Below are positions 1 to 64,000 of a stretch of DNA of 64,000 nt, one piece after another (position 1 is the stretch's first letter; the number at the start of each line of letters is the position of its first letter). Origin of the DNA: an uncultured Bacteroidaceae bacterium (GTDB lineage Bacteria; Bacteroidota; Bacteroidia; Bacteroidales; SM23-62). The position numbers and the translations under genes are program-made. Location of the stretch: contig CAYOPZ010000013.1 in NCBI GenBank assembly GCA_964406005.1, positions 886-64,885 of the forward strand, given 5' to 3'. The notes beneath the pieces are model-generated. The model made no database searches, had not been told where the DNA came from, and was given only the letters and a program-made list of their open reading frames with translations.

Positions 1-2
1 GA

Positions 3-1871
3 AGCGGGAACCCGCTTGTTATCCCTGCACCTCTGGTACCCACTACCTATTATGTAAGGTTTGAAGGGACCTGTGATACTTCTTCGGCCGTGTCCGTTAC
101 GGTGGAAATGAATTCAGGTTCTTCCGCACCTCTTACCGCCGGCTCGGACAGGGATACCATTTGCGGCGGTGACGGAAATATTGTCCTTTCCTACACGGGC
201 GGCAGCCCGGGTACCGGGGCCTCTGCGGAATGGTATGCCGATTCGGCCCTGACGGTCCATGCGGGAACGGGAAACAATCTCAGTATATCCGCCCCCTTGC
301 TGACAACCGCTTATTTTGTGCGCTTTGAAGGCGATTGCGACACAACGGCGGCAGTGGGTACGATCGTCCGGGTATTGCCGGCCAGCCAGCCACCTGCAAG
401 CGTCATCTCGGACAGGGACAGCATCTGTCCGGGAGACGGGATGGTCACAATCAGCTATACGGGCGGATCCTTCGGAGCAGGCGCCAGCGCCGAATGGTAT
501 TCCGACAGCCTCTTCGGCAACTGGCTGGCATCCGGAAACGATATCATAATCCCTGCACCGGATTCCATAAGCACATATTATGTAAGGTTTGAAGGCGATT
601 GCGATACCACGGAAGCGCAGAGTGTAACGGTCCATATAAAGACCCTCTCTGTAGCTCCGGCGGCGGCTGCAAGCAGTTCCGACTCGGTCTGCCCCGGCGA
701 GGGAACCATCACTTTGTCCTATACGGGCGGGGCACCGGGCACCGATGCCGTGGCCGTATGGTACGATGATGCGGGCTTCGGCTCTGCCATCGGCACGGGG
801 AACGACCTGGGCATTCCTTCACCGCTTGCAGGCACTACCTATTATGTACGGTTTGAAGGAGACTGTGATACGACAGCTGCCGTGAGCACCACGGTAGAGG
901 TCTATCCCGCACCTTCGCCCGCATTCACCGAGCAGGACTCGAATGCCTGTATTTCCGGACCGTTGTACCGCTATGCCGTTACAGGATTGGCCGCTTCAGA
1001 CTTTGACTGGTCGGTCACGGGCGGGACCATTGAAAACGATTACGGCGATACGGTAATGGTGAACTGGGGAAGCACGGCCGGGACAGGCAGGATCGCCGTA
1101 GTTGAGACAAGCGCCCGGGGCTGTGTATCCGATACGCTGGACCTTGATGTACGGATCAGCGGTCCCGGTGTGGACCTGGGAGACGACCTGGATATCTGTG
1201 AAGGTACACCGGTGACCATTACACCCATAGAGACGGGCAACATTACCGTTCGCATGTGGGGGGATGAAAGTACCGGTTCCACATACACTGCGGATTCGAC
1301 TGAACTGGTTATGATCCAGGTGTTTGATGATGCAGGATGCACGGCAACCGACAGTGTGCAGGTTACCGCATACCCTGTCCCGGATGTGGATCTGGGCAAT
1401 GATACCGTGCTTTGCGGTGAAATGTCGATGGTCCTTGATGCAGGCAATCCCGGCTCCACCCATGAGTGGTCTACAGGGGAAACCACGCAGCAGATCGAGG
1501 TATTTGCCGGTGCCCGGACAATTTCGGTTACCGTTACCAACACGGCAGGATGCAGCGATGCGGACTCGATCCGGATCAGGCCGTGCTCTCCCAGGGAATT
1601 CCTGTCCGGAATAGCCAATACATTTACGCCCAACGGAGACAATGTGAACGACACCTGGCGAATTGACGAAGCTGATGCCTTCTCGCTGATTGAAATAGAA
1701 ATCTATGACCGCTGGGGCGAACTGGTCTGGAAATCGGCAAGGGGCTATCCGGTTCCGTGGGACGGTAGGAATATGAATGGAAAGGAAATGCCCATGGATT
1801 CGTACTATTATGTCATTCAGCTGAACGACGGATCGGATCCCATCAACGGAACCGTTACAATTGTCAGATGA
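3..1871 (+). CDS. T9SS type-B (gliding-motility-associated CTD) surface protein with tandem Ig-like repeats; 5'-truncated by the window edge
   Basis: The frame is open from nt 3 (SGNPLVIPAPLVPTTYYVRFEGTCD...). The C-terminus NTFTPNGDNVNDTW...IYDRWGELV...WDG...YYYVI...GTVTIVR is a type-B CTD, and a porP/sprF gene follows. Confidence 0.9.
   Translation, partial: SGNPLVIPAPLVPTTYYVRFEGTCDTSSAVSVTVEMNSGSSAPLTAGSDRDTICGGDGNIVLSYTGGSPGTGASAEWYADSALTVHAGTGNNLSISAPLLTTAYFVRFEGDCDTTAAVGTIVRVLPASQPPASVISDRDSICPGDGMVTISYTGGSFGAGASAEWYSDSLFGNWLASGNDIIIPAPDSISTYYVRFEGDCDTTEAQSVTVHIKTLSVAPAAAASSSDSVCPGEGTITLSYTGGAPGTDAVAVWYDDAGFGSAIGTGNDLGIPSPLAGTTYYVRFEGDCDTTAAVSTTVEVYPAPSPAFTEQDSNACISGPLYRYAVTGLAASDFDWSVTGGTIENDYGDTVMVNWGSTAGTGRIAVVETSARGCVSDTLDLDVRISGPGVDLGDDLDICEGTPVTITPIETGNITVRMWGDESTGSTYTADSTELVMIQVFDDAGCTATDSVQVTAYPVPDVDLGNDTVLCGEMSMVLDAGNPGSTHEWSTGETTQQIEVFAGARTISVTVTNTAGCSDADSIRIRPCSPREFLSGIANTFTPNGDNVNDTWRIDEADAFSLIEIEIYDRWGELVWKSARGYPVPWDGRNMNGKEMPMDSYYYVIQLNDGSDPINGTVTIVR
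48..900 (+). repeat. Four intragenic 88-aa Ig-like repeats (Y[YF]VRFEGxCDT), period 264 bp
   Basis: The motif's first Tyr codon lies at 48, 312, 576 and 840. Confidence 0.85.
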
Positions 1872-1895
1872 TATAAAATAAGTATTTTTGGGCAT

Positions 1896-2888
1896 TTGAA
1901 AATCAAACAATATATAAAGGGTGCAATATTCATTGTCATCCTACTGGTTCATCCGTTATCCCGTGCGGATGCACAGCAGTTGCCGCTGTACAGCCAGTAT
2001 ATGATGAACAAGTTCCTGCTCAACCCTGCAGTGGCGGGAAGCGAGGGATACACTTCCTTTAATATCACAGCCAGGGAGCAATGGATCGGAATACAGGATT
2101 CACCAAAAACCCATTCCTTCAGTGCACAGACCAGGATTCTGAGGAACAGTTTTGTAACCAAAACTGCCTCCGTAAAGAAAAAAGAGAGGGGAGCGTCACG
2201 AAGCGGAAAGGTTGGTCTGGGAGGATACGTATTCAATGATCAAACCGGACTTGTAAACCGGACGGGATTGCAGTTGACATATTCGTACCACATTCCCATT
2301 GAGAGGGGACAGCTTTCTTTCGGACTCTCGGGGACAGCATATCAGTTCAAGGTTGACAGGGAGAAAATAAGACTGTATGAGGAAAATGACATCCTTATTA
2401 CGGAATTTGACAATCAGCTTTTCGTACCGGATGCAAACATCGGTGTTTATTATTCCAATCCTTTGTTCTATGCCGGATTGTCTGCCTCCCAACTGTTCCA
2501 GGCATCTCTGAAATTCGGTAAAAGCGGTTATGAGAATTTCAGGCTTTTAAGACATTATTACCTGATCGGCGGATACAACATGGATATCAACGATTACCTG
2601 GTATTCGAGCCTTCCCTGCTGTTGAAAACCTCGGAATTATGGAATTTCCAGCTTGATCTGACCGCCAAGGCATATTTCTATGAAGATTACTGGGCCGGGA
2701 TTTCTTTCCGCACAGGCAATGCGCTGGTTATCATGGGAGGCCTGAAGGTTGATAAGTTTTATTTCGGCTATGCATTCGATTACACCCTCAGCAGTATCAT
2801 GAAGCGCAGTTACGGCTCCCATGAATTCATGCTGGCAATGAAACTGGGAGACAGTGCCAGGAGATACAAGTGGCTGATCAGATACTGA
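1896..2888 (+). CDS. porP: PorP/SprF-family type IX secretion membrane protein
   Basis: QQLPLYSQYMMNKFLLNPAVAG, REQW.G...P.T and C-terminal GYAFD...GSHE motifs; lies directly after a type-B CTD gene. Confidence 0.92.
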   Translation: MKIKQYIKGAIFIVILLVHPLSRADAQQLPLYSQYMMNKFLLNPAVAGSEGYTSFNITAREQWIGIQDSPKTHSFSAQTRILRNSFVTKTASVKKKERGASRSGKVGLGGYVFNDQTGLVNRTGLQLTYSYHIPIERGQLSFGLSGTAYQFKVDREKIRLYEENDILITEFDNQLFVPDANIGVYYSNPLFYAGLSASQLFQASLKFGKSGYENFRLLRHYYLIGGYNMDINDYLVFEPSLLLKTSELWNFQLDLTAKAYFYEDYWAGISFRTGNALVIMGGLKVDKFYFGYAFDYTLSSIMKRSYGSHEFMLAMKLGDSARRYKWLIRY

Positions 2889-2925
2889 TTTAATCCTGAA
2901 TAATTTTTTAATCCTTAATAATTCT

Positions 2926-2933
2926 TACATTTG
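2926..2933 (+). promoter_or_regulatory. Bacteroidota sigma-A -7 element TACATTTG
   Basis: Matches TAnnTTTG, 44 nt upstream of the ATG at 2977. Confidence 0.55.
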
Positions 2934-2976
2934 GGGATTATCCGATAACTGTATCTGTTTTTCTGAAAATATTTAT

Positions 2977-3300
2977 ATGGATCTCATTGACAAAAAATGC
3001 AAGCCCTGCGAAGGAGGTGTTCCGAAGCTCAATGCCGGGGAGATATCCCGGTATCAATCCATGCTCGCCCGACCCTGGGAACTTATTGATGAAACGAAGA
3101 TCGTCAAGGAATTCCGGTTTTCCGATTATCCTTCAGTGATTGCATTTGTAAACGGGGTTGCCGACCTCGCCGAACAGGAAGGCCATCATCCTGTGATGCA
3201 TGTCTTCTTTTCCATGGTAAAAATTGAATTGTGGACACATGCAATACTTGGACTGTCTGAAAATGATTTTATTCTCGCAGCAAAGATTGACAGGCTGTAG
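2977..3300 (+). CDS. phhB: Pterin-4-alpha-carbinolamine dehydratase
   Basis: CKPCEGG, AEQEGHHP and LWTHAILGLSENDFILAAKID signatures. Confidence 0.93.
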   Translation: MDLIDKKCKPCEGGVPKLNAGEISRYQSMLARPWELIDETKIVKEFRFSDYPSVIAFVNGVADLAEQEGHHPVMHVFFSMVKIELWTHAILGLSENDFILAAKIDRL

Positions 3301-5290
3301 GGCGGGATGGAGCGATGGAATCCGGCGTTTCCGGAAATTACGGATCCTGCCGTTGCTGCAGGTGATACTTGCTACCTGGATCTTCCCGCCGGCCGGTGTT
3401 TCAGGTCAGGCGGAAGACCGGGCTATTGCGATTGAGGAAGTTGATATCGTTTCCGACCGGCTCGGGCTCCCTGAGGCCCGGACAGGGCGGCATACAACTG
3501 TGATCACGGGGGAAGATATCCTGAAACTCCCCGTCAATTCCCTGGATGAATTGCTTCGTTTCATACCCTTCCTGGAAACCCAGGCCAGGGGTGGTTTTGG
3601 CGTTCAGTCGGATATCCTTTTGCGAGGAGGCACTTTCAACCAGGTCCTGATACTCCTTGACGGGATGCGTGTCAACGATCCCCTTACCGGACATTTTAAC
3701 AGCTATATCCCGGTTCCCCTCTCGGAAATTTCCAGGATCGAGGTATACAGGGGGCCGGCTTCCTCCCTCTATGGCCCGGATGCAGTCGGAGGCGTCATCA
3801 ATATCATAACCAAGACTTTCCTGGCCGGACCCGGTGAGGACCGGATTGAAGGCCGGCTTGAAGGATGGTACGGACAGCATAACCTTATCCGTTCGAATTC
3901 GGGATTGACTGTCCGGAAGGGACGTTTTAGAACGGGTGCAGGCATATCCCTGAACAGGTCTGACGGACATCCCCTGTCGGCCGACACGCTGCACGGGGAT
4001 TTCAATATAGGGATCCTTTCCGTTTCAATTGCCTTCGATGCCTCTGAAAATATACAGATGGGCATTCGTACTGCATATGACAGCAGGTTGTTCAATGCAC
4101 AGTATTTTTATACCAACAGTCCGTTTGACCTTTCCAGGGAGCAGGTCACGAAATTGTGGAACCAGGCATTTGTCCGGTTCCGGCTGAACGATTTCAATAC
4201 CCTGACATTCCAGGCAGGTTACGAGACCACTGCCGACTCCTTTCTTTTCAGCCCCGGCTTCCCTGCAAATACCCATCGGTCACATTATCATAATTACCAG
4301 GTGAATCATCTGTATATTACGCCGGGAGGTTTCAGGCTTACCTCGGGCGTTCAGGCAGACCTTAAAAGGATCTTCAGTTCAGACAGAGGAGATCATAATA
4401 ACTGGCATTCAGGGATATATTCCATGCTCTCCAGGAATGTATCCCGGAATGCAACACTGAGCGGAGGGTTCAGAATTGATCATGATCCGGGATACGGCCT
4501 GGAGGTCCTGCCGCAGGTGAATGCAGCGTGGTCGGTGAAGACATGGAATATCAGGGGATCCGTCGGGCGGTCCATCCGGGCCCCGGATTTTACGGAACTG
4601 TATGTGTCGACCGGGCTCCCGGGACCGCTTTCTGCCGGCAGGAACCTGGGAAATCCGGACCTCCTGGCCGAAAAAGCATGGAGCATTGAAGCGGGGGTTG
4701 ACAAGTCTTTCAATTCCGGAATACAGGTGAAATCCACCCTGTTTTATCGTTTTTCAAGAGACCTGATCGATTATACGGTAACACCCGCCGGCGAAATAGA
4801 AAACAACTCGAACCTGATTCCGGGAGAGAGTTATTTCTGGGCCAGTAACATAGGATTGCTGAATACCTGGGGTATGGAAGTTCAACTGAAAGGATACCAT
4901 GAACTGAAAGGGGGACTTGTGTTTGACTGGGAGCTGGCATTCCAGGCACTTGAAAGCAACAATGAGGAAGGGCTCGTCTCAAAGTATCTGTCGACCCATG
5001 CAAAAAAACTGTTGAACGGAAGGGTGGGACTGTCAAACGAGTCTTTCAGCCTGCATGTTACATCCCTGTATAAGAACAGGGATGCTGCCGAAGAAGAAGC
5101 CATTGATGAATCACTGAAGAGGAATTACGCCCTGGCCGGCCTTCGGGCGGATAAATATTTCCTGGACACCAAGCTCGTTTTAAGCCTCCAGGCAAATAAC
5201 CTTTTCGACCTGTCATATGCCGATGTTCTGGGTGCACGAATGCCCGGGAGATGGATTTCCGGGGGAGTTACCTGGAATTTTAACCGGTAA
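3287..5290 (+). CDS. TonB-dependent outer-membrane receptor (BtuB/CirA-like); start uncertain (TTG at 3287 chosen, ORF open from 3224)
   Basis: Plug-domain motifs LRGGTFNQVLILLDG and RIEVYRGPASSLYGPDAVGGVINIIT; GNPDL..EKA motif; aromatic C-terminus. Confidence 0.88.
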   Translation: MTGCRAGWSDGIRRFRKLRILPLLQVILATWIFPPAGVSGQAEDRAIAIEEVDIVSDRLGLPEARTGRHTTVITGEDILKLPVNSLDELLRFIPFLETQARGGFGVQSDILLRGGTFNQVLILLDGMRVNDPLTGHFNSYIPVPLSEISRIEVYRGPASSLYGPDAVGGVINIITKTFLAGPGEDRIEGRLEGWYGQHNLIRSNSGLTVRKGRFRTGAGISLNRSDGHPLSADTLHGDFNIGILSVSIAFDASENIQMGIRTAYDSRLFNAQYFYTNSPFDLSREQVTKLWNQAFVRFRLNDFNTLTFQAGYETTADSFLFSPGFPANTHRSHYHNYQVNHLYITPGGFRLTSGVQADLKRIFSSDRGDHNNWHSGIYSMLSRNVSRNATLSGGFRIDHDPGYGLEVLPQVNAAWSVKTWNIRGSVGRSIRAPDFTELYVSTGLPGPLSAGRNLGNPDLLAEKAWSIEAGVDKSFNSGIQVKSTLFYRFSRDLIDYTVTPAGEIENNSNLIPGESYFWASNIGLLNTWGMEVQLKGYHELKGGLVFDWELAFQALESNNEEGLVSKYLSTHAKKLLNGRVGLSNESFSLHVTSLYKNRDAAEEEAIDESLKRNYALAGLRADKYFLDTKLVLSLQANNLFDLSYADVLGARMPGRWISGGVTWNFNR

Positions 5291-5338
5291 ATCCCCACCG
5301 TTCACCGATTATTTTTTCCATAAACAGCAATACATCCG

Positions 5339-5346
5339 TAGATTTG
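5339..5346 (+). promoter_or_regulatory. -7 promoter element TAGATTTG
   Basis: TAnnTTTG match 34 nt upstream of the ATG at 5380. Confidence 0.5.
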
Positions 5347-5379
5347 TAACCTGACTACCAACCGTGGAGGCAATATACT

Positions 5380-6072
5380 ATGGAACATCAAAGAAACAAT
5401 AAGAGGGCTCTTCTGGGTTTGTTGCTCGTAATACTGGGCACAGCCCTTATCGCATCCAATTTTCATCTTTTCCCTCTGAACTGGAAACCTGTTGTATTCT
5501 CCTGGCAGGGCCTGCTTATCCTGATCGGGCTGTTTTTTCTTTTGGTACGCGAGTCCAAGTCCACGGGCTGGATACTTATCGGCGTCGGGGGGTTTTTCCT
5601 TATTCCGCACATATGGGAGGTTCCCGACGGATGGAACCAAATGTTCTGGCCCGTACTGTTGCTGGGTATCGGTCTGATACTTCTTGTGAGGGGCGTTTCA
5701 AGAAGGCGGACAGATGAGGATGAAGGATCGGATGTTATAGATGATATGGCGATTTTCGGGGGAGGGGACAGAATGATCTCTTCCCGGAATTTCAAGGGTG
5801 GGAGGCTGACGGCCATTTTTGGCGGGAACAAGTACAACATGCTGAATGCAGAACTGGCCAAGGGCCGGAATGTCATCGACATATTCACCATGTTCGGCGG
5901 GTGTAAGTTCATTATTCCTTCGGAATGGGAAGTCAAAATTGAAGTCTCAGCCCTTTTCGGGGGCTTTTCCGACAAACGCCAATTCCACAAGGATGTGCCC
6001 AGAGATCCAAGCAGGGAACTGATAATCAAGGGTCTTGCCTTTTTCGGAGGAGGCGATATCGTAAGCTTCTAA
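5380..6072 (+). CDS. LiaF/DUF5668-like membrane protein (cell-envelope response accessory protein)
   Basis: Four N-terminal TM helices, then repeated AIFGG/TMFGG/ALFGG beta-solenoid motifs; first gene of the LytS/LytTR operon. Confidence 0.8.
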   Translation: MEHQRNNKRALLGLLLVILGTALIASNFHLFPLNWKPVVFSWQGLLILIGLFFLLVRESKSTGWILIGVGGFFLIPHIWEVPDGWNQMFWPVLLLGIGLILLVRGVSRRRTDEDEGSDVIDDMAIFGGGDRMISSRNFKGGRLTAIFGGNKYNMLNAELAKGRNVIDIFTMFGGCKFIIPSEWEVKIEVSALFGGFSDKRQFHKDVPRDPSRELIIKGLAFFGGGDIVSF

Positions 6073-6082
6073 GTCTGGAACC

Positions 6083-7132
6083 ATGCCCAATCCATTTCTG
6101 GAACGCAACAAACATTTGTATGCCTACGGGATCACCTGGTTGTTCATTGCCCTGATCCAGACCTTTCTCATTTATTTTGCCGCAGACCTGGAATTGTACG
6201 TGGCCCTTACCGACAGCCTTGTATTTAATTTTCTTTTCGCGGTTCTGGCCATGACTATCTGGTATCCCATCCGATATGGAAATCCGGAGGGAAAACTGAG
6301 CTTGAGCATAGTCATTACCTATATTATTGTGGGTGTTGTAATTATAACAGGATGGTTGCTTCTCGGATTCGTGATCCTGAAGGCCATTCTTGTCGACGAT
6401 GAAAATTATTTCTCTTTTTTGAATGATTCCTTTGTAGCCCGCCTGGCCATCGGGATATTATATTACGGGGTGGTGCTGCTGGCCTACCACCTGTTTATTT
6501 ACGGAAGGGAACTTGAAGCCAAAAAACTGAATGAAGCGCAGCTGGGCCTGCTTGTAAAGGAATCGGAACTAAGTATGCTTCGCTCCCAGCTGAATCCCCA
6601 TTTCCTGTTTAACAGCCTGAATTCCATCAGCGCGCTGACCCTTTCGGATCCGGAAAGAGCCCGTGACATGATCATCAAATTATCGGATTTTCTCCGCTAC
6701 GCACTCAGGCATGGAGAAAGGGAAAAGACAAAGCTTTCCGAGGAGATTCGGAATATAGACCTGTACCTGGAGATTGAGAAAATCCGTTTTGGCGACAAAC
6801 TTGTCTTTGAAAAAGAGATCGGTCCGGGCTGTGAGGAGGGAACCATTCCCAACATGATACTTCAACCCCTGTTTGAAAATTCAATCAAGCACGGTGTATA
6901 CGAAAGTACCGAACCCATCCTGATAAAGCTGAACTGCAAAGGGGGGGAGAGCGGAATGGAAATTACAATCAGGAATAATTATGAATCAGGGCAGGTCTCC
7001 AGAAGGGGTGCGGGCATAGGCCTGAAGAATGTCAGGAACAGGCTTTTGCTGATATATTCAAAAGACGATCTGTTATCGGTTCATCAATCGGAAAACATAT
7101 TCGAGGTAAAATTAATTATCCCGCAAACATAG
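6083..7132 (+). CDS. LytS/YehU-family sensor histidine kinase
   Basis: LRSQLNPHFLFNSLNSI, LQPLFENSIKHG and GAGIGLKNVRNRL motifs; N-terminal TM segments. Confidence 0.93.
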   Translation: MPNPFLERNKHLYAYGITWLFIALIQTFLIYFAADLELYVALTDSLVFNFLFAVLAMTIWYPIRYGNPEGKLSLSIVITYIIVGVVIITGWLLLGFVILKAILVDDENYFSFLNDSFVARLAIGILYYGVVLLAYHLFIYGRELEAKKLNEAQLGLLVKESELSMLRSQLNPHFLFNSLNSISALTLSDPERARDMIIKLSDFLRYALRHGEREKTKLSEEIRNIDLYLEIEKIRFGDKLVFEKEIGPGCEEGTIPNMILQPLFENSIKHGVYESTEPILIKLNCKGGESGMEITIRNNYESGQVSRRGAGIGLKNVRNRLLLIYSKDDLLSVHQSENIFEVKLIIPQT

Positions 7133-7141
7133 ACAGTAATC

Positions 7142-7882
7142 ATGATAAAGACCATAATCGTTGAGGATGAAAAGCTGGCAAGGGACCTGATCAGGGATTA
7201 CCTGGGTGAGCATAAGGATTTCGTAATATCCGGTGAATACGAAGACGGATTCAGCGGTCTGAAAGCCATAAACGAAAAAAAACCCGGCCTGGTTTTCCTG
7301 GATATACAAATGCCAAAACTCACGGGATTTGAAATGCTCGAAGTGCTTGAACACCATCCGGCAATCATATTTACAACCGCTTACGACCAGTTTGCGCTGA
7401 AAGCCTTCGAACACAATGCAGTGGATTACCTGTTAAAGCCTTATTCAAGGGAAAGGTTCGAAGAAGCCGTTTCCAAAGCCCGTGAACGCATAGGCAGAGG
7501 CGACACGGATTCAATCGGAAAGCTGGTCAGGCACCGCGACACCCATGGGGAGGAACTGCAAAGAATTGTCGTAAAGTCGCATTCAATGATCCATGTTATT
7601 CCGGTGAGCGGGATTCTGTACCTGGAAGCACAGGACGATTACGTTATGATCTATACCCGGGATTCCAGATACCTGAAGCAGAGAACGATGAAATATTTTG
7701 AATCCCATCTTCCGGGAGATGAGTTTGTGCGGATACACCGGTCTTACATTGTGAGGATCGCAGAGATATCACAACTGCAGCTTTATGAAAAGGAATCGTA
7801 CATCATTCTACTGAAAAACGGGACCAGGCTGCCGGTCAGCAAAACAGGCCTTCCAAGGCTGAAGCGGCAACTGGATTTCTAG
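7142..7882 (+). CDS. LytTR-family response regulator
   Basis: Receiver domain VEDE...FLDIQMP...TTAYD...DYLLKP; LytTR motif FVRIHRSYIV. Confidence 0.95.
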   Translation: MIKTIIVEDEKLARDLIRDYLGEHKDFVISGEYEDGFSGLKAINEKKPGLVFLDIQMPKLTGFEMLEVLEHHPAIIFTTAYDQFALKAFEHNAVDYLLKPYSRERFEEAVSKARERIGRGDTDSIGKLVRHRDTHGEELQRIVVKSHSMIHVIPVSGILYLEAQDDYVMIYTRDSRYLKQRTMKYFESHLPGDEFVRIHRSYIVRIAEISQLQLYEKESYIILLKNGTRLPVSKTGLPRLKRQLDF

Positions 7883-7932
7883 TTTGCACAGGACCATTAT
7901 TTAAGTAATTTTAAGCTTTATTCATTTTCGGG

Positions 7933-8838
7933 ATGAAACCAGCATTGCTGATTATGGCTGCCGGTATAGGCAGCCGCTATGGCGGGCTGAAGCAGATTGA
8001 AGCCATCGGTCCTTCCGGGGAAGCCATTATCGAATACTCCATATATGATGCCCTCCGGGCCGGATTCGGAAGAATCGTCTTCGTGATCAGGAAAGACATA
8101 GAAAAAGCTTGCAGGGAAATGTTTGAGCCAAAGCTTTCCGGCAGGGTGGATATGGATTTCGTGTTTCAGGAACTGGACATGGTTCCGGCCGGATTTAAAT
8201 GTCCTGACGGCCGGGTTAAACCCTGGGGAACCGCACATGCTGTCTGGGTGGCCAGAAATCATATCAGGGAACCGTTTGTTGTAATCAACGCCGACGATTT
8301 TTACGGGGCCGGAAGCTACGGGACCATGGCCCGGTATTTTAAGGATGGTGATCCCCAGAGCAAAATGTACGGCATGATCGGCTACCAGGTACGGCATACC
8401 CTGTCGGAATTCGGTTCGGTATCGAGGGGTATCTGCGAGGTTAACGGGGACGGATTCCTGAAAGCGATCGTGGAACGTACTGAAATCGTGAAAAAAAAGA
8501 AAGATTTTTATTTTTCAGACGAAACCGGCCGGCATGTGAAGCTGCAGGGAGATGAACCGGTATCGATGAACTTCTGGGGATTCACACCCTCCATTTTTGA
8601 ACAGATTGAGACTGCATTTACGGAATTTATCGGGGGAATTTCAGATAAGATCAAATCTGAAATACTTTTGCCTTCGGTGGTGAATGACCTCATCCCCGGG
8701 AATATGGCGAAAGTTAAGGTCCTGCCGGCAATCGATCAATGGTTCGGGGTCACATACAAAGAGGATAAACAGCTGGCCGTTGAGCATATCCGGAATCTGG
8801 TTACCCGCGGACTTTATCCCAAAAGATTATGGGCGTAG
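7933..8838 (+). CDS. Sugar-phosphate nucleotidyltransferase (NTP_transferase family)
   Basis: MAAGIGSRYGGLKQ, KPWGTAHA, VINADDFYG and VSMNFWGF motifs. Confidence 0.9.
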   Translation: MKPALLIMAAGIGSRYGGLKQIEAIGPSGEAIIEYSIYDALRAGFGRIVFVIRKDIEKACREMFEPKLSGRVDMDFVFQELDMVPAGFKCPDGRVKPWGTAHAVWVARNHIREPFVVINADDFYGAGSYGTMARYFKDGDPQSKMYGMIGYQVRHTLSEFGSVSRGICEVNGDGFLKAIVERTEIVKKKKDFYFSDETGRHVKLQGDEPVSMNFWGFTPSIFEQIETAFTEFIGGISDKIKSEILLPSVVNDLIPGNMAKVKVLPAIDQWFGVTYKEDKQLAVEHIRNLVTRGLYPKRLWA

Positions 8839-8842
8839 AAGG

Positions 8843-9928
8843 ATGATTGATTTTTCCGACATTTTTGCATCTTTCGACATTAACGGTGCATACGGGTCAT
8901 GCGTACCTCACGGATCGGGCCTTATACACGAGACCTTTCTGCTGGAGACTTCCGGGAACGGCAGCCCTGGTAAATATATACTGCAACGGATGAATACCCA
9001 GGTTTTCCGAAAGCCCGAGGCAGTGCAGGACAACCTGCGAAGGATCCTGGATCACCTGAAAAGAGAAAGGAAAGACAGGACACCGGATGATACGGTTGAC
9101 CTGGAACTGATTAATGCCAGAGACGGGAATAATTATATGACAGATGCCCTTGGGAATTACTGGAGATGTTTCAGGTATATTGAGGGGAGCTACGTATTGG
9201 AAAATGTCGGGAATCCTGATCAGGCTTATGAAGGCGCCAGATTATTCGGACATTTTGCAGCACGGTTGAGAAATTATAACCCCCGCCGCCTGCACATCAC
9301 CATCCCGGATTTTTTAAATATTGAAACGAGGCTCCGCCAGTTGATGATTGCCCGGCTTGCCGATCCGTTGGGGAGATTGAAACAGGCATCCGGAGAACTG
9401 GGTGTAATCCTCAGGCACCGGATGATCTCCCGGGATTATATAAGAATTCAGTACGCCCTGCCCGAACGGGTGACCCATAACGATACCAGGATCTCCAATA
9501 TCCTTTTCAACAGGGAAACAGGCAAGGGGCTCAGCATTACAGACCTGGATACTGTGATGACGGGAACCCTGCTTACGGATTTCGGTGATATGGTAAGAAC
9601 TTTTACAGCAGAGGGAGGTGAGGAAGAAAAAAAGCCTGAAAGGATCCGCTGTAATCCGGATTTGTTCAGGGGGGTGTTTGACGGATTCATGACAGGTGCC
9701 GGGGGAATTATAGCAGAGGTTGAGAAAGCCAATCTACTGAAGGGGGCAAAACTGATGGCTTATATGCAGGCTGTGCGGTTTCTGACAGACTTCCTGAACG
9801 GGGATGTATATTACAAAGTCACTTACCCCGACCAGAACCTTGATCGTACGAAGAACCAGTTAAAACTGCTTGATTCCCTGCTTGAACAGGAAAACCGGTT
9901 TCAGGGGATCATTGACAATAATTTTTAA
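8843..9928 (+). CDS. APH-fold sugar kinase (N-acetylhexosamine 1-kinase-like)
   Basis: GSGLIHETF, YILQRMN, RVTHNDTRISNILF and DLDTVM...DFGDMVR motifs; in-frame ATG at 8843 just after the upstream stop. Confidence 0.85.
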   Translation: MIDFSDIFASFDINGAYGSCVPHGSGLIHETFLLETSGNGSPGKYILQRMNTQVFRKPEAVQDNLRRILDHLKRERKDRTPDDTVDLELINARDGNNYMTDALGNYWRCFRYIEGSYVLENVGNPDQAYEGARLFGHFAARLRNYNPRRLHITIPDFLNIETRLRQLMIARLADPLGRLKQASGELGVILRHRMISRDYIRIQYALPERVTHNDTRISNILFNRETGKGLSITDLDTVMTGTLLTDFGDMVRTFTAEGGEEEKKPERIRCNPDLFRGVFDGFMTGAGGIIAEVEKANLLKGAKLMAYMQAVRFLTDFLNGDVYYKVTYPDQNLDRTKNQLKLLDSLLEQENRFQGIIDNNF

Positions 9929-9949
9929 TTTTGATGCAATAACCGAACC

Positions 9950-10192
9950 ATGGAAGACCTATTTAGCCGTAAAGGGAATAAGAACAAACCGAAGTTTGTT
10001 GATCTTGACGGGCAACCCCTGCACGAGGGAGATACCGTGATGTCACTCAGATATGATCTCGGAGAATGCATTATCATCAAAACAGAAACAGGAATGGTGT
10101 ATGAATCACTGAACTCAGGGGATCAGGTCAGTTATGCCAGAATGATCGACGCTGCTACCGGCCATCAAAAGGTCAGGCTTCTGAGCTCCTGA
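9950..10192 (+). CDS. Small hypothetical protein (80 aa)
   Basis: ORF fills the gap, has a TAATTTTG -7 element at 9926-9933 and a plausible composition. Confidence 0.65.
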   Translation: MEDLFSRKGNKNKPKFVDLDGQPLHEGDTVMSLRYDLGECIIIKTETGMVYESLNSGDQVSYARMIDAATGHQKVRLLSS

Positions 10193-10218
10193 GGAATTAT
10201 TTTTCAACGGGCAGAATT

Positions 10219-10740
10219 ATGAGCAGGATAAGGAAAGTCAACAGGGTAAGCCTTGAAAAAACAGGGGACCTGCTATATTTTAAGGGAGAGCAGGAACCCT
10301 TCACCGGCCAGTACACATATTATTATGAAAACGGCAACAGGGCAGAACGGGCGCAGGTGAAGGACGGACTTCTGGACGGGGAATTATGCATCTGGAATGA
10401 GGAGGGCATTAAAGTCTGCAAAGCGGGATACAGGGAGGGTATCAAGCACGGAAAGGTGATCCTCTGGTATGATGACGGGGTGAAAAAATCCGAGTTTTTT
10501 CTGAATCATGGAAGGAGGGAGGGCAAATTCCTCATGTGGTATGACAACGGGAATAAAAAATTCGAAGCGTGCTACAGGGATGACCGGCTGAACGGAAAAC
10601 AAAAAAAATGGCATGAAAACGGCCGTCTGAATATAGAAGCGAATTACAGGGAGGATATCGAAGAAGGAATGAAAGAAATATGGGAGCCTGACGGACATCT
10701 GATCTTTAAAGGCACATTCGTCAGGGGAAAATTGAAATAA
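10219..10740 (+). CDS. MORN-variant repeat protein (YwqK-like)
   Basis: Repeated [WY]x[ED]NG.K..E..Y.[DN]G...G units. Confidence 0.85.
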   Translation: MSRIRKVNRVSLEKTGDLLYFKGEQEPFTGQYTYYYENGNRAERAQVKDGLLDGELCIWNEEGIKVCKAGYREGIKHGKVILWYDDGVKKSEFFLNHGRREGKFLMWYDNGNKKFEACYRDDRLNGKQKKWHENGRLNIEANYREDIEEGMKEIWEPDGHLIFKGTFVRGKLK

Positions 10741-10879
10741 CCTGCCGAAAAAACAACAATTCATTGATTTATTAAGAAAAATCAGGGGGATGACATAAAA
10801 TACTATACTTAATTATTTATTAAGTGCCCAAAATATTTATAAAAACAATGAGAAAATTATCAATTTTCATATTTATTGT

Positions 10880-10887
10880 TATTTTTG
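10880..10887 (+). promoter_or_regulatory. -7 element TATTTTTG of the glnA promoter
   Basis: TAnnTTTG match in the AT-rich intergenic region upstream of glnA. Confidence 0.5.
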
Positions 10888-10963
10888 AGCCGGAATTGAA
10901 GCAAAAATATTTCCAGAGGCAGAATGAAAGACATTTATCATTAGTAACCTTAAAAATTTAACA

Positions 10964-12388
10964 ATGGAAGAGCTCAAGACACCAAAAGATTTTTTTGAAT
11001 TCGCTAAAACGGCAGGTGCCGAAATGGTAGACCTGAAATTTGTCGACCTGCTCGGTACCTGGCAGCACTGTTCCTTCCCGGTTGAAACATGGGACGAGGG
11101 AACATTCAGGGACGGCGTTGGATTCGACGGATCATCCATCAGGGGCTGGCAGGGAATTCACATGTCAGATATGCTTGCCGTGCCGGATATCGCCACGGCG
11201 AGGATAGACCCGTTTTTTACAGAACCGACTGTCAGCGTCATCGCCAATATCGTAGACCCCATAACGAACGAAAAATACAGCAGGGATCCGAGGCATGTTG
11301 CTCAAAAAGGGGCAGACTACCTGAAATCTACAGGGATCGCTGATAAGGCCTATGTCGGTCCCGAACCCGAGTTTTTCATATTTGACGAGATCCGGTTTGA
11401 CCAGACCACGAACATGGGATTCTACCAGATTGATTCCGTGGAAGGAGCCTGGAATACAAATCGTATTGAAGAACCCAATCTCGGGTATAAACCAAGTTAC
11501 AAAGGCGGTTATTTTCCTGTGAGTCCAACAGATACATACGGTGATCTGAGGTCTGAGATGGTGAATGTCATGAGAAAAATAGGCATAACTGTTGAAGCAC
11601 ACCACCATGAAGTCGGAACCGGCGGTCAGGCTGAAATAGATATGCAGTATGCGGATCTGCTGACCATGTCGGATCAGTTCATGTGGTACAAGTATATCAT
11701 CAAGAATGTTGCTCTCAAGCATGGGAAAACGGTTACGTTCATGCCCAAACCAATATTTGAGGACAATGGAAGCGGGATGCATACCCATTTCTCCCTCTGG
11801 AAAGGCAACAGCAATGTTTTTGCAGGTGACGGTTATGCAGGACTCAGCCAGCTGGCGTTGTGGGGAATAGGGGGATTGCTGAAGCATGCGGCGTCCCTCC
11901 TGGCTTTTGCAGCTCCCACGTCCAATTCTTACAGGCGTCTTGTGCCCGGGTTTGAAGCTCCGGTGAATCTTGCATATTCCCAGCGGAACCGTTCTGCTGC
12001 GGTCAGGATCCCCATGTACCACACGAATCCCAAAACAAAGCGTTTCGAATTCCGTTGTCCGGATCCTTCGACAAACGGTTACCTGATGTTTACGGCCATT
12101 ATGATGGCCGTTCTGGATGGCATAGAGAAAAAGATTGACCCGGGAAAGCCCCTGGATAAGGATATCTATGCAATGACGGCGAAGGAACTCTCCAGGATAC
12201 CGACGGTTCCGGGTTCCCTTGCAGACTCACTCCAGGCACTTGAGAAGGATCATGCATTCCTGACAAAGGGGTCTGTGTTCACGGATGACCTGATCGAAAT
12301 GTATATCAGTTATAAGATGGAAAATGAGGTCAACGAGCTGGCGCTGCGTCCTCACCCGTTTGAGTTCTTCCTCTACTACGACGCTTAG
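10964..12388 (+). CDS. glnA: Glutamine synthetase type I (beta)
   Basis: [62 protein letters not shown] and RPHPFEF..YYD motifs. Confidence 0.97.
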
Positions 12389-12425
12389 GTTGGTAATGAC
12401 GGCTCCCCGGACGGGGAGCATGAAG

Positions 12426-12458
12426 AACCCGGCCTGCCTTGCAGAGCCGGGTTTTTTT
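12426..12458 (+). terminator. Intrinsic terminator after glnA
   Basis: AACCCGGC-CTGC-CTT-GCAG-A-GCCGGGTT stem followed by a T-run; a second hairpin GCTCCCCG/CGGGGAGC lies at about 12402-12419. Confidence 0.8.
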
Positions 12459-12471
12459 ACAACTGCCTTGT

Positions 12472-13245
12472 TTACCGGCCGGCAGGGCCCTCCAGTATTT
12501 CTTTGGCCGTATGATAGCCAAGGGCATACAATTTTTTCCTCTGCCTGTTTCCGAGGAATCCGAACCTTGTTATCTTCTGCGGTTCAATAAGAAGTTCGCA
12601 TTGGTTTTTGTACGTTTTATTCCCGGCGTTACCGGCATGCAGATGCATGGTCGCGGAAAAGATCGTCTTAAGCCTTCCGGATTGCAGGATACCGCCTCCG
12701 GGCATGAGGTTGATTCCGACAATCCTGTCGCAGAGATCCCTGATGGGGGCAACCGGGAAATTATCCATGATCCCCCCGTCGGAAAACAGTTCCCCGTTGA
12801 TTTTTACAGGTGTGAACAGCCCCGGAATGCTTGCCGATGCCACGATGTAATCCTCGAGAGGACCTTCATGCATATATTCGGCTCTTTTCCTGCTGAGGTT
12901 GGTTACGGTCACGTAAAGGGGCTTCTCCAGTTCTTCGAACCGGCGTGCCCGGACATATTTCCGGAGCGGCTTCCGGAGCCCGCCGAGATCCAGAAGGCCT
13001 TTCCTGAAGACCACGGGACGGGAAATCCTCATAAGCCTGTACCGGCTTAATATCTTGAATATTTCATCCGGTGCGTAACCGTCGGCATACAGGACGCCGA
13101 CGATGGAACCCACGCTGGTTCCTGCAATCATATCCGCCTCGATCCCATGCTCTTCCAGTGCCCTGATGGCCCCGATATGCGCATATCCGCGGGTGCCTCC
13201 GCCGCTCAGAACGAGTCCTGTAATCAAACTGTTTTTTGTCTCCAT
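12472..13245 (-). CDS. Patatin-like phospholipase
   Basis: LSGGGTRGYAHIG, GTSVG nucleophile elbow and DGG motifs. Confidence 0.93.
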   Translation of the reverse strand: METKNSLITGLVLSGGGTRGYAHIGAIRALEEHGIEADMIAGTSVGSIVGVLYADGYAPDEIFKILSRYRLMRISRPVVFRKGLLDLGGLRKPLRKYVRARRFEELEKPLYVTVTNLSRKRAEYMHEGPLEDYIVASASIPGLFTPVKINGELFSDGGIMDNFPVAPIRDLCDRIVGINLMPGGGILQSGRLKTIFSATMHLHAGNAGNKTYKNQCELLIEPQKITRFGFLGNRQRKKLYALGYHTAKEILEGPAGR

Positions 13246-14648
13246 TTTCCCTTTTTGAATAAAATTGCCGCAATTACGGCCATCGCCGATTCAGATACAA
13301 TAACGGCCAGATATACCCCGGTTTCCTCAATACCCGTATGGATGGCAAGCAGGTAGGCAAGCGGGATTTCCAGCATCCAGAAGCAGAAAAAATTGATCAG
13401 GGTGGGAGTCCCTGTATCGCCGGCACCGTTAAGGGCCTGTACCATTACCATTCCCATGGCATAGAATAAGAATCCGCAGGAAATGATCCGCAGACATATC
13501 CCGCCGGTACTTACAACGAGAGGATCCGCAATAAAAATGCCAATAAAGAAGGATGGTGAGAGAACAAATACCACGGACATAATCCCCATGAAGATCATAT
13601 TGGCTTTTGCCGTGAGCCAGACAGACCTTTGGGCCCTGTCGGGGTTATTTGCACCCAGGTTCTGTCCGACAAGTGTTGCTGCCGCATTGCTGAGCCCCCA
13701 GGAAGGCAACAGGGTGAATAATACAATGCGTATTGCAATCGTGTACCCTGCGATCACCTCGCTGCCGAATACTGCAATGATCCTTACAAGCCCGATCCAG
13801 CTGATGGTGGCGATGAGTGTCTGCCCTATGCCTCCGAGAGACAGTCGGATAAGCTTCAGCAGTATTTTCCACTCAACATAGAGGTGCCTGGTTAAAAGCC
13901 GTACCCTGCCCCTGCCGCTGAAAAGGAGATAGAACTGGTATGCCACCCCTGTACCCCTGCCAATGGTAGTGGCAATGGCCGCCCCCCTGATCCCGAGTTC
14001 GGGGAAAGGCCCTATGCCCAGGATCAGCATGGGATCGAGCAAAATATTAAGCAGGTTGGCCACAAACAGGATCCGCATGGAAATGGCTGCATCTCCGGAA
14101 CTCCTGAATACTGCGTTGATGATGAACAGCAGCATGATGATCCCGTTGCTGCCCAGTACAATGGCGGTGTACATGAACCCATCCCTGACCATCTCATCCC
14201 CGGCACCCATAAGGTCAAGAAGATGTGAGGCAAAAACGGCTCCCGGGATGGCTATAAGCAGGGAAACCAGAATGCCGGCTGCAATGGCCTGGAAAGCCAC
14301 AACCGATGCGCCCTCATGGTTCTTTTCCCCGATGCGTCTGGATACCAGGGCTGTGGTCCCGACGGCCAGTCCCATTCCTATGGCATAAACAATGGTCATC
14401 AGCGATTCCGTGATGCCCACCGTTGCCACGGCACTGGCACCGAGTTTTGAAACAAAGAATATATCCACCACCGCAAATACGGATTCCATGGTCATCTCAA
14501 GGACCATGGGAATCGCCAGCAACAGGATGGCTTTTTTAATGCTGCCTTCGGTGAAATCACGATCCGTACCGGTGATGGATTCAAGTATGTCATTCCTTAA
14601 TTGCCTGAATCGTTTTCCGGGACTCATGTTTTTAACTGTTTGCGCCAT
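13224..14648 (-). CDS. MATE-family efflux transporter (start 14648 or 14627)
   Basis: LAIPMVLEM..ES.FAVVD.FFV, NILLDP.LI.G and GAAIAT motifs; about 12 TM helices. Confidence 0.92.
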   Translation of the reverse strand: MAQTVKNMSPGKRFRQLRNDILESITGTDRDFTEGSIKKAILLLAIPMVLEMTMESVFAVVDIFFVSKLGASAVATVGITESLMTIVYAIGMGLAVGTTALVSRRIGEKNHEGASVVAFQAIAAGILVSLLIAIPGAVFASHLLDLMGAGDEMVRDGFMYTAIVLGSNGIIMLLFIINAVFRSSGDAAISMRILFVANLLNILLDPMLILGIGPFPELGIRGAAIATTIGRGTGVAYQFYLLFSGRGRVRLLTRHLYVEWKILLKLIRLSLGGIGQTLIATISWIGLVRIIAVFGSEVIAGYTIAIRIVLFTLLPSWGLSNAAATLVGQNLGANNPDRAQRSVWLTAKANMIFMGIMSVVFVLSPSFFIGIFIADPLVVSTGGICLRIISCGFLFYAMGMVMVQALNGAGDTGTPTLINFFCFWMLEIPLAYLLAIHTGIEETGVYLAVIVSESAMAVIAAILFKKGKWRQKTV

Positions 14649-14686
14649 AAGAATTTGTGAAAATACAAAAAGTAAATCCTTTTTAA

Positions 14687-14694
14687 TAAATTTG
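14687..14694 (+). promoter_or_regulatory. -7 element TAAATTTG
   Basis: TAnnTTTG match 41 nt upstream of the ATG at 14735. Confidence 0.5.
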
Positions 14695-14734
14695 TCCAAC
14701 GGATAAAATAATAATCACAAAAACCCATCTGGTC

Positions 14735-15352
14735 ATGAAAAGAAACATTACATTATTACTGGTACTGACCGTTTTCATTCCGGTTGTGAATGCACAATTC
14801 AATACGAACTCCAAAATGGTCGGTGCCTCAAGTTCTCTCGATTTCGGAATTTCTTCGCAAAAAGACGATGTCAGCGGTGAAAAAACACCTATGACGAGAT
14901 TTGACCTGAACCCGAGGGCGGGGTATTTCTTACGCAACAGAATTGCGCTGGGCGGAGATATCTATTTGTCATACAGCAGTGAAAAGCCGGAAGGTTATAT
15001 TGACCCGATAACCAGTACCGGCTGGAGACTGGGGCCTTACGGCAGGTATTACTACAAGACGGTCTCCTGGTTCGTTCCCTTCGGCGAGGCGAAAACAGGT
15101 TTCGGCGGTGACAAAATAAGCTACGGCGAAGGCTCTGAAACCAAGCACAATGTATTTTATTTCGGGCTGGGAGCGGGAGCTTCACTGTTCCTGGCAGATA
15201 ATTTTTCGCTTGAGGCTTTGCTGATGTATCAGTACGAGAAAGCCAAAAATCCGGAGGGAGGGGGCAGCCATACAACCAACGGGGTGATGGTGAGCTTCGG
15301 ATTTTCCTTCTATTTCAATTCGCTCCTGCAGGATACAGGAGGGACGCGGTAG
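14735..15352 (+). CDS. Outer-membrane beta-barrel protein (8-stranded type)
   Basis: Signal peptide ending VNA-Q, alternating amphipathic beta strands, C-terminal FGFSFYF. Confidence 0.8.
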   Translation: MKRNITLLLVLTVFIPVVNAQFNTNSKMVGASSSLDFGISSQKDDVSGEKTPMTRFDLNPRAGYFLRNRIALGGDIYLSYSSEKPEGYIDPITSTGWRLGPYGRYYYKTVSWFVPFGEAKTGFGGDKISYGEGSETKHNVFYFGLGAGASLFLADNFSLEALLMYQYEKAKNPEGGGSHTTNGVMVSFGFSFYFNSLLQDTGGTR

Positions 15353-15368
15353 AAGAATTGTTCCGTTT

Positions 15369-16220
15369 ATGAAAATACTTTTTAACAGCAAATTTCTCCA
15401 CCATAATCCGGACAGTTTTGCTGAGGGACCTTACAGGATGGAAGCTTTTCTTTCCCGGACGGACGAAGTTGACGCAGACGGTGAATCCTTCATTAACCTT
15501 GTTCACAGCAAAAAACACCTTCAACAGGTCAGGAATGCATGCATGAACCGGCAGGTGCTTGCAGAGGTTCAGCTTTTGCCGGAAAGTTATGAAGCGGCAT
15601 GTTCTGCGGTGGGATTAACGATCATGGCTGCGGAACAGGGAGATTTTGCTGTGGTTCGTCCTCCGGGCCATCATGCCAAACCGGACAGGGCAGATGGATT
15701 CTGCCTGTTCAATAACATATCCATTGCCGTGCAAAAACTGGTGAACGAGGGGAAAAAGGTGTTTATCCTTGATATAGACGGTCATCATGGAGACGGGACG
15801 CAACAGATTTTTTACCATTCCGACAGGGTTTTGTATTGTTCCGTTCATCAACAGTATGCATATCCGTGGACCGGAGGGGCAGGGGAGACGGGTGAAGGCC
15901 CCGGAAAGGGCTTTAACTTGAATTTTCCCCTGCCAGCCGGGTCAGGCGACAGGGAACTTCTGGAAGCAGTTGATTCAGCCATCCGGAAAGCCGGGGCTTT
16001 CCAGCCGGATATAACCGGCGTTTCAGCAGGTTTTGACGGGTATCTCGAGGACCGGATCCTTGGATTGAATTATACTCAGGATGCTTATTATCAATGTGGT
16101 AACAAGCTCGGACATGCATTCAGGAAGATTTTTGCAGTACTGGAAGGGGGATATCATACAGACCTTAAAAAGTGTGTGGATATTTTCATTAAGGGAGTGA
16201 ATGAGGCGTCCGGAATTTAA
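15369..16220 (+). CDS. Histone deacetylase/AcuC-like Zn-dependent deacetylase
   Basis: RPPGHHA, GFCLFNN, DIDGHHGDGTQ, SAGFD and LEGGY motifs. Confidence 0.93.
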   Translation: MKILFNSKFLHHNPDSFAEGPYRMEAFLSRTDEVDADGESFINLVHSKKHLQQVRNACMNRQVLAEVQLLPESYEAACSAVGLTIMAAEQGDFAVVRPPGHHAKPDRADGFCLFNNISIAVQKLVNEGKKVFILDIDGHHGDGTQQIFYHSDRVLYCSVHQQYAYPWTGGAGETGEGPGKGFNLNFPLPAGSGDRELLEAVDSAIRKAGAFQPDITGVSAGFDGYLEDRILGLNYTQDAYYQCGNKLGHAFRKIFAVLEGGYHTDLKKCVDIFIKGVNEASGI

Positions 16221-16260
16221 AAAGGTATTTTTTTAGGAAGAAATTGATTATTTTTACATT

Positions 16261-16635
16261 ATGGAAGCAATTTCCATTCAAGGGACACATAAAACCCCGA
16301 GTATCGTTTTCAATTCCGAACAGGGATTGCTTGAAATCAAGGGAAGATCAAATCCTGAGAATTCAAAAGTATTTTACAATCCCCTGCTGGACTGGGTAGA
16401 GACTTATGTCAGCAATCCGCCCGAAAAGACAACGGTCAATGTCCAGTTGGAACATTTCAACACAATTTCCTCGAAAAGCCTGCTCGATCTGTTCAGAAGG
16501 CTGAAAACAATTATAAAGCTGAACAAGGAGGTGACCATCAACTGGTATTACGAAAGGGATGATGAAGACATTCTGGATGCCGGGAAGAATTATGAAAACA
16601 TCACAGGCATACCGTTTTATCTGATTCCTTATTAA
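16261..16635 (+). CDS. SiaC-family regulatory phosphoprotein (DUF1987)
   Basis: T.KTP.I.F, GRSNPEN...FY.P, LEHFNT.SSK and INWYY..DDED motifs. Confidence 0.88.
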   Translation: MEAISIQGTHKTPSIVFNSEQGLLEIKGRSNPENSKVFYNPLLDWVETYVSNPPEKTTVNVQLEHFNTISSKSLLDLFRRLKTIIKLNKEVTINWYYERDDEDILDAGKNYENITGIPFYLIPY

Positions 16636-16688
16636 CAGGGATGATTCCGTCCTGATCCGCCTGCAAGCAATCCTTTACCCTGAGTACA

Positions 16689-19600
16689 TTACCAGCCCGG
16701 TGTAAAATTCACACCGAAGACACCATGGTTCCAGCCTCCGTTCTGCAATGGTATTGCATAAAAAGGTTCTATTACCAGATAACCCAGTACATTGATCCGC
16801 AGGCTGGTCCCTGTGCTGAAGACAGGTATCTTTTCTGTTGGTGAGTCCGTTTGCCATTTCAGGCTGGGCGGCTGATCTGAATTCCATGCCAGCCCCCCAT
16901 CGAAAAAGAAATTCAGGTCGGTGTACAGATATTTTGACTGGATCAGTGACAGGCTCCGGGGTCCGGTCATGGGAACCCGGAATTCCGCATTGCCGACAAG
17001 CATCCTGGAACCTGTAAGCTGGTCGATATTCAGTGTTTTCCGGTCCGCGCTGGATGCATTATAGAATGAACTGTTGTCATATCCCCTTACCAGCCATGGA
17101 TAACCTATGAACAAAGGAGATATAAGGTTGCTTTCCGCTTCTCTTCCATACCGTCCGTAATGGTAAAGCCTGAAGGACAGGTTAACCGGTTTTATGAAGA
17201 AGTACTTCCGGTAATCCATGACCGCCGAGTAAAATCCGAGTGCGCCGAAGTTTTTTGCGATTTGCAGTCTTGAACGGTGTCCCTGCATCGGGGAGGTGGT
17301 CCCGAAGTATGAATTATCCTCAACGTAGGCCAGATCGACCTGCTGGAGGTTGAATCCCCGTGGGGAGGGCCGCTTTTCCTTGCTTGCACCGATCAGGATC
17401 CCGTTGTCTGCAAAATAATTATTATACCGGTCAATCCGGTAATAATACAAGGATGCAGATGCTCCCGCTTCCAGCCTCCTGGTCCGGGAGATAGGGTAGT
17501 ACGAAAACACCGATATCTGGTCCTGGAACATTCTGACCAGGTCGGTCATGTAATTGTTAACCGGGTATTTTTCGCTTTTGATCGTCAGTGTATCCCTTTG
17601 ATAGCCTGAGTAACCGGTTCTGTAAGGAATATGAGAAACAGAGGCTCCCCAGTTGATCTTGTTCTTTGTCTGGATGTAAGCCACCTGTCCCCCGAAATCG
17701 AAAACCTCCCCGTTCGCTGCGAGGGCAGCAAACAGCTGGTTGTTCCCTATGATATCGCTGAACATCATGTTCACGCTTCCGGCCAGCCCCGTACCGTATC
17801 TTCCGGCTGAGACACCTGCCTGTACATTTGATATATAATCAAGTTTGAATTTAGGCCGGTAGGGAACCTCCCTGAATGTATCGGAAGAAGTATTGAAAAC
17901 GGGCGGGCGGTTATACAGGCTGGTATCCACAATGTTGGACGAGACATGATTCAGTGGGGGGAGCGTGCAGGCTTCAAGGTTGACATCGTGAGGATCCACT
18001 TCGGTTTCGTTAAATTCTGAAGTACCGGCAACGTAAATCCGGTAACCGTTCTTCCAGTAGTAGGTGTATGAAAGCCGGTCCGAACCGGGAGCCATGCTGA
18101 TGGCAGGGGAATAAGCGGTAATCCCGCTTACCCCGGTCATGTAGTCTGTTAGCCTGTATACTTTCCCGGAACTTAAATCGATTCTGAAGATGTTTCTGAA
18201 TCCGTCTTTGTCGGAAAGGAAAAATACGGATCCGTTATCGCTGGAAAACACGGGATTCAGATTGTCGGCCCCGGGAAAAGCGTCCAATGTGGTCACATTT
18301 TCCGTTTCCAAATCATAAACGGCAATGTCAAATGAAAACTTCTTCCGGTTCTGCTCATGATTCACACGTTCTTTGGCAAATACAATCTTCCTTCCGTCGG
18401 ATGACCATGATGGATGTATGTCTGCACCATAGTCATCGGTTAGTTTTCTGATCTTGCCGGTTTTCAATTCGTAGAGGTACAGGTCGTCCGAACCTTCCCT
18501 CAAACCTGAAACAACAATGCTCTGTCCGTCGGGTGACCAGGCCGGGTTGATGAAAGAAGGCAGATGATCAATCTCAATTTCATCCGTGATCTTGTTTTTT
18601 TCAATGTCAAGTATCGCCAGCTTGTTCATGCCCTGTGAAAAAATGACGAATGCAAATCGTTTTCCGTCGGGTGACCAGCTGCCGGCAGATTCGATAAAAT
18701 TCAGATCGTCTATTTCGTCATTTTTCAGTGTGCTTGCCAGTTTCCTGACAATTTTTCCTTCGGTAATATCATAGAGATACAGGTCAAGTGTGAAAAGGTC
18801 CTTTTCCGAATAAAAGGCGAGGTATCTCCCATCGGGGCTCATGGAAGGAGATACGTTTATCCTGCCTGAATTTTCTCCGGAAAGGATTTCTGTTCCCGTC
18901 AGTCGATCCAGGCTATCTTTCAAATAATCATTAAAACGGACCTGCATGGCGTTTTTCCACATCCCCGAAAAGGTTTCTGCATTTACACCCAGCAAGTTTG
19001 TCAGGGCTTTGTCATATCCGATCCTGGCCGTTTCCCTGAACAAGGGAACGACAATGCTGTCCCCCCAGGTTTTTCCAATTGTGGCCCAGAAGGCCTGTCC
19101 GTAACGGTATGGAAAATATTTTGAGTCTCTTGACAGCTGTTTCAATGTGGGAAAATCGTTGTTGAGCAATGCATCTCTCATCCACATGGCGGTATTCGGA
19201 TCAATGCTTCCGAGAGACAGGTACTCTGCCATCCCTTCAACCATCCATAGAGGGAGATTCTTGAAGGAACCGGCGGTTGAATCGGGTTTTGTAAGTGTTT
19301 TGTACTGAAATGCATGTACCAGCTCATGACCCAGTACATGGTCGGTCTGTGTATGCGTGTATGCAACAGGCATTACCACCCGGTTCTTTAAGCTTTCCGT
19401 CACACCCCCCGTACCCGTTCCGATCAAACCGCTGACCGCATTGGTCTGCTGGAAATCAGCCTGGTTATTATAAAGGATAATGGGATTTTTCCTTTGGAAA
19501 GTATCCCTGAACATTTTCTGGTGCCGGGCATACCATTCCTCTGCCGATACTGCAAGATCGTTGAGCAGGGAATCGTTATCCAGATAATGGTATATCTCAA

Positions 19601-19745
19601 AGTGGGGCGTCTGATAAACATCGAAATCGAAGTCTTTATAACCCACTTTGTTGCGTCCGAAATACTGTGCATCAACTGTTTGTCCGGACAGGATCAGGCA
19701 GCACAGCTGAATTAAAATGATCTGTTGTATCCTGATTTCCTTCAT
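16689..19745 (-). CDS. Zn-peptidase-like + PD40/TolB beta-propeller + Omp85/BamA-like barrel protein
   Basis: QYFGRNKV N-terminus, HELVH and WMVEGMAEY, SPDG/WSPDG repeats, C-terminal barrel strands with RGY and GNAEFRVP. ATG at 19745 gives a signal peptide. Confidence 0.82.
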   Translation of the reverse strand: MKEIRIQQIILIQLCCLILSGQTVDAQYFGRNKVGYKDFDFDVYQTPHFEIYHYLDNDSLLNDLAVSAEEWYARHQKMFRDTFQRKNPIILYNNQADFQQTNAVSGLIGTGTGGVTESLKNRVVMPVAYTHTQTDHVLGHELVHAFQYKTLTKPDSTAGSFKNLPLWMVEGMAEYLSLGSIDPNTAMWMRDALLNNDFPTLKQLSRDSKYFPYRYGQAFWATIGKTWGDSIVVPLFRETARIGYDKALTNLLGVNAETFSGMWKNAMQVRFNDYLKDSLDRLTGTEILSGENSGRINVSPSMSPDGRYLAFYSEKDLFTLDLYLYDITEGKIVRKLASTLKNDEIDDLNFIESAGSWSPDGKRFAFVIFSQGMNKLAILDIEKNKITDEIEIDHLPSFINPAWSPDGQSIVVSGLREGSDDLYLYELKTGKIRKLTDDYGADIHPSWSSDGRKIVFAKERVNHEQNRKKFSFDIAVYDLETENVTTLDAFPGADNLNPVFSSDNGSVFFLSDKDGFRNIFRIDLSSGKVYRLTDYMTGVSGITAYSPAISMAPGSDRLSYTYYWKNGYRIYVAGTSEFNETEVDPHDVNLEACTLPPLNHVSSNIVDTSLYNRPPVFNTSSDTFREVPYRPKFKLDYISNVQAGVSAGRYGTGLAGSVNMMFSDIIGNNQLFAALAANGEVFDFGGQVAYIQTKNKINWGASVSHIPYRTGYSGYQRDTLTIKSEKYPVNNYMTDLVRMFQDQISVFSYYPISRTRRLEAGASASLYYYRIDRYNNYFADNGILIGASKEKRPSPRGFNLQQVDLAYVEDNSYFGTTSPMQGHRSRLQIAKNFGALGFYSAVMDYRKYFFIKPVNLSFRLYHYGRYGREAESNLISPLFIGYPWLVRGYDNSSFYNASSADRKTLNIDQLTGSRMLVGNAEFRVPMTGPRSLSLIQSKYLYTDLNFFFDGGLAWNSDQPPSLKWQTDSPTEKIPVFSTGTSLRINVLGYLVIEPFYAIPLQNGGWNHGVFGVNFTPGW

Positions 19746-19822
19746 GGCATCTTTTCTCAGTAGGCATTTCAAGCCGTGAGAAACCCTCAAAACGTATGCC
19801 AATCAGGTGACTGATTATGGTT

Positions 19823-21397
19823 TTATTCGTTTTTTAACTGTTGTAACATTTCAAGAAATTCCAGGGCCTCCCTAAACGGTATCTCAGCCGCTTCAATATT
19901 CTCACCAAGGTACATTGTCTGACAGCCGGGAGTTTCACAAGCCGGCCACAGGGGCAGGCCCTCACCGTTCGGGTCGCCGTTTCCGGTAAAGTTTGCCCAG
20001 TACGAGGACATCCGGTCGGCCAGTTCATAATCGGTATCGGTCCAGGGGCGGTTGCTCATATGAAGGTTGTTGTAAGCGTAGGGTACCTCACCCGTATGAA
20101 AAGCGCCGAATGCCTGCTGCCCTTCACCATAGGGAACAGACCTTGTGAAATGATACATGAAAACCCTGGATTTTCCCGTTTCATTCTGCAGTTTCATCCA
20201 GATGTATGATTGTAACCCGAAGGATTGCAGAATGCTTAATGTGCGCTGGGACAAAAATGCGACGGAATCATTGTCTGCCGGAAAGAGCTCCATAAATCTG
20301 TCAGCATGTTCACCGTATGTTTCCATGCTCCTTTTCCTGTAGTTTTCTGCATCCAGCAGGGAACCTCCGAAGAATGCCTCATTTTCGTTCCAGCCCATCA
20401 GTACCGGTACGTCATTTTGCCTTCCTTCGGAAAAGATATTGTAAAGCTTGTCCGGCAACAGATAACCGTCGATAACGGGGGAGGACATTCCCCGGATTGC
20501 GATGAGTTCCTGGGCAGGTTTCGATCTTAATTCAGCCAGTGAGGCGGCGCCGGCCCTTTCCTGGAACTCCAGCCCCGCCTTTTCGGCATCTTCAAGGTTA
20601 TTGCTGCCCCCCATCGCATTGGCCGGCATAACGGCACCTCCGCTTTCGGCGATGGCCCGGTGGAACAGTCCGCCGGCCAGGGGGGAGGCGACAAGAAAGT
20701 TCACACTGAAGGCGCCGGCAGATTGTCCGGCAATGGTGACATTGTCCGGATCCCCGCCGAATGACGCAATGTTCCTTTGGATCCATTTCAGTGCTTCCAC
20801 CTGGTCGAGCAATCCGTAATTTCCGGAAACATGGTTTGGCGATTCGGCACTTAATTCGGGGTGGGCCAGAAAGCCGATCACACCCAGGCGGTAATTTACA
20901 GTGATGAATACCACACCTTTTTTCGCCATTTCTTCACCGTCGTATATCTCAACAGAACCGGAACCTCCGGTAAATGCTCCGCCGTGAATGAATACGAGTA
21001 CCGGGAGTTTGCCATCCGGTGATCCGGCCGCAGTCCATATATTCAGGTAGAGGCAGTCCTCGCTGAGCGGTTCCGGCGGGGCGATGAATTCATCGGTCCA
21101 CATCATGAACGGGACCGGTGTGGATTGCATTGCACTGGCTTCGAATTCCGTGCATTCGAGGATTCCTTCCCAGTTTTTGTGGGGACGGGGAGCTTTCCAC
21201 CTAAGTTCTCCCACAGGAGGCGCTGCGAAAGGGATCCCTCTGTAAATGAATACATTACTGTCGGAATTCATCGTCCCCCTTATTTCCCCGTTTTCAGTCC
21301 GCACCACCGTGGTCAAACCGTTGCTGCGTTCAACACACGCGTTAAAGCCGGTGAGCATGACTGCCGCAAGAATACCAATAACGCAGATTTGTTTCAT
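19823..21397 (-). CDS. Type-B carboxylesterase (PnbA-like), lipoprotein
   Basis: GIPFAAPPVGELRWKAP, SEDCLYLNIW, HGGAF, GQSAG and AFHTGE motifs; lipobox FNAC. Confidence 0.93.
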   Translation of the reverse strand: MKQICVIGILAAVMLTGFNACVERSNGLTTVVRTENGEIRGTMNSDSNVFIYRGIPFAAPPVGELRWKAPRPHKNWEGILECTEFEASAMQSTPVPFMMWTDEFIAPPEPLSEDCLYLNIWTAAGSPDGKLPVLVFIHGGAFTGGSGSVEIYDGEEMAKKGVVFITVNYRLGVIGFLAHPELSAESPNHVSGNYGLLDQVEALKWIQRNIASFGGDPDNVTIAGQSAGAFSVNFLVASPLAGGLFHRAIAESGGAVMPANAMGGSNNLEDAEKAGLEFQERAGAASLAELRSKPAQELIAIRGMSSPVIDGYLLPDKLYNIFSEGRQNDVPVLMGWNENEAFFGGSLLDAENYRKRSMETYGEHADRFMELFPADNDSVAFLSQRTLSILQSFGLQSYIWMKLQNETGKSRVFMYHFTRSVPYGEGQQAFGAFHTGEVPYAYNNLHMSNRPWTDTDYELADRMSSYWANFTGNGDPNGEGLPLWPACETPGCQTMYLGENIEAAEIPFREALEFLEMLQQLKNE

Positions 21398-21411
21398 GGT
21401 TTGGCAAAAGC

Positions 21412-23133
21412 CTATTCATTCATCTCGATCACACCTGTGGACATCATCCCGGAGGCTTCATCTGCGGGCAGGCTCCATTCGTGATCGAAAGATCCCTGGC
21501 TGACCGCATTGTCAGGCGTATCCTTGAAAAGGATAAAATCCCGGTAGTTCCTGAGGTCCTCGGCTTTCAAACCCATAAATGACATGCCGCGGGCCTCCGG
21601 TGCCTCTGCCGGCGGGGTCCACCACGGCAGGCCGGAATTGATCAGAATGTAATGACCGTTCATGGGATAAATATAAACGAGTCCGTATTCCCCTGCATCC
21701 GGATTGAGGTGAAGGGGCAGTTTATCTGCGAATCTTTCAATCACACTGTTGGTTTCCCTTGTCCCGAAGAGAATGAGATTGGAAGTTTCCAGGTCACTCT
21801 GCCTGACCTGCTCGTCTGACAATACCCTCGGGAATACCATGATCCTGCCCAAAAATCCCCGGTCGGCCGCCCAGTCGGCAGCTGCCGCTGCCTGGGCGCG
21901 CCTTGCTTCCTGCTCTTCAGGTGAAGGGTCCCCGCCGGTACCGTAAACATATACATGATTGCTTTCCACGGCGGCATAAAGCGGACCCTCCGCACCTTTT
22001 TGTTTCGAATGTAGCCCGGGTGTGTATTTCCGGTTCACCCAGGTTCCGTTCTCTTTAATAAAGGATACGGCATCGGGGGTTTTGACGGTAAAGGTTTTTC
22101 CATCGACACTGATCCGGACCCTTTTTCCCATGTCAAACTGCGGATGACCGGCAAGGTTCAGGGTGAAGGCATCCAGCGAGGATGTGGAGATCCCGATGGC
22201 GTTGACACCGGTAAATTCCGCATCTATGTTGGCCGGGGTTCCGGGGGTCAGTTTATCCATGGTGACCCAGTAGGCCTTGTTGTACTTATACCATTCTGTT
22301 CGGAATTCAACGTGCTGGGGATAAAGGTCCCTTTCAAACTGTGAAAACCAGTCGAATATGAAACCGTCCTTATAGGCATATTCCCAGCTGTTGTGACTTA
22401 TTCCGGGATATTCCACATAATCGAACAGCGAAGCGTTTTCCGTGAATTCCTTTCTCCAGGTCTGAGCGGTCTCGTACAGGCCATCCCTGTCCCCGATGAA
22501 CAGGTGTACCGGCAGATTGCCGGCATTACAGCTCAGATCAAGAGTACCGTCGGGAGGCGCCGGGCAGCATGGTGCCAAGGCGGCCCAGATGTCCGGCCGG
22601 GTCAGCCCCAGCCATATGGTTCCGCCTCCTCCCATGGAAAGGCCGGTGAGGTATATGCGATCTTCGTCTATGCGAAAACGGCTTTTCAGATCGTCAAGCA
22701 TTTCATATACATCCTGTTCCGGAATGCCCTGGTATCCGGCCGTACCACGCGCATAGGGAGCGGCGACAATATAATCCACATCCTTGAGAACAGGGTAATA
22801 CCGGGTAACTTCCAGGTCGGTCTGGACAGGGCTGAAACCGGGAGTCATGAAATCTGGACCCTGGATGTTTCCCTGTCCGAATGCACGGCGCAATCCGAGG
22901 CGGTGATTCGATATGGCGCCATGCAGGAATATTACCAGGGGATATTCTTTTGACTGGTCAAAATTCTCGGGTATGTATACTGCATAAGGCTGGTCGGTTT
23001 CGTCAACCGAAGAAAAGAAAGACAGATCCTGGGGGCCGGATTTGAGTTTCTGCCCGCTGACAATACCGGTATTCAGCAATGCTGCTGCAAGGAAGAAAAA
23101 GGTAAAATACCTGATGTAATAATTTTTTTTCAT
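21412..23133 (-). CDS. Secreted alpha/beta-hydrolase (esterase/peptidase) with C-terminal extension
   Basis: YPLVIFLHG, GLSMGG nucleophile, GDRD and HNSW triad elements; signal peptide. Confidence 0.82.
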   Translation of the reverse strand: MKKNYYIRYFTFFFLAAALLNTGIVSGQKLKSGPQDLSFFSSVDETDQPYAVYIPENFDQSKEYPLVIFLHGAISNHRLGLRRAFGQGNIQGPDFMTPGFSPVQTDLEVTRYYPVLKDVDYIVAAPYARGTAGYQGIPEQDVYEMLDDLKSRFRIDEDRIYLTGLSMGGGGTIWLGLTRPDIWAALAPCCPAPPDGTLDLSCNAGNLPVHLFIGDRDGLYETAQTWRKEFTENASLFDYVEYPGISHNSWEYAYKDGFIFDWFSQFERDLYPQHVEFRTEWYKYNKAYWVTMDKLTPGTPANIDAEFTGVNAIGISTSSLDAFTLNLAGHPQFDMGKRVRISVDGKTFTVKTPDAVSFIKENGTWVNRKYTPGLHSKQKGAEGPLYAAVESNHVYVYGTGGDPSPEEQEARRAQAAAAADWAADRGFLGRIMVFPRVLSDEQVRQSDLETSNLILFGTRETNSVIERFADKLPLHLNPDAGEYGLVYIYPMNGHYILINSGLPWWTPPAEAPEARGMSFMGLKAEDLRNYRDFILFKDTPDNAVSQGSFDHEWSLPADEASGMMSTGVIEMNE

Positions 23134-23346
23134 AGCGTGTAATTTTAAATATGGTTATATGGCAGTTAGTGACATATTTTTAAATAAGACCCGGCAGGCA
23201 GTATCTGCCTGCAAGGCAGTCACGGGAATACAATAGTCAATCAATTTACAAACAATTAATCTAATCTGAAAACTCACCTGATGACAGAGACCCGGTCAGA
23301 TACCTGTGACGAAGCATTGAAATTTAATGTAATTAAATTTTTATTT

Positions 23347-23360
23347 TGAACATATGTTCA
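23347..23360. promoter_or_regulatory. Perfect 14-bp palindrome TGAACATATGTTCA, candidate operator of the DUF134 operon
   Basis: Self-complementary, 23 nt upstream of the DUF134 ATG and abutting a -7-like TATATTTA. Confidence 0.65.
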
Positions 23361-23382
23361 TTATATTTACGATAAAAAGCGT

Positions 23383-23838
23383 ATGCCAAGGCCACAATAC
23401 GATAGAATCGTGCATGAACCGCCACTCTTCTCGGAATTCAAGCCGCTGGGAATAAAAGGACAGGACCTGGAACAGGTGCTGCTGACGCTCGATGAATTCG
23501 AAGCATTCCGCCTGGCTGATCATTTAGGTATGTCACATGCTTCTGCAGCCGATGAAATGGAAGTTTCGCGTCCTACGTTTACCAGGCTGATCGAAAAATC
23601 AAGAAAGAAAATCGCTGATTTTTTAATTCAGGGCAGGTTGCTTACCATTGAGGGTGGCAGCATCCATTTCAGACACAACATCATTCGCTGTCGGAGTTGT
23701 GGTCATATGTTCAGAATTAATATGGACACTACCATAACAGAATGCCCGGCATGTCATTCAAAGGACCTTATCAATCTGGCCGGCGGCTTCGGTCACGGTA
23801 AGTGCTGCAATTTTAAACATCAAAACAAAAGGAGGTAA
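23383..23838 (+). CDS. DUF134 (UPF0251) predicted DNA-binding protein with C-terminal Zn-ribbon
   Basis: MPRP, FKP.G, LTLDEFEAFRLAD, AADEMEVSRPTF and IEGG motifs; CRSC...CPAC. Confidence 0.9.
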   Translation: MPRPQYDRIVHEPPLFSEFKPLGIKGQDLEQVLLTLDEFEAFRLADHLGMSHASAADEMEVSRPTFTRLIEKSRKKIADFLIQGRLLTIEGGSIHFRHNIIRCRSCGHMFRINMDTTITECPACHSKDLINLAGGFGHGKCCNFKHQNKRR

Positions 23839-23840
23839 TC

Positions 23841-24119
23841 ATGTCAAAAGGAAACAGAACAGGGCCGTTGGGTGAAGGCCCGCAAACAGGAAGACGCATG
23901 GGATGGAGGAGCGGATCGGGAAGCAGAATCCGGGGTGGCAGAGGCCGGAACATGGGCGGTGCTTACGGTCCCGGAGGATATTGTATCTGTGCGAAGTGCG
24001 GGGAAAAAATCCCGCACCGGGCAGGGGTGAAATGCACGACGCTAAAATGCCCTTCATGCGGGCATACGATGATCAGGGAAGAATTACTTGAGAACAAAAG
24101 ACTTAAAAATGAAGAGTAA
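23841..24119 (+). CDS. DUF5320-like Gly/Arg-rich protein fused to a Cys-rich Zn/Fe-binding ribbon
   Basis: GNRTGPLGEGPQTGR N-terminus; CICAKC...C....CPSC. Confidence 0.75.
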   Translation: MSKGNRTGPLGEGPQTGRRMGWRSGSGSRIRGGRGRNMGGAYGPGGYCICAKCGEKIPHRAGVKCTTLKCPSCGHTMIREELLENKRLKNEE

Positions 24120-24120
24120 G

Positions 24121-24453
24121 ATGAAGTTTGCCATTCCGACGGTAAATGATGTACTGACACCCCATTTCGGACACTGCGAGAAATTTGCAATCATCGAAAC
24201 AGAGAATGACCGTATTGTAAGCACGGGTTTTCTTGATCCGCCGGCCCATCAACCCGGAGCCTACCCGATGTTCCTGGCCGGTCAGGGAGTCCATGTCATT
24301 ATCTCGGGAGGCATGGGCAGAAGGGCCCGGGACCTGTTTGCCCGGAACAATATCGCGGTTTGTATCGGTGTTCCAAGCGATACCCCTCAATTCCTTGTTG
24401 AGCAATATCTGCAGGATCAGTTGAAAACAGGCGAAAATCCATGTGATCATTAA
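24121..24453 (+). CDS. NifB/NifX (FeMo-co biosynthesis fold) family protein
   Basis: MKFAIP, HFGHC, HQPG, ISGGMG and C-terminal NPCDH; alternative start at 24109. Confidence 0.88.
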   Translation: MKFAIPTVNDVLTPHFGHCEKFAIIETENDRIVSTGFLDPPAHQPGAYPMFLAGQGVHVIISGGMGRRARDLFARNNIAVCIGVPSDTPQFLVEQYLQDQLKTGENPCDH

Positions 24454-24455
24454 GT

Positions 24456-25316
24456 ATGAGAATCGCTGTCGCCAGCGGGAAGGGAGGCACCGGCAAAACA
24501 ACCCTGTCAGCAAATCTGGCAAGTTATCTGTCAAAAGAGAGGAATGTTGTTCTGGTAGATCTTGACGTGGAAGAACCAAATGCGGGATTGTTTGTCAGCG
24601 CAGGGCTTGTCCGGAAGGAAGACAGATTCAGGTTGATCCCGGAATGGATTGAGGACAGATGCACATTGTGCGGTAATTGCCGGGAGGTTTGTAATTACAA
24701 TGCAGTTATTCAACTCGGACCGGCCATACTGGTCTTCCCTCAATTGTGCCACGGTTGTTTTGCCTGTTCCGAATTATGTCCGTCATCCGCGCTGCCAATG
24801 GTTTCGCATAAAATGGGTGAACTGCAGCATTATCAAAATGGCAAAATGCGTTTTATCGAAAGCAGGCTTGATATTGGGCAGGAGCAGGCAACACCGCTTA
24901 TATCTCAAACAATCGAATATATCGATGATCACTTTCCCGATGATATTATTAAGATATATGATTCACCTCCGGGGACATCCTGTCCGGTAATAGAAGCGAC
25001 AAAAAATGCCGATTATGTGATTCTGGTGGCGGAACCAACGCCCTTTGGCCTGCATGATCTTACATTGGCAGTTGATGTCATGAAGAAGCTGAAAAGGGAA
25101 TACGGGGTTGTGATTAATCGCCATGGTACAGGGAATGACGGAGTGCTGAATTTCTGTAAAAATGAGCACATACCCGTACTTGCAAAAATACCTGATGACC
25201 GGAGGATTGCCGAGTTATACTCCCGGGGGGAGCTGATTTATCAGGAAATTCCCGAGGTCAGAAGGCAGCTTGAACAGATCCGGAACCATCTCATGAAAAA
25301 TGTAAGTTGCCGGTGA
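24456..25316 (+). CDS. MinD-superfamily P-loop ATPase with inserted 2x[4Fe-4S] ferredoxin (copy 1)
   Basis: SGKGGTGKTT, DLDVEEPN, CTLCGNC...C, CHGCFAC...C, DSPPGTSCPV and EPTPFGLHDL. Confidence 0.92.
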   Translation: MRIAVASGKGGTGKTTLSANLASYLSKERNVVLVDLDVEEPNAGLFVSAGLVRKEDRFRLIPEWIEDRCTLCGNCREVCNYNAVIQLGPAILVFPQLCHGCFACSELCPSSALPMVSHKMGELQHYQNGKMRFIESRLDIGQEQATPLISQTIEYIDDHFPDDIIKIYDSPPGTSCPVIEATKNADYVILVAEPTPFGLHDLTLAVDVMKKLKREYGVVINRHGTGNDGVLNFCKNEHIPVLAKIPDDRRIAELYSRGELIYQEIPEVRRQLEQIRNHLMKNVSCR

Positions 25317-26185
25317 GAGAAATTGTTGTCATATCGGGGAAAGGGGGAACGGGGAAAACCTCGATTGCAGCGTCCTTCGCCTGCCTTGGAGGCAGGGATG
25401 CAATGGTTGCGGATTGCGATGTAGATGCGGCAGACATGCATCTCCTCATGCAGCCGGATCTTAATGAATCACATGATTTCTACAGTGGGGAACGCGCAAT
25501 GATTAACCAGGATGCATGTGACCAATGCGGCAATTGTTTTGATGTATGCCGGTTCGGTGCCATCACCCTTGAAGATGACAGGTACATGGTGGATCCCCTG
25601 GAATGTGAAGGATGCGGATATTGCACCCTTGTTTGTCCTGTCAATGCCATAACAAACGAAATTCAGCTTGCCGGTCAATGGTATGTTTCAAACATTAAAA
25701 CCGGCAGCACAATGGTCCATGCCAGACTTGGCATTGGTGCGGATAATTCCGGGAAGCTCGTTGCGAAAGTCAAGAATGAGGCCAGGGAAACAGCAAAAAG
25801 GAAAAACCATGAATGGATCATTATTGACGGAGCCCCCGGTATCGGGTGCCCGGTAATTTCATCTCTCTCGGGGGCGGACTTTGCAGTACTGGTCAGCGAA
25901 CCCACCGTTTCGGGTTTGCATGATCTGAAAAGGGTATATGAACTGGTTAGGAAATTTAACATCAGGGCAGGGTGCATCATCAACAAATCAGACCTTAACG
26001 CCGGGACATCCGAAAAAATTGAAAAATTCGTGAAGGATGAGAATATCATGTATCTCGCCCGTCTGCCATATGACGAAACCTTTACGGAATCGATGACATA
26101 CGGGCAGGCAATTGTTGAATATGCCGGGAATAACCTGACAGAAATGATTACGGATGGCTGGAACAAAATAAAACAGGCAATATGA
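25313..26185 (+). CDS. MinD-superfamily P-loop ATPase with inserted ferredoxin (copy 2)
   Basis: SGKGGTGKTS, DCDVDAAD, CDQCGNC, CEGCGYC, NSGKLV and DGAPGIGCPV; GTG start overlaps the upstream stop. Confidence 0.92.
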   Translation: MREIVVISGKGGTGKTSIAASFACLGGRDAMVADCDVDAADMHLLMQPDLNESHDFYSGERAMINQDACDQCGNCFDVCRFGAITLEDDRYMVDPLECEGCGYCTLVCPVNAITNEIQLAGQWYVSNIKTGSTMVHARLGIGADNSGKLVAKVKNEARETAKRKNHEWIIIDGAPGIGCPVISSLSGADFAVLVSEPTVSGLHDLKRVYELVRKFNIRAGCIINKSDLNAGTSEKIEKFVKDENIMYLARLPYDETFTESMTYGQAIVEYAGNNLTEMITDGWNKIKQAI

Positions 26186-26526
26186 GAATCGCATTTACTG
26201 CAACAGGCATTCACTGGGATTCCATGATGGATCCCCGGTTTGGCCGGACCGAATTTCTTCTTGTCTATGATGAAGAAAAAAATGAACTTCTGCATTTTGA
26301 TAACAGGGCGATAGAAAAAGAGGCCCATGGTGCAGGTCCGAAAACTGCTCAAAAATTGTATGAGCTTCGGGCAGACGTTCTTATCACCGGAAACGGCCCG
26401 GGTGACAATGCTGCAAATGTTCTGGACCGGACCGGTGTCAGAATATATACAGGAGCGGAGGGATTCACCGTAAAGGAAGCCTTCCAGGCATATCAGAAGA
26501 ACAAATTGGCCGAATACCGGTCATGA
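26182..26526 (+). CDS. NifB/NifX family protein (Orange-protein-like)
   Basis: MRIAFTA, DPRFGR, HGAG and LITGNGPG motifs. Confidence 0.87.
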   Translation: MRIAFTATGIHWDSMMDPRFGRTEFLLVYDEEKNELLHFDNRAIEKEAHGAGPKTAQKLYELRADVLITGNGPGDNAANVLDRTGVRIYTGAEGFTVKEAFQAYQKNKLAEYRS

Positions 26527-26553
26527 ACGGGATTATACAAAGTGATTCATACC

Positions 26554-27189
26554 ATGCCGAAGACCATACCCTTTGATAATTACCCGGACGAGTATGACAA
26601 CTGGTTTGTCCTGAATAAATATGTTTTTCAGTCTGAATTGAATGCCATTATGGATGCATTGCCTGTCAGGGGAAGAGGAGTTGAAATTGGTGTGGGAAGC
26701 GGCATTTTTGCCGAACCACTGGGAATTACCGAAGGGGTAGAGCCTTCACGGGCGATGCGCACAAGGGCTAAAAAGAGAAATATCAATGTAATTGACGCAG
26801 TTGCGGAGGATCTGCCATATCCCGATAATAGCATTGATTTCGCATTGATGGTTACCACCATCTGTTTTGTGGATGACATCTATAAATCTTTTGAAGAAGT
26901 ACACCGTATCTTAACGGATAAGGGCCGTTTCATCATTGGATTTGTTGATAAAAACAGTCATGTTGGAAAACAGTATCTGGTACATAAAGATGAAAGCATT
27001 TTTTATAAAGATGCCGTGTTTTACAGTACGGAAGATGTGTACAGGATATTGAAATATGCAGGATTTGAGATTGAAAATACCTGTCAAACCGTCTTTGGGG
27101 ACCTGGAAAAAATAAAGAAAATTCAGGATGTCCTGCCTGGATATGGCCGGGGCAGTTTTGTTGTCGTAGCTGCCGGAAAGAATGTATAA
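26554..27189 (+). CDS. Class I SAM-dependent methyltransferase
   Basis: EIGVGSG motif I, GVEPS, AEDLPY and VTTICFVDD. Confidence 0.9.
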   Translation: MPKTIPFDNYPDEYDNWFVLNKYVFQSELNAIMDALPVRGRGVEIGVGSGIFAEPLGITEGVEPSRAMRTRAKKRNINVIDAVAEDLPYPDNSIDFALMVTTICFVDDIYKSFEEVHRILTDKGRFIIGFVDKNSHVGKQYLVHKDESIFYKDAVFYSTEDVYRILKYAGFEIENTCQTVFGDLEKIKKIQDVLPGYGRGSFVVVAAGKNV

Positions 27190-28045
27190 GGAATGTATAC
27201 CATGCATTTTAACAAGCTATTTGCGGCTGGTTGAAACAGGGGTCGTACCCGGGTCACTTCAGGAGGTGATTTTTCGCCGGTTGCTGGAGTTTTTATCCAG
27301 GGTTGACTACAATCTGTCACCGCCGGCACTGGCACGGGAAATGCACAGGTTGATCCGTGAATCTGTTCATGATCGGGATCCCTATCACCGGGTCAAGGAT
27401 AAATACAATCGTCTCATGCTGGAATTATATCCGGAATTCGAGCGTATGATTAACGGATCCGGGGATCCTTTTGATAAGGCAATGCGGCTGGCAATTGCCG
27501 GTAATGTGATTGATTTTGGTACCAGCTTCCAGCTGGATGTTATGACTGCTATAAACAAGGTAATGGAAGCCGATCTGGCCATTGACGATTCCCTGGTTCT
27601 TCGCCGTGATCTCGAACGGGCTGCCTCGCTGCTTTATATCGGAGACAACTGCGGGGAGATTGTATTGGACAAACTTTTTCTTGCCTGCATGGATGTCCCG
27701 GAAAAATATTTTGCTGTCCGGAACAGCCCGGTAATAAACGATGTTACCCCGGAGGATGCAGATATAACAGGCATGGGAAAGGTAGCCAGGGTAATCACCA
27801 CCGGCGATGATGCCCCCGGTGCAGTATGGGAATCGGCTTCAGATGAGTTTAAGGATGTATTTAAAACTGTGGATGTCGTTATCTCCAAGGGACAGGGAAA
27901 TCTGGAAGGATTGTTAAATGTTACCCATGATCATATTTATTTTCTCATGGTCATCAAATGTGATTTCATCGCGGAACGGGTGGGAGCAGGAAAGGGGGGA
28001 TTCATAGTGAAAAAAGGAAATGAAAATCACCATTCTTTACGATAA
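27182..28045 (+). CDS. DUF89/ARMT1-like damage-control metal-dependent phosphatase
   Basis: ECIPC, AIAGNVIDFG, DNCGEIVLD, P.IND.T and SKGQGN.E motifs. Confidence 0.9.
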   Translation: MYKECIPCILTSYLRLVETGVVPGSLQEVIFRRLLEFLSRVDYNLSPPALAREMHRLIRESVHDRDPYHRVKDKYNRLMLELYPEFERMINGSGDPFDKAMRLAIAGNVIDFGTSFQLDVMTAINKVMEADLAIDDSLVLRRDLERAASLLYIGDNCGEIVLDKLFLACMDVPEKYFAVRNSPVINDVTPEDADITGMGKVARVITTGDDAPGAVWESASDEFKDVFKTVDVVISKGQGNLEGLLNVTHDHIYFLMVIKCDFIAERVGAGKGGFIVKKGNENHHSLR

Positions 28046-28676
28046 TACCGTTTTTCAACCGGGTCTGCAGCCCGATTGGGGATTTTCCTGTCTTGTGGAA
28101 ACAAGGAACAAATCGATCCTTTTCGATACCGGCTCCAACGGTACCCTGCTTCTTGAGAATATGAAAAGACTGGGTGCAGACCCTTCGTCCATTCAAGAAG
28201 TGTTTATCTCCCATCCCCATTTTGACCATATCGGGGGTCTGTCGGCTTTTCTGAATGAGAATCGTGAAGTCACCGTATATGTTCCGGTTTCATTGAGAGG
28301 CATCCGCAATGCAAAGGAGGTGGTTGATGTCGATAAAGCCGCCGTGCTTGATGAAAACATATTTTCCACCGGCGAACTGGATCATATCGAACAGTCACTG
28401 GCGGTAAAAACGGACAGAGGCCTGGTTTTGATCGTGGGCTGCGCTCATCCCGGGATGGAAAAAATTCTTCAGGCGGTCTCCCGGTTCGGGGAAGTACACG
28501 CAATCGTCGGCGGTTTGCATGATTTCACTGAATTTGAATTATTGCATGATATTGACCTGATATGCCCTACGCATTGTACCCGGTACATAGCAGAGATTAA
28601 ATCAGTATACCCGGAAAAGTTCATTGAAGGTGGTGTGGGAAAGAAACTTACAAGTCACGAACTGGGAATACTATGA
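28020..28676 (+). CDS. Metallo-beta-lactamase-fold hydrolase
   Basis: ILFDTG, SHPHFDHIGG, GCAHPG, GGLH and HCT motifs. Confidence 0.9.
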   Translation: MKITILYDNTVFQPGLQPDWGFSCLVETRNKSILFDTGSNGTLLLENMKRLGADPSSIQEVFISHPHFDHIGGLSAFLNENREVTVYVPVSLRGIRNAKEVVDVDKAAVLDENIFSTGELDHIEQSLAVKTDRGLVLIVGCAHPGMEKILQAVSRFGEVHAIVGGLHDFTEFELLHDIDLICPTHCTRYIAEIKSVYPEKFIEGGVGKKLTSHELGIL

Positions 28677-29614
28677 TCGCCTTTGGTCCTGTTCCGTCAA
28701 GACGTCTGGGAAAGAGTCTGGGGATCAACAATATCCCGCCAAAGGTGTGTACATATTCCTGCGTGTACTGCCAGTTGGGCAGGACAGTTAAAATGCAGGC
28801 CGAACGCAGGACATTTTACGGGAAGAACAGGATCTTTGAAGATGTCCGGGGCAGGATAGAAAAACTGCGGGCGAGAGGCGAAACGATTGATTACCTGTCG
28901 TTCGTCCCGGACGGAGAGCCGACTCTGGATATGCATCTGGGCCGGGAGATCGAAATGCTTCGCGCGTTCGGGATTAAAACGGCAGTCATTACGAATGCTT
29001 CTCTTCTGGGACGTGAAGACGTCAGAAAAGAACTGTTCAATGCAGACTGGGTTTCCGTGAAGGTCGATTCAACGCGTGAGGAAACCTGGCGCAGGATAAA
29101 CCGTCCGTGCAGGGGATTGAGGCTCGGATCTGTCCTGGAAGGTATTCTGGAATTCTCAAAAGAATACAAAGGAGTGCTGACGACCGAGACCATGCTTGTA
29201 AAGAACCTGAATGACGGAGAAAAGCAATCCCGGGAGATTGCAGGTTATCTTTCACTGGTAAAGCCGGCCAAAGCCTATTTGGCCATACCCATAAGACCCC
29301 CGGCGGAAAATCAGGTACAGATCCCGGATGAAAAAGTGGTCAATCGGAATTATCAGGTATTTGCAGGATATCTCGATCATGTCGAATGCCTGATCGGTTA
29401 TGAAGGAGATGCTTTTGCCTATACAGGAAATGCCGAAGAGGATCTTTTAAGCATAACGGCTGTACATCCCATGCGGGAAGATGCAGTCAGGAACTTCCTG
29501 TATCGCTCGGGGTCGGACGGAGGAATCCTGAAAAAGTTGCTGGCAGAAGGGAAACTGGCTGCAATTGAATATGCAGGCAAGAATTTTTATTTGAGGAAAT
29601 TCAATAAGGGATGA
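28673..29614 (+). CDS. Radical SAM protein (TYW1-like N-terminus)
   Basis: FGPVPSRRLGKSLGIN, CTYSCVYC (CxxxCxxC), DGEPTL and ITNASL. Confidence 0.9.
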   Translation: MIAFGPVPSRRLGKSLGINNIPPKVCTYSCVYCQLGRTVKMQAERRTFYGKNRIFEDVRGRIEKLRARGETIDYLSFVPDGEPTLDMHLGREIEMLRAFGIKTAVITNASLLGREDVRKELFNADWVSVKVDSTREETWRRINRPCRGLRLGSVLEGILEFSKEYKGVLTTETMLVKNLNDGEKQSREIAGYLSLVKPAKAYLAIPIRPPAENQVQIPDEKVVNRNYQVFAGYLDHVECLIGYEGDAFAYTGNAEEDLLSITAVHPMREDAVRNFLYRSGSDGGILKKLLAEGKLAAIEYAGKNFYLRKFNKG

Positions 29615-29719
29615 AACCGGCCTTCCGGAAACCATGGACGGCACGCAATTTAACTTGCTGAATAATAATATATTAATCTATATTAATTTTCAATTTTACT
29701 TTTATATTATATTTATCCT

Positions 29720-29727
29720 TAATTTTG
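29720..29727 (+). promoter_or_regulatory. -7 element TAATTTTG of the ECF sigma gene
   Basis: TAnnTTTG match in an AT-rich region; supports the start at 29781 rather than 29634. Confidence 0.55.
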
Positions 29728-29780
29728 AAATGGTAATAAAAAGCCGACGACACAAACAGTATTTTCGTCATTTTGGCTTT

Positions 29781-30377
29781 ATGGAAATTAATTCCATTGC
29801 TGTGTCAATAGATAAAACGATAATAGAAAAATTCAAGGAGGGTGATACGATTGCATTTGATTCAATATATCATACGTACAGCGGAAAACTGCATAATTTC
29901 GCTTTTGGATTACTTAAGAATTCCGATGACTCACGTGAACTTATACAGGAGGTGTTCGTCAATTTATGGGAAAAGCGGAGCCAGGTGGATACTGCATTGA
30001 ACTTTGAGAATTACATATTCACAATTACCTATAACTCCATCAGGAAGTTCTTCAGAAAGAAGGCTATGGAAAACAGAATCAAAGACTACCTGTTTAAGCA
30101 TTCTCCCGAAGCAGTTGAGAATAATGATGCTTCAGTCATCTATGACGAATTACTGGAATTGGTGAAGAAGACCGTTGAAAAACTGCCACCGAAAAGAAAG
30201 GCCGTTTATAAGCTAAGCAGGTATGAAGGGATGGGCGTAAAGGAAATCGCCAGCAAGTTGAACATATCCAAACGCACTGCTGAAAACCATCTGGCCAGGG
30301 CATTGAAAAATCTGAAAAAGGAATTGTCGGGTATTTCCATGCTTGCTTTATTGTTTTACCACCTATTCCTGGGTTAA
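29781..30377 (+). CDS. ECF sigma-70 factor (Bacteroides PUL type)
   Basis: QEVFVNLWEKR, LPPKRKAVYKLSR and EIASKLNISKRTAENH motifs; upstream of fecR-susC. Confidence 0.93.
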   Translation: MEINSIAVSIDKTIIEKFKEGDTIAFDSIYHTYSGKLHNFAFGLLKNSDDSRELIQEVFVNLWEKRSQVDTALNFENYIFTITYNSIRKFFRKKAMENRIKDYLFKHSPEAVENNDASVIYDELLELVKKTVEKLPPKRKAVYKLSRYEGMGVKEIASKLNISKRTAENHLARALKNLKKELSGISMLALLFYHLFLG

Positions 30378-30578
30378 TATGCCAGGACTCCCTGTTCTGT
30401 TTCCTGTATCTTCAGGTTTAATATTGCGGCTTTCTTATCCGGTCAATTTGGAATACATGCATTATGACCTGAAAAAATCCGGATTCTGAGTGAGTATTAT
30501 GACCTGCTTCTGGATATATATTAATGAATAGCAGTTCATCTGTTTGTAAGGACCATTTGGTTTAGTGGTTAATTTCAG

Positions 30579-30623
30579 GCAGACTGAAAGTACCCGTTTT
30601 CGGGTACTTTCAGCTGCTTTTTT
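30579..30623 (+). terminator. Strong intrinsic terminator-like hairpin directly upstream of fecR
   Basis: Perfect 13-bp stem CTGAAAGTACCCG-TTTT-CGGGTACTTTCAG, extended by GCAG/CTGC and followed by T6. Confidence 0.75.
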
Positions 30624-30639
30624 AATAAATTTCAATGAA

Positions 30640-31875
30640 ATGAGTTCAGATGATAAAAAAAACAGGCAATTCAATATCCTGAAAAAATACTTTGAGGATG
30701 CGGCAACGAAGGAAGAGGAAGAATTGGTAAATGAATGGTTCAGTGATCCTGAGAACGTTTCCGGATTTAAAGATTCCCTCAGGTTTTTATGGCAGGAAAC
30801 AAATCCCGGGATCAGAAGACGGGGAATTGATCTGGATGCATTGCTCGACAAGGTTCATCATGTGATTAATCTTAGCGGGAAAAAGGAACAAATCAAGTCA
30901 TTGCCTGTTCAATCCGGAGCTGACGGTCCGTTCGGCCATATTCTTCGGAATATTGCACGGGTTGCTGCCATATTGTTATTGCCGTTGATGGCATATATTG
31001 GCTGGGAGATTTACAGCCAGAAAATGTGGGAAAACAGTCAGGCCCTTGTTGTATATAATGAAATCATATGTCCTCTTGGTGCGCGAAGCCGGTTTGATCT
31101 GCCGGACGGAACCCAGGGTTGGCTGAACAATGGAAGCCGGTTGAAATACCCGGTAATGTTCTTGGGAAAATCAAGGGAAATCGAACTTACAGGGGAGGCT
31201 TATTTTGATGTTGCACATGACAGGAACAGGCCTTTTATCATCAATACGGACGGTCTGGATATCAGGGTGCTGGGAACAAGGTTGAATGTCCAGGCTTACC
31301 CTGAGGAGAACTACCAGACCGTTACGCTGGAAAGCGGATCTGCGGAACTGATCGGACGGAACAGGGACAGGGAATTATCAGTGATAGAAATGAAACCGGG
31401 ACAGCATGCAGTTTATTATATTAATAAGAATCACATGGATATTGGTCCGGTGGAAAACCAACAAAGAAAAGAAATCTCAATCGATATGAGGGATGAGAAA
31501 AGCAAAACGGCGAATCCGGATAAGGAACCTGCGGATCGGACAGAATTCGAGATGGTAAACGGTAAAGTGGATGTCGGATTTGAAGAAACCTCGAATTATA
31601 CGGTCTGGAAGGACGGCAAACTTGTACTGAGGAACGACCCCATGTCTGTTATGTTAAACAGGATCGGGCGCTGGTATAATGTAAAATTCAATATCACGGA
31701 CAAACGTATAAATGAATATACATACTGGGCGACTTTCGAAGAGGAGAACCTTGACAAGGTACTGGAAATGTTATCGCTGACCGGACCCATCGATTTTGTA
31801 AAAAGACCCAGAAAGCAAATGAGAGACGGTACGTATGCAGTACAGGAAATAGATATTACGATCAAAGATGATTAA
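30640..31875 (+). CDS. fecR: FecR-family anti-sigma factor (with C-terminal DUF4974-like domain)
   Basis: TM helix, LPDGT..WLN..S.L.YP, GEAYFDVAH, VLGT.LNV and W..G.L....P....L..I.RWY motifs. Confidence 0.92.
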   Translation: MSSDDKKNRQFNILKKYFEDAATKEEEELVNEWFSDPENVSGFKDSLRFLWQETNPGIRRRGIDLDALLDKVHHVINLSGKKEQIKSLPVQSGADGPFGHILRNIARVAAILLLPLMAYIGWEIYSQKMWENSQALVVYNEIICPLGARSRFDLPDGTQGWLNNGSRLKYPVMFLGKSREIELTGEAYFDVAHDRNRPFIINTDGLDIRVLGTRLNVQAYPEENYQTVTLESGSAELIGRNRDRELSVIEMKPGQHAVYYINKNHMDIGPVENQQRKEISIDMRDEKSKTANPDKEPADRTEFEMVNGKVDVGFEETSNYTVWKDGKLVLRNDPMSVMLNRIGRWYNVKFNITDKRINEYTYWATFEEENLDKVLEMLSLTGPIDFVKRPRKQMRDGTYAVQEIDITIKDD

Positions 31876-31911
31876 AAAATTATACAAACATTAAAATTTA
31901 TTGCCTATGAT

Positions 31912-31946
31912 AAAAAAATCAGGAAAGTGCCGCAACACTTTCCTGA
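31912..31946 (-). terminator. Minus-strand intrinsic terminator between fecR and susC
   Basis: 11-bp stem TCAGGAAAGTG-CCGCAA-CACTTTCCTGA preceded by A7, which reads as a U-tract on the minus strand. Confidence 0.7.
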
Positions 31947-32017
31947 ATGAAATTTAGCATCAAACTTTAGAACCAAATGTGCAATCGTTGGAATTTCTAA
32001 TAAGTCTAACACTAAAT
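31912..32017 (-). ncRNA. Predicted cis-antisense sRNA to the susC leader (DonS-like), about 105 nt
   Basis: A minus-strand -7 element TAATTTTG (plus-strand CAAAATTA, 32023-32030) overlaps the susC ATG, and the minus-strand terminator lies at 31912-31946. The 5' end is approximate. Confidence 0.55.
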
Positions 32018-32029
32018 CCATTCAAAATT

Positions 32030-35000
32030 ATGAAAAAAAAACGTGACTTAATCCGGATTCTCCCCGGATTTTGCTCCCTTTCAAAAATCCTAAGACCTAT
32101 GAAATTAACTACTCTCTTCCTGGTAGTCACAGGATTTCAGGTAATTTCCGCAATGACATACTCGCAGTCAACAGAACTGAGCCTGGATCTTGGAAAAACC
32201 ACGGTAGAACAGGTGTTGAAAGAGATCGAGAACCTAAGCGAATACTACTTCCTGTTCAATCAGAAACTGGTCAATGTGTCCCGTGAAGTCAATGTAAATG
32301 TATCGAACCAGAAAATTGACAAGATACTGGCCAATGTTTTCGAAGGAACAGATGTGGACTTTGTTGTAATGGACCGGCAGATTATCCTGTCCCCGAGAAA
32401 ATACCTGAAAAATATTAAATCGGAGCAACCCGCCAGCACAATCACGGGAACGGTAACCGATGCTTCAACCGGCGAGCCCCTTCCCGGGGTTTACGTCATT
32501 GTTGAGGGCACCACACAGGGTGCGATCACCAATGTCGACGGCAGTTACAGCCTGGAGGTGTCGGGAGAGGATGCAGTATTGAGAATCTCCTGCGTGGGTT
32601 ACGAAACACAAGAGATACCTGTCGGTTCCAGGTCTGTCATTGATGTGCAGATGGTAACGGAAATCACTGAACTTACGACTGTTGTTGTTACGGGTTATTC
32701 ATCCGAGCAGAAGAAAGACATCATCGGTTCCGTGGCAGTGGTCAATACGGAAGATATGATGCAGACAAATACGGCAACCGTCGGGGGCCAGTTACAGGGC
32801 CGTGCTTCAGGAGTATTTGTTACAAGCAACGGTGATCCGGATGCCAATGCCAAAGTGAGGATCAGGGGATTCGGATCTTTCGGAGGTTCGACCCCCCTGT
32901 ATATTATTGACGGGGTCCCGGCCGATGAAAATGCGTTCAACAGCCTGAATCCGAATGATGTGGAATCCATCCAGGTGCTGAAAGATGCGTCCTCGGCATC
33001 CATATACGGGGCCCGTGCGGCAAGCGGAGTTGTGATCATTTCAACCAAGCAGGGTCAATCCGGAAGGACAAAGGTGTCCCTCGATGTATACTCGGGAATA
33101 AACTATGTGAGTTCCAAGGATTTTCCCGAATTATTGAATGCCGAGGAGTACGGAGAGTACTGGTGGAAATCCTATGAAGGAGCGGGTATTACGCCTAACC
33201 ATGCACAATACGGTTTAGGGGCGGAACCCAGTATCCCCGAATATCTGAAGGCCGGAACCTGGACGGGGGATCAGCTTGAAAATCTCAAAACATCAGATCC
33301 GGCATTGTTCGCCCAGGTTACGGATCCGTCGCTTTATGATTTCGAGACTTACCAGATCGTTAAATCTGCAGATACGGACTGGTTCGATAAAGTGTTCAAT
33401 CCGGCGCAAATCACCAGCGTTCAGCTGGGTGCTACAGGGGGGTCTGAAAACGGAACATATGCCTTGAGCCTGAGATATTACGACCAGGATAACACTTCGA
33501 ACGAATGGGCTGATTTCAAACGTTATACGGTGCGCAGCAATTCTTCTTTCAATATTACCGATAATGTCAGGATTGGAGAAAACCTTCAGGTGGCATACAC
33601 CCATCAGAAAGGAAGCGGAAGCGGATCACCGAGCAGGTTAATGAACCCTCTACTCCCGGTCTATGATATTATGGGTATGCCCGCCAGCGGTGCGGTTGCA
33701 GGCATGGGGAATGCTCGTAATCCTATAGGCGACAGATGGCGCAGCAGGTTTGATAAATCGAATTCCACCCGCATTTTCGGCAATGTCTATGGCGAAGTGA
33801 CCCTGTTCAATGACCTGGTGGCACGCACAACCCTGGGGGTCAGTTACAGCAACTCGTCAAGCTGGAACCTATCCCAGCAGACATACGAACATGCTGAAAA
33901 TACCAGCATAAGCTCATTGGCGCAGAGTTCGAGATTATCGTCATCCTGGACATGGACGAACACGCTTGTCTACACCAAAACTTTCGGAAATCATTCGCTG
34001 AATATAGTGGCGGGAACGGAAGCGATACAGGATTACACTGAGAGTGTTACCGGAAACCGCCAGGATTATGATATTAACGATGATCCCAATTTCGTGATGC
34101 TGAACACTGGCCTCGGATTACAGACAAACAGCGGTGACTTCAGCAGAGAGTCCCTTGCATCCCTGTTCGGGAAACTCGACTACTCCTATGCAGACAAATA
34201 CTTGTTGAACGCCACGTTACGTCGGGACGGATCTTCCAAGTTCGGGGAGAATAACCGTTACGGGATTTTTCCTGCCGTTGGAATCGGCTGGAGAATATCA
34301 CAGGAGAATTTCATGCAGGGGCTGAGCTGGCTGGACGACCTGAAGCTCAGGGGCAGCTATGGTGTTATCGGGAATCAGACCGGGCTGGGGGCGCAGAACC
34401 AGTATACACGCTATACAAAAAACCTCGGAGACGGCTATGCGATAAATGGCGGCAATACCCTGTTACCGGGTTTTGTCATTGATGCCATCGGGAACCCCGA
34501 TGCACGCTGGGAGAAAAGCATTACCACGAATGCCGGTTTTGACATGACCATGTACAGGGGCAGGCTCTCTCTCAGTTTTGAATACTATATCAAGGAGACG
34601 GAAGACCTTCTGGTCGAGAACCAGGCCCCGGAAACCGGCTCAAGTGCTTCACAGCCCGATGTGAACATCGGCAATATGACGAACAAGGGGATCGATGCGA
34701 ACGTGACGGCCAGAGGGAATATCCTGAGTGACCTGTCATACGAGGTCACCGCTACATTCAGTCATTACAAGAATACGGTCGACAAGGTCCTCGACAGTGA
34801 GGATTCATTTCTCAGCGGGGCAAGCGACCAGGACATGGGTGTTATTACCCGAACGGAAAAGGGGAATCCCATATCCTATCTCTGGGGATATGAGGTGGAT
34901 GGCTTTTTCAATACACAGGCAGAGGCAGATGCCTATGCTGCAGAATACAGCAGCTGGATTACCCCGGAAGTCGGAAGATGGAGGATAAAGGACCAGAATG

Positions 35001-35563
35001 GTGACAAAATCATCGATGAGGAGGACCGGGTGCAGATAGGGAGCCCTCATCCGGATTTCCAGGTTGGATTCAATGTTTCACTGGCATACAAGAATTTTGA
35101 CCTGAGCTCCTTTATTTTCTGGAACCAGGGAGGACAGATATTCAGCACGTATCGCCGTGACCAGGACATGAACCTGTGGCAGTATAACAGAAGCAAGCGG
35201 ATGCTGTACGACTCCTGGACACCGGACAATACAGATGCCCTGCTGCCCAAGCTCGATATCAACGACACCGAATCGAAATCCTTTCCGACCGATTATTACG
35301 TGGAAGACATAACCTACGTAAGACTGAAAACCCTGCAGTTGGGATATACCCTTCCGCAAAGCCTTACAAGCAGGTTAAATATCGAAAGGATGAGGATATA
35401 CGTTCAGGGACAGAATCTGCTGACAATACTCGGAGGCGACAAACCCTTCACCGGGCTCGATCCGGATGCCTCCCTGTCAGGTACAGATATCTCTATGGGT
35501 GTTGTCTCGAGCCAGAATCCGACGCCCAGGCAATTTGTCGTTGGCTTGAACCTCGAATTCTGA
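32030..35563 (+). CDS. susC: SusC/RagA TonB-dependent transporter with N-terminal STN signalling domain
   Basis: NPNDVESIQVLKDASSASIYGARAASGVVIISTK signature, STN and carboxypeptidase-like domains, RRDGSSKFG, C-terminal LNLEF. Confidence 0.96.
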   Translation: MKKKRDLIRILPGFCSLSKILRPMKLTTLFLVVTGFQVISAMTYSQSTELSLDLGKTTVEQVLKEIENLSEYYFLFNQKLVNVSREVNVNVSNQKIDKILANVFEGTDVDFVVMDRQIILSPRKYLKNIKSEQPASTITGTVTDASTGEPLPGVYVIVEGTTQGAITNVDGSYSLEVSGEDAVLRISCVGYETQEIPVGSRSVIDVQMVTEITELTTVVVTGYSSEQKKDIIGSVAVVNTEDMMQTNTATVGGQLQGRASGVFVTSNGDPDANAKVRIRGFGSFGGSTPLYIIDGVPADENAFNSLNPNDVESIQVLKDASSASIYGARAASGVVIISTKQGQSGRTKVSLDVYSGINYVSSKDFPELLNAEEYGEYWWKSYEGAGITPNHAQYGLGAEPSIPEYLKAGTWTGDQLENLKTSDPALFAQVTDPSLYDFETYQIVKSADTDWFDKVFNPAQITSVQLGATGGSENGTYALSLRYYDQDNTSNEWADFKRYTVRSNSSFNITDNVRIGENLQVAYTHQKGSGSGSPSRLMNPLLPVYDIMGMPASGAVAGMGNARNPIGDRWRSRFDKSNSTRIFGNVYGEVTLFNDLVARTTLGVSYSNSSSWNLSQQTYEHAENTSISSLAQSSRLSSSWTWTNTLVYTKTFGNHSLNIVAGTEAIQDYTESVTGNRQDYDINDDPNFVMLNTGLGLQTNSGDFSRESLASLFGKLDYSYADKYLLNATLRRDGSSKFGENNRYGIFPAVGIGWRISQENFMQGLSWLDDLKLRGSYGVIGNQTGLGAQNQYTRYTKNLGDGYAINGGNTLLPGFVIDAIGNPDARWEKSITTNAGFDMTMYRGRLSLSFEYYIKETEDLLVENQAPETGSSASQPDVNIGNMTNKGIDANVTARGNILSDLSYEVTATFSHYKNTVDKVLDSEDSFLSGASDQDMGVITRTEKGNPISYLWGYEVDGFFNTQAEADAYAAEYSSWITPEVGRWRIKDQNGDKIIDEEDRVQIGSPHPDFQVGFNVSLAYKNFDLSSFIFWNQGGQIFSTYRRDQDMNLWQYNRSKRMLYDSWTPDNTDALLPKLDINDTESKSFPTDYYVEDITYVRLKTLQLGYTLPQSLTSRLNIERMRIYVQGQNLLTILGGDKPFTGLDPDASLSGTDISMGVVSSQNPTPRQFVVGLNLEF

Positions 35564-35595
35564 TTTGACAAAACAAAATGTTAATAACGATGAAT

Positions 35596-37389
35596 ATGAA
35601 AACAAGAAAAATAATATATACAGGATTAATTACACTGGTATTCCTGGGCGCATCTGTTTCCTGCTCGGACGATTTTCTTGATCAGCCTGCGATCGGGGCC
35701 TATGATGCCAGTGTGTTATCGGACGCTGAAGGCGTGAATTCCCTTCTGCTTGGAATATACAGCAAGCTCAGCGGAACAAACAGTAGTTTTGCGGGATTGC
35801 TCTCTACCCCCTGGACAGCGATGCTGGGCTCTGTAAGGGGCGGAGAGTCACTTGTAGGTACAGAACCGGGAGACGGCGCATCCTGGGAACCCTTTGCAAA
35901 CTGGAACATTCCTACAACCATTCGGTTCGTTCCAGCTGTATTTTCACATTATTATAATGCGATCAGTATGGTAAACCAGCTTCTGACCATTGTCCCGGAT
36001 GTGGAAGAAATGAGTCAAAGTGAGAAAGAGGCAATTATGGGCGAGGCACGATTTTTACGGGCACATTTTTATTTCATATTGAAACGGAACTTCGGGAATA
36101 TTCCCTGGGTCGATGAAACACATGGATTGAATGTCAGGCAACCTAATACCGACGAAAGCGGAAACTTTGTGAACATCTGGCCTGAGATCGAAGAGGACAT
36201 GCAGTACGCCATCGATCACCTCCCGTCCATACAGTCGGATGTAGGAAGAGTGAACTCATGGGCGGCAAAGGCTTATATGGTAAAAATCCTTATAGAACAG
36301 AAAAAGTACGATGCCACGACATATAACCTTTGCATGGATGTCGTGAACAACGGAGTTACCTCATCCGGGGAAAAATACGGATTGATGCCCCATTATCACG
36401 ACAATTTCGATCCGGAACAGGAGAATAACAAGGAAAATGTATTCCAGGTCCAGATTGCCGTGAACACGGGTGCCGGAGGAGGTTTTTTCGGGGCCGCATC
36501 ATATAATCCGGAAAATATATGGATGGGATTCCAGCGCCCGGGAAGCCCGGGATACGGAAGAGGCTGGGGCTATATTTCACCGAGCCAGTGGTTTGTCGAT
36601 CATTTCAGGGTCAATCCCGCTACGGGGCTGCCCTACCTGGATTATTACGAAACCAACCCGAACCCCGTAAAGAATGACTATGGACTGGCCAGTACAGATC
36701 CGTTCACCCCGACGACCGAATCGCTTGATCCGAGGCTTGACTGGAGTGTCGGAAGACGCGGTATACCATACCTGGACTGGGGCGTAATGCCCGGACCGGA
36801 CTGGATGAGGGATGCGACAGGCCAATACAACGGACCTTACATACATAAGAAAGATATGTACTACGATGCTTTCGAGGGAACCCAAAACCAGGTCGGATCT
36901 GTCTGGAATGCAATCAACGGGCATGTGATCCGTTTTGCGGATGTATTGCTGTGGGCGGCCGAACTGGAGGTCAGGGCCAACAATAACCTGGCGGCCTCAG
37001 CGGACTTTGTGAACCAGGTAAGGGAAAGGATGGAGGATCAGTCAGGATGGGTGATGAACGAAGCGGGGGATGCGCCGGCAGCGAATTATATGATCGGAGA
37101 GTACCCGGCATTTGCCTCGGAAGACGAGGCCCTGACGGCCATTCTGTTTGAGCGTACACTGGAGCTCGGCCTTGAAGGGCACCGCTTTTATGATGTGGTC
37201 CGTTTCGGTGAAGAATACATACAAAAGGAGTTTGATGATTATGCTACATTCCAGACCCAGTACACAGGCTACATGTTGGGAGCACATTTCGAGAGAGATA
37301 AGGACGAAATTTTGCCCATTCCCCAGGATGCCATTATAAACAGCCAGGTGGAAGGAGTGCCAACACTCACGCAGAATCCGGGTTATTAG
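35596..37389 (+). CDS. susD: SusD/RagB glycan-binding lipoprotein
   Basis: Lipobox SVSC, GEARFLRAHFYF, IRFADVLLWAAE, ERTLELGLEGHRFYDVVR and C-terminal QNPGY. Confidence 0.95.
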   Translation: MKTRKIIYTGLITLVFLGASVSCSDDFLDQPAIGAYDASVLSDAEGVNSLLLGIYSKLSGTNSSFAGLLSTPWTAMLGSVRGGESLVGTEPGDGASWEPFANWNIPTTIRFVPAVFSHYYNAISMVNQLLTIVPDVEEMSQSEKEAIMGEARFLRAHFYFILKRNFGNIPWVDETHGLNVRQPNTDESGNFVNIWPEIEEDMQYAIDHLPSIQSDVGRVNSWAAKAYMVKILIEQKKYDATTYNLCMDVVNNGVTSSGEKYGLMPHYHDNFDPEQENNKENVFQVQIAVNTGAGGGFFGAASYNPENIWMGFQRPGSPGYGRGWGYISPSQWFVDHFRVNPATGLPYLDYYETNPNPVKNDYGLASTDPFTPTTESLDPRLDWSVGRRGIPYLDWGVMPGPDWMRDATGQYNGPYIHKKDMYYDAFEGTQNQVGSVWNAINGHVIRFADVLLWAAELEVRANNNLAASADFVNQVRERMEDQSGWVMNEAGDAPAANYMIGEYPAFASEDEALTAILFERTLELGLEGHRFYDVVRFGEEYIQKEFDDYATFQTQYTGYMLGAHFERDKDEILPIPQDAIINSQVEGVPTLTQNPGY

Positions 37390-37422
37390 AAATCGCATAT
37401 CATCCCGTTTGCCAGAATGAAC

Positions 37423-37464
37423 TGTAGAAACCGCCACTGAACGCCTGGAGGGGCGGTTTCTGCA
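37423..37464 (+). other. Stem-loop between susD and DUF1593 (possible mRNA stability or partial termination element)
   Basis: TGTAGAAACCGCC ... GGCGGTTTCTGCA inverted repeat with no U-tract. Confidence 0.55.
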
Positions 37465-37499
37465 TTAAAACCGGTTATAATTGTAATAAACAAAGGAAA

Positions 37500-39026
37500 A
37501 TGAAAAAAGCATTTCTATTGACCCTGGCTTTTGCAATGGCATACATTTCAGTGGATTGCAAGGGGCCTTCAGAACCTGATGCCGGCGTTGCAGTGACCAT
37601 GAAACCGCGTACCATTGTCACTACCGACGGTGAGGTGGATGACCAGAATTCCTTTCACAGGTTGTTATTGTATGCCAATGAATTTGACCTGGAGGGGCTG
37701 ATCTATTCCAGTTCGCAATGGCATTATTCCGGAGACGGGAAGGGAACCCTTTTTACATCCGAAATGCCGTCAACGGCAAGGCGTTACGGTGAGAGAACCG
37801 ATCTGAGGTGGTCCGGGACAGCGTGGATGCAGGAACTTATCGATAAATACGCGTCCGTATATGATAACCTGTTGAAAAACGACGGGGATTATCCTTCACC
37901 CGAATACCTTAAAAGCATCGTCAAAGTCGGCAATATCGAGTTTGAAGGGGAGATGTCGAAGGACACCGAAGGTTCCGACCGGATCAAATCCATACTGCTT
38001 GACGATGAGCCGGGGCCTGTCTATGTCCAGATATGGGGAGGCACGAACACGCTTGCCCGTGCGCTAAAGTCAATTGAAGACGAGTATAGAAACACCGGTC
38101 AATGGGCAGAGGTTTATCGAAAGGTATCCGACAAGACATTCATTTATACCGTCCTCGACCAGGATGCCACGTATAACAATTACGTGGCGCCCAACTGGCC
38201 CGGCATAAGGGTGATTTACAATTCCTCCCAGTTCTGGAGCTTCGCGTATATGTGGGCAAGGGTCGTGCCGGATACGTTAAAGCCTTTTTTTGGAGGTGAG
38301 TGGATTTCAGAAAATATCAAATTCGGCCACGGCCCGCTGCTGGAATCCTATTACACCTGGGGTGACGGCCAGCATATCCCGGATGATCCGGAGCATAACC
38401 AGGGAGATTCGCTTGAAATGGCGGGACGCGGGCGCACACAATACGACTTTATCGCCGAAGGCGATTCCCCGTCTTTCTTTTTCCTGCTTGATTACGGTTT
38501 AAGAAGCATGGAGGATCCGGCGTACGGGGGCCTCGGCGGGCGTTTCGTCCGGTCCGCTGCAAATCCGAGACGCTGGGAAGACGGGCGGGATGTGGCCGAT
38601 TTCGATCCCTACACCGGTGAACGTGAAACCTCCTACCCGCAGATACGCTGGCTCGAGACCCTTCAGAACGATTTTGCCGCACGGGCCGACTGGTGCGTAA
38701 TGGAGTATGAAGATGCCAATCATGCCCCTGTCGTTCACCTTGAACATCCTGCAGACATAACCGCACAGCCCGGTGACAGGGTGCAACTGGAGGGTGTTGC
38801 GGAAGACCCGGACGGTGACCGGCTTGAATATCACTGGTGGCAGTACGTTGAGGCGGGAACCTGTGATCATGAAGTTTCCGTTGAGGGATCGGGAAGCAGC
38901 AGCGCTTCCTTCATTATGCCACAGGATGCGGAAACGGGAAGTACGGTTCACATGATTCTCGAGGTTAAGGACGGGGGAAATCCGCGACTTACAAGGTACC
39001 GGCGTGTCATTGTCACAACGGGCTGA
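37500..39026 (+). CDS. DUF1593 nucleoside-hydrolase-like lipoprotein with C-terminal Ig domain (copy 1)
   Basis: PRTIVTTDGEVDD..S..R.LLY.N, WGG.NTLA.AL, EGDSPSF, QNDFAARADW and LTRYRRVIV motifs. Confidence 0.88.
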   Translation: MKKAFLLTLAFAMAYISVDCKGPSEPDAGVAVTMKPRTIVTTDGEVDDQNSFHRLLLYANEFDLEGLIYSSSQWHYSGDGKGTLFTSEMPSTARRYGERTDLRWSGTAWMQELIDKYASVYDNLLKNDGDYPSPEYLKSIVKVGNIEFEGEMSKDTEGSDRIKSILLDDEPGPVYVQIWGGTNTLARALKSIEDEYRNTGQWAEVYRKVSDKTFIYTVLDQDATYNNYVAPNWPGIRVIYNSSQFWSFAYMWARVVPDTLKPFFGGEWISENIKFGHGPLLESYYTWGDGQHIPDDPEHNQGDSLEMAGRGRTQYDFIAEGDSPSFFFLLDYGLRSMEDPAYGGLGGRFVRSAANPRRWEDGRDVADFDPYTGERETSYPQIRWLETLQNDFAARADWCVMEYEDANHAPVVHLEHPADITAQPGDRVQLEGVAEDPDGDRLEYHWWQYVEAGTCDHEVSVEGSGSSSASFIMPQDAETGSTVHMILEVKDGGNPRLTRYRRVIVTTG

Positions 39027-39287
39027 GATCGTAACGTTTTGTTCTTTTTAGGAATCATCGGCTCGGAACATCTTATTGGCCTGGCCTTTCAACTGATAGG
39101 CTCCATCTCAATGTGCAGGAGGGACCTGCTGTTAATGCAAGTCTGATCGATCTGGGTGAGCGTTTCAGTATCATTGTGAATTCTGTTGATTGTGTAAAAC
39201 CCGATGCGGATATGCCCGGGCTTCCGGTGGCTATGGCTTTGCGGATCCCACGGCTGATACATATGTCTTAATAACTCAAAAAAAATC

Positions 39288-41900
39288 ATGAAAAGGATAT
39301 TTAACGGCGGAGCAATAGCGATTGTTGTTATTGTCAGTTTATCACTTGTTCAATGTAAATCTTCCGGCGATCCGGGTACAACGGACCGTGACCGTTTGTT
39401 CAATACGGGATGGAAGTTCATGCGTGACAGCCTCAGCGGTGCAGAACAGCCGGAGTATGATGATTCCCAATGGATTACTGTAGATCTCCCTCACGACTGG
39501 AGCATTGCCGACCTGCCCGGAGAAGACGGTCCCGATCAGATCGGGCCGTTTTCCAAAGAAAGCCCGGGCGGCAGAAGGTCAACGGGTCATGTTATCGGTG
39601 GCACGGGCTGGTATCGCAAGCATTTTACCCTGGATAAAGAGGACGAGGGGAAAATCGCAGTATTGCGTTTTGATGGAGTTTATATGGAGGCGGAGGTATG
39701 GATTAACGGCAGTCAGGCCGGAGTACACAAGTATGGTTATACTCCTTTCTGGTTCGACATCACCTCATTGCTGAATCCTCCGGGAGAACCCAATGTGATC
39801 GCGGTAAAAGTCGATAATATCGGGCGTAATACCCGCTGGTATTCCGGTTCGGGAATATACAGGAATGTATATCTGACATTGACCCGGCCCCTGCATGTTG
39901 CCGTATGGGGCGTTTATGTAACGACCCCGGAAGTCAGCGAAGATTCTGCAGTGGTGGATGTTGCCGTTACAGTTCGGAACGACGGGAATTCACCTGCAAC
40001 GGCGGATCTTCGAATAAGAATATCGGATCCCGGAGGCAGGACCGTTGGCGAGGCCGAAACCAGTACCCTGCTTGATACCGAATACGATGAAACCGTCAAA
40101 GCCCGGATAACCGTCGAAAACCCGGATTTATGGTCCGTCGAATCTCCTGATATGTACCGGGTCGGGATCACCATGGAAACGAATGATGAAACAGTGGACG
40201 AATATACACAGCCTTTCGGTATCCGTTCGATCGATTTTTCCGCTGAAAAAGGATTTCTGCTTAACGGGAAACCTGTGGAACTCAGGGGAGGGAGCCTTCA
40301 TCATGACAATGGCCTGCTGGGTTCGGCCGCGATTGACAGAGCCGAGGAACGCCGTGTCGAGATCATGAAGGCAGGCGGTTATAACGCAATACGCTGCAGC
40401 CATAATCCTCCTTCCGAGGCATTTCTGGATGCCTGTGACAGGAACGGAATGCTTGTTATCGATGAGTTTTCGGATATATGGGAAGCGCCCAAGAACCCGC
40501 AGGATTATTCAAGGTTCTTTAAAACATGGTGGAAGAAAGATCAGACGGATATGGTTTTGCGTGACAGGAATCATCCTTGTATCATTATGTGGAGCATCGG
40601 CAATGAAATACTTGAAAAGAACGATACAAGCGGCTTGCGTATCGGAAAACAGCTGGCCGGTCGTTTCAGGGAACTGGATCCTGCCCGCCCGGTAACCGAG
40701 GCAGTGAATGATAACTGGCGGCGGCGCGGACTTGAATGGGATTCAACCGCTGCTGCATTCGCACTGCTGGATGTCGGGGGTTACAATTATGAATGGAAGT
40801 GGATGGAGTCAGACCATGAAAAGTACCCTGACCGTATTATGTACGGCTCGGAATCCTTTCCCCTGGAAGCATATGATTACTGGCAGCCGGTAGAGAAATA
40901 TCCCTATGTTATCGGGGATTTCGTCTGGACAGGGATGGATTATCTGGGAGAGGCAGCCATTGGAAGGTCAGGATATGTCTCCGCAGATCAGCAGAATAAT
41001 CGCAGAAGGGGCGGAGGCATGCCCCCATCGGGCGGAGCGCCTCAATTCGGCGGGATGCCTCCCTCAGGAGGAGCGCCTGCCCAGGCGCCCTCTTCCGGAG
41101 GTCCGGTTCCCGATATGGCTGCTGCGGGCCCCTTTGGATCCGGATCGGAATGGCCCGCCTGGTTTGGCGCATGGTGCGGGGATATAGACATTACAGGGCG
41201 GGAAAAGCCCCAGAAGCTTTACAGGGATGTATTGTGGGACATCAGCAAGCTGGAGATAAACGTGCATGCCCCCATACCCGAGGGGCAGACCGAAAGGGTA
41301 AGCATGTGGGGCTGGCCCGATGAATGGCCGAGCTGGACCTGGAAAGGGAATGAAGGCAAAGCCCTTCAGGTACGGGTTTTTACGAAAGGTGACCGGGTAA
41401 GGCTCGAGCTGAACGGCAATGTGGTTGGCGAAAGAACGCTTTCTGAGGGCGATGAATATATCGCGTCTTTTGAGGTCCCCTATGAACCCGGTGAGCTCAG
41501 GGCCGTTGCATTTGAAAAAGGCAGTGAAATAGCCACAAAGTCATTGAAAACAGCAGGTGATCCCGCAGGTATAAGGCTGGTTGCAGACAGGGATGTGATC
41601 AATGCAGACAGGAACGATCTTTCGTTTGTGACCATTGAGGCGATTGATGAGAACGGGCAGGTTGTCCCGGATGATTCCATCAGGATAAAACTCAGTTTAA
41701 CGGTCAACGGCGAGATTGCAGCCTCTGGAAATGCCAGCCCTTATGATATGGAGAGCGTCAACAAGCCGGTGATCAAAACATTCAAAGGAAGGGCCCAGGC
41801 AATCATTCGTCCGTATGAAACCCCGGGTAAAATATCCCTTAAGGCGGAAGCAGAAGGACTGGAGCCCGGGGAACTGGTGATTAAAAGCCGGTCCCGCTGA
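39288..41900 (+). CDS. Glycoside hydrolase family 2 (beta-galactosidase-like), lipoprotein
   Basis: LPHDWSI, RWYSGSGIYRNV, NAIRCSHNPP, RDRNHPCIIMWSIGNE (acid/base), YGSE and FVWTGMDYLGE. Confidence 0.93.
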   Translation: MKRIFNGGAIAIVVIVSLSLVQCKSSGDPGTTDRDRLFNTGWKFMRDSLSGAEQPEYDDSQWITVDLPHDWSIADLPGEDGPDQIGPFSKESPGGRRSTGHVIGGTGWYRKHFTLDKEDEGKIAVLRFDGVYMEAEVWINGSQAGVHKYGYTPFWFDITSLLNPPGEPNVIAVKVDNIGRNTRWYSGSGIYRNVYLTLTRPLHVAVWGVYVTTPEVSEDSAVVDVAVTVRNDGNSPATADLRIRISDPGGRTVGEAETSTLLDTEYDETVKARITVENPDLWSVESPDMYRVGITMETNDETVDEYTQPFGIRSIDFSAEKGFLLNGKPVELRGGSLHHDNGLLGSAAIDRAEERRVEIMKAGGYNAIRCSHNPPSEAFLDACDRNGMLVIDEFSDIWEAPKNPQDYSRFFKTWWKKDQTDMVLRDRNHPCIIMWSIGNEILEKNDTSGLRIGKQLAGRFRELDPARPVTEAVNDNWRRRGLEWDSTAAAFALLDVGGYNYEWKWMESDHEKYPDRIMYGSESFPLEAYDYWQPVEKYPYVIGDFVWTGMDYLGEAAIGRSGYVSADQQNNRRRGGGMPPSGGAPQFGGMPPSGGAPAQAPSSGGPVPDMAAAGPFGSGSEWPAWFGAWCGDIDITGREKPQKLYRDVLWDISKLEINVHAPIPEGQTERVSMWGWPDEWPSWTWKGNEGKALQVRVFTKGDRVRLELNGNVVGERTLSEGDEYIASFEVPYEPGELRAVAFEKGSEIATKSLKTAGDPAGIRLVADRDVINADRNDLSFVTIEAIDENGQVVPDDSIRIKLSLTVNGEIAASGNASPYDMESVNKPVIKTFKGRAQAIIRPYETPGKISLKAEAEGLEPGELVIKSRSR

Positions 41901-42094
41901 CCAGCCGTCGTGTCTGCATGCGGAAAGCAGCAGGGTTAAGCAATTGATATGTCAACAACCGGATTCTCTAGTCGTAGATGCAGGTCATCTCACAGCAAAA
42001 ACTCAGCCTGTCATGTGGGGACTTATTTTCGAAGGCATCAATTTTACAGCAGACGGTCTGGATAAACCAGGTGGATATCCGTCATCGAACACCT

Positions 42095-42119
42095 ACTTAG
42101 TGTAAAAATTACATAAAGT
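42095..42119. promoter_or_regulatory. NrtR/XylR-type operator 1: ACTTAGTGT-AAAAATT-ACATAAAGT
   Basis: Imperfect palindrome with the GT-N7-AC core typical of NrtR-family sites, upstream of the NrtR-family gene. Confidence 0.75.
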
Positions 42120-42182
42120 GCAAGCCTGTAAAGATTTCATTTAATATTTGCATATTCTATAGATCAGAATTATTTACAAATT

Positions 42183-42207
42183 ACTTAGTGTAAAAAATAC
42201 GTTAAGT
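42183..42207. promoter_or_regulatory. NrtR/XylR-type operator 2: ACTTAGTGT-AAAAAAT-ACGTTAAGT, overlapping the -7 element TAAGTTTG (42203-42210)
   Basis: Near-copy of operator 1, 88 bp downstream, with a GT-N7-AC core. Confidence 0.78.
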
Positions 42208-42254
42208 TTGTCATTGGATGCAATTCTTGATATTTTAGGGATGTAGCTGATCTC

Positions 42255-42977
42255 ATGACCAAGCTGAATCCCCATATTTCGGTTGACTGTGTTATCCTGG
42301 GCTTTGACTCCAGAAAACTCAAGGTGTTGTTAATTGAAAGGGAATATGTCAACGGCATCTCATCCAACGGCCATAAGCTCAAACTTCCCGGCAGCCTGAT
42401 TTATGAAATGGAAGATCTTGACAGCTCGGCCAACCGTACACTAACCGAGCTGACAGGCCTGCACGATATTTTCATGAAACAATTTGCGGTATTCGGTCGT
42501 CCTGCCCGGCTCTCGCCCCCTGAAGATCTCGCCTGGCTGAGAAAAACCACGGGGAATTATGAAATAGACAGGGTGGTGACCGTAGCTTACTATTCACTGA
42601 TCAAACTGACGGAAAGCAACCGGACCGCCAGAACGATCTGGTGCCCGGTCGAAGACCTGCCGGAACTGATATTTGACCATAACCTGATTGTCAGACAGGC
42701 ATTGAAAATACTCCGTAATGAAGTACGGTCGGAACCTTTGTGTTTTGAACTGCTGCCCAAGAAATTTACCATTCGCCAGATGCAGGACGTATATGAAGCC
42801 ATCCTTGGGGAGTCGTTTGACAACAGGAATTTCAGGAAGAAAATAAAGCCGCTCAGGTTTTTAATCCCCCTTGCGGAGAAAGAAAGGGGTGTCAGGCACA
42901 AGCCTGCACAATTGTACAGATTTGACCGGAAACTGTATATAAGATACAAGAAAAGCAATAACGGATTTATACTTTAG
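42255..42977 (+). CDS. xylR: NrtR-family Nudix/wHTH transcriptional repressor of xylose utilisation
   Basis: SVDCVILGF, L.LPG, R.VTVAYYSL, L.FDH and FELLP.KFT..Q...YE.I....D.RNFRKK motifs; first gene of xylBAE. Confidence 0.85.
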   Translation: MTKLNPHISVDCVILGFDSRKLKVLLIEREYVNGISSNGHKLKLPGSLIYEMEDLDSSANRTLTELTGLHDIFMKQFAVFGRPARLSPPEDLAWLRKTTGNYEIDRVVTVAYYSLIKLTESNRTARTIWCPVEDLPELIFDHNLIVRQALKILRNEVRSEPLCFELLPKKFTIRQMQDVYEAILGESFDNRNFRKKIKPLRFLIPLAEKERGVRHKPAQLYRFDRKLYIRYKKSNNGFIL

Positions 42978-43004
42978 GGGCTTCCGGGCCGCAAAATTGA
43001 AACC

Positions 43005-44504
43005 ATGTACCTGCTGGGATACGATATTGGAAGTTCTTCGGTAAAAGCGAGCCTGATCAGGGGGGACGACGGGAAATGCATGGCCCTTATATCTTCCCCG
43101 GAAACGGAGATGGCCATTTCAGCCAGGCACCCGGGATGGGCGGAACAGGAACCGGAGATGTGGTGGCAGAACCTGAAAAATGCAACCCGGGGCATACTCA
43201 AAAAAACAGGCATCAAAAACACGGATATCAAAGCCATCGGGATATCCTACCAGATGCACGGCCTGGTGCTGGTTGACAAAAAACTGGATGTATTGAGGCC
43301 TTCCATCATCTGGTGCGACAGCCGTGCTGCTGAAATCGGCACAAAAGCTTTTCATGAAATAGGAGAACAGCGCTGTCTTTCAACAATGCTGAATTCTCCG
43401 GGCAATTTTACCGCATCGAAATTAAAATGGGTAAAAGAGAATGAACCTGAGGTCTATGAAAGAGTCTACAAAATGATGCTGCCGGGGGATTATATTGCCA
43501 TGAGGTTCAGCGGTGAAATTAAGACAACTGCAAGCGGATTGTCCGAAGGTATCATGTGGGATTTTAAAGAAAACGGACTTGCCGGATTCCTTCTTGATTA
43601 CTACGGGATCGATGAAGACATTGTTCCTGAGATGGTTCCGGCATTTTCAATCCAGGCCGGGGTAAGCAGTATGGCTGCAGAAGAAACAGGACTTGCGGCA
43701 GGAACACAAATCACCTATCGCGCAGGCGATCAGCCCAACAATGCATTTTCACTGAATGTGCTTGCGCCGGGAGAAATAGCGGCTACGGCAGGCACGTCCG
43801 GGGTGGTATACGGGGTAAGCGATACGGTAAAATATGATCCCGGATCCAGGGTAAACACCTTCCTGCATGTCAACCACAGGCCGGATGAACTGACCCGCCT
43901 GGGGGTGCTGTTATGCATCAACGGAACGGGGATACTGAATTTCTGGTTAAGGAGGCTTATGTCCGGTAACCTGAGCTATGATGATATGAATGAAATGGCC
44001 TCAATGGCACCCGCCGGGTCGGACGGTTTAAGGATCATGCCCTTCGGGAATGGTGCCGAGCGTATGCTGGGGAATAAGAATACAGGAGGCATATTTTCAA
44101 ACCTGAATTTCAATATTCACAATCAGGGGCATGTAATCAGGGCAGCCCAGGAAGGGATTGCCTTTTCATTTAAATACGGTATGGATATCATGGCTGAAAC
44201 GGGAATAAATCCGTCCGTTATCCGGGCAGGCCATTCGAATATGTTTCTGAGCCCGGTATTCAGGAAAGCCCTTGCCACGGTTACGGGCTCCCTTATTGAG
44301 TTGTATGATACGGATGGATCCGCAGGGGCTGCACGCGGTGCAGGGTTAGGCGCGGGGCATTATCAATCCTTTGATGACGCATTTTTATCCCTTGAAAAGC
44401 TCGGTATTGAAGAACCCGGGTCCTCTGAAAGGGAGATCTATGAAGATCTGTACCGGGGCTGGAAGCTGGAATTGGATAAAATGCTGAAGATAAACAGTTC
44501 TTAA
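43005..44504 (+). CDS. xylB: Xylulokinase (FGGY family)
   Basis: LGYDIGSSSVK, GISYQMHG, IIWCDSR, GDQPNNA and TAGTSG motifs; adjacent to xylA. Confidence 0.93.
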   Translation: MYLLGYDIGSSSVKASLIRGDDGKCMALISSPETEMAISARHPGWAEQEPEMWWQNLKNATRGILKKTGIKNTDIKAIGISYQMHGLVLVDKKLDVLRPSIIWCDSRAAEIGTKAFHEIGEQRCLSTMLNSPGNFTASKLKWVKENEPEVYERVYKMMLPGDYIAMRFSGEIKTTASGLSEGIMWDFKENGLAGFLLDYYGIDEDIVPEMVPAFSIQAGVSSMAAEETGLAAGTQITYRAGDQPNNAFSLNVLAPGEIAATAGTSGVVYGVSDTVKYDPGSRVNTFLHVNHRPDELTRLGVLLCINGTGILNFWLRRLMSGNLSYDDMNEMASMAPAGSDGLRIMPFGNGAERMLGNKNTGGIFSNLNFNIHNQGHVIRAAQEGIAFSFKYGMDIMAETGINPSVIRAGHSNMFLSPVFRKALATVTGSLIELYDTDGSAGAARGAGLGAGHYQSFDDAFLSLEKLGIEEPGSSEREIYEDLYRGWKLELDKMLKINSS

Positions 44505-44527
44505 TCGTATAACCAATAATAATAACA

Positions 44528-45853
44528 ATGGATGTATTGATAGGTAACAAAGAATTTTTTCCGGGGATAAAAAAAGTCAGGTATGAAGGACCCGGATCGA
44601 GAAACCCGCTTGCATTTAAATGGTATGATGAAGACAGGGTCGTTGCCGGAAAAACAATGAAAGAACATTTGCGGTTTGCTGTGGCCTACTGGCATACTTT
44701 CTGTGCAGACGGCAGCGATACTTTCGGCGTTGCAACAAAGCAATATCCATGGGACGTATCCTCCGATACAATGGATGCCAACAGGGAAAGGATGGATGCC
44801 GCCTTTGAATTCATTACGAAAATGGGAATTCCTTTTTACTGTTTTCATGATACGGATATGGCGGGTGACGGGTCTGTTTTTGAAATCGGGAAAAGGCTGG
44901 AAAAAATGGTCGGTTTTGCCCTTGAAAAGCAGAAAGCGTCCGGAGTCCGTTTATTGTGGGGAACAGCCAATGTGTTTTCAAATAAACGTTATATGAACGG
45001 GGCTGCGACAAATCCCGATTTCAATGTGCTTGCAAATGTTGCCGTGCAGATCAGGAATGCCATTGATGCGACCATTGCACTTGGCGGGACCAACTATGTT
45101 TTCTGGGGAGGCCGTGAAGGTTATATGAGCCTGCACAATACCGATACGAAACGTGAACTGGAACACATGGGAAGATTCCTGGGAATGGCCCGGGATTACG
45201 GACGCAAACAAGGATTTAAGGGAACCTTCCTTATAGAGCCAAAACCCATGGAACCCACCAAGCACCAGTATGATTATGATACGGCAACCGTTATTGCTTT
45301 CCTGAAAGCGCATGGCCTGGACAAGGATTTTAAGGTGAATATAGAAGTCAACCATGCCACCCTGGCAGGACATACATTTGCACATGAGTTGCGTATGGCT
45401 GCCGATGCCGGTCTTCTGGGTTCCATTGATGCCAACAAGGGGGATTATCAGAACGGCTGGGATACGGATGAATTCCCGACGAATGTTTATGAAGTCACTG
45501 AAGCAATGCTGGAGATATTACAGGCGGGGGGTTTTACAAACGGAGGGATAAATTTTGATGCAAAAACCCGCAGGAATTCAACCGATCCGGAAGATCTTTT
45601 TATCTCGCACGTAACCGGTATGGATGTTTTTGCACGTGCCCTGACCATTGCCGACAAAATGCTTGGTGAATCGAATTACCTGAAGTTAAGGGCTGAACGC
45701 TATGCCTCTTTCGATCAGGGAAAGGGTTCGGAATTCGAAGCGGGAAAACTTACGCTTGAAAACCTGTATACCATCGCCGGAGAGGTCGGAGAACCTGTTC
45801 AGATCAGCGGGAAACAGGAATTACTGGAGCAAATGATTAACTGGTATATCTGA
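44528..45853 (+). CDS. xylA: Xylose isomerase (class II)
   Basis: [46 protein letters not shown] and GWDTDEF. Confidence 0.97.
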
Positions 45854-45863
45854 TCCGGCAGGG

Positions 45864-47246
45864 ATGAAAGGGAGAAATACATTATACATTACGGCCATCA
45901 CCCTGGTGGCGACATTGGGGGGACTCCTGTTCGGATATGATACGGCGGTAATTTCAGGCGCTGAAAAATCCGTTCAGGCTTACCTTATCAATAGTCTCGG
46001 TTTGAACTCTCTGGTTCATGGTGCCACCATATCGAGTGCGCTGATCGGATGTATCATAGGAGGAAGCTTTTCCGGGCTGATTGCCTCAAGGATAGGCCGC
46101 AGGAAAGCACTTTTTCTGGCAGCTTCTTTATTTTTTGTTTCAGCGCTCGGATCCGGTAATCCTGAATTCCTGTTTTTTACCAAAGGCGAACCCACAATGG
46201 GCTTGTTGTACATGTTTAATTTTTACAGGATCATCGGCGGTGTAGGGGTTGGCCTGGCTTCTGCCGTCTGCCCGATGTATATCGGTGAAATAGCTCCTGC
46301 CGATATTCGCGGAAGACTGGTTTCATATAACCAGTTTGCCATCATCTTCGGAATGCTGGTGGTTTATTTTGTCAACTGGGGAATTGCAAACGGCCAGACA
46401 CTGGAATGGATTAACGATATCGGCTGGAGACGTATGTTTGTTTCGGAGGCCATCCCTGCAGGGCTGTTTGGCCTGTTGCTCTTTTTGGTTCCGGAAACCC
46501 CCCGTTATCTTGCCCTTAGCGGAAAGGATGACAAAGCGCTGGGGATCCTCACCAGGATCAACGGAGCGGAAGGAGCCGGGAAGATATTACAGGAGATAAA
46601 AGTAACGGTTGAAAAGTCTTCTGCCCGCTTATTTGCTTATGGAAGGATTGTGATCATCATAGGTATTTTACTGTCCGTATTTCAGCAGTTTGTCGGGATC
46701 AACGTGGCCCTTTATTATGCACCGCGTATTTTTGAAAGCATGGGCGCCGAGAAGGACGCCTCCCTGTTGCAGACTGTTGTCATGGGAGTAGTAAATGTAA
46801 TTTTTACGGTTGTCGCCATCCTTACGGTTGATAAATGGGGAAGGAGGCCCCTGTTGATGACGGGTTCTGTGGGCATGGCTGTCGGGATGTTTGCCATCGG
46901 TGCACTGGCATTCCTGAATGTCATCGGGATCGCAACCCTGGTGTTTATCATTATTTACACAGCCTCCTTCATGATGTCATGGGGGCCGATTTGCTGGGTA
47001 CTTATTTCAGAGATCTTCCCGAATAAGATAAGGGGCAGGGCAGTGGCGATCGCTGTTGCGGCTCAGTGGGCGGCCAATTATCTGATATCTTCCACATATC
47101 CTGCCATGATGGAATTGAGCAGCGGGGGAACTTACTGGTTTTATGGGTTCATGAGCGTACTTTCTTTCGTTTTTGTCTGGAGGATGGTTCCTGAAACCAA
47201 GAACAAAACGCTGGAGGAAATGGAAAATCTGTGGACCGGGCATTGA
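45864..47246 (+). CDS. xylE: D-xylose:H+ symporter (MFS sugar porter)
   Basis: GGLLFGYDTAVISG, PETPRYL, QQFVGINVALYY, SWGPICWVLISEIFPN and PETK.KTLEE. Confidence 0.94.
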   Translation: MKGRNTLYITAITLVATLGGLLFGYDTAVISGAEKSVQAYLINSLGLNSLVHGATISSALIGCIIGGSFSGLIASRIGRRKALFLAASLFFVSALGSGNPEFLFFTKGEPTMGLLYMFNFYRIIGGVGVGLASAVCPMYIGEIAPADIRGRLVSYNQFAIIFGMLVVYFVNWGIANGQTLEWINDIGWRRMFVSEAIPAGLFGLLLFLVPETPRYLALSGKDDKALGILTRINGAEGAGKILQEIKVTVEKSSARLFAYGRIVIIIGILLSVFQQFVGINVALYYAPRIFESMGAEKDASLLQTVVMGVVNVIFTVVAILTVDKWGRRPLLMTGSVGMAVGMFAIGALAFLNVIGIATLVFIIIYTASFMMSWGPICWVLISEIFPNKIRGRAVAIAVAAQWAANYLISSTYPAMMELSSGGTYWFYGFMSVLSFVFVWRMVPETKNKTLEEMENLWTGH

Positions 47247-47312
47247 ATTCTGCGAGAGCATTGACGGCATCGCGCTCTGCAAATATAATTTGAACAACTT
47301 ATAAAAAAGACC

Positions 47313-48803
47313 ATGAAAACAACAAGATTATTAGTATTTATCGCACTGGTTGCCTTTCCCGGCATCCGGCTGTTTTCACAGGATGGCACTTCCGTTGAAT
47401 GGATAAGCACTGTCGACGGAAACCCATGGGTGAAGCATACCGTTGGGGTTGAAGGGAACCGGGAATTTCCGGAACCTGTCATCATTGATCCGGAAAAAAC
47501 CGTACAGACCATCGACGGCTTCGGAGGATGCTTTAACGAACTGGGATGGGAGGCGCTGAATTCCGTTTCCCATGCTGAAAAAAACGACATCCTCCAGAAC
47601 CTTTTTAATCCTGTATCGGGCTGTAAATTCAATATCTGCCGTATGCCTCTGGGCGCAAACGATTATGCTGTGGACTGGTACAGTTTCGATGAAACGGCAG
47701 GGGATTATGACATGGAGCATTTTTCGATTGCCCGCGACAGGTTGCGCCTGATACCCTATATCAAGGCTGCAAAGCAGATCAGGCCGGACCTGCAGGTATG
47801 GGCCTCACCGTGGAGTCCTCCCTCCTGGATGAAAACGAATAACTATTATGCATGCCGCACTCCTGAAGAATCGCAGAGAATGATGGAAATGATGAATCAA
47901 ATGAGGGAGAGGCCGCCCGCGGGCGAAAGGCCGGAAGGTGAGATGCCTGCAATGCCCCGGGTACAGGGAAATGCAACGGAAAACATGTTTGTCATGGATG
48001 ACCGGACATTGTCGGCCTACGGATTGTATTTTTCCAGGTTTATTCAGGAGTACAAAAAGGAAGGAATTGATATATATGCGGTACATGTTCAGAACGAACC
48101 GAATTCATGTCAGAATTTCCCATCCTGTTTATGGACTCCCGAAGGACTCAATACCCTTGTCAAATACGTCGGGAAACAATTTGAAAAGGACGGTCTGGAA
48201 ACAGAAATCTGGCTGGGAACCATTGAACGTGCACTGCCTGAAAGTGTGGACCCCGTACTCGGAGACCCGGAAGCTTCAAAATACATCACGGGAGTAGGGT
48301 TTCAATGGGCCGGTAAAGGCGTTATAGCCCATGTCAATGAAACCTATCATGAACTGAAACTTATGCAGACAGAAACAGAATGCGGCAATGGTTCCAATGA
48401 TTGGGCAGCCATGGAACATACGTTTTCTTTGCTGAAGCATTATTTTGAGAACGGGGCCAATTCATACATGTACTGGAACATGATCCTTGACCATACGGGG
48501 AAAAGCAGCTGGGGATGGACACAAAATTCAATGATAACGATCACGGAAGATCTGCAGGTCGAATACAATCCTGAATTTTATCTGATGAAACATTTCAGCC
48601 ATTTCATCGAGCCTTCTGCCAGATTTATCGATGTTGCCGGTGATGAAAACTGCCTTGCGTTCCTGAATCCTGACAATGAAGTGATCGTTATTTATTACAA
48701 TGAAAAAGAAGAGCCGGTTTCAAAAACTTTCGAAGTAAGCGGCTCAAAGATCAATGTTGAACTTCAGGCAAAATCGCTGCATACTTTTATGGTGAAGATT
48801 TAG
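47313..48803 (+). CDS. Glycoside hydrolase family 30 (beta-xylosidase/glucosylceramidase-like)
   Basis: GFGGCFNELGW, ASPWSPPSWMK, VQNEP (acid/base), QTETECG (nucleophile) and YMYWNM. Confidence 0.9.
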   Translation: MKTTRLLVFIALVAFPGIRLFSQDGTSVEWISTVDGNPWVKHTVGVEGNREFPEPVIIDPEKTVQTIDGFGGCFNELGWEALNSVSHAEKNDILQNLFNPVSGCKFNICRMPLGANDYAVDWYSFDETAGDYDMEHFSIARDRLRLIPYIKAAKQIRPDLQVWASPWSPPSWMKTNNYYACRTPEESQRMMEMMNQMRERPPAGERPEGEMPAMPRVQGNATENMFVMDDRTLSAYGLYFSRFIQEYKKEGIDIYAVHVQNEPNSCQNFPSCLWTPEGLNTLVKYVGKQFEKDGLETEIWLGTIERALPESVDPVLGDPEASKYITGVGFQWAGKGVIAHVNETYHELKLMQTETECGNGSNDWAAMEHTFSLLKHYFENGANSYMYWNMILDHTGKSSWGWTQNSMITITEDLQVEYNPEFYLMKHFSHFIEPSARFIDVAGDENCLAFLNPDNEVIVIYYNEKEEPVSKTFEVSGSKINVELQAKSLHTFMVKI

Positions 48804-48844
48804 AAGAAGGGAATCACGGCCCGGATTTTTCCTGCCGATGGCAT

Positions 48845-49888
48845 ATGAAAGTCAAAGAACAATCTTTCGGGAAGCTGAAGAACGGGGAAGAAGCATCTCT
48901 GTTTATTCTGACGGACAATACCATTACCGTAAAAATAACCAATTACGGGGGGATCATAACAGCCATTGAAACCCCCGACAAAGACGGGAAGCCTGGAAAT
49001 ATCGCGCTGGGTTTCGATACACTGGACAGGTACATTGATGATTACTATCTTAAGAACAATCCGTATTTCGGTTGCCTGATCGGCCGCTACGGAAACCGGA
49101 TTGCCAACGGAAAATTCTCTTTACAGGGGAAATCATATACATTGGTCTGCAATAACGAAAAGAACCATCTGCATGGCGGGAATACCGGATTCGACAGGAA
49201 GCTGTGGTCGGCGGATCGTATAGAAAGCCATAAGGGAGCAGGAGTTGAGCTTTCCTATACCAGTCCTCACCTGGAGGAAGGATATCCCGGGAATCTTGCA
49301 GTAACGGTAACATATATCCTTAATGAACGGAACGAATTATTGATCCGGTATGCTGCCGTTACGGATCAGACAACGGTTCTGAACCTGACAAATCACACCT
49401 ATTTCAATTTAAAGGGGAACAAAGGGGATATACTGGACCATCATCTGACCGTCCGTGCGGAAATGTATACAAAAGCGGAGGCGCTGATCCCGACAGGCGA
49501 AATCGCATCCGTGGAAAATACACCTTTCGACTTCAGAAGGTCGAAAAAGATCGGAAAAGACATCGCACGCCTGCCCGGGGGGTATGACCTGAATTTTGTG
49601 CTGGACCCGCAGAAAACAACGCTTCCCGTGGTTGCTGAGCTTCGCGAGGATTCAAGCGGGAGGAAAGTGGAGCTTTATACGACGCAGCCGGGACTGCAAT
49701 TATATACGGGTTATCATATTCCTGAATTTACAATCGGCGGGAAAAAAGTATATGGAAGATATTCCGGAGTGGCGCTGGAAGCACAGCATTTCCCCGATTC
49801 ACCGAATCATCCCGGGTTTCCCCCGGTCATTCTTCACCCGGGGGAAACATATGAGCACAGCACGATCTATAAATTCGGGACTGTATAG
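48845..49888 (+). CDS. galM: Aldose 1-epimerase (mutarotase)
   Basis: GRYGNRI, NHLHGG, EGYPGNL, NLTNHTYFNL and LEAQHFPDSPN. Confidence 0.95.
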   Translation: MKVKEQSFGKLKNGEEASLFILTDNTITVKITNYGGIITAIETPDKDGKPGNIALGFDTLDRYIDDYYLKNNPYFGCLIGRYGNRIANGKFSLQGKSYTLVCNNEKNHLHGGNTGFDRKLWSADRIESHKGAGVELSYTSPHLEEGYPGNLAVTVTYILNERNELLIRYAAVTDQTTVLNLTNHTYFNLKGNKGDILDHHLTVRAEMYTKAEALIPTGEIASVENTPFDFRRSKKIGKDIARLPGGYDLNFVLDPQKTTLPVVAELREDSSGRKVELYTTQPGLQLYTGYHIPEFTIGGKKVYGRYSGVALEAQHFPDSPNHPGFPPVILHPGETYEHSTIYKFGTV

Positions 49889-49978
49889 CTAACACCCCGG
49901 TTCAACCCGGGCCGTACACAAACTGTACACGAATATTTGTAATATTGTTTTAATAAAACCTGAACCAATCAATAAAAC

Positions 49979-51583
49979 ATGGATATGAAACGAATAAAAC
50001 AACGGGCAATAAACAGGAATAAGATTGTCATTAACCGCGAATTGAGTATTACGGTTTCACTGCTGGCTATTTTATTCATGATGACCAGCTGTACCCTTCG
50101 GAAAACATCCCAGGAGCAGGTTAAACCACGTATTGTGGTTACATGTGATCCTGAGCTGGACGACTTGAATTCAATCATCCGCTTTTTACTCTATAGCACC
50201 GATTTCAGGGTGGAAGGCCTCATTTATGCCAGCAGCCAGTACCACTGGAAAGGAGATGGCAAAGGAACCAGGTGGTTCGTTCCAGGGCGGGAATATACAC
50301 GATTCGGACTGAATATGGGACCAATGGAATCCTGGCGCTGGGCTGAAAACGAGCGCTTCATTGACGATGCCGTAGAAGCTTACGGGCAGGTCTATCCGAA
50401 TCTTAAGGTACACGATCCGGATTATCCTGCTCCTGAATATCTCAAGTCAAAAATCCGGGTTGGAAATATCGAGTTTGATGGTGATATTTCCAAGGATTCG
50501 CCGGGATCAGATCTGATCAAGTCCCTGATGCTTGACGATGTTCCGGGTCCACTGTTCATTACGGCTCAGGGAGGAGCCAGCACAATTGCCCGGGCTTTAA
50601 AATCCATCCGGGAAACTTATGAGAATACACCTGAATGGGAGGGTTTAAAAGAAAAGATTTCAAAAAAAGTCATTTTAAGCCTGTCAGGCGATCAGGATGA
50701 TACGTATGCAAATTACATTCAGCCAAATTGGCCTGATATGGAAACACTGCAGGTTCGCGGAGGAAATATTGGTCTTGGTTACAATGCCCAGGCGAGTGTT
50801 AAGCCGGAATATGCTTTTTATTATGAGCCTGAGTGGGTGGAGGAGAATATCTCCAGCAAAGGGCCGCTGGGAGCCATGTACCGTGTTTGGGGAGACGGCA
50901 AACAGATGGTCAAGGGCGATATCTTCGATTATTTCGGCATGTCGGGTTACACAGATGAAGAACTCAGGGAAATGGGATACATCGTCTGGACACCGGTGCA
51001 GGAAAAAGGCTCCTGGTTGGGAGAAGGGGATACCCATACCTTCTTGAACCTTCTTGATAACGGATTGCGGGCATATGAAGATCAAACATGGGGAGGTTGG
51101 GCCGGTCGTAAAGGTGAGAATCCCGTGCCAACGGATTTTTCTGCCTTACCGACTGATTCAGCTGCCATGGCATCCTTTATGAGACAAGATTCAGATCCGG
51201 ATTTTCCTGATTTCCTGCCGGCAGTACAAAATGGTATTGCGGCTCGTTTTTTATGGTCTGTGACACCCGATTATGAAGATGCAAATCATGAACCAATAAT
51301 AAAGGCGCCTTTGGACATCACGGCCAAACCTGGTGAAAAGGCTAAACTTAAGGCACGTGTTTCTGACCCGGACGGGAATAGCGTTTCACTTAAGTGGATG
51401 CAATTCAGGTCGGGCAGCTATGAAGGAGACGTGGCTGCCGCAGATCCGACATCAGCTTCAACTCCAATAGTAATTCCTGAAGATGCGGAGCCCGGACAAA
51501 CCATCCATATGATTCTTGAGGCGGTTGATGATGGTCAACCTGCTTTAACACGGTATCACAGAGTAATTATTACTGTGGTATAG
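49979..51583 (+). CDS. DUF1593 nucleoside-hydrolase-like lipoprotein (copy 2)
   Basis: Lipobox MTSC, PRIVVTCDPELDD.NS.IR.LLY, EGDT and LTRYHRVII motifs; paralog of 37500-39026. Confidence 0.87.
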   Translation: MDMKRIKQRAINRNKIVINRELSITVSLLAILFMMTSCTLRKTSQEQVKPRIVVTCDPELDDLNSIIRFLLYSTDFRVEGLIYASSQYHWKGDGKGTRWFVPGREYTRFGLNMGPMESWRWAENERFIDDAVEAYGQVYPNLKVHDPDYPAPEYLKSKIRVGNIEFDGDISKDSPGSDLIKSLMLDDVPGPLFITAQGGASTIARALKSIRETYENTPEWEGLKEKISKKVILSLSGDQDDTYANYIQPNWPDMETLQVRGGNIGLGYNAQASVKPEYAFYYEPEWVEENISSKGPLGAMYRVWGDGKQMVKGDIFDYFGMSGYTDEELREMGYIVWTPVQEKGSWLGEGDTHTFLNLLDNGLRAYEDQTWGGWAGRKGENPVPTDFSALPTDSAAMASFMRQDSDPDFPDFLPAVQNGIAARFLWSVTPDYEDANHEPIIKAPLDITAKPGEKAKLKARVSDPDGNSVSLKWMQFRSGSYEGDVAAADPTSASTPIVIPEDAEPGQTIHMILEAVDDGQPALTRYHRVIITVV

Positions 51584-51661
51584 CATAAATTTCAAGTTTA
51601 AAAACTAAACGTATAAAAATGAAAAAGCCGGGTATATTTATGTGCCTGCTTATAGCCACAT

Positions 51662-52129
51662 TTATTCTAAAAATGCATTGTACATCCAGATCATTTTTTC
51701 CTGCTCGTCAATGAATCCGGTGACCAGATCAACGGTTCCGTCATCGCCGGCATCCGCTGCCATGGCTGAAATTTCCCGTTCATCCCCGAGCAATTGCTTC
51801 AGCCCTGCCAGTACTTCCCTTACCGTTTCTTCTGCAGAGGAAACATTCTCTTTTTCCGGCATGCCTGCCAGTTTCAGATATTTCGAAAAGGCATGTGTCG
51901 GGGTCCCTTCCAGCATGATTATCCTTTCGGCAATTTCATCTGCCTTGTCGTTCAAACCGTCGTAAAGCTCTTCGAACTTTTCATGCAGGAGGAAGAATTG
52001 TTTCCCGGTAATGTTCCAGTGAAATCCCCTTACATTCATATAAAACACCTGCACATTGCTTAGCAGTGCATCCAGTTTTCCGACCATCTTTTCAGTATAG
52101 TCTTTGTTTAATCCGATTTGAGTTTCCAT
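51662..52129 (-). CDS. dps: Dps DNA-protection/ferritin-like protein
   Basis: FHWNITG..FF.LHEKFEELY, DEIAERI and EK.IWM motifs. Confidence 0.95.
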   Translation of the reverse strand: METQIGLNKDYTEKMVGKLDALLSNVQVFYMNVRGFHWNITGKQFFLLHEKFEELYDGLNDKADEIAERIIMLEGTPTHAFSKYLKLAGMPEKENVSSAEETVREVLAGLKQLLGDEREISAMAADAGDDGTVDLVTGFIDEQEKMIWMYNAFLE

Positions 52130-52195
52130 AATTTTTAAAATGATTTATCGCAGGTTGTGTGATTCACATTGAAGTATTGTGTTTCCCCGGATTTT

Positions 52196-53332
52196 CTAAG
52201 GCTCCTGCAGATAATGAATGAACAGGACCACAGGGCGATACACGGCATGTGCAAATTTGGTGAAAATGAGCAACAGCACGAGCTCCATGGAAATCACGGT
52301 ATGGATGACAAATACCACCTGGTTCATCAATGTATCGGCATTCAGGGTCACAGCCGTTTCAAGCCAGAAACCCGTGAAGCCGGCCAGCCAGATGAATGCC
52401 AGGAAAAACCAGTCGGCCGTGCTGCTTTTTGCATAAAAATGCGTTGGCCTGGTCAGCCGGTAATATATGGCAAGACTTGCACCGTACATCATCAGCAACC
52501 CTGTGACGGTGCCCAGCAGCCTGGACGGCAGCCAGATGTCGGTCGCCGGATCCTTGAAGATAAAATCCAGGATGGTTGCCAGCAGCAAACCCAGGAAGCC
52601 GATCATGATGGCCCAGTGCACAAACCATGGCTTGATGAACCAGGGTTTTGCCGCCCAGTAAGCATCGTCCTGCCTGTCACATTCCCTGTACCTTTTCATA
52701 GTCACGATCTCACCGGCGGTTTTTACAACGGCTTTCCATATTTTCACCGCTCCAGCCTTGCTTCGTTCCTGTACCTCGCCCGTTCTGTCTTTCCTGAAAC
52801 GGGACAGCATTTTATAAAGCCCGAGAACGGTGATGATCCCGATGAAAACAAATACATACAAACCGAGGTCGTGAACCACATCGAACGGCAGCAGGCTGAA
52901 GATCCACCTGGCGACCTCATGATCCGGTTTCATGGTCATCAGGAGGAAAAACAGTACCATGGCAATGACCAGGGTGATTCCCGTAAATGCAAACGGATTC
53001 CGGAACATAAGCCGGGTCAGGCCCGTAGGTTCGTAATGTGCAATGGCATACCTGCGAAGTGCGGCTACATAGTCTCCGGGCTCGGCTTCCCGCGGGCAGG
53101 TCTGGGAACATTCGCCGCATCCGTAGCAAAGCCAAATCTCCCTGCTCGAAAGGATCTTGTCTTTCATTCCCAGCATACCGTACCTTATCAGGTTTCTGGG
53201 GAAAAATGCATTTTCTTCGGACAACTCACAGATGGCGGTGCAGTTCCCGCAACTGTAGCAGGCACTGAAATCCACGGTGCCGTATGATCGGATTTCCTCT
53301 GCCAGACCCGGATTTAATACGGCTGTACTCAT
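52196..53332 (-). CDS. QmoC-like membrane subunit: N-terminal HdrC-like 2x[4Fe-4S] domain plus NarI/HdrE-like cytochrome b domain
   Basis: CYSCGNCTAIC and WLCYGCGECSQTCP; several TM helices with His in VVHD, FVHW and VIHT; C-terminal KFAHAVYRP. Confidence 0.8.
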   Translation of the reverse strand: MSTAVLNPGLAEEIRSYGTVDFSACYSCGNCTAICELSEENAFFPRNLIRYGMLGMKDKILSSREIWLCYGCGECSQTCPREAEPGDYVAALRRYAIAHYEPTGLTRLMFRNPFAFTGITLVIAMVLFFLLMTMKPDHEVARWIFSLLPFDVVHDLGLYVFVFIGIITVLGLYKMLSRFRKDRTGEVQERSKAGAVKIWKAVVKTAGEIVTMKRYRECDRQDDAYWAAKPWFIKPWFVHWAIMIGFLGLLLATILDFIFKDPATDIWLPSRLLGTVTGLLMMYGASLAIYYRLTRPTHFYAKSSTADWFFLAFIWLAGFTGFWLETAVTLNADTLMNQVVFVIHTVISMELVLLLIFTKFAHAVYRPVVLFIHYLQEP

Positions 53333-53613
53333 TTTTTTAATTGATAGAAATAATATTCATCCATGTCATCCAGCTCCCCGGCAGTGATCAGGCCATACTT
53401 CCTGAGCGACATGACAAAATAGGTCGTTTCGGCCTTGTCGGTGCCCAGCTTTTCAGCCAGTTCGGGAATGGTCAGGGGGCCTTCTTCCAGTGCCTGGCGG
53501 ATGGCCCTTTTCATCCGGTTGAACCGTTTCAGCTCCTCCTTTACAGGGGAGGGAACCTGACGTTCATTTTTTATCAGGTCAAGGGTCGGTGTCGATGTTT
53601 TTTTCTTTTCCAT
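53329..53613 (-). CDS. Small winged-helix (wHTH) protein
   Basis: IRQALEEGPLTIPELAEKLG...VMSLRKYG; translationally coupled within the operon. Confidence 0.75.
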   Translation of the reverse strand: MEKKKTSTPTLDLIKNERQVPSPVKEELKRFNRMKRAIRQALEEGPLTIPELAEKLGTDKAETTYFVMSLRKYGLITAGELDDMDEYYFYQLKK

Positions 53614-53614
53614 A

Positions 53615-55348
53615 TTACTGTTCTTCCGGGATCATCGATTCGATCATCGCTTCGATTTCATCATTTGTATACCCGATAAGGTCAATGGCATCTTCCGGGC
53701 ATACGGGATTGCACATGCCGCATCCTTTGCAGCTTTCCGTGACAACCACGGCGACCTGTTTCCCGTTGTGGCTTTCCTCTTTAATGGCATCGAAGGGACA
53801 TATCCCCGAACACAGGTCGCACCAGGTGCATTTTGCAGGATCGATGCGGGCAATGGTCGGGTCCAGTTCGATCTTTTCTTCCCTCAGCAGGGCATGCGCC
53901 TTGGATACGGCGGACAGGCCGGATTTTACCGATTCCGTAATGTTTTTCGGACCCTGGCTTGTCCCTGCAATAAAGACCCCGTCAATAACCGTTTCGACGG
54001 GACGCAGCTTGGGATGCACTTCATTGAAGAATTTATCCCTCCCCAGGGGGGCTTTAAACAATTCCGCTGTTTTTTCATATCCTTCGGAAGGGACCATTCC
54101 GTTTACCAGAACCAGAAGATCGGGCCTTACTTCAAGTTCCATGCCCATGGTTAGCTGGTCCCTGACTTTAACGGATATTTGCTGATTTTCCATGACAACA
54201 TCCGGGGGATCGTCATCGTCGAATTTCAGAAAAATATCCCCGTTCCTGGAAGCTTCCTCATAGAGCAGCTCATACTTGCCGTAGGTCCGCATCTGGCGGT
54301 ACAGATGGATGCACCGGATACCCGGGTTTGCCTTCCGGATCTGAATGGATGTATCCAGTGTTATGGTACAGCAGATACGGGAACAGTACTTATTGTCGCC
54401 TTCTATCTGGCAGCTTCCCACACAGTAAATAAAGGCGATCTGGCGGACAGGATTCCCGTTCAATGATACAATGGCGCCTTCCTTTTCCAGTTTTTCTTTA
54501 AGTTCGTCAAGTGTGATGACAGCAGGATGCTTGCCGTAGCCGAACTCTCCGTCTCCCGGCCTGTACGGATCGAATCCCGTGGCCAGGATCACCGCGCCTG
54601 TCCGGATCTGATGGTGTTTACGGTCCTGCCCGGGATCGGGGCGATCCGTGAAATCCAGGTTGAAATTGCCGACGCTTCCGCTGACGGCCTGAATCTCGGC
54701 GCCTGTATGTATCCTGATGTTTTTATTTTCTGCCAGTTCATGGTACAGTTCGTCCACAATTTCCTTTCCGCTCCTGTCGCTTCCGGTCAATTTTCCCCAG
54801 AGGGGGATCTTTCCGCCTGCGACATGACTTTTTTCGAGAAGGTATACACTGGTTCCCAGTTGTGCCAGGCCAAGTGCCGTCCGCATTCCCGTGATCCCCG
54901 CACCGATCACCGCCACAGAATTTTCGGCCGTGATGCTGATGGGATCCAGGGCGCGGGCAAACTGCGCTCTGGTGATGCCGGCTTTGATCAGTCTTATGGC
55001 TTTTTCAGTGGCCCTTTCGGGTTGATCCGAATGCGCCCATGAACCCTGTTCGCGGATATTTACATGAACGTACCGGTAGGGATTCATCCCGGCGCGTTTT
55101 GCTACGTTCCTGAAGGTCGGCACATGCAGTTTCGGGGAGCAGGAAGCAACGACCAGCCCCTCCAGCTGTTTGTCCCTGATGTCTTCGATGATCTCATTCT
55201 GCGCCGAATCGGAACAGGCGAACATGGTCGTTTTCAATACGTGAACCCCTTCGATGTCCGCAACGGCCGCTTTTGCCTTTTCCACATCCACGACATCGGA
55301 TATGTTGGATCCGCAATGGCATATATATACCCCTATTCTCTTCTTCAT
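53615..55348 (-). CDS. hdrA: HdrA/QmoB-like flavo-Fe-S subunit (N-terminal cluster domain, FAD domain, C-terminal ferredoxin)
   Basis: GVYICHCG, VASCSPK, NIREQ.SW.H, IGAGITG, CVGS, CSRICC, EVHPKLRPVET, CTWCDLC and CKGCGMC. Confidence 0.87.
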   Translation of the reverse strand: MKKRIGVYICHCGSNISDVVDVEKAKAAVADIEGVHVLKTTMFACSDSAQNEIIEDIRDKQLEGLVVASCSPKLHVPTFRNVAKRAGMNPYRYVHVNIREQGSWAHSDQPERATEKAIRLIKAGITRAQFARALDPISITAENSVAVIGAGITGMRTALGLAQLGTSVYLLEKSHVAGGKIPLWGKLTGSDRSGKEIVDELYHELAENKNIRIHTGAEIQAVSGSVGNFNLDFTDRPDPGQDRKHHQIRTGAVILATGFDPYRPGDGEFGYGKHPAVITLDELKEKLEKEGAIVSLNGNPVRQIAFIYCVGSCQIEGDNKYCSRICCTITLDTSIQIRKANPGIRCIHLYRQMRTYGKYELLYEEASRNGDIFLKFDDDDPPDVVMENQQISVKVRDQLTMGMELEVRPDLLVLVNGMVPSEGYEKTAELFKAPLGRDKFFNEVHPKLRPVETVIDGVFIAGTSQGPKNITESVKSGLSAVSKAHALLREEKIELDPTIARIDPAKCTWCDLCSGICPFDAIKEESHNGKQVAVVVTESCKGCGMCNPVCPEDAIDLIGYTNDEIEAMIESMIPEEQ

Positions 55349-56661
55349 GACAGGTTCCTTAAATAGGCGGCCGCTTCGGCAGACGCATTCCCGGCGCTTA
55401 ATATGGTATCCGGTATGTCCATCGGTCCCGCGGCGGTTCCGGCCACAAAAACACCTTTCATGGAGGTGAGCGACGGGGAGACCAGTTCGTCGGATTGTTC
55501 AATGTAATCGAATTCGTTGGTCAGCGGCCGGTTTCCGTTGAAGGCATCCATAAAGCTCGTATTGGGCAGGAGCCCCACGGAAAGTACCACCAGGTCGTGC
55601 TCGGAGGTCTCCGGCCTGCCTCCGTTTTCTATGTTCTCGTAATGCAGCAGCAGGTCCCCGTTTTCCATTTCCGTGATCCTCGCCACCCGTGATTTGATGA
55701 ATTCAACCCCCATTCCCCTTGACTGTTCATAGAATTCCTGGTATCCTTTTCCGAAAGCCCGGATATCCATGTAATAGATCGTCACGTCGGCCATGGGCAG
55801 CGATCCCATGATCAGCTGGGCCTGCTTGATCGAATACATGCAGCAAACCTGCGAGCATAGCGGGTTTCCCATGGTGTGATCCCTCGACCCCGCACATAAG
55901 ATGTAGGCTATGTTGTCAGGCATCTTTCCGTCGCCGGGCCGCAGGACCGTGTTATAGGGCCGGGTTGGGACCAGCTGCCGTTCCATATGCATGGAATGAA
56001 CCACATTTTTAAATCTGCCGTATCCGTACTGCAGTTTGGTCTCCGCATTGAACAAACGGTAACCGGTGGCAACGATGACGCTCCTGGCTTCGACCGGGAC
56101 GGGGATTTCTTTCTGTGTGAAATCTATGGCATCGGCAGGACAGGCTTTTTCACAGGCGCCGCACAATGTGCAATTGTCAATATCTATCGCGGCGACCCTG
56201 GGCGAGGCCGTACTGAACGGAATGAAGGCCGCTTTTCTCCCCACCAGGTCATACTGGTACTGGTCACGTACGCTGACGGGACAGGCATCCTCACACAACT
56301 GGCATCCCGTGCAATCGTCCTCCCTGACATATCTCGGTTTCTTGATGACCGTCCCCCGGTAGTGGCCGTTGAAGGGTGTGAGGTCCCGGACTTCGGACCA
56401 GGTCATCACCGTGATGTTCGGATGCCTGTCGGTTTCCGACATTTTCGGGGTCGATATGCATGCGGCACAGTCGAGTGTGGGAAAAACCTTGCTCAGGTGG
56501 ATCATTTTTCCGCCGATGGAATAATCCTTTTCCACCAGCAAGACCCTGAACCCCATGTTTGCTAAGCTCAGCGAGGCTTCTTCACCGGCGATCCCGCCTC
56601 CGATCACCAGGGTGTCGTATTGTACGGGTTCTCCTTTGGTATTCTGACTGCTTTTACTCAT
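55345..56661 (-). CDS. hdrA: HdrA/QmoA-like flavo-Fe-S subunit (FAD domain with inserted ferredoxin)
   Basis: IGGGIAG, KVFPTLDCAACI, CTGCQLC, CTLCGAC, CAGSRD, CSQVCCMYSIKQ and YMDIRAFGKG. Confidence 0.88.
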   Translation of the reverse strand: MSKSSQNTKGEPVQYDTLVIGGGIAGEEASLSLANMGFRVLLVEKDYSIGGKMIHLSKVFPTLDCAACISTPKMSETDRHPNITVMTWSEVRDLTPFNGHYRGTVIKKPRYVREDDCTGCQLCEDACPVSVRDQYQYDLVGRKAAFIPFSTASPRVAAIDIDNCTLCGACEKACPADAIDFTQKEIPVPVEARSVIVATGYRLFNAETKLQYGYGRFKNVVHSMHMERQLVPTRPYNTVLRPGDGKMPDNIAYILCAGSRDHTMGNPLCSQVCCMYSIKQAQLIMGSLPMADVTIYYMDIRAFGKGYQEFYEQSRGMGVEFIKSRVARITEMENGDLLLHYENIENGGRPETSEHDLVVLSVGLLPNTSFMDAFNGNRPLTNEFDYIEQSDELVSPSLTSMKGVFVAGTAAGPMDIPDTILSAGNASAEAAAYLRNLS

Positions 56662-56673
56662 TTCATACCCGAA

Positions 56674-57099
56674 TTATGCACTTGTAACTCCGGATCCTTC
56701 CTCCTGCAATGCCGACAATTCCTTGCTGAAGTTCTCGATATGTTTCACAAAGGCTTCTGAGCATACCGAGCAAATGGCGGCCATTTTAAGACGCCTGGGC
56801 GGGATCCCCTTCTCCTTCATGAGCTGATGGGTTTTTGTAACAAGATTTCCCGTGTTGGTGGTGCATGCATCGCTGTAAGGGCAATCCGTACCGTCGGCTG
56901 CGATAAAAACGCCATCGAACCCCTTTTCAAGGGCATGCAGTATCCACCTGGGCTTTATACTGCTCGAACAGGGAACTGAAATGCTGCAGGCACCGGGTGA
57001 ATAGTGCATTTTCAGCAAACCGGCAAGATCTATGGCCGGGTCCGAGATTTTTTCAGTGGAAAAGACCAGAATACTGGGATGAAATTGCCGGTCTGACAT
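56674..57099 (-). CDS. mvhD: MvhD/FlpD-like hydrogenase iron-sulfur subunit with atypical Cys pattern
   Basis: DLAG....Y, VPCS, ILHALEKGFDGV, DC.Y and GI...RL motifs. Confidence 0.78.
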   Translation of the reverse strand: MSDRQFHPSILVFSTEKISDPAIDLAGLLKMHYSPGACSISVPCSSSIKPRWILHALEKGFDGVFIAADGTDCPYSDACTTNTGNLVTKTHQLMKEKGIPPRRLKMAAICSVCSEAFVKHIENFSKELSALQEEGSGVTSA

Positions 57100-57101
57100 T
57101 C

Positions 57102-57353
57102 CTACCCCTTTCTCAGATAGATCCTGAAATAACCGTCTTCCTCCACCACGCCTACGTATTCATGCCCTTTCTTCTGTGCCCATTTGGGGATGTCCCTCTT
57201 GGTCCCCTCGTCGGCTGAAAGCACTTCCATGAGCTGGCCTGTGGAAATATTGGCAATTTCCTTTTTTGCCGCCAGCAGGGGGCCGGGGCATGCCGTTCCC
57301 CTTGCGTCAACCGTCTTGTCGACCGGAAGTGTTTTTAATTCATCAGCATTCAT
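57102..57353 (-). CDS. tusA: TusA/SirA-family sulfur carrier
   Basis: VDARGTACPGP motif; EVLSADEG...DIPKW. Confidence 0.92.
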   Translation of the reverse strand: MNADELKTLPVDKTVDARGTACPGPLLAAKKEIANISTGQLMEVLSADEGTKRDIPKWAQKKGHEYVGVVEEDGYFRIYLRKG

Positions 57354-57375
57354 CGCTTTTTGTGTTTATGGATTA

Positions 57376-57789
57376 TTAAATAAACAGGTGCACATCGGCT
57401 TCCTGTGCAGAAGTTATGTATTCTCCGATGCCGCAGATGTCGTCGCCCAGTTCGTTGAAATCCTCGAGCTTTTCTCCGCCCCATATCTTACCTGCAAGCC
57501 CGCATATATGGATCTTTACATTGGTCATTTCCTTGGCTTCCCTGAAGAACTGCTGCCAGGTGTTGACCTTCAGCCTTTCGAGGGAAGCGAAAAATTCATC
57601 CTTCAGGTGAGGCAATTCTGCCATGGTGCCCTTTTCATTGATATTTTCCTTTTTGAATGCCCTGGCTCCCATAAGCAGGACGAACACATCCACATCCATG
57701 TCGTCGGCTGCTGCACCGCTCAGGATAATTCCTGCTGCAGTCAGTTTATCGACGCTCCCGGAGAAGAGTGCCATTGTCATCTTTTTCAT
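57376..57789 (-). CDS. DsrE2-like (DsrE/DsrF/DrsH) sulfurtransferase
   Basis: FSGSVDKL....I..GAAA, ICGLA conserved Cys and C-terminal LFI. Confidence 0.85.
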   Translation of the reverse strand: MKKMTMALFSGSVDKLTAAGIILSGAAADDMDVDVFVLLMGARAFKKENINEKGTMAELPHLKDEFFASLERLKVNTWQQFFREAKEMTNVKIHICGLAGKIWGGEKLEDFNELGDDICGIGEYITSAQEADVHLFI

Positions 57790-57911
57790 AATGATATTGA
57801 TTTAATAATGATAAATAATCGACACTGCAAAAATCAGTATAATACCTTTTCATTGTCGGGTTGTTCACGTGATGTTCCCGATGGTTTTCAAGTGATATTA
57901 TTCATCCCTGG

Positions 57912-57931
57912 AATGAGACAATCATCACATT
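57912..57931. promoter_or_regulatory. CRP/FNR-type box AA-TGAGA-CAATCA-TCACA-TT
   Basis: One mismatch to TGTGA-N6-TCACA, in the divergent region between dsrE2 and the Crp/Fnr gene. Confidence 0.7.
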
Positions 57932-57968
57932 TTATTAATTTTAAACCTGCTTACTAATTGTTATTACA

Positions 57969-58658
57969 ATGAGAGGACAGGAGATCAAGTGCAAAGATTG
58001 TATTGTAAAGTCCATCCCCGCTGAAAAACTGACGACCGGGGAACTGGATGTCCTGAACAACAACTGTGCGAGGATTGCTTTCAGGAAAGGGGAAAACATC
58101 ATCAAACAGGGGGCTTTTACAACCAATATCGTCTATATTAAATCGGGACTGGTCAAGGAACATATGAAAGGGCCCAACGGGAAGGACGAGATCCTGAAAA
58201 TCACAAAGGCCCCGGCATATATCGGGGTTCCCGCGGCATTGGGAGGACGGGTTCATACATACTCCTGCACGGCCCTGGAGCCCGCGAGCGTTTGTTTCAT
58301 TGACCTGCGTGTCTTCAACGACCTGTTGCTGTCCAATCCTTTTTTTTCCAGGGAACTTATACTGAACCTGAGCAGGGACCTGCTCGAGCATTTCACAAGG
58401 TGTGTCAACAAGACCCAGAAACAGCTCCACGGGAGCCTGGCCGAAGCACTTTTGTACTTATCTGAAAAAATTTATCGTTCCGGTACCTTTAAATTGTCCC
58501 TGACAAGGACAGAGCTGGGAGCCCTGATCGGTACAACCCGTGAAACCGTAACGAGGATACTGCATGAATACACGGAAAACGGATGGATAGGCATCCAGGG
58601 CAAAACCGTGAAGATCCTTAAAAAGGACATGCTTCAAAAAATCTCGGATGCGGGATAG
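57969..58658 (+). CDS. Crp/Fnr-family transcriptional regulator with N-terminal CxxC
   Basis: CKDC, cNMP-like domain (RKGENIIKQG...SGLVK) and HTH LTRTELGALIGTTRETVTRIL. Confidence 0.92.
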   Translation: MRGQEIKCKDCIVKSIPAEKLTTGELDVLNNNCARIAFRKGENIIKQGAFTTNIVYIKSGLVKEHMKGPNGKDEILKITKAPAYIGVPAALGGRVHTYSCTALEPASVCFIDLRVFNDLLLSNPFFSRELILNLSRDLLEHFTRCVNKTQKQLHGSLAEALLYLSEKIYRSGTFKLSLTRTELGALIGTTRETVTRILHEYTENGWIGIQGKTVKILKKDMLQKISDAG

Positions 58659-58761
58659 GAATAATCCCCTGTAAATGACCCAAACTATTGTCTGAATAAT
58701 TAAAATTCGGTAATTTGGTTTATCCTAATGTAATAATCATCAGGCCAAATGTTTTGATTGC

Positions 58762-59949
58762 ATGAAATTTCAAGTAAACCGTTTTTATTGTATCCTGTTG
58801 CTTTTTCTTACATCATGCGAGCCATGGACCCTTGAAAAAAGACCGGATCATGATTTCATCACTTTTGTGACAACCGTGCAGGACAATGCCGACAAGGAAA
58901 GCTGGGGGATTATTAATGACGGGGGCGGATATGTTGTCGTCGGGACAAGTGAAGTACACGGCTCAGGCAACCCGGATGTATATCTGATAAAGGTCAATGA
59001 TACAGGCGTAAAACAGTGGCATTCCAGCTTCGGGGACAGTGATCCCGAGCAAGGGACGGCAATTATTGAACGCAGGGATGATCAGGGATATGTAATAGTC
59101 GGGAATAAAAATGCAGGTGGGAGTGACTGGCAGATGTATCTTATAAATACAGATCTTCAGGGAAATAAAATCTGGGAAGGGAAGTACGGCTGGATCAACG
59201 AGGACAAAGGCTTTTCTTTGGTTCAGTTGCAGGACGGGGGCTTCCTGCTTCTGGGGCACTCCCTGACATGGGAAGCTGCCGGCCTTGGTACAGAGGCAGT
59301 GATCTATAAAACGCTGGCAAACGGGGATGAACAGGCGAGATACCAGTTTGGCAATCCTGTAGTAAACGGCACTGATCTGGATGATTTCGGACATTCCATT
59401 ATCGGTTCCGGTGACGGGAATTTCATCATGCTGATTACCTGCGAGGACAAAAACACTTCGGGAACGTATAATATACATCTGGTAAAACTGGATGGTTCTT
59501 CCCTGAGTGTTATCTGGGATCAGACACTGATCGAAAACTGCTTCCCTATGAATGCTTCCGTAATTGCATTAAGCGATGGATATGCAGTTTTGGGGGCTTT
59601 AACCAACAATAAACTATCTCTTGTGAGAACCAATACCGGAGGTACCGGCCGCTGGGAACACTCGTATGACAATTGTGATTGCGCCAGGGGCGCTTCCGTT
59701 ATACAAACCCGGGATAACGGGTTCCTGATACTCAGCTCGGGAATGACGCTGATCAAGACCGATGAAAACGGAGTGGAATCGGCAAGAACCGATTTTGGTG
59801 GGGAAGTGCTCGGAAACCGCTGCATCCTGGAGGCGGGCGACGGAGGATATGTATTCACAGGGGTATTTGAAAACAGATCTTCCGGCATCAAGGAACTGAA
59901 GATCGTGAAAATGTACCCTGACATTACCAGCTCTTCACCGGATCTGTAA
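58762..59949 (+). CDS. Hypothetical lipoprotein with repeated beta-propeller-like blades
   Basis: Lipobox LTSC; repeated GGYVVVG / YLI.T...G...W units. Confidence 0.75.
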   Translation: MKFQVNRFYCILLLFLTSCEPWTLEKRPDHDFITFVTTVQDNADKESWGIINDGGGYVVVGTSEVHGSGNPDVYLIKVNDTGVKQWHSSFGDSDPEQGTAIIERRDDQGYVIVGNKNAGGSDWQMYLINTDLQGNKIWEGKYGWINEDKGFSLVQLQDGGFLLLGHSLTWEAAGLGTEAVIYKTLANGDEQARYQFGNPVVNGTDLDDFGHSIIGSGDGNFIMLITCEDKNTSGTYNIHLVKLDGSSLSVIWDQTLIENCFPMNASVIALSDGYAVLGALTNNKLSLVRTNTGGTGRWEHSYDNCDCARGASVIQTRDNGFLILSSGMTLIKTDENGVESARTDFGGEVLGNRCILEAGDGGYVFTGVFENRSSGIKELKIVKMYPDITSSSPDL

Positions 59950-59984
59950 GCTGCATCCTGTTCAGAAAGCCAGGCATTCGCTCA

Positions 59985-62900
59985 TTATTCCTTTATGAAT
60001 TTCCGGTTGATCACACGATCTTCCTTAACAATCCTGATGAAATAGATACCTGCCTTCCACTCCTTAACATTGAATTCCTGCCTCACTGATCCGGGTTCCG
60101 AAATAAATTGATGCACACGAATCAGTTGTCCCGTTTCAGAGTAGAAGCTGACAGAGGTCTTTTCCCTGGCCGTTGAATGAAATTCAATGGTTACGGTCTG
60201 CGAAGCCGGATTGGGATAAATTTCAATATCCCTGAGGGTCAGGGCATTGATCCCGGATACCGGTTCATTCGACCATTCGGCCTGAAAGCCTGTCCCGGTA
60301 ATGGTGTCGTTCGTGGTGAAACGGATGAACATCGAGTTGCCGGATCTGACCAGGGCGGGAGGGGGACCGTCATTATTGTACTGGCCAATTAAAGGAGCTG
60401 TTGCATCGCTTCCGTTGTATACCCTTACAAAATCCCCGGCTTTGATGTCAAATGGCTCGTCAAAACTCAGGTAGATGCTGTCCACACCGGTCGGCAGCAG
60501 TGTCCATGAGCAATCCAGGTTGTTCCTGTACAGATTGTTCGTGCAGCCGAAACTGAATGTGCCGCTTGCCTCGAAATAGGTTTCCTGTCCGCAGGCCGGG
60601 CAGTACACGAACAGATCGATGGAATCCCTGCCTGTGCAGCCGTATTGATTTGTCCCGACGAGGATGTAGGTAGTGTTTTCATTGGGAGAGGCCGTAACCT
60701 GGGCGCCCGTGGTGCCGCTCAAACCGCCTGCAGGGCTCCATACATAGCTGTCGGCCCCGGAGGCATTCAGGCTGGTGTTGCTTCCCCGGTCGATCGGGTT
60801 CCGGACGGCTGTGATGCCGACCACCGGGTTGGGGTGGATCACAATGGTCACCGAGTCGGATTTGTCACAACCCGTGGAGTCGATGGTTTCTGTCAGGTAA
60901 TATTTATAGGTTTCCGGAACCACCGGATGTACGACCGGGTCTGCCTGCGCGGAAGCCAGGTCTCCCTGGCTGGATGTCCAGGAGTAGCTGTGGGCCGTGT
61001 TTTCTGCGGTTCCCAGGTGAAAGTCCCGGGAGTCTGCTTCACAGATTTCCTGGTCCTCAAGTACGGCCGGATCCGGAACAGGGTTTATGGCCAGTGCAAG
61101 CTGTTTGTTCAGGCTTTCGCATCCGTCTGCCGTCTGTGTGGCATAATAGGGATATATACCGACTTCCGTTTCGCCGGTTGCATAGCTGTTCCCCGATCCA
61201 AGCAGGGTGGACCGCCCGGCATCCGCGTACCAGTTTATGCTGCTTCCTGCCGCAGTGAGATCGGGAACGCTCTCCCCGTAGCAGACTGCCTGGCTGTCGG
61301 CAACCGGTGCATCGGGCCTGGGCTTGATCCGCAGGGTATCGTATCCGGCTTCACTTTCGCAGCCGGATACCGTTTGTGTCGGATAGTAGTAATAGTATCC
61401 CGCAAGCGTATCCCCGGTGGAATAGGTATTACCGGTGTGGACCGGGGTATTCAGCGCCTCGTCCTCATACCACTGTATATTTTCCCCTGAAACGTAAAGG
61501 TCCGGCACGTTCTCCCCGAAACAGGAGACGGAAATGTCGCCTGCGGGCGGATCCGGCTGGGGATGGATGGTCAGCCGGCTTGTATCCGCATCGCTCTCGC
61601 AGCCGTCCGTGGTCTGGGTAACGTAGAATGCCGTGTCAACGGCGCCGGAAATACCGGATGCATAGCTGGTTCCCGAACCCACCTGGTTTGTCAGCCCCGG
61701 ATCGGAGTACCACTTCAGGTCCGTACCCGTGGCCGTGAAATCCGGTGTCGGTTCATATTCACAGATGACCGAATCAGAGGCGGGCGGGATCGCCGGTGTC
61801 GTTTTGATGGTCAGGGTGGCCGAGTCGGCCCGGCTCTCGCTTTCGTTGATGGTCTGGGTCACGTAGTACTTGTAGGATCCCGCCGCCGTCTGTCCGGTGC
61901 TGAAGGAATTCCCGGCAGCCAGCATACTCGTAAGCGCCCTGTCTGCATACCATTTAATGCCGCTGCCCGTGGCCGTCAGGGGAGGAATGGATCTTGTCGT
62001 ACACCCCGAGGCATCATTCGCAACCGGGGGCAGGCAGAATTCGTCCGCCCCGATATCCGGGGCAGTGGCATCTCTCATTTCTCCATCGATATCATCGGTG
62101 ACTTCAGAAAGCGGTGTGCCGGCATCATTGAGAAGCGGATCCGGGAAATGCGGATCACCGGCGGATGGCAACCCGGGATCGATCGAAAGAGAATTTGCAT
62201 CCAATCCGGATGCGGACCTCCAGGCCGCGAGGTCAGACCGGCCGGCAAGATTCCAGAAACCCAGGGTGTCCCCTGATGTATACAGGTCATTGTAATCGCT
62301 CGAAATCCCGGTAGTCTGGTCAGCATAAAAGGAATACCCATTTGCCGAATTCATCAGGATGTTGTTGTATACCTCTATGTCCGAACTTGTGGAACGTATG
62401 TATATTGACTTGGAAGTTATTTGATTACCAGTGATTTCTACTGTGTTATTGAGTACCTTGGTATAATTCGACGAGCGCACATATATTCCCTGTCCATAAG
62501 TTCCCGTGGATTCGATGTTCGTCCTGACGTAATTATTCGATACGATCCCCTCTTTTCCCGGCTGGCCGTCGCAACTGAACAAATAGATGGCATAGCATTC
62601 CTTACTTGAACCGGCGACAACCCGGTTCTTATCCACGAGCAACGCATCATCGCCATAGTACAGGACCAGGCCCGAGTATGTTTGAGTGGTACCCGTGATG
62701 CAGCGGTTGTTCCTTACGACAGGTGCAATACTGTACCGCAATCGTATTCCGTAGGACAATTGATCAAGGCATTCGTTATTCTCAAGAATGAACCCCTTTG
62801 CATACTCACCGGACTGTCCCTGCAGGTAAACCGCATTGCTTCCGTACCTGAACAGGTTATCCGATATCTCTATGCTGTCTCCCACCCAATCGGTCGTGCC

Positions 62901-64000
62901 GTTCATTAAATATCCTTCAATAACCGAAGCGTATTGCGTGCCGATAAACCGATTGCCGGCGAATTCCAGGTTCCCGGAGCTTCCCCGGATGTCGAAAATG
63001 GTTGCATAATCCGTTCCTTCCGACTGGAATGTTAAATTGCGGAATGCCAGATGCCGGGCTTCATCAAGGCGTACCGTAAAGTTATCACCGGAACCGCCTG
63101 GCGAATAGGTCAGGATTGCCAGGGAACTGTCTCCTGAAGCCGATTGGAATGTAACCGTATTGATTCCGGAGGAATTGACTATTGCCGGAATGGTAATTTG
63201 TTCCGTGTAGGTACCGTCCTCCACATTAAATGTCACAGCCCCTCTTAAGCCGCCATCGATCAGCGCCTGGACCGCATTCGTAAAGTCCGGATAGTCACCC
63301 GACGAACCGATGGTATAAGCTCCTCCCAGTGCGGGATAAACAAATTCGTCGGCACCCATGCAGGGCGCGGACAGATCCCGGGCTTCCCCGTCAATATCGT
63401 CCGGGATGTCGGAGCTTAACGGGGTGCCTGACTGCAGACCGGTATTTGCAGTATGGAGGTTCGAATTGCTGAAGAAATAAGGGTCCACTGATATTGAATT
63501 CATCCCCTGGCCGGAAACGGACCTCCAGGAGCTGAGATCAGTTGTTTCTTCACCCCAGTATGCAAACTGGGGGCCGGTTGCATACAAATCGTTGAAATCG
63601 CTTGTAATTCCGCTGGTTGTCTCATTGTAGATCGTATGTCCGCCGGACTGGTTGGCAATGACGTTGTTCTTGATCTCAACCTGGGAATGGCTGTTTTTGA
63701 TATGCATCGATTTTCCTCCGGCAGAATTACCGGTCAGGTTTACGGTGTTGTGATAATATTTTATGTAGCTGTTGTTATCCGATACAATGCCATTCTGACT
63801 ATAGCCGACCGAGTGAATACGGATGAAGTTGTTGCCGATGAGGATTTCCTTTCCGGAGGCACCCTCGCAATAGCCCATCGAAATCCCGTTTCCACCGTAA
63901 TTATTCTCCTTTTGTATCTCATTGTCCTTAATAATGCATTTATTATAGCAATAACTGGCGCTGATGCCGTAGAAAGCCGAACTCAGAACATTGCTCTCTA
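59985..64000 (-). CDS. Large T9SS type-A cargo protein: parallel beta-helix modules, Ig-like repeats, CUB domain, CTD; 5'-truncated by the window edge
   Basis: The frame is open to the window edge. It has DIDGE.RD..AP..GADEF twice, YY.TQT..GCES repeats, a CUB domain (Y.NN.DCSW...DFV.VY.G...F.T......GF) and a CTD (IYPNP...GIYFIRI...KFIKE). Confidence 0.9.
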   Translation of the reverse strand, partial: ESNVLSSAFYGISASYCYNKCIIKDNEIQKENNYGGNGISMGYCEGASGKEILIGNNFIRIHSVGYSQNGIVSDNNSYIKYYHNTVNLTGNSAGGKSMHIKNSHSQVEIKNNVIANQSGGHTIYNETTSGITSDFNDLYATGPQFAYWGEETTDLSSWRSVSGQGMNSISVDPYFFSNSNLHTANTGLQSGTPLSSDIPDDIDGEARDLSAPCMGADEFVYPALGGAYTIGSSGDYPDFTNAVQALIDGGLRGAVTFNVEDGTYTEQITIPAIVNSSGINTVTFQSASGDSSLAILTYSPGGSGDNFTVRLDEARHLAFRNLTFQSEGTDYATIFDIRGSSGNLEFAGNRFIGTQYASVIEGYLMNGTTDWVGDSIEISDNLFRYGSNAVYLQGQSGEYAKGFILENNECLDQLSYGIRLRYSIAPVVRNNRCITGTTQTYSGLVLYYGDDALLVDKNRVVAGSSKECYAIYLFSCDGQPGKEGIVSNNYVRTNIESTGTYGQGIYVRSSNYTKVLNNTVEITGNQITSKSIYIRSTSSDIEVYNNILMNSANGYSFYADQTTGISSDYNDLYTSGDTLGFWNLAGRSDLAAWRSASGLDANSLSIDPGLPSAGDPHFPDPLLNDAGTPLSEVTDDIDGEMRDATAPDIGADEFCLPPVANDASGCTTRSIPPLTATGSGIKWYADRALTSMLAAGNSFSTGQTAAGSYKYYVTQTINESESRADSATLTIKTTPAIPPASDSVICEYEPTPDFTATGTDLKWYSDPGLTNQVGSGTSYASGISGAVDTAFYVTQTTDGCESDADTSRLTIHPQPDPPAGDISVSCFGENVPDLYVSGENIQWYEDEALNTPVHTGNTYSTGDTLAGYYYYYPTQTVSGCESEAGYDTLRIKPRPDAPVADSQAVCYGESVPDLTAAGSSINWYADAGRSTLLGSGNSYATGETEVGIYPYYATQTADGCESLNKQLALAINPVPDPAVLEDQEICEADSRDFHLGTAENTAHSYSWTSSQGDLASAQADPVVHPVVPETYKYYLTETIDSTGCDKSDSVTIVIHPNPVVGITAVRNPIDRGSNTSLNASGADSYVWSPAGGLSGTTGAQVTASPNENTTYILVGTNQYGCTGRDSIDLFVYCPACGQETYFEASGTFSFGCTNNLYRNNLDCSWTLLPTGVDSIYLSFDEPFDIKAGDFVRVYNGSDATAPLIGQYNNDGPPPALVRSGNSMFIRFTTNDTITGTGFQAEWSNEPVSGINALTLRDIEIYPNPASQTVTIEFHSTAREKTSVSFYSETGQLIRVHQFISEPGSVRQEFNVKEWKAGIYFIRIVKEDRVINRKFIKE
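61100..62030 (-). repeat. Four intragenic 80-aa Ig-like repeats, period 240 bp
   Basis: TQT motif codons at plus-strand 61132, 61372, 61612 and 61852. Confidence 0.8.

Follow-up and report, generated by a model that had tools for sequence, protein, structure and literature searches.

What does a membrane complex of Qmo-like build act upon when its genes follow directly on those of two sulfur carriers? The question is raised by a seven-gene operon in a 64,000-nt stretch of DNA (the window) from a sediment Bacteroidales bacterium.

Organization of the operon

The operon lies on the minus strand, with a Crp/Fnr gene transcribed divergently from it. The ORFs are located exactly where the original prediction had placed them and in the order it gave, and all of its labels have Pfam/NCBIfam support:

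57969..58658, plus strand: Crp/Fnr-family regulator, 229 aa (cNMP_binding 56.1 bits, HTH_Crp_2 56.0 bits; Pfam/NCBIfam)
57914..57929, minus strand: CRP-type palindrome TGTGATGATTGTCTCA, 1 mismatch against TGTGA-N6-TCACA
57376..57789, minus strand: DsrE2B-like sulfur transferase, short type, 137 aa (DrsE_2 40 bits, DsrE 23.4 bits)
57102..57353, minus strand: TusA sulfur carrier, 83 aa (PF01206, 87.7 bits)
56674..57099, minus strand: MvhD-like subunit, 141 aa (FlpD 96.4 bits)
55345..56661, minus strand: HdrA-like flavoprotein 1 (QmoA-like), 438 aa (NF040770, the HdrA2 model, 457 bits, model positions 132-560)
53615..55348, minus strand: HdrA-like flavoprotein 2 (QmoB-like), 577 aa (NF040770, 475 bits)
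53329..53613, minus strand: winged-helix protein, 94 aa, Cys-free (weak MarR and HTH_20 matches)
52196..53332, minus strand: QmoC-like membrane subunit, 378 aa (NF038018 qmoC, 190.7 bits; cut-off 300)

The genes are as tightly coupled as had been claimed, with successive gaps from dsrE to qmoC of 22, 2, 12, −4, 1 and −4 nt, and among the cassette products hydrophobic segments are confined to the QmoC-like protein.

The regulator scores 76.5 bits against the Fnr model, below that model's cut-off. It was expected to contain cysteine, and it has five, three of which are conserved in homologues adjoining cassettes (C8 in 43/47, C11 in 46/47 and C109 in 45/47). Where 7.5 kb or more of upstream sequence is available (56 loci), a divergent crp gene is present in 37. 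The box scan used TGTGA-N6-TCACA, the general consensus of CRP-type boxes and not one derived from these loci; the match here lies in the 179-nt crp/dsrE intergenic region and begins 140 nt before the dsrE start. Of 39 crp-cassette intergenic regions, 29 contain a box with at most one mismatch (perfect in 19), against 3 of 780 shuffles, and it is through this box that the divergent, cysteine-bearing Crp/Fnr protein would control expression of the operon.

Redox subunits

The MvhD-like protein matches MvhD of known structure (PDB 5odc_D, E = 7e-11), and its cysteines C44, C73, C79, C110 and C113 are invariant in 57/57 relatives. The set is rewired, however: two canonical elements, CNWC at the N-terminus and the GC of GCHxGDC, are lacking, and a C-terminal CSVC has been gained. 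HdrA-like 1 has the HdrA core, with an FAD motif, DCxxC, an inserted 2x[4Fe-4S] ferredoxin domain and the C-x12-C-x3-CC signature. It aligns with residues 141-559 of PDB HdrA 8rvv_A (E = 1e-107; FPTLDCAAC aligned with FPTLDCSMC), and all 14 of its cysteines are conserved in 65-66 of 67 relatives. HdrA-like 2 (E = 1e-103 to PDB HdrA) combines an N-terminal four-cysteine domain, an FAD motif, the signature cysteines and a C-terminal 2x[4Fe-4S] ferredoxin domain; it lacks DCxxC, the inserted ferredoxin and a fused MvhD domain, and 16 of its cysteines are invariant in 69/69. Every cysteine of both HdrA-like proteins is a canonical cluster ligand. A GltD/NfnB-like NAD(P)H module lies within HdrA-like 1 in 37 of 65 relatives, and since about half of the family thus has a module that the window form does not, redox partners differ between subtypes.

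The predicted model of the winged-helix protein (pLDDT 87.8) matches ArsR/SmtB and MarR folds at TM 0.5-0.6. In 42 of 68 related loci the protein forms a C-terminal extension of HdrA-like 2; in 22 it is a separate ORF, and in 4 it is undetected. From this sequence evidence it is probably part of the complex, as a subunit or a domain, and not a regulator. The QmoC-like protein joins an HdrC-like 2x[4Fe-4S] domain to a cytochrome b domain resembling NarI/HdrE, and 10 orthologues all keep eight cysteines together with H154, H239, H344 and H362.

No recognizable persulfide- or disulfide-reducing site, and no HdrB/HdrD CCG domain, was found in the window cassette, which speaks against the reductive function proposed below. 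The lack of hdrB from the operon had been noted correctly: no HdrB/CCG gene is attached to the cassette, and the genome encodes a single CCG protein, in an etfBA/acyl-CoA dehydrogenase cluster. An HdrD-like CCG protein does occur in 9 of 80 related loci (the best 80 of 309 relatives).

Sulfur carriers and conservation of the cassette

The DsrE-like label rests on weak Pfam matches (40 and 23 bits) and on similarity (E = 8e-17) to PDB 2qs7_A, which is named DsrE2B in the consulted part of PMC11094781. Among the DsrE proteins of the cassettes Cys96 is kept in 60/60 and Cys119 in 51/60, and the CPGP-motif Cys22 of the TusA proteins is kept in 53/53.

The cassette is uncommon in the order, with a QmoC-like protein at 48-100% identity in 13 of 301 sampled genomes and the next matches at no more than 34%, but all 11 of these loci with enough DNA keep the order dsrE-tusA-mvhD-hdrA-hdrA-wHTH-qmoC. 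Searches of public species genomes found 309 QmoC-like relatives, of which the best 80 were examined; 60 of these loci extend 6.5 kb or more beyond the QmoC match on its upstream side, and all six upstream genes are kept in order in 59 of them, the single exception being a locus in which tusA is undetectable. Such recurrence argues that the operon is not a chance arrangement, and this synteny check upholds the linkage to dsrE and tusA on which the original prediction depended. The carriers include metagenome-assembled genomes (MAGs) labelled by their depositors as Rectinemataceae, Anaeromyxobacteraceae, Deltaproteobacteria and Cytophagales (Spirochaetota and Myxococcota being among the phylum labels) and the cultured Prolixibacter bellariivorans and P. 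denitrificans.

Relation to APS reductase

The subunit plan is Qmo-like, and the original prediction, in noting that aprA and CCG genes are missing from the window, was right, as the matches of the genome sit on other contigs. Its implication that the genome lacks aprBA was mistaken: aprBA is present on contig C7, and this could suggest an ordinary QmoABC serving an APS reductase encoded elsewhere. We consider this scarcely credible. The aprBA genes are followed by a qmoABC of their own, whose QmoC passes the 300-bit family cut-off with 352 bits where the window protein fails it, and identity between the window proteins and the aprBA-linked set is only 26-31%. In a quick tree the QmoC-like proteins of the cassettes form a clade of 21 rows (SH-aLRT 95), apart both from the aprBA-linked QmoC and from the clade of a third Qmo-like set in this genome, the hdrA-qmoC-hdrA-mvhDGA (Mvh hydrogenase) cluster, which is the closest paralogue of the cassette. 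The presence of aprAB elsewhere, combined with grouping of the operon inside Qmo clades, had been named as evidence that would count against the original prediction; the first was found, but the cassette groups separately. Moreover, aprA was not detected in 10 of the 12 other Bacteroidales cassette genomes, so that with this genome it accompanies the cassette in 3 of 13. The view that this Qmo-shaped complex does not serve APS reductase thus holds, and the rival assignment is rejected.

Proposed function and alternatives

We propose, at what we judge to be roughly even chances, that the operon encodes a menaquinone-linked HdrA-type complex that reduces the sulfane sulfur of TusA and DsrE to sulfide under Crp/Fnr control. 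The products would form one membrane-bound complex on the Qmo plan, in which two complementary HdrA-like flavoproteins replace the HdrA homodimer and the two [4Fe-4S] clusters and two b haems of the QmoC-like subunit form their path to the menaquinone pool. The MvhD-like subunit, with a putative role for its rewired five-cysteine site, and the winged-helix module would complete the cytoplasmic part. The part of cytoplasmic redox partner, taken by APS reductase or a hydrogenase in other systems, would fall to sulfane sulfur, which TusA and the DsrE2B-like protein would bind at their active-site cysteines, with thiosulfate, polysulfide or cysteine as its possible source. The link to the two carriers is well supported by the conserved gene order, and the sulfur context agrees with it: the sole TusA match of the genome is that of the cassette, yeeE and rhodanese genes occur elsewhere in this genome and beside the cassette of genome G054, and some related loci have a cysteine desulfurase gene or an HdrD-like CCG protein. 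In a fermentative anaerobe the direction is most likely reductive, from carrier-bound sulfur to sulfide, and may serve as an electron sink or in detoxification of reactive sulfur. The standard potentials of menaquinone (about −75 mV) and of sulfane sulfur/sulfide (about −270 mV) make menaquinol alone a poor donor, unable to drive this reduction, and a second donor of lower potential is probably required.

The same potentials would make electron flow from sulfide to menaquinone downhill, and an oxidative or bifurcating complex, in which sulfide or carrier-bound sulfur is oxidized and electrons pass to menaquinone, possibly by bifurcation at the HdrA flavin with ferredoxin as the other acceptor, would parallel the Mvh-linked paralogue with H2. 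As that closest paralogue is hydrogenase-linked, TusA and DsrE take the place of the donor in the gene plan; HdrA-like 2 also retains the C-terminal ferredoxin domain, the one that feeds ferredoxin in methanogen Hdr, and an oxidant would be available to P. denitrificans, a nitrate reducer. Oxidation beyond the sulfane level, however, would need catalysts of the sHdr or rDsr type, and neither HdrB in the cassette nor dsrA in a genome search was found, while most carriers resemble, from their record titles, fermenters of anoxic habitats; we regard this direction as rather unlikely. Less probable still is a biosynthetic role, in which the complex would give or take electrons so as to let TusA/DsrE sulfur derived from cysteine be released or handed over under anoxia, for synthesis of thio-cofactors, tRNA or Fe-S clusters, being neither an energy nor a detoxification pathway. 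Relays of the TusA-DsrE type feed tRNA thiolation in E. coli, and a genome-wide profile search found the cassette tusA to be the only TusA match in this genome, so that it may also serve housekeeping thiolation. A cysteine desulfurase gene immediately precedes dsrE in 18 of the best 80 of 309 related loci, which points to cysteine-derived sulfur there, internal rather than environmental. Against such a role, some ten Fe-S clusters and two haems make a seven-gene respiratory-type membrane complex a costly means to a biosynthetic step, the cassette has its own Crp/Fnr control, and its presence in just 13 of 301 genomes argues that it is not housekeeping.

The carried species might instead be a thiosulfonate (TusA/DsrE-S-SO3-), selenium or tellurium, cleaved reductively by the complex, which we think very improbable. 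DsrE3A and TusA of Metallosphaera are thiosulfate carriers according to the part of PMC11094781 consulted, and yeeE-family transporters occur both beside a cassette (tusA-yeeE-rhodanese x3-porin in genome G054) and elsewhere in the present genome, as a split yeeE with two rhodaneses. Genes for TauE, DUF302 and methyltransferases recur near 7, 7 and 14 of the best 80 of 309 related cassettes, but neither these nor yeeE-family neighbours were found in the 64,000-nt window. TusA also matches YedF selenium models weakly, far under the cut-off (34 against 110 bits), and aprA, a potential sink for released sulfite, is as rare as noted above.

Relationship to known complexes

The preferred reading, reduction of carrier-bound sulfur, can be set against four known systems. 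Canonical ('type I') QmoABC is reportedly, from work by Ramos and colleagues in 2012, the quinone-interacting membrane-bound oxidoreductase of sulfate reducers and Chlorobi. Like the cassette, it has a pair of HdrA-derived flavoproteins whose domain sets complement each other, an MvhD-type module, and an HdrC-like di-cluster domain fused to a dihaem cytochrome b as the link to the menaquinone pool. Apart from the low QmoC score and identity given above, it differs in that its partner genes are aprBA and not tusA and dsrE, that MvhD is the C-terminal domain of QmoB whereas in the cassette it is separate, upstream and cysteine-rewired, and that the cassette has a winged-helix module after, or fused to, its QmoB-like protein. 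On the HdrA2 model the cassette pair (457 and 475 bits) is nearer to true HdrA than the type I pair of the same genome (320 and 412 bits), a likeness to the HdrA-like 'type II' QmoABC of Ammonifex degensii and 'Ca. Vulcanisaeta moutnovskia', whose role is unknown and for which the consulted part of the source mentions no TusA/DsrE linkage (Neukirchen et al. 2023, PMC10504309).

Among solved structures, both HdrA-like proteins (E about 1e-104 to 1e-107), the MvhD-like protein and the HdrC-like domain are closest to MvhADG-HdrABC and related heterodisulfide reductase complexes of methanogens (PDB 5odc, 8rvu, 8rvv, 9sfi and 7bkb). All of the cluster-binding cysteines of HdrA are retained, although the cassette has neither hydrogenase nor HdrB, the catalytic CCG subunit, its HdrA is represented by two unequal paralogues, its HdrC domain shares one polypeptide with a membrane cytochrome b and its MvhD lacks part of the canonical cysteine set. 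The sulfur-oxidizing sHdr-LbpA system likewise has an Hdr-type complex with genetic links to TusA and to a transferase of the DsrE family, and handover of sulfur along its TusA/DsrE2/DsrE3 carriers has been demonstrated, according to the consulted part of Tanabe et al. 2024 (PMC11094781); sHdr, however, is soluble and requires sHdrB1/B2, C1/C2 and lipoate-binding proteins, whereas the cassette has no CCG subunit and has two HdrA paralogues with a quinone-linked cytochrome b. The suggestion that the architecture is uncharacterized stands to the extent that the literature searched yielded no characterized equivalent, with the qualification that a 'type II' Qmo had already been named (PMC10504309, consulted in part). 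A widely conserved flavin/iron-sulfur/haem membrane complex thus accompanies two sulfur carriers and not the sulfate-respiration enzyme of its best-known relative.

Organization of the cassette

The seven minus-strand ORFs at 52196-57789 are spaced by 22, 2, 12, -4, 1 and -4 nt, and 179 nt separate them from the divergent Crp/Fnr gene on the plus strand. The seven-gene operon with its divergent regulator, as first described, is borne out by the ORF positions and by the Pfam and NCBIfam assignments, which in gene order are as follows.

Genes of the cassette and the adjacent regulator
Minus strand, DsrE-family protein, 137 aa; Pfam DrsE_2, 40 bits (cut-off 25; only 50 residues covered), and DsrE, 23.4 bits
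Minus strand, TusA; PF01206, 87.7 bits (cut-off 28.6)
Minus strand, MvhD/FlpD protein; Pfam, 96.4 bits
55345-56661, minus strand, HdrA-like flavoprotein 1 (QmoA-like), 438 aa; HdrA2 model NF040770, 457 bits
53615-55348, minus strand, HdrA-like flavoprotein 2 (QmoB-like), 577 aa; NF040770, 475 bits
Minus strand, winged-helix protein, 94 aa; weak MarR and HTH_20 matches
Minus strand, QmoC-like protein, 378 aa, HdrC-like di-cluster domain plus membrane part; NCBIfam equivalog NF038018, 190.7 bits (cut-off 300)
57969-58658, plus strand, Crp/Fnr-type regulator

HdrA-like 1 is an HdrA core that aligns with residues 141-559 of a solved HdrA, 8rvv_A (E = 1e-107), its FPTLDCAAC lying opposite FPTLDCSMC, and all 14 of its Cys residues are conserved in 65-66 of 67 relatives. 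HdrA-like 2 carries an N-terminal four-Cys domain, the C-x12-C-x3-CC signature and a C-terminal di-cluster ferredoxin domain, after which it ends with no fused MvhD; it lacks both DCxxC and the inserted ferredoxin, and its 16 Cys residues are invariant in 69 of 69 relatives. The HdrA feature set (FAD motif, DCxxC, C-x12-C-x3-CC and ferredoxin domains) is present and spread across the two paralogues; the features of an HdrA homodimer are thus divided between the pair, an arrangement also seen in QmoA and QmoB. In many relatives HdrA-like 2 is about 645 aa long (6730-8667 in the Prolixibacter locus L060, among others), with roughly 60-70 additional residues, placed behind residue 237 or so in the numbering of the window protein, that are seen as split tblastn matches. 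The QmoC-like protein is the only cassette product with hydrophobic segments; its eight cluster Cys residues and H154, H239, H344 and H362 are kept in 10 of 10 aligned orthologues, a set that fits a pair of [4Fe-4S] clusters and a pair of b haems.

Of all the cassette products, the MvhD-like protein departs furthest from the usual pattern. In canonical MvhD (PF02662) the Cys residues of the [2Fe-2S] site are those of the N-terminal CxxC, PCS and GCHxGDC motifs. Set against the MvhD structure and the Mvh-linked MvhD of this genome, the window protein is missing CNWC at the N-terminus and the GC in GCHxGDC, and has gained SDAC and a C-terminal CSVC. C44 and C73 are retained, C79, C110 and C113 are new, and all five are invariant (57 of 57).

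Both sulfur carriers keep their characteristic thiols, the CPxP active-site residue Cys22 of the TusA CPGP motif in 53 of 53 proteins and DsrE Cys96 in 60 of 60 cassette DsrE proteins. The best PDB match of the window DsrE is 2qs7_A (E = 8e-17), a protein named DsrE2B by Tanabe et al. (PMC11094781); the original label of DsrE2 thus stands, on a DsrE-family fold, the conserved Cys96 and a subgroup judged from the nearest solved structure. The cassette TusA is the only TusA found in the genome. A six-frame PF02635 search of the genome missed even the window's own weak DsrE and therefore says nothing about TusBCD or DsrEFH.

The winged-helix protein has no Cys and a confident predicted model (pLDDT 87.8), for which a fold search returned only ArsR/SmtB and MarR repressors at loose resemblance (TM 0.5-0.6). 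In 42 of 68 loci HdrA-like 2 carries this domain as a C-terminal fusion, and it is therefore taken as an enzyme domain rather than a repressor. It was also considered as a DsrD-like activator, which was rejected on the lack of a DsrD match in Pfam and on fold matches to ArsR/SmtB and MarR only.

Conservation and subtypes

QmoC-like matches of some kind occur in 79 of 301 genomes sampled across the order, and in 13 of the 79, this genome included, the match is at 48-100 % identity (E 3e-129 or better), the next best being at most 34 %; one further genome of the same family has a 96-residue QmoC-like fragment (71 % identity). Among the other 12 of these 13 genomes, the arrangement dsrE-tusA-mvhD-hdrA-hdrA-wHTH-qmoC is kept in all 11 loci with enough DNA, and a divergent crp in 8 of these 11. 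A scan with one genome per species yielded 309 relatives; among the best 80, the six upstream genes stand in the same order in 59 of the 60 loci with at least 6.5 kb upstream, and the lone exception has no detectable tusA. The link of dsrE and tusA to the other genes is accordingly a conserved one, and an objection that homologous loci lack it fails. Record titles among the best 80 name Prolixibacter bellariivorans ATCC BAA-1284 and P. denitrificans DSM 27267, together with MAGs that their depositors labelled as Rectinemataceae/Spirochaetota, Anaeromyxobacteraceae, Deltaproteobacteria, Chlorobiota, Syntrophothermus and several Cytophagales families.

Two subtypes are apparent. HdrA-like 1 is long (about 915 aa) in 37 of 65 relatives, with an inserted GltD/NfnB-like NAD(P)H module (Fer4_20 plus Pyr_redox_2), and short, as in the window, in 26 of 65. 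The winged-helix domain is fused in all 37 long forms, and DsrE is of the full-length DrsE_2 type in all 34 of those with a called dsrE ORF; the window subtype lacks the NAD(P)H module, encodes its winged helix in a gene apart and has a short DsrE, and Prolixibacter has both DsrE types. The module is inserted near residue 175-190 of HdrA-like 1 (L041, 4721-7468, and 36 other loci).

Genes adjoining the cassette (number of loci among the best 80 of 309 relatives)
Cysteine desulfurase directly before dsrE, 18
HdrD-like CCG protein near the cassette, 9
Protein of about 113-130 aa without a Pfam match, flanking long-form cassettes on one side or both, 14
Nitro_FeMo-Co-type small proteins, 14 and 7
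Methyltransferase, 14
TauE, 7
DUF302, 7

The Pfam-less small protein is exemplified by L055 (1402-1731 and 10747-11088) and is found in 12 other loci. In another Bacteroidales genome, G054, which also has aprA, the genes tusA-yeeE-rhodanese-rhodanese-porin(O_P)-rhodanese lie directly upstream of the cassette (L043, 132-5121). In the window's own genome, contig C16 carries on the minus strand (L129, 3863-10884) a cluster of a Cys/Met PLP enzyme, a methyltransferase, a Na/sulfate-symporter-type transporter, an ECF sigma factor, a split yeeE/yedE sulfur-transport pair and two rhodaneses, with no TusA of its own. Within the window, a Dps/ferritin-like gene (51662-52129, minus strand) starts 66 nt past the qmoC-like stop on the same strand; it occupies that place also in the nearest relative, G208, only, and in none of the best 80 of the 309 public loci. 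Beyond the regulator and a 395-aa protein with no Pfam match lies a 1297-aa ORF with internal repeats (59985-63878, minus strand).

Other Qmo/Hdr-type sets in the genome

The source assembly, of which the window is contig C13, is 3.2 Mb long and rated 98.6 % complete, and it holds two further Qmo-type sets. On contig C7 (L004, 8313-15118, outside the window) aprB and aprA are followed directly by qmoA, qmoB and qmoC; AprA scores 875 bits (cut-off 642) and QmoC 352.4 bits (cut-off 300), and QmoB has a fused C-terminal MvhD domain (residues 580-712). With a canonical qmoABC adjoining aprBA, the APS reductase has a Qmo of its own. The third set, on contig C45 (L006, 10902-19022), has the order hdrA (606 aa)-qmoC-like (382 aa)-hdrA (578 aa)-mvhD-mvhG-mvhA-maturation protease, diverges from a Rex-type regulator and adjoins hypF; it looks like a quinone-linked, possibly bifurcating hydrogenase. 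The window proteins are 42 %, 36 % and 28 % identical to their C45 counterparts and 31 %, 29 % and 26 % identical to those of C7. A quick maximum-likelihood tree, built from 40 QmoC-type proteins and rooted at its midpoint only, unites the cassette proteins in a single clade (21 rows, SH-aLRT 95) and places the C45 protein in a second (18 rows, 94), which is common in the order; the aprBA-linked QmoC stands alone on a very long branch.

These results bear on the independence from Apr that was originally predicted. Discovery of aprAB elsewhere in the genome, with the cassette grouping among bona fide Qmo, had been named as counter-evidence; aprBA is indeed present on C7, but it has its own canonical qmoABC there, and the cassette falls in a clade separate from that Qmo. 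Moreover, aprA occurs in only 2 of the 12 other cassette-bearing genomes, so that cassette and aprA coincide in 3 of 13 (aprA, 18 of 301 sampled genomes overall), and the predicted independence is upheld.

The C7 operon is present though the genome shows no dsrA, Sat-type ATP sulfurylase or NIR_SIR sulfite reductase; aprB is preceded, at a distance of 2.9 kb, by a PAPS_reduct ORF. Among the 18 of 301 sampled Bacteroidales genomes with aprA, dsrA was found in none of the 17 others, and a literature search on aprBA-qmoABC in Bacteroidales found nothing relevant.

The cassette is a real, conserved and uncharacterized variant of the Qmo/Hdr scaffold, and literature searches found no paper describing it. 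It shares with canonical type I QmoABC the two HdrA-like flavoproteins and the HdrC::cytochrome b subunit, but its QmoC-like protein, at 190.7 bits, falls below the equivalog cut-off of 300; type I qmoABC adjoins or co-occurs with aprBA whereas the cassette lies on a different contig from aprBA here and shares only 2 of its 12 other genomes with aprA, and the C-terminal MvhD-like domain of type I QmoB is here a separate upstream gene. The QmoA and QmoB of type II Qmo are nearer to HdrA than those of type I (Neukirchen 2023; Chernyh 2020), and the cassette pair is likewise by score (457 and 475 bits with NF040770, versus 320 and 412 bits for the genome's type I pair); judged by score, the window proteins fit the type II description of Neukirchen et al. 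(PMC10504309). Unlike HdrABC heterodisulfide reductase, with its catalytic CCG-domain HdrB/HdrD, and unlike the sHdr-LbpA sulfur oxidation system, with CCG-containing sHdrB1/B2 and a lipoate-binding protein, the cassette has no CCG protein. No HdrB/HdrD CCG subunit was found in the window, and the single CCG-domain protein of the genome belongs to an etfBA/acyl-CoA dehydrogenase cluster.

Regulation

A TGTGA-N6-TCACA box with at most one mismatch is present in 29 of 39 crp-cassette intergenic regions (19 perfect), as against 3 of 780 shuffles; the window's copy is TGTGATGATTGTCTCA (57914-57929). The FNR-type box TTGAT-N4-ATCAA shows no enrichment over shuffles in these regions. Genome-wide the perfect box occurs once (position 382 of contig C67), which is about chance level, and in the four regions checked, one-mismatch boxes are confined to the window's copy and a site ahead of the C45 hdrA, neither aprB nor the CCG gene being preceded by one; these matches do not outline a regulon. 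FNR-type oxygen sensors have four cluster-binding Cys residues, three N-terminal and one central. The regulator conserves C8, C11 and C109, one short of that pattern, and so could be either a cluster-based or a thiol-based sensor; it matches the Fnr model at 76.5 bits (cut-off 228). The 6.5-kb cassette stretch was listed in four DNA runs from two studies, one of them probably the source, and in no RNA run.

Proposed function

In solved Mvh-Hdr complexes, MvhD feeds the HdrA flavin, from which the HdrC clusters form the high-potential branch and the C-terminal ferredoxin domain the low-potential branch. By analogy, the high-potential branch of the cassette would end in the cytochrome b and menaquinone, and TusA and DsrE occupy the hydrogenase's place in the gene plan, which points to a menaquinone-linked complex exchanging electrons with carrier-bound sulfane sulfur. 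The original prediction had proposed a Qmo-like complex moving electrons between menaquinol and TusA/DsrE-bound sulfane sulfur, and its structural part, the Qmo-like layout, holds; for the chemistry, we hypothesize that the cassette acts as a persulfide reductase. The exchange most probably runs in the reductive direction in these fermenters, the main rival being an oxidative or bifurcating reading, with the electrons travelling the other way. Menaquinol alone is too weak a donor for sulfane sulfur, and a second donor is therefore likely if the reductive direction applies; this would be ferredoxin for the short form of the window, whereas the long form would draw on NAD(P)H.

The weakest point of the mechanism is that no catalytic thiol or CCG site is identifiable in the cassette. 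As a matter of pure inference, the five-Cys MvhD-like protein would be the candidate; a complex prediction of it (45-row alignment) with TusA (42 rows), run without controls, gave a score of 0.00 (mark 0.32), which tells neither for nor against it. Putting these elements together, the cassette might be a flavin-based confurcating (in reverse, bifurcating) sulfane-sulfur reductase, and as such a new kind of sulfur respiration in fermentative anaerobes. Electrons from menaquinol and from a low-potential donor would meet at the HdrA flavin and reduce the persulfide that TusA/DsrE bring in, with the rewired five-Cys MvhD-like subunit, not HdrB, as the sulfur-reactive entry point. Taken jointly with its donors and entry point, we regard this proposal as improbable in its full form. 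Were it true, the cassette would offer an alternative to polysulfide reductase that needs no molybdenum, and the Qmo scaffold would have a third output besides APS reductase and hydrogenase, all three in this genome.

Significance

Qmo and Hdr complexes hold a central place in both sulfate respiration and methanogenesis, and debate continues on the way in which quinone, flavin and a cytoplasmic substrate are coupled in them. The genome described here is a natural three-way comparison, with one scaffold tied to APS reductase, hydrogenase and sulfur carriers; what the window adds is this contrast between three Qmo-type sets within one genome, together with a clear case of the short subtype, which has no NAD(P)H module. 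Since two cultured Prolixibacter strains have the full cassette, its function is open to experiment. The sulfur-carrier version is widespread in Bacteroidales of anoxic sediment, peat and lakes and reaches other phyla, and if it reduces or oxidizes carrier-bound sulfur, many bacteria supposed to be plain fermenters would join the cryptic sulfur cycle, and surveys that target only dsr, apr, psr and sqr would miss them.
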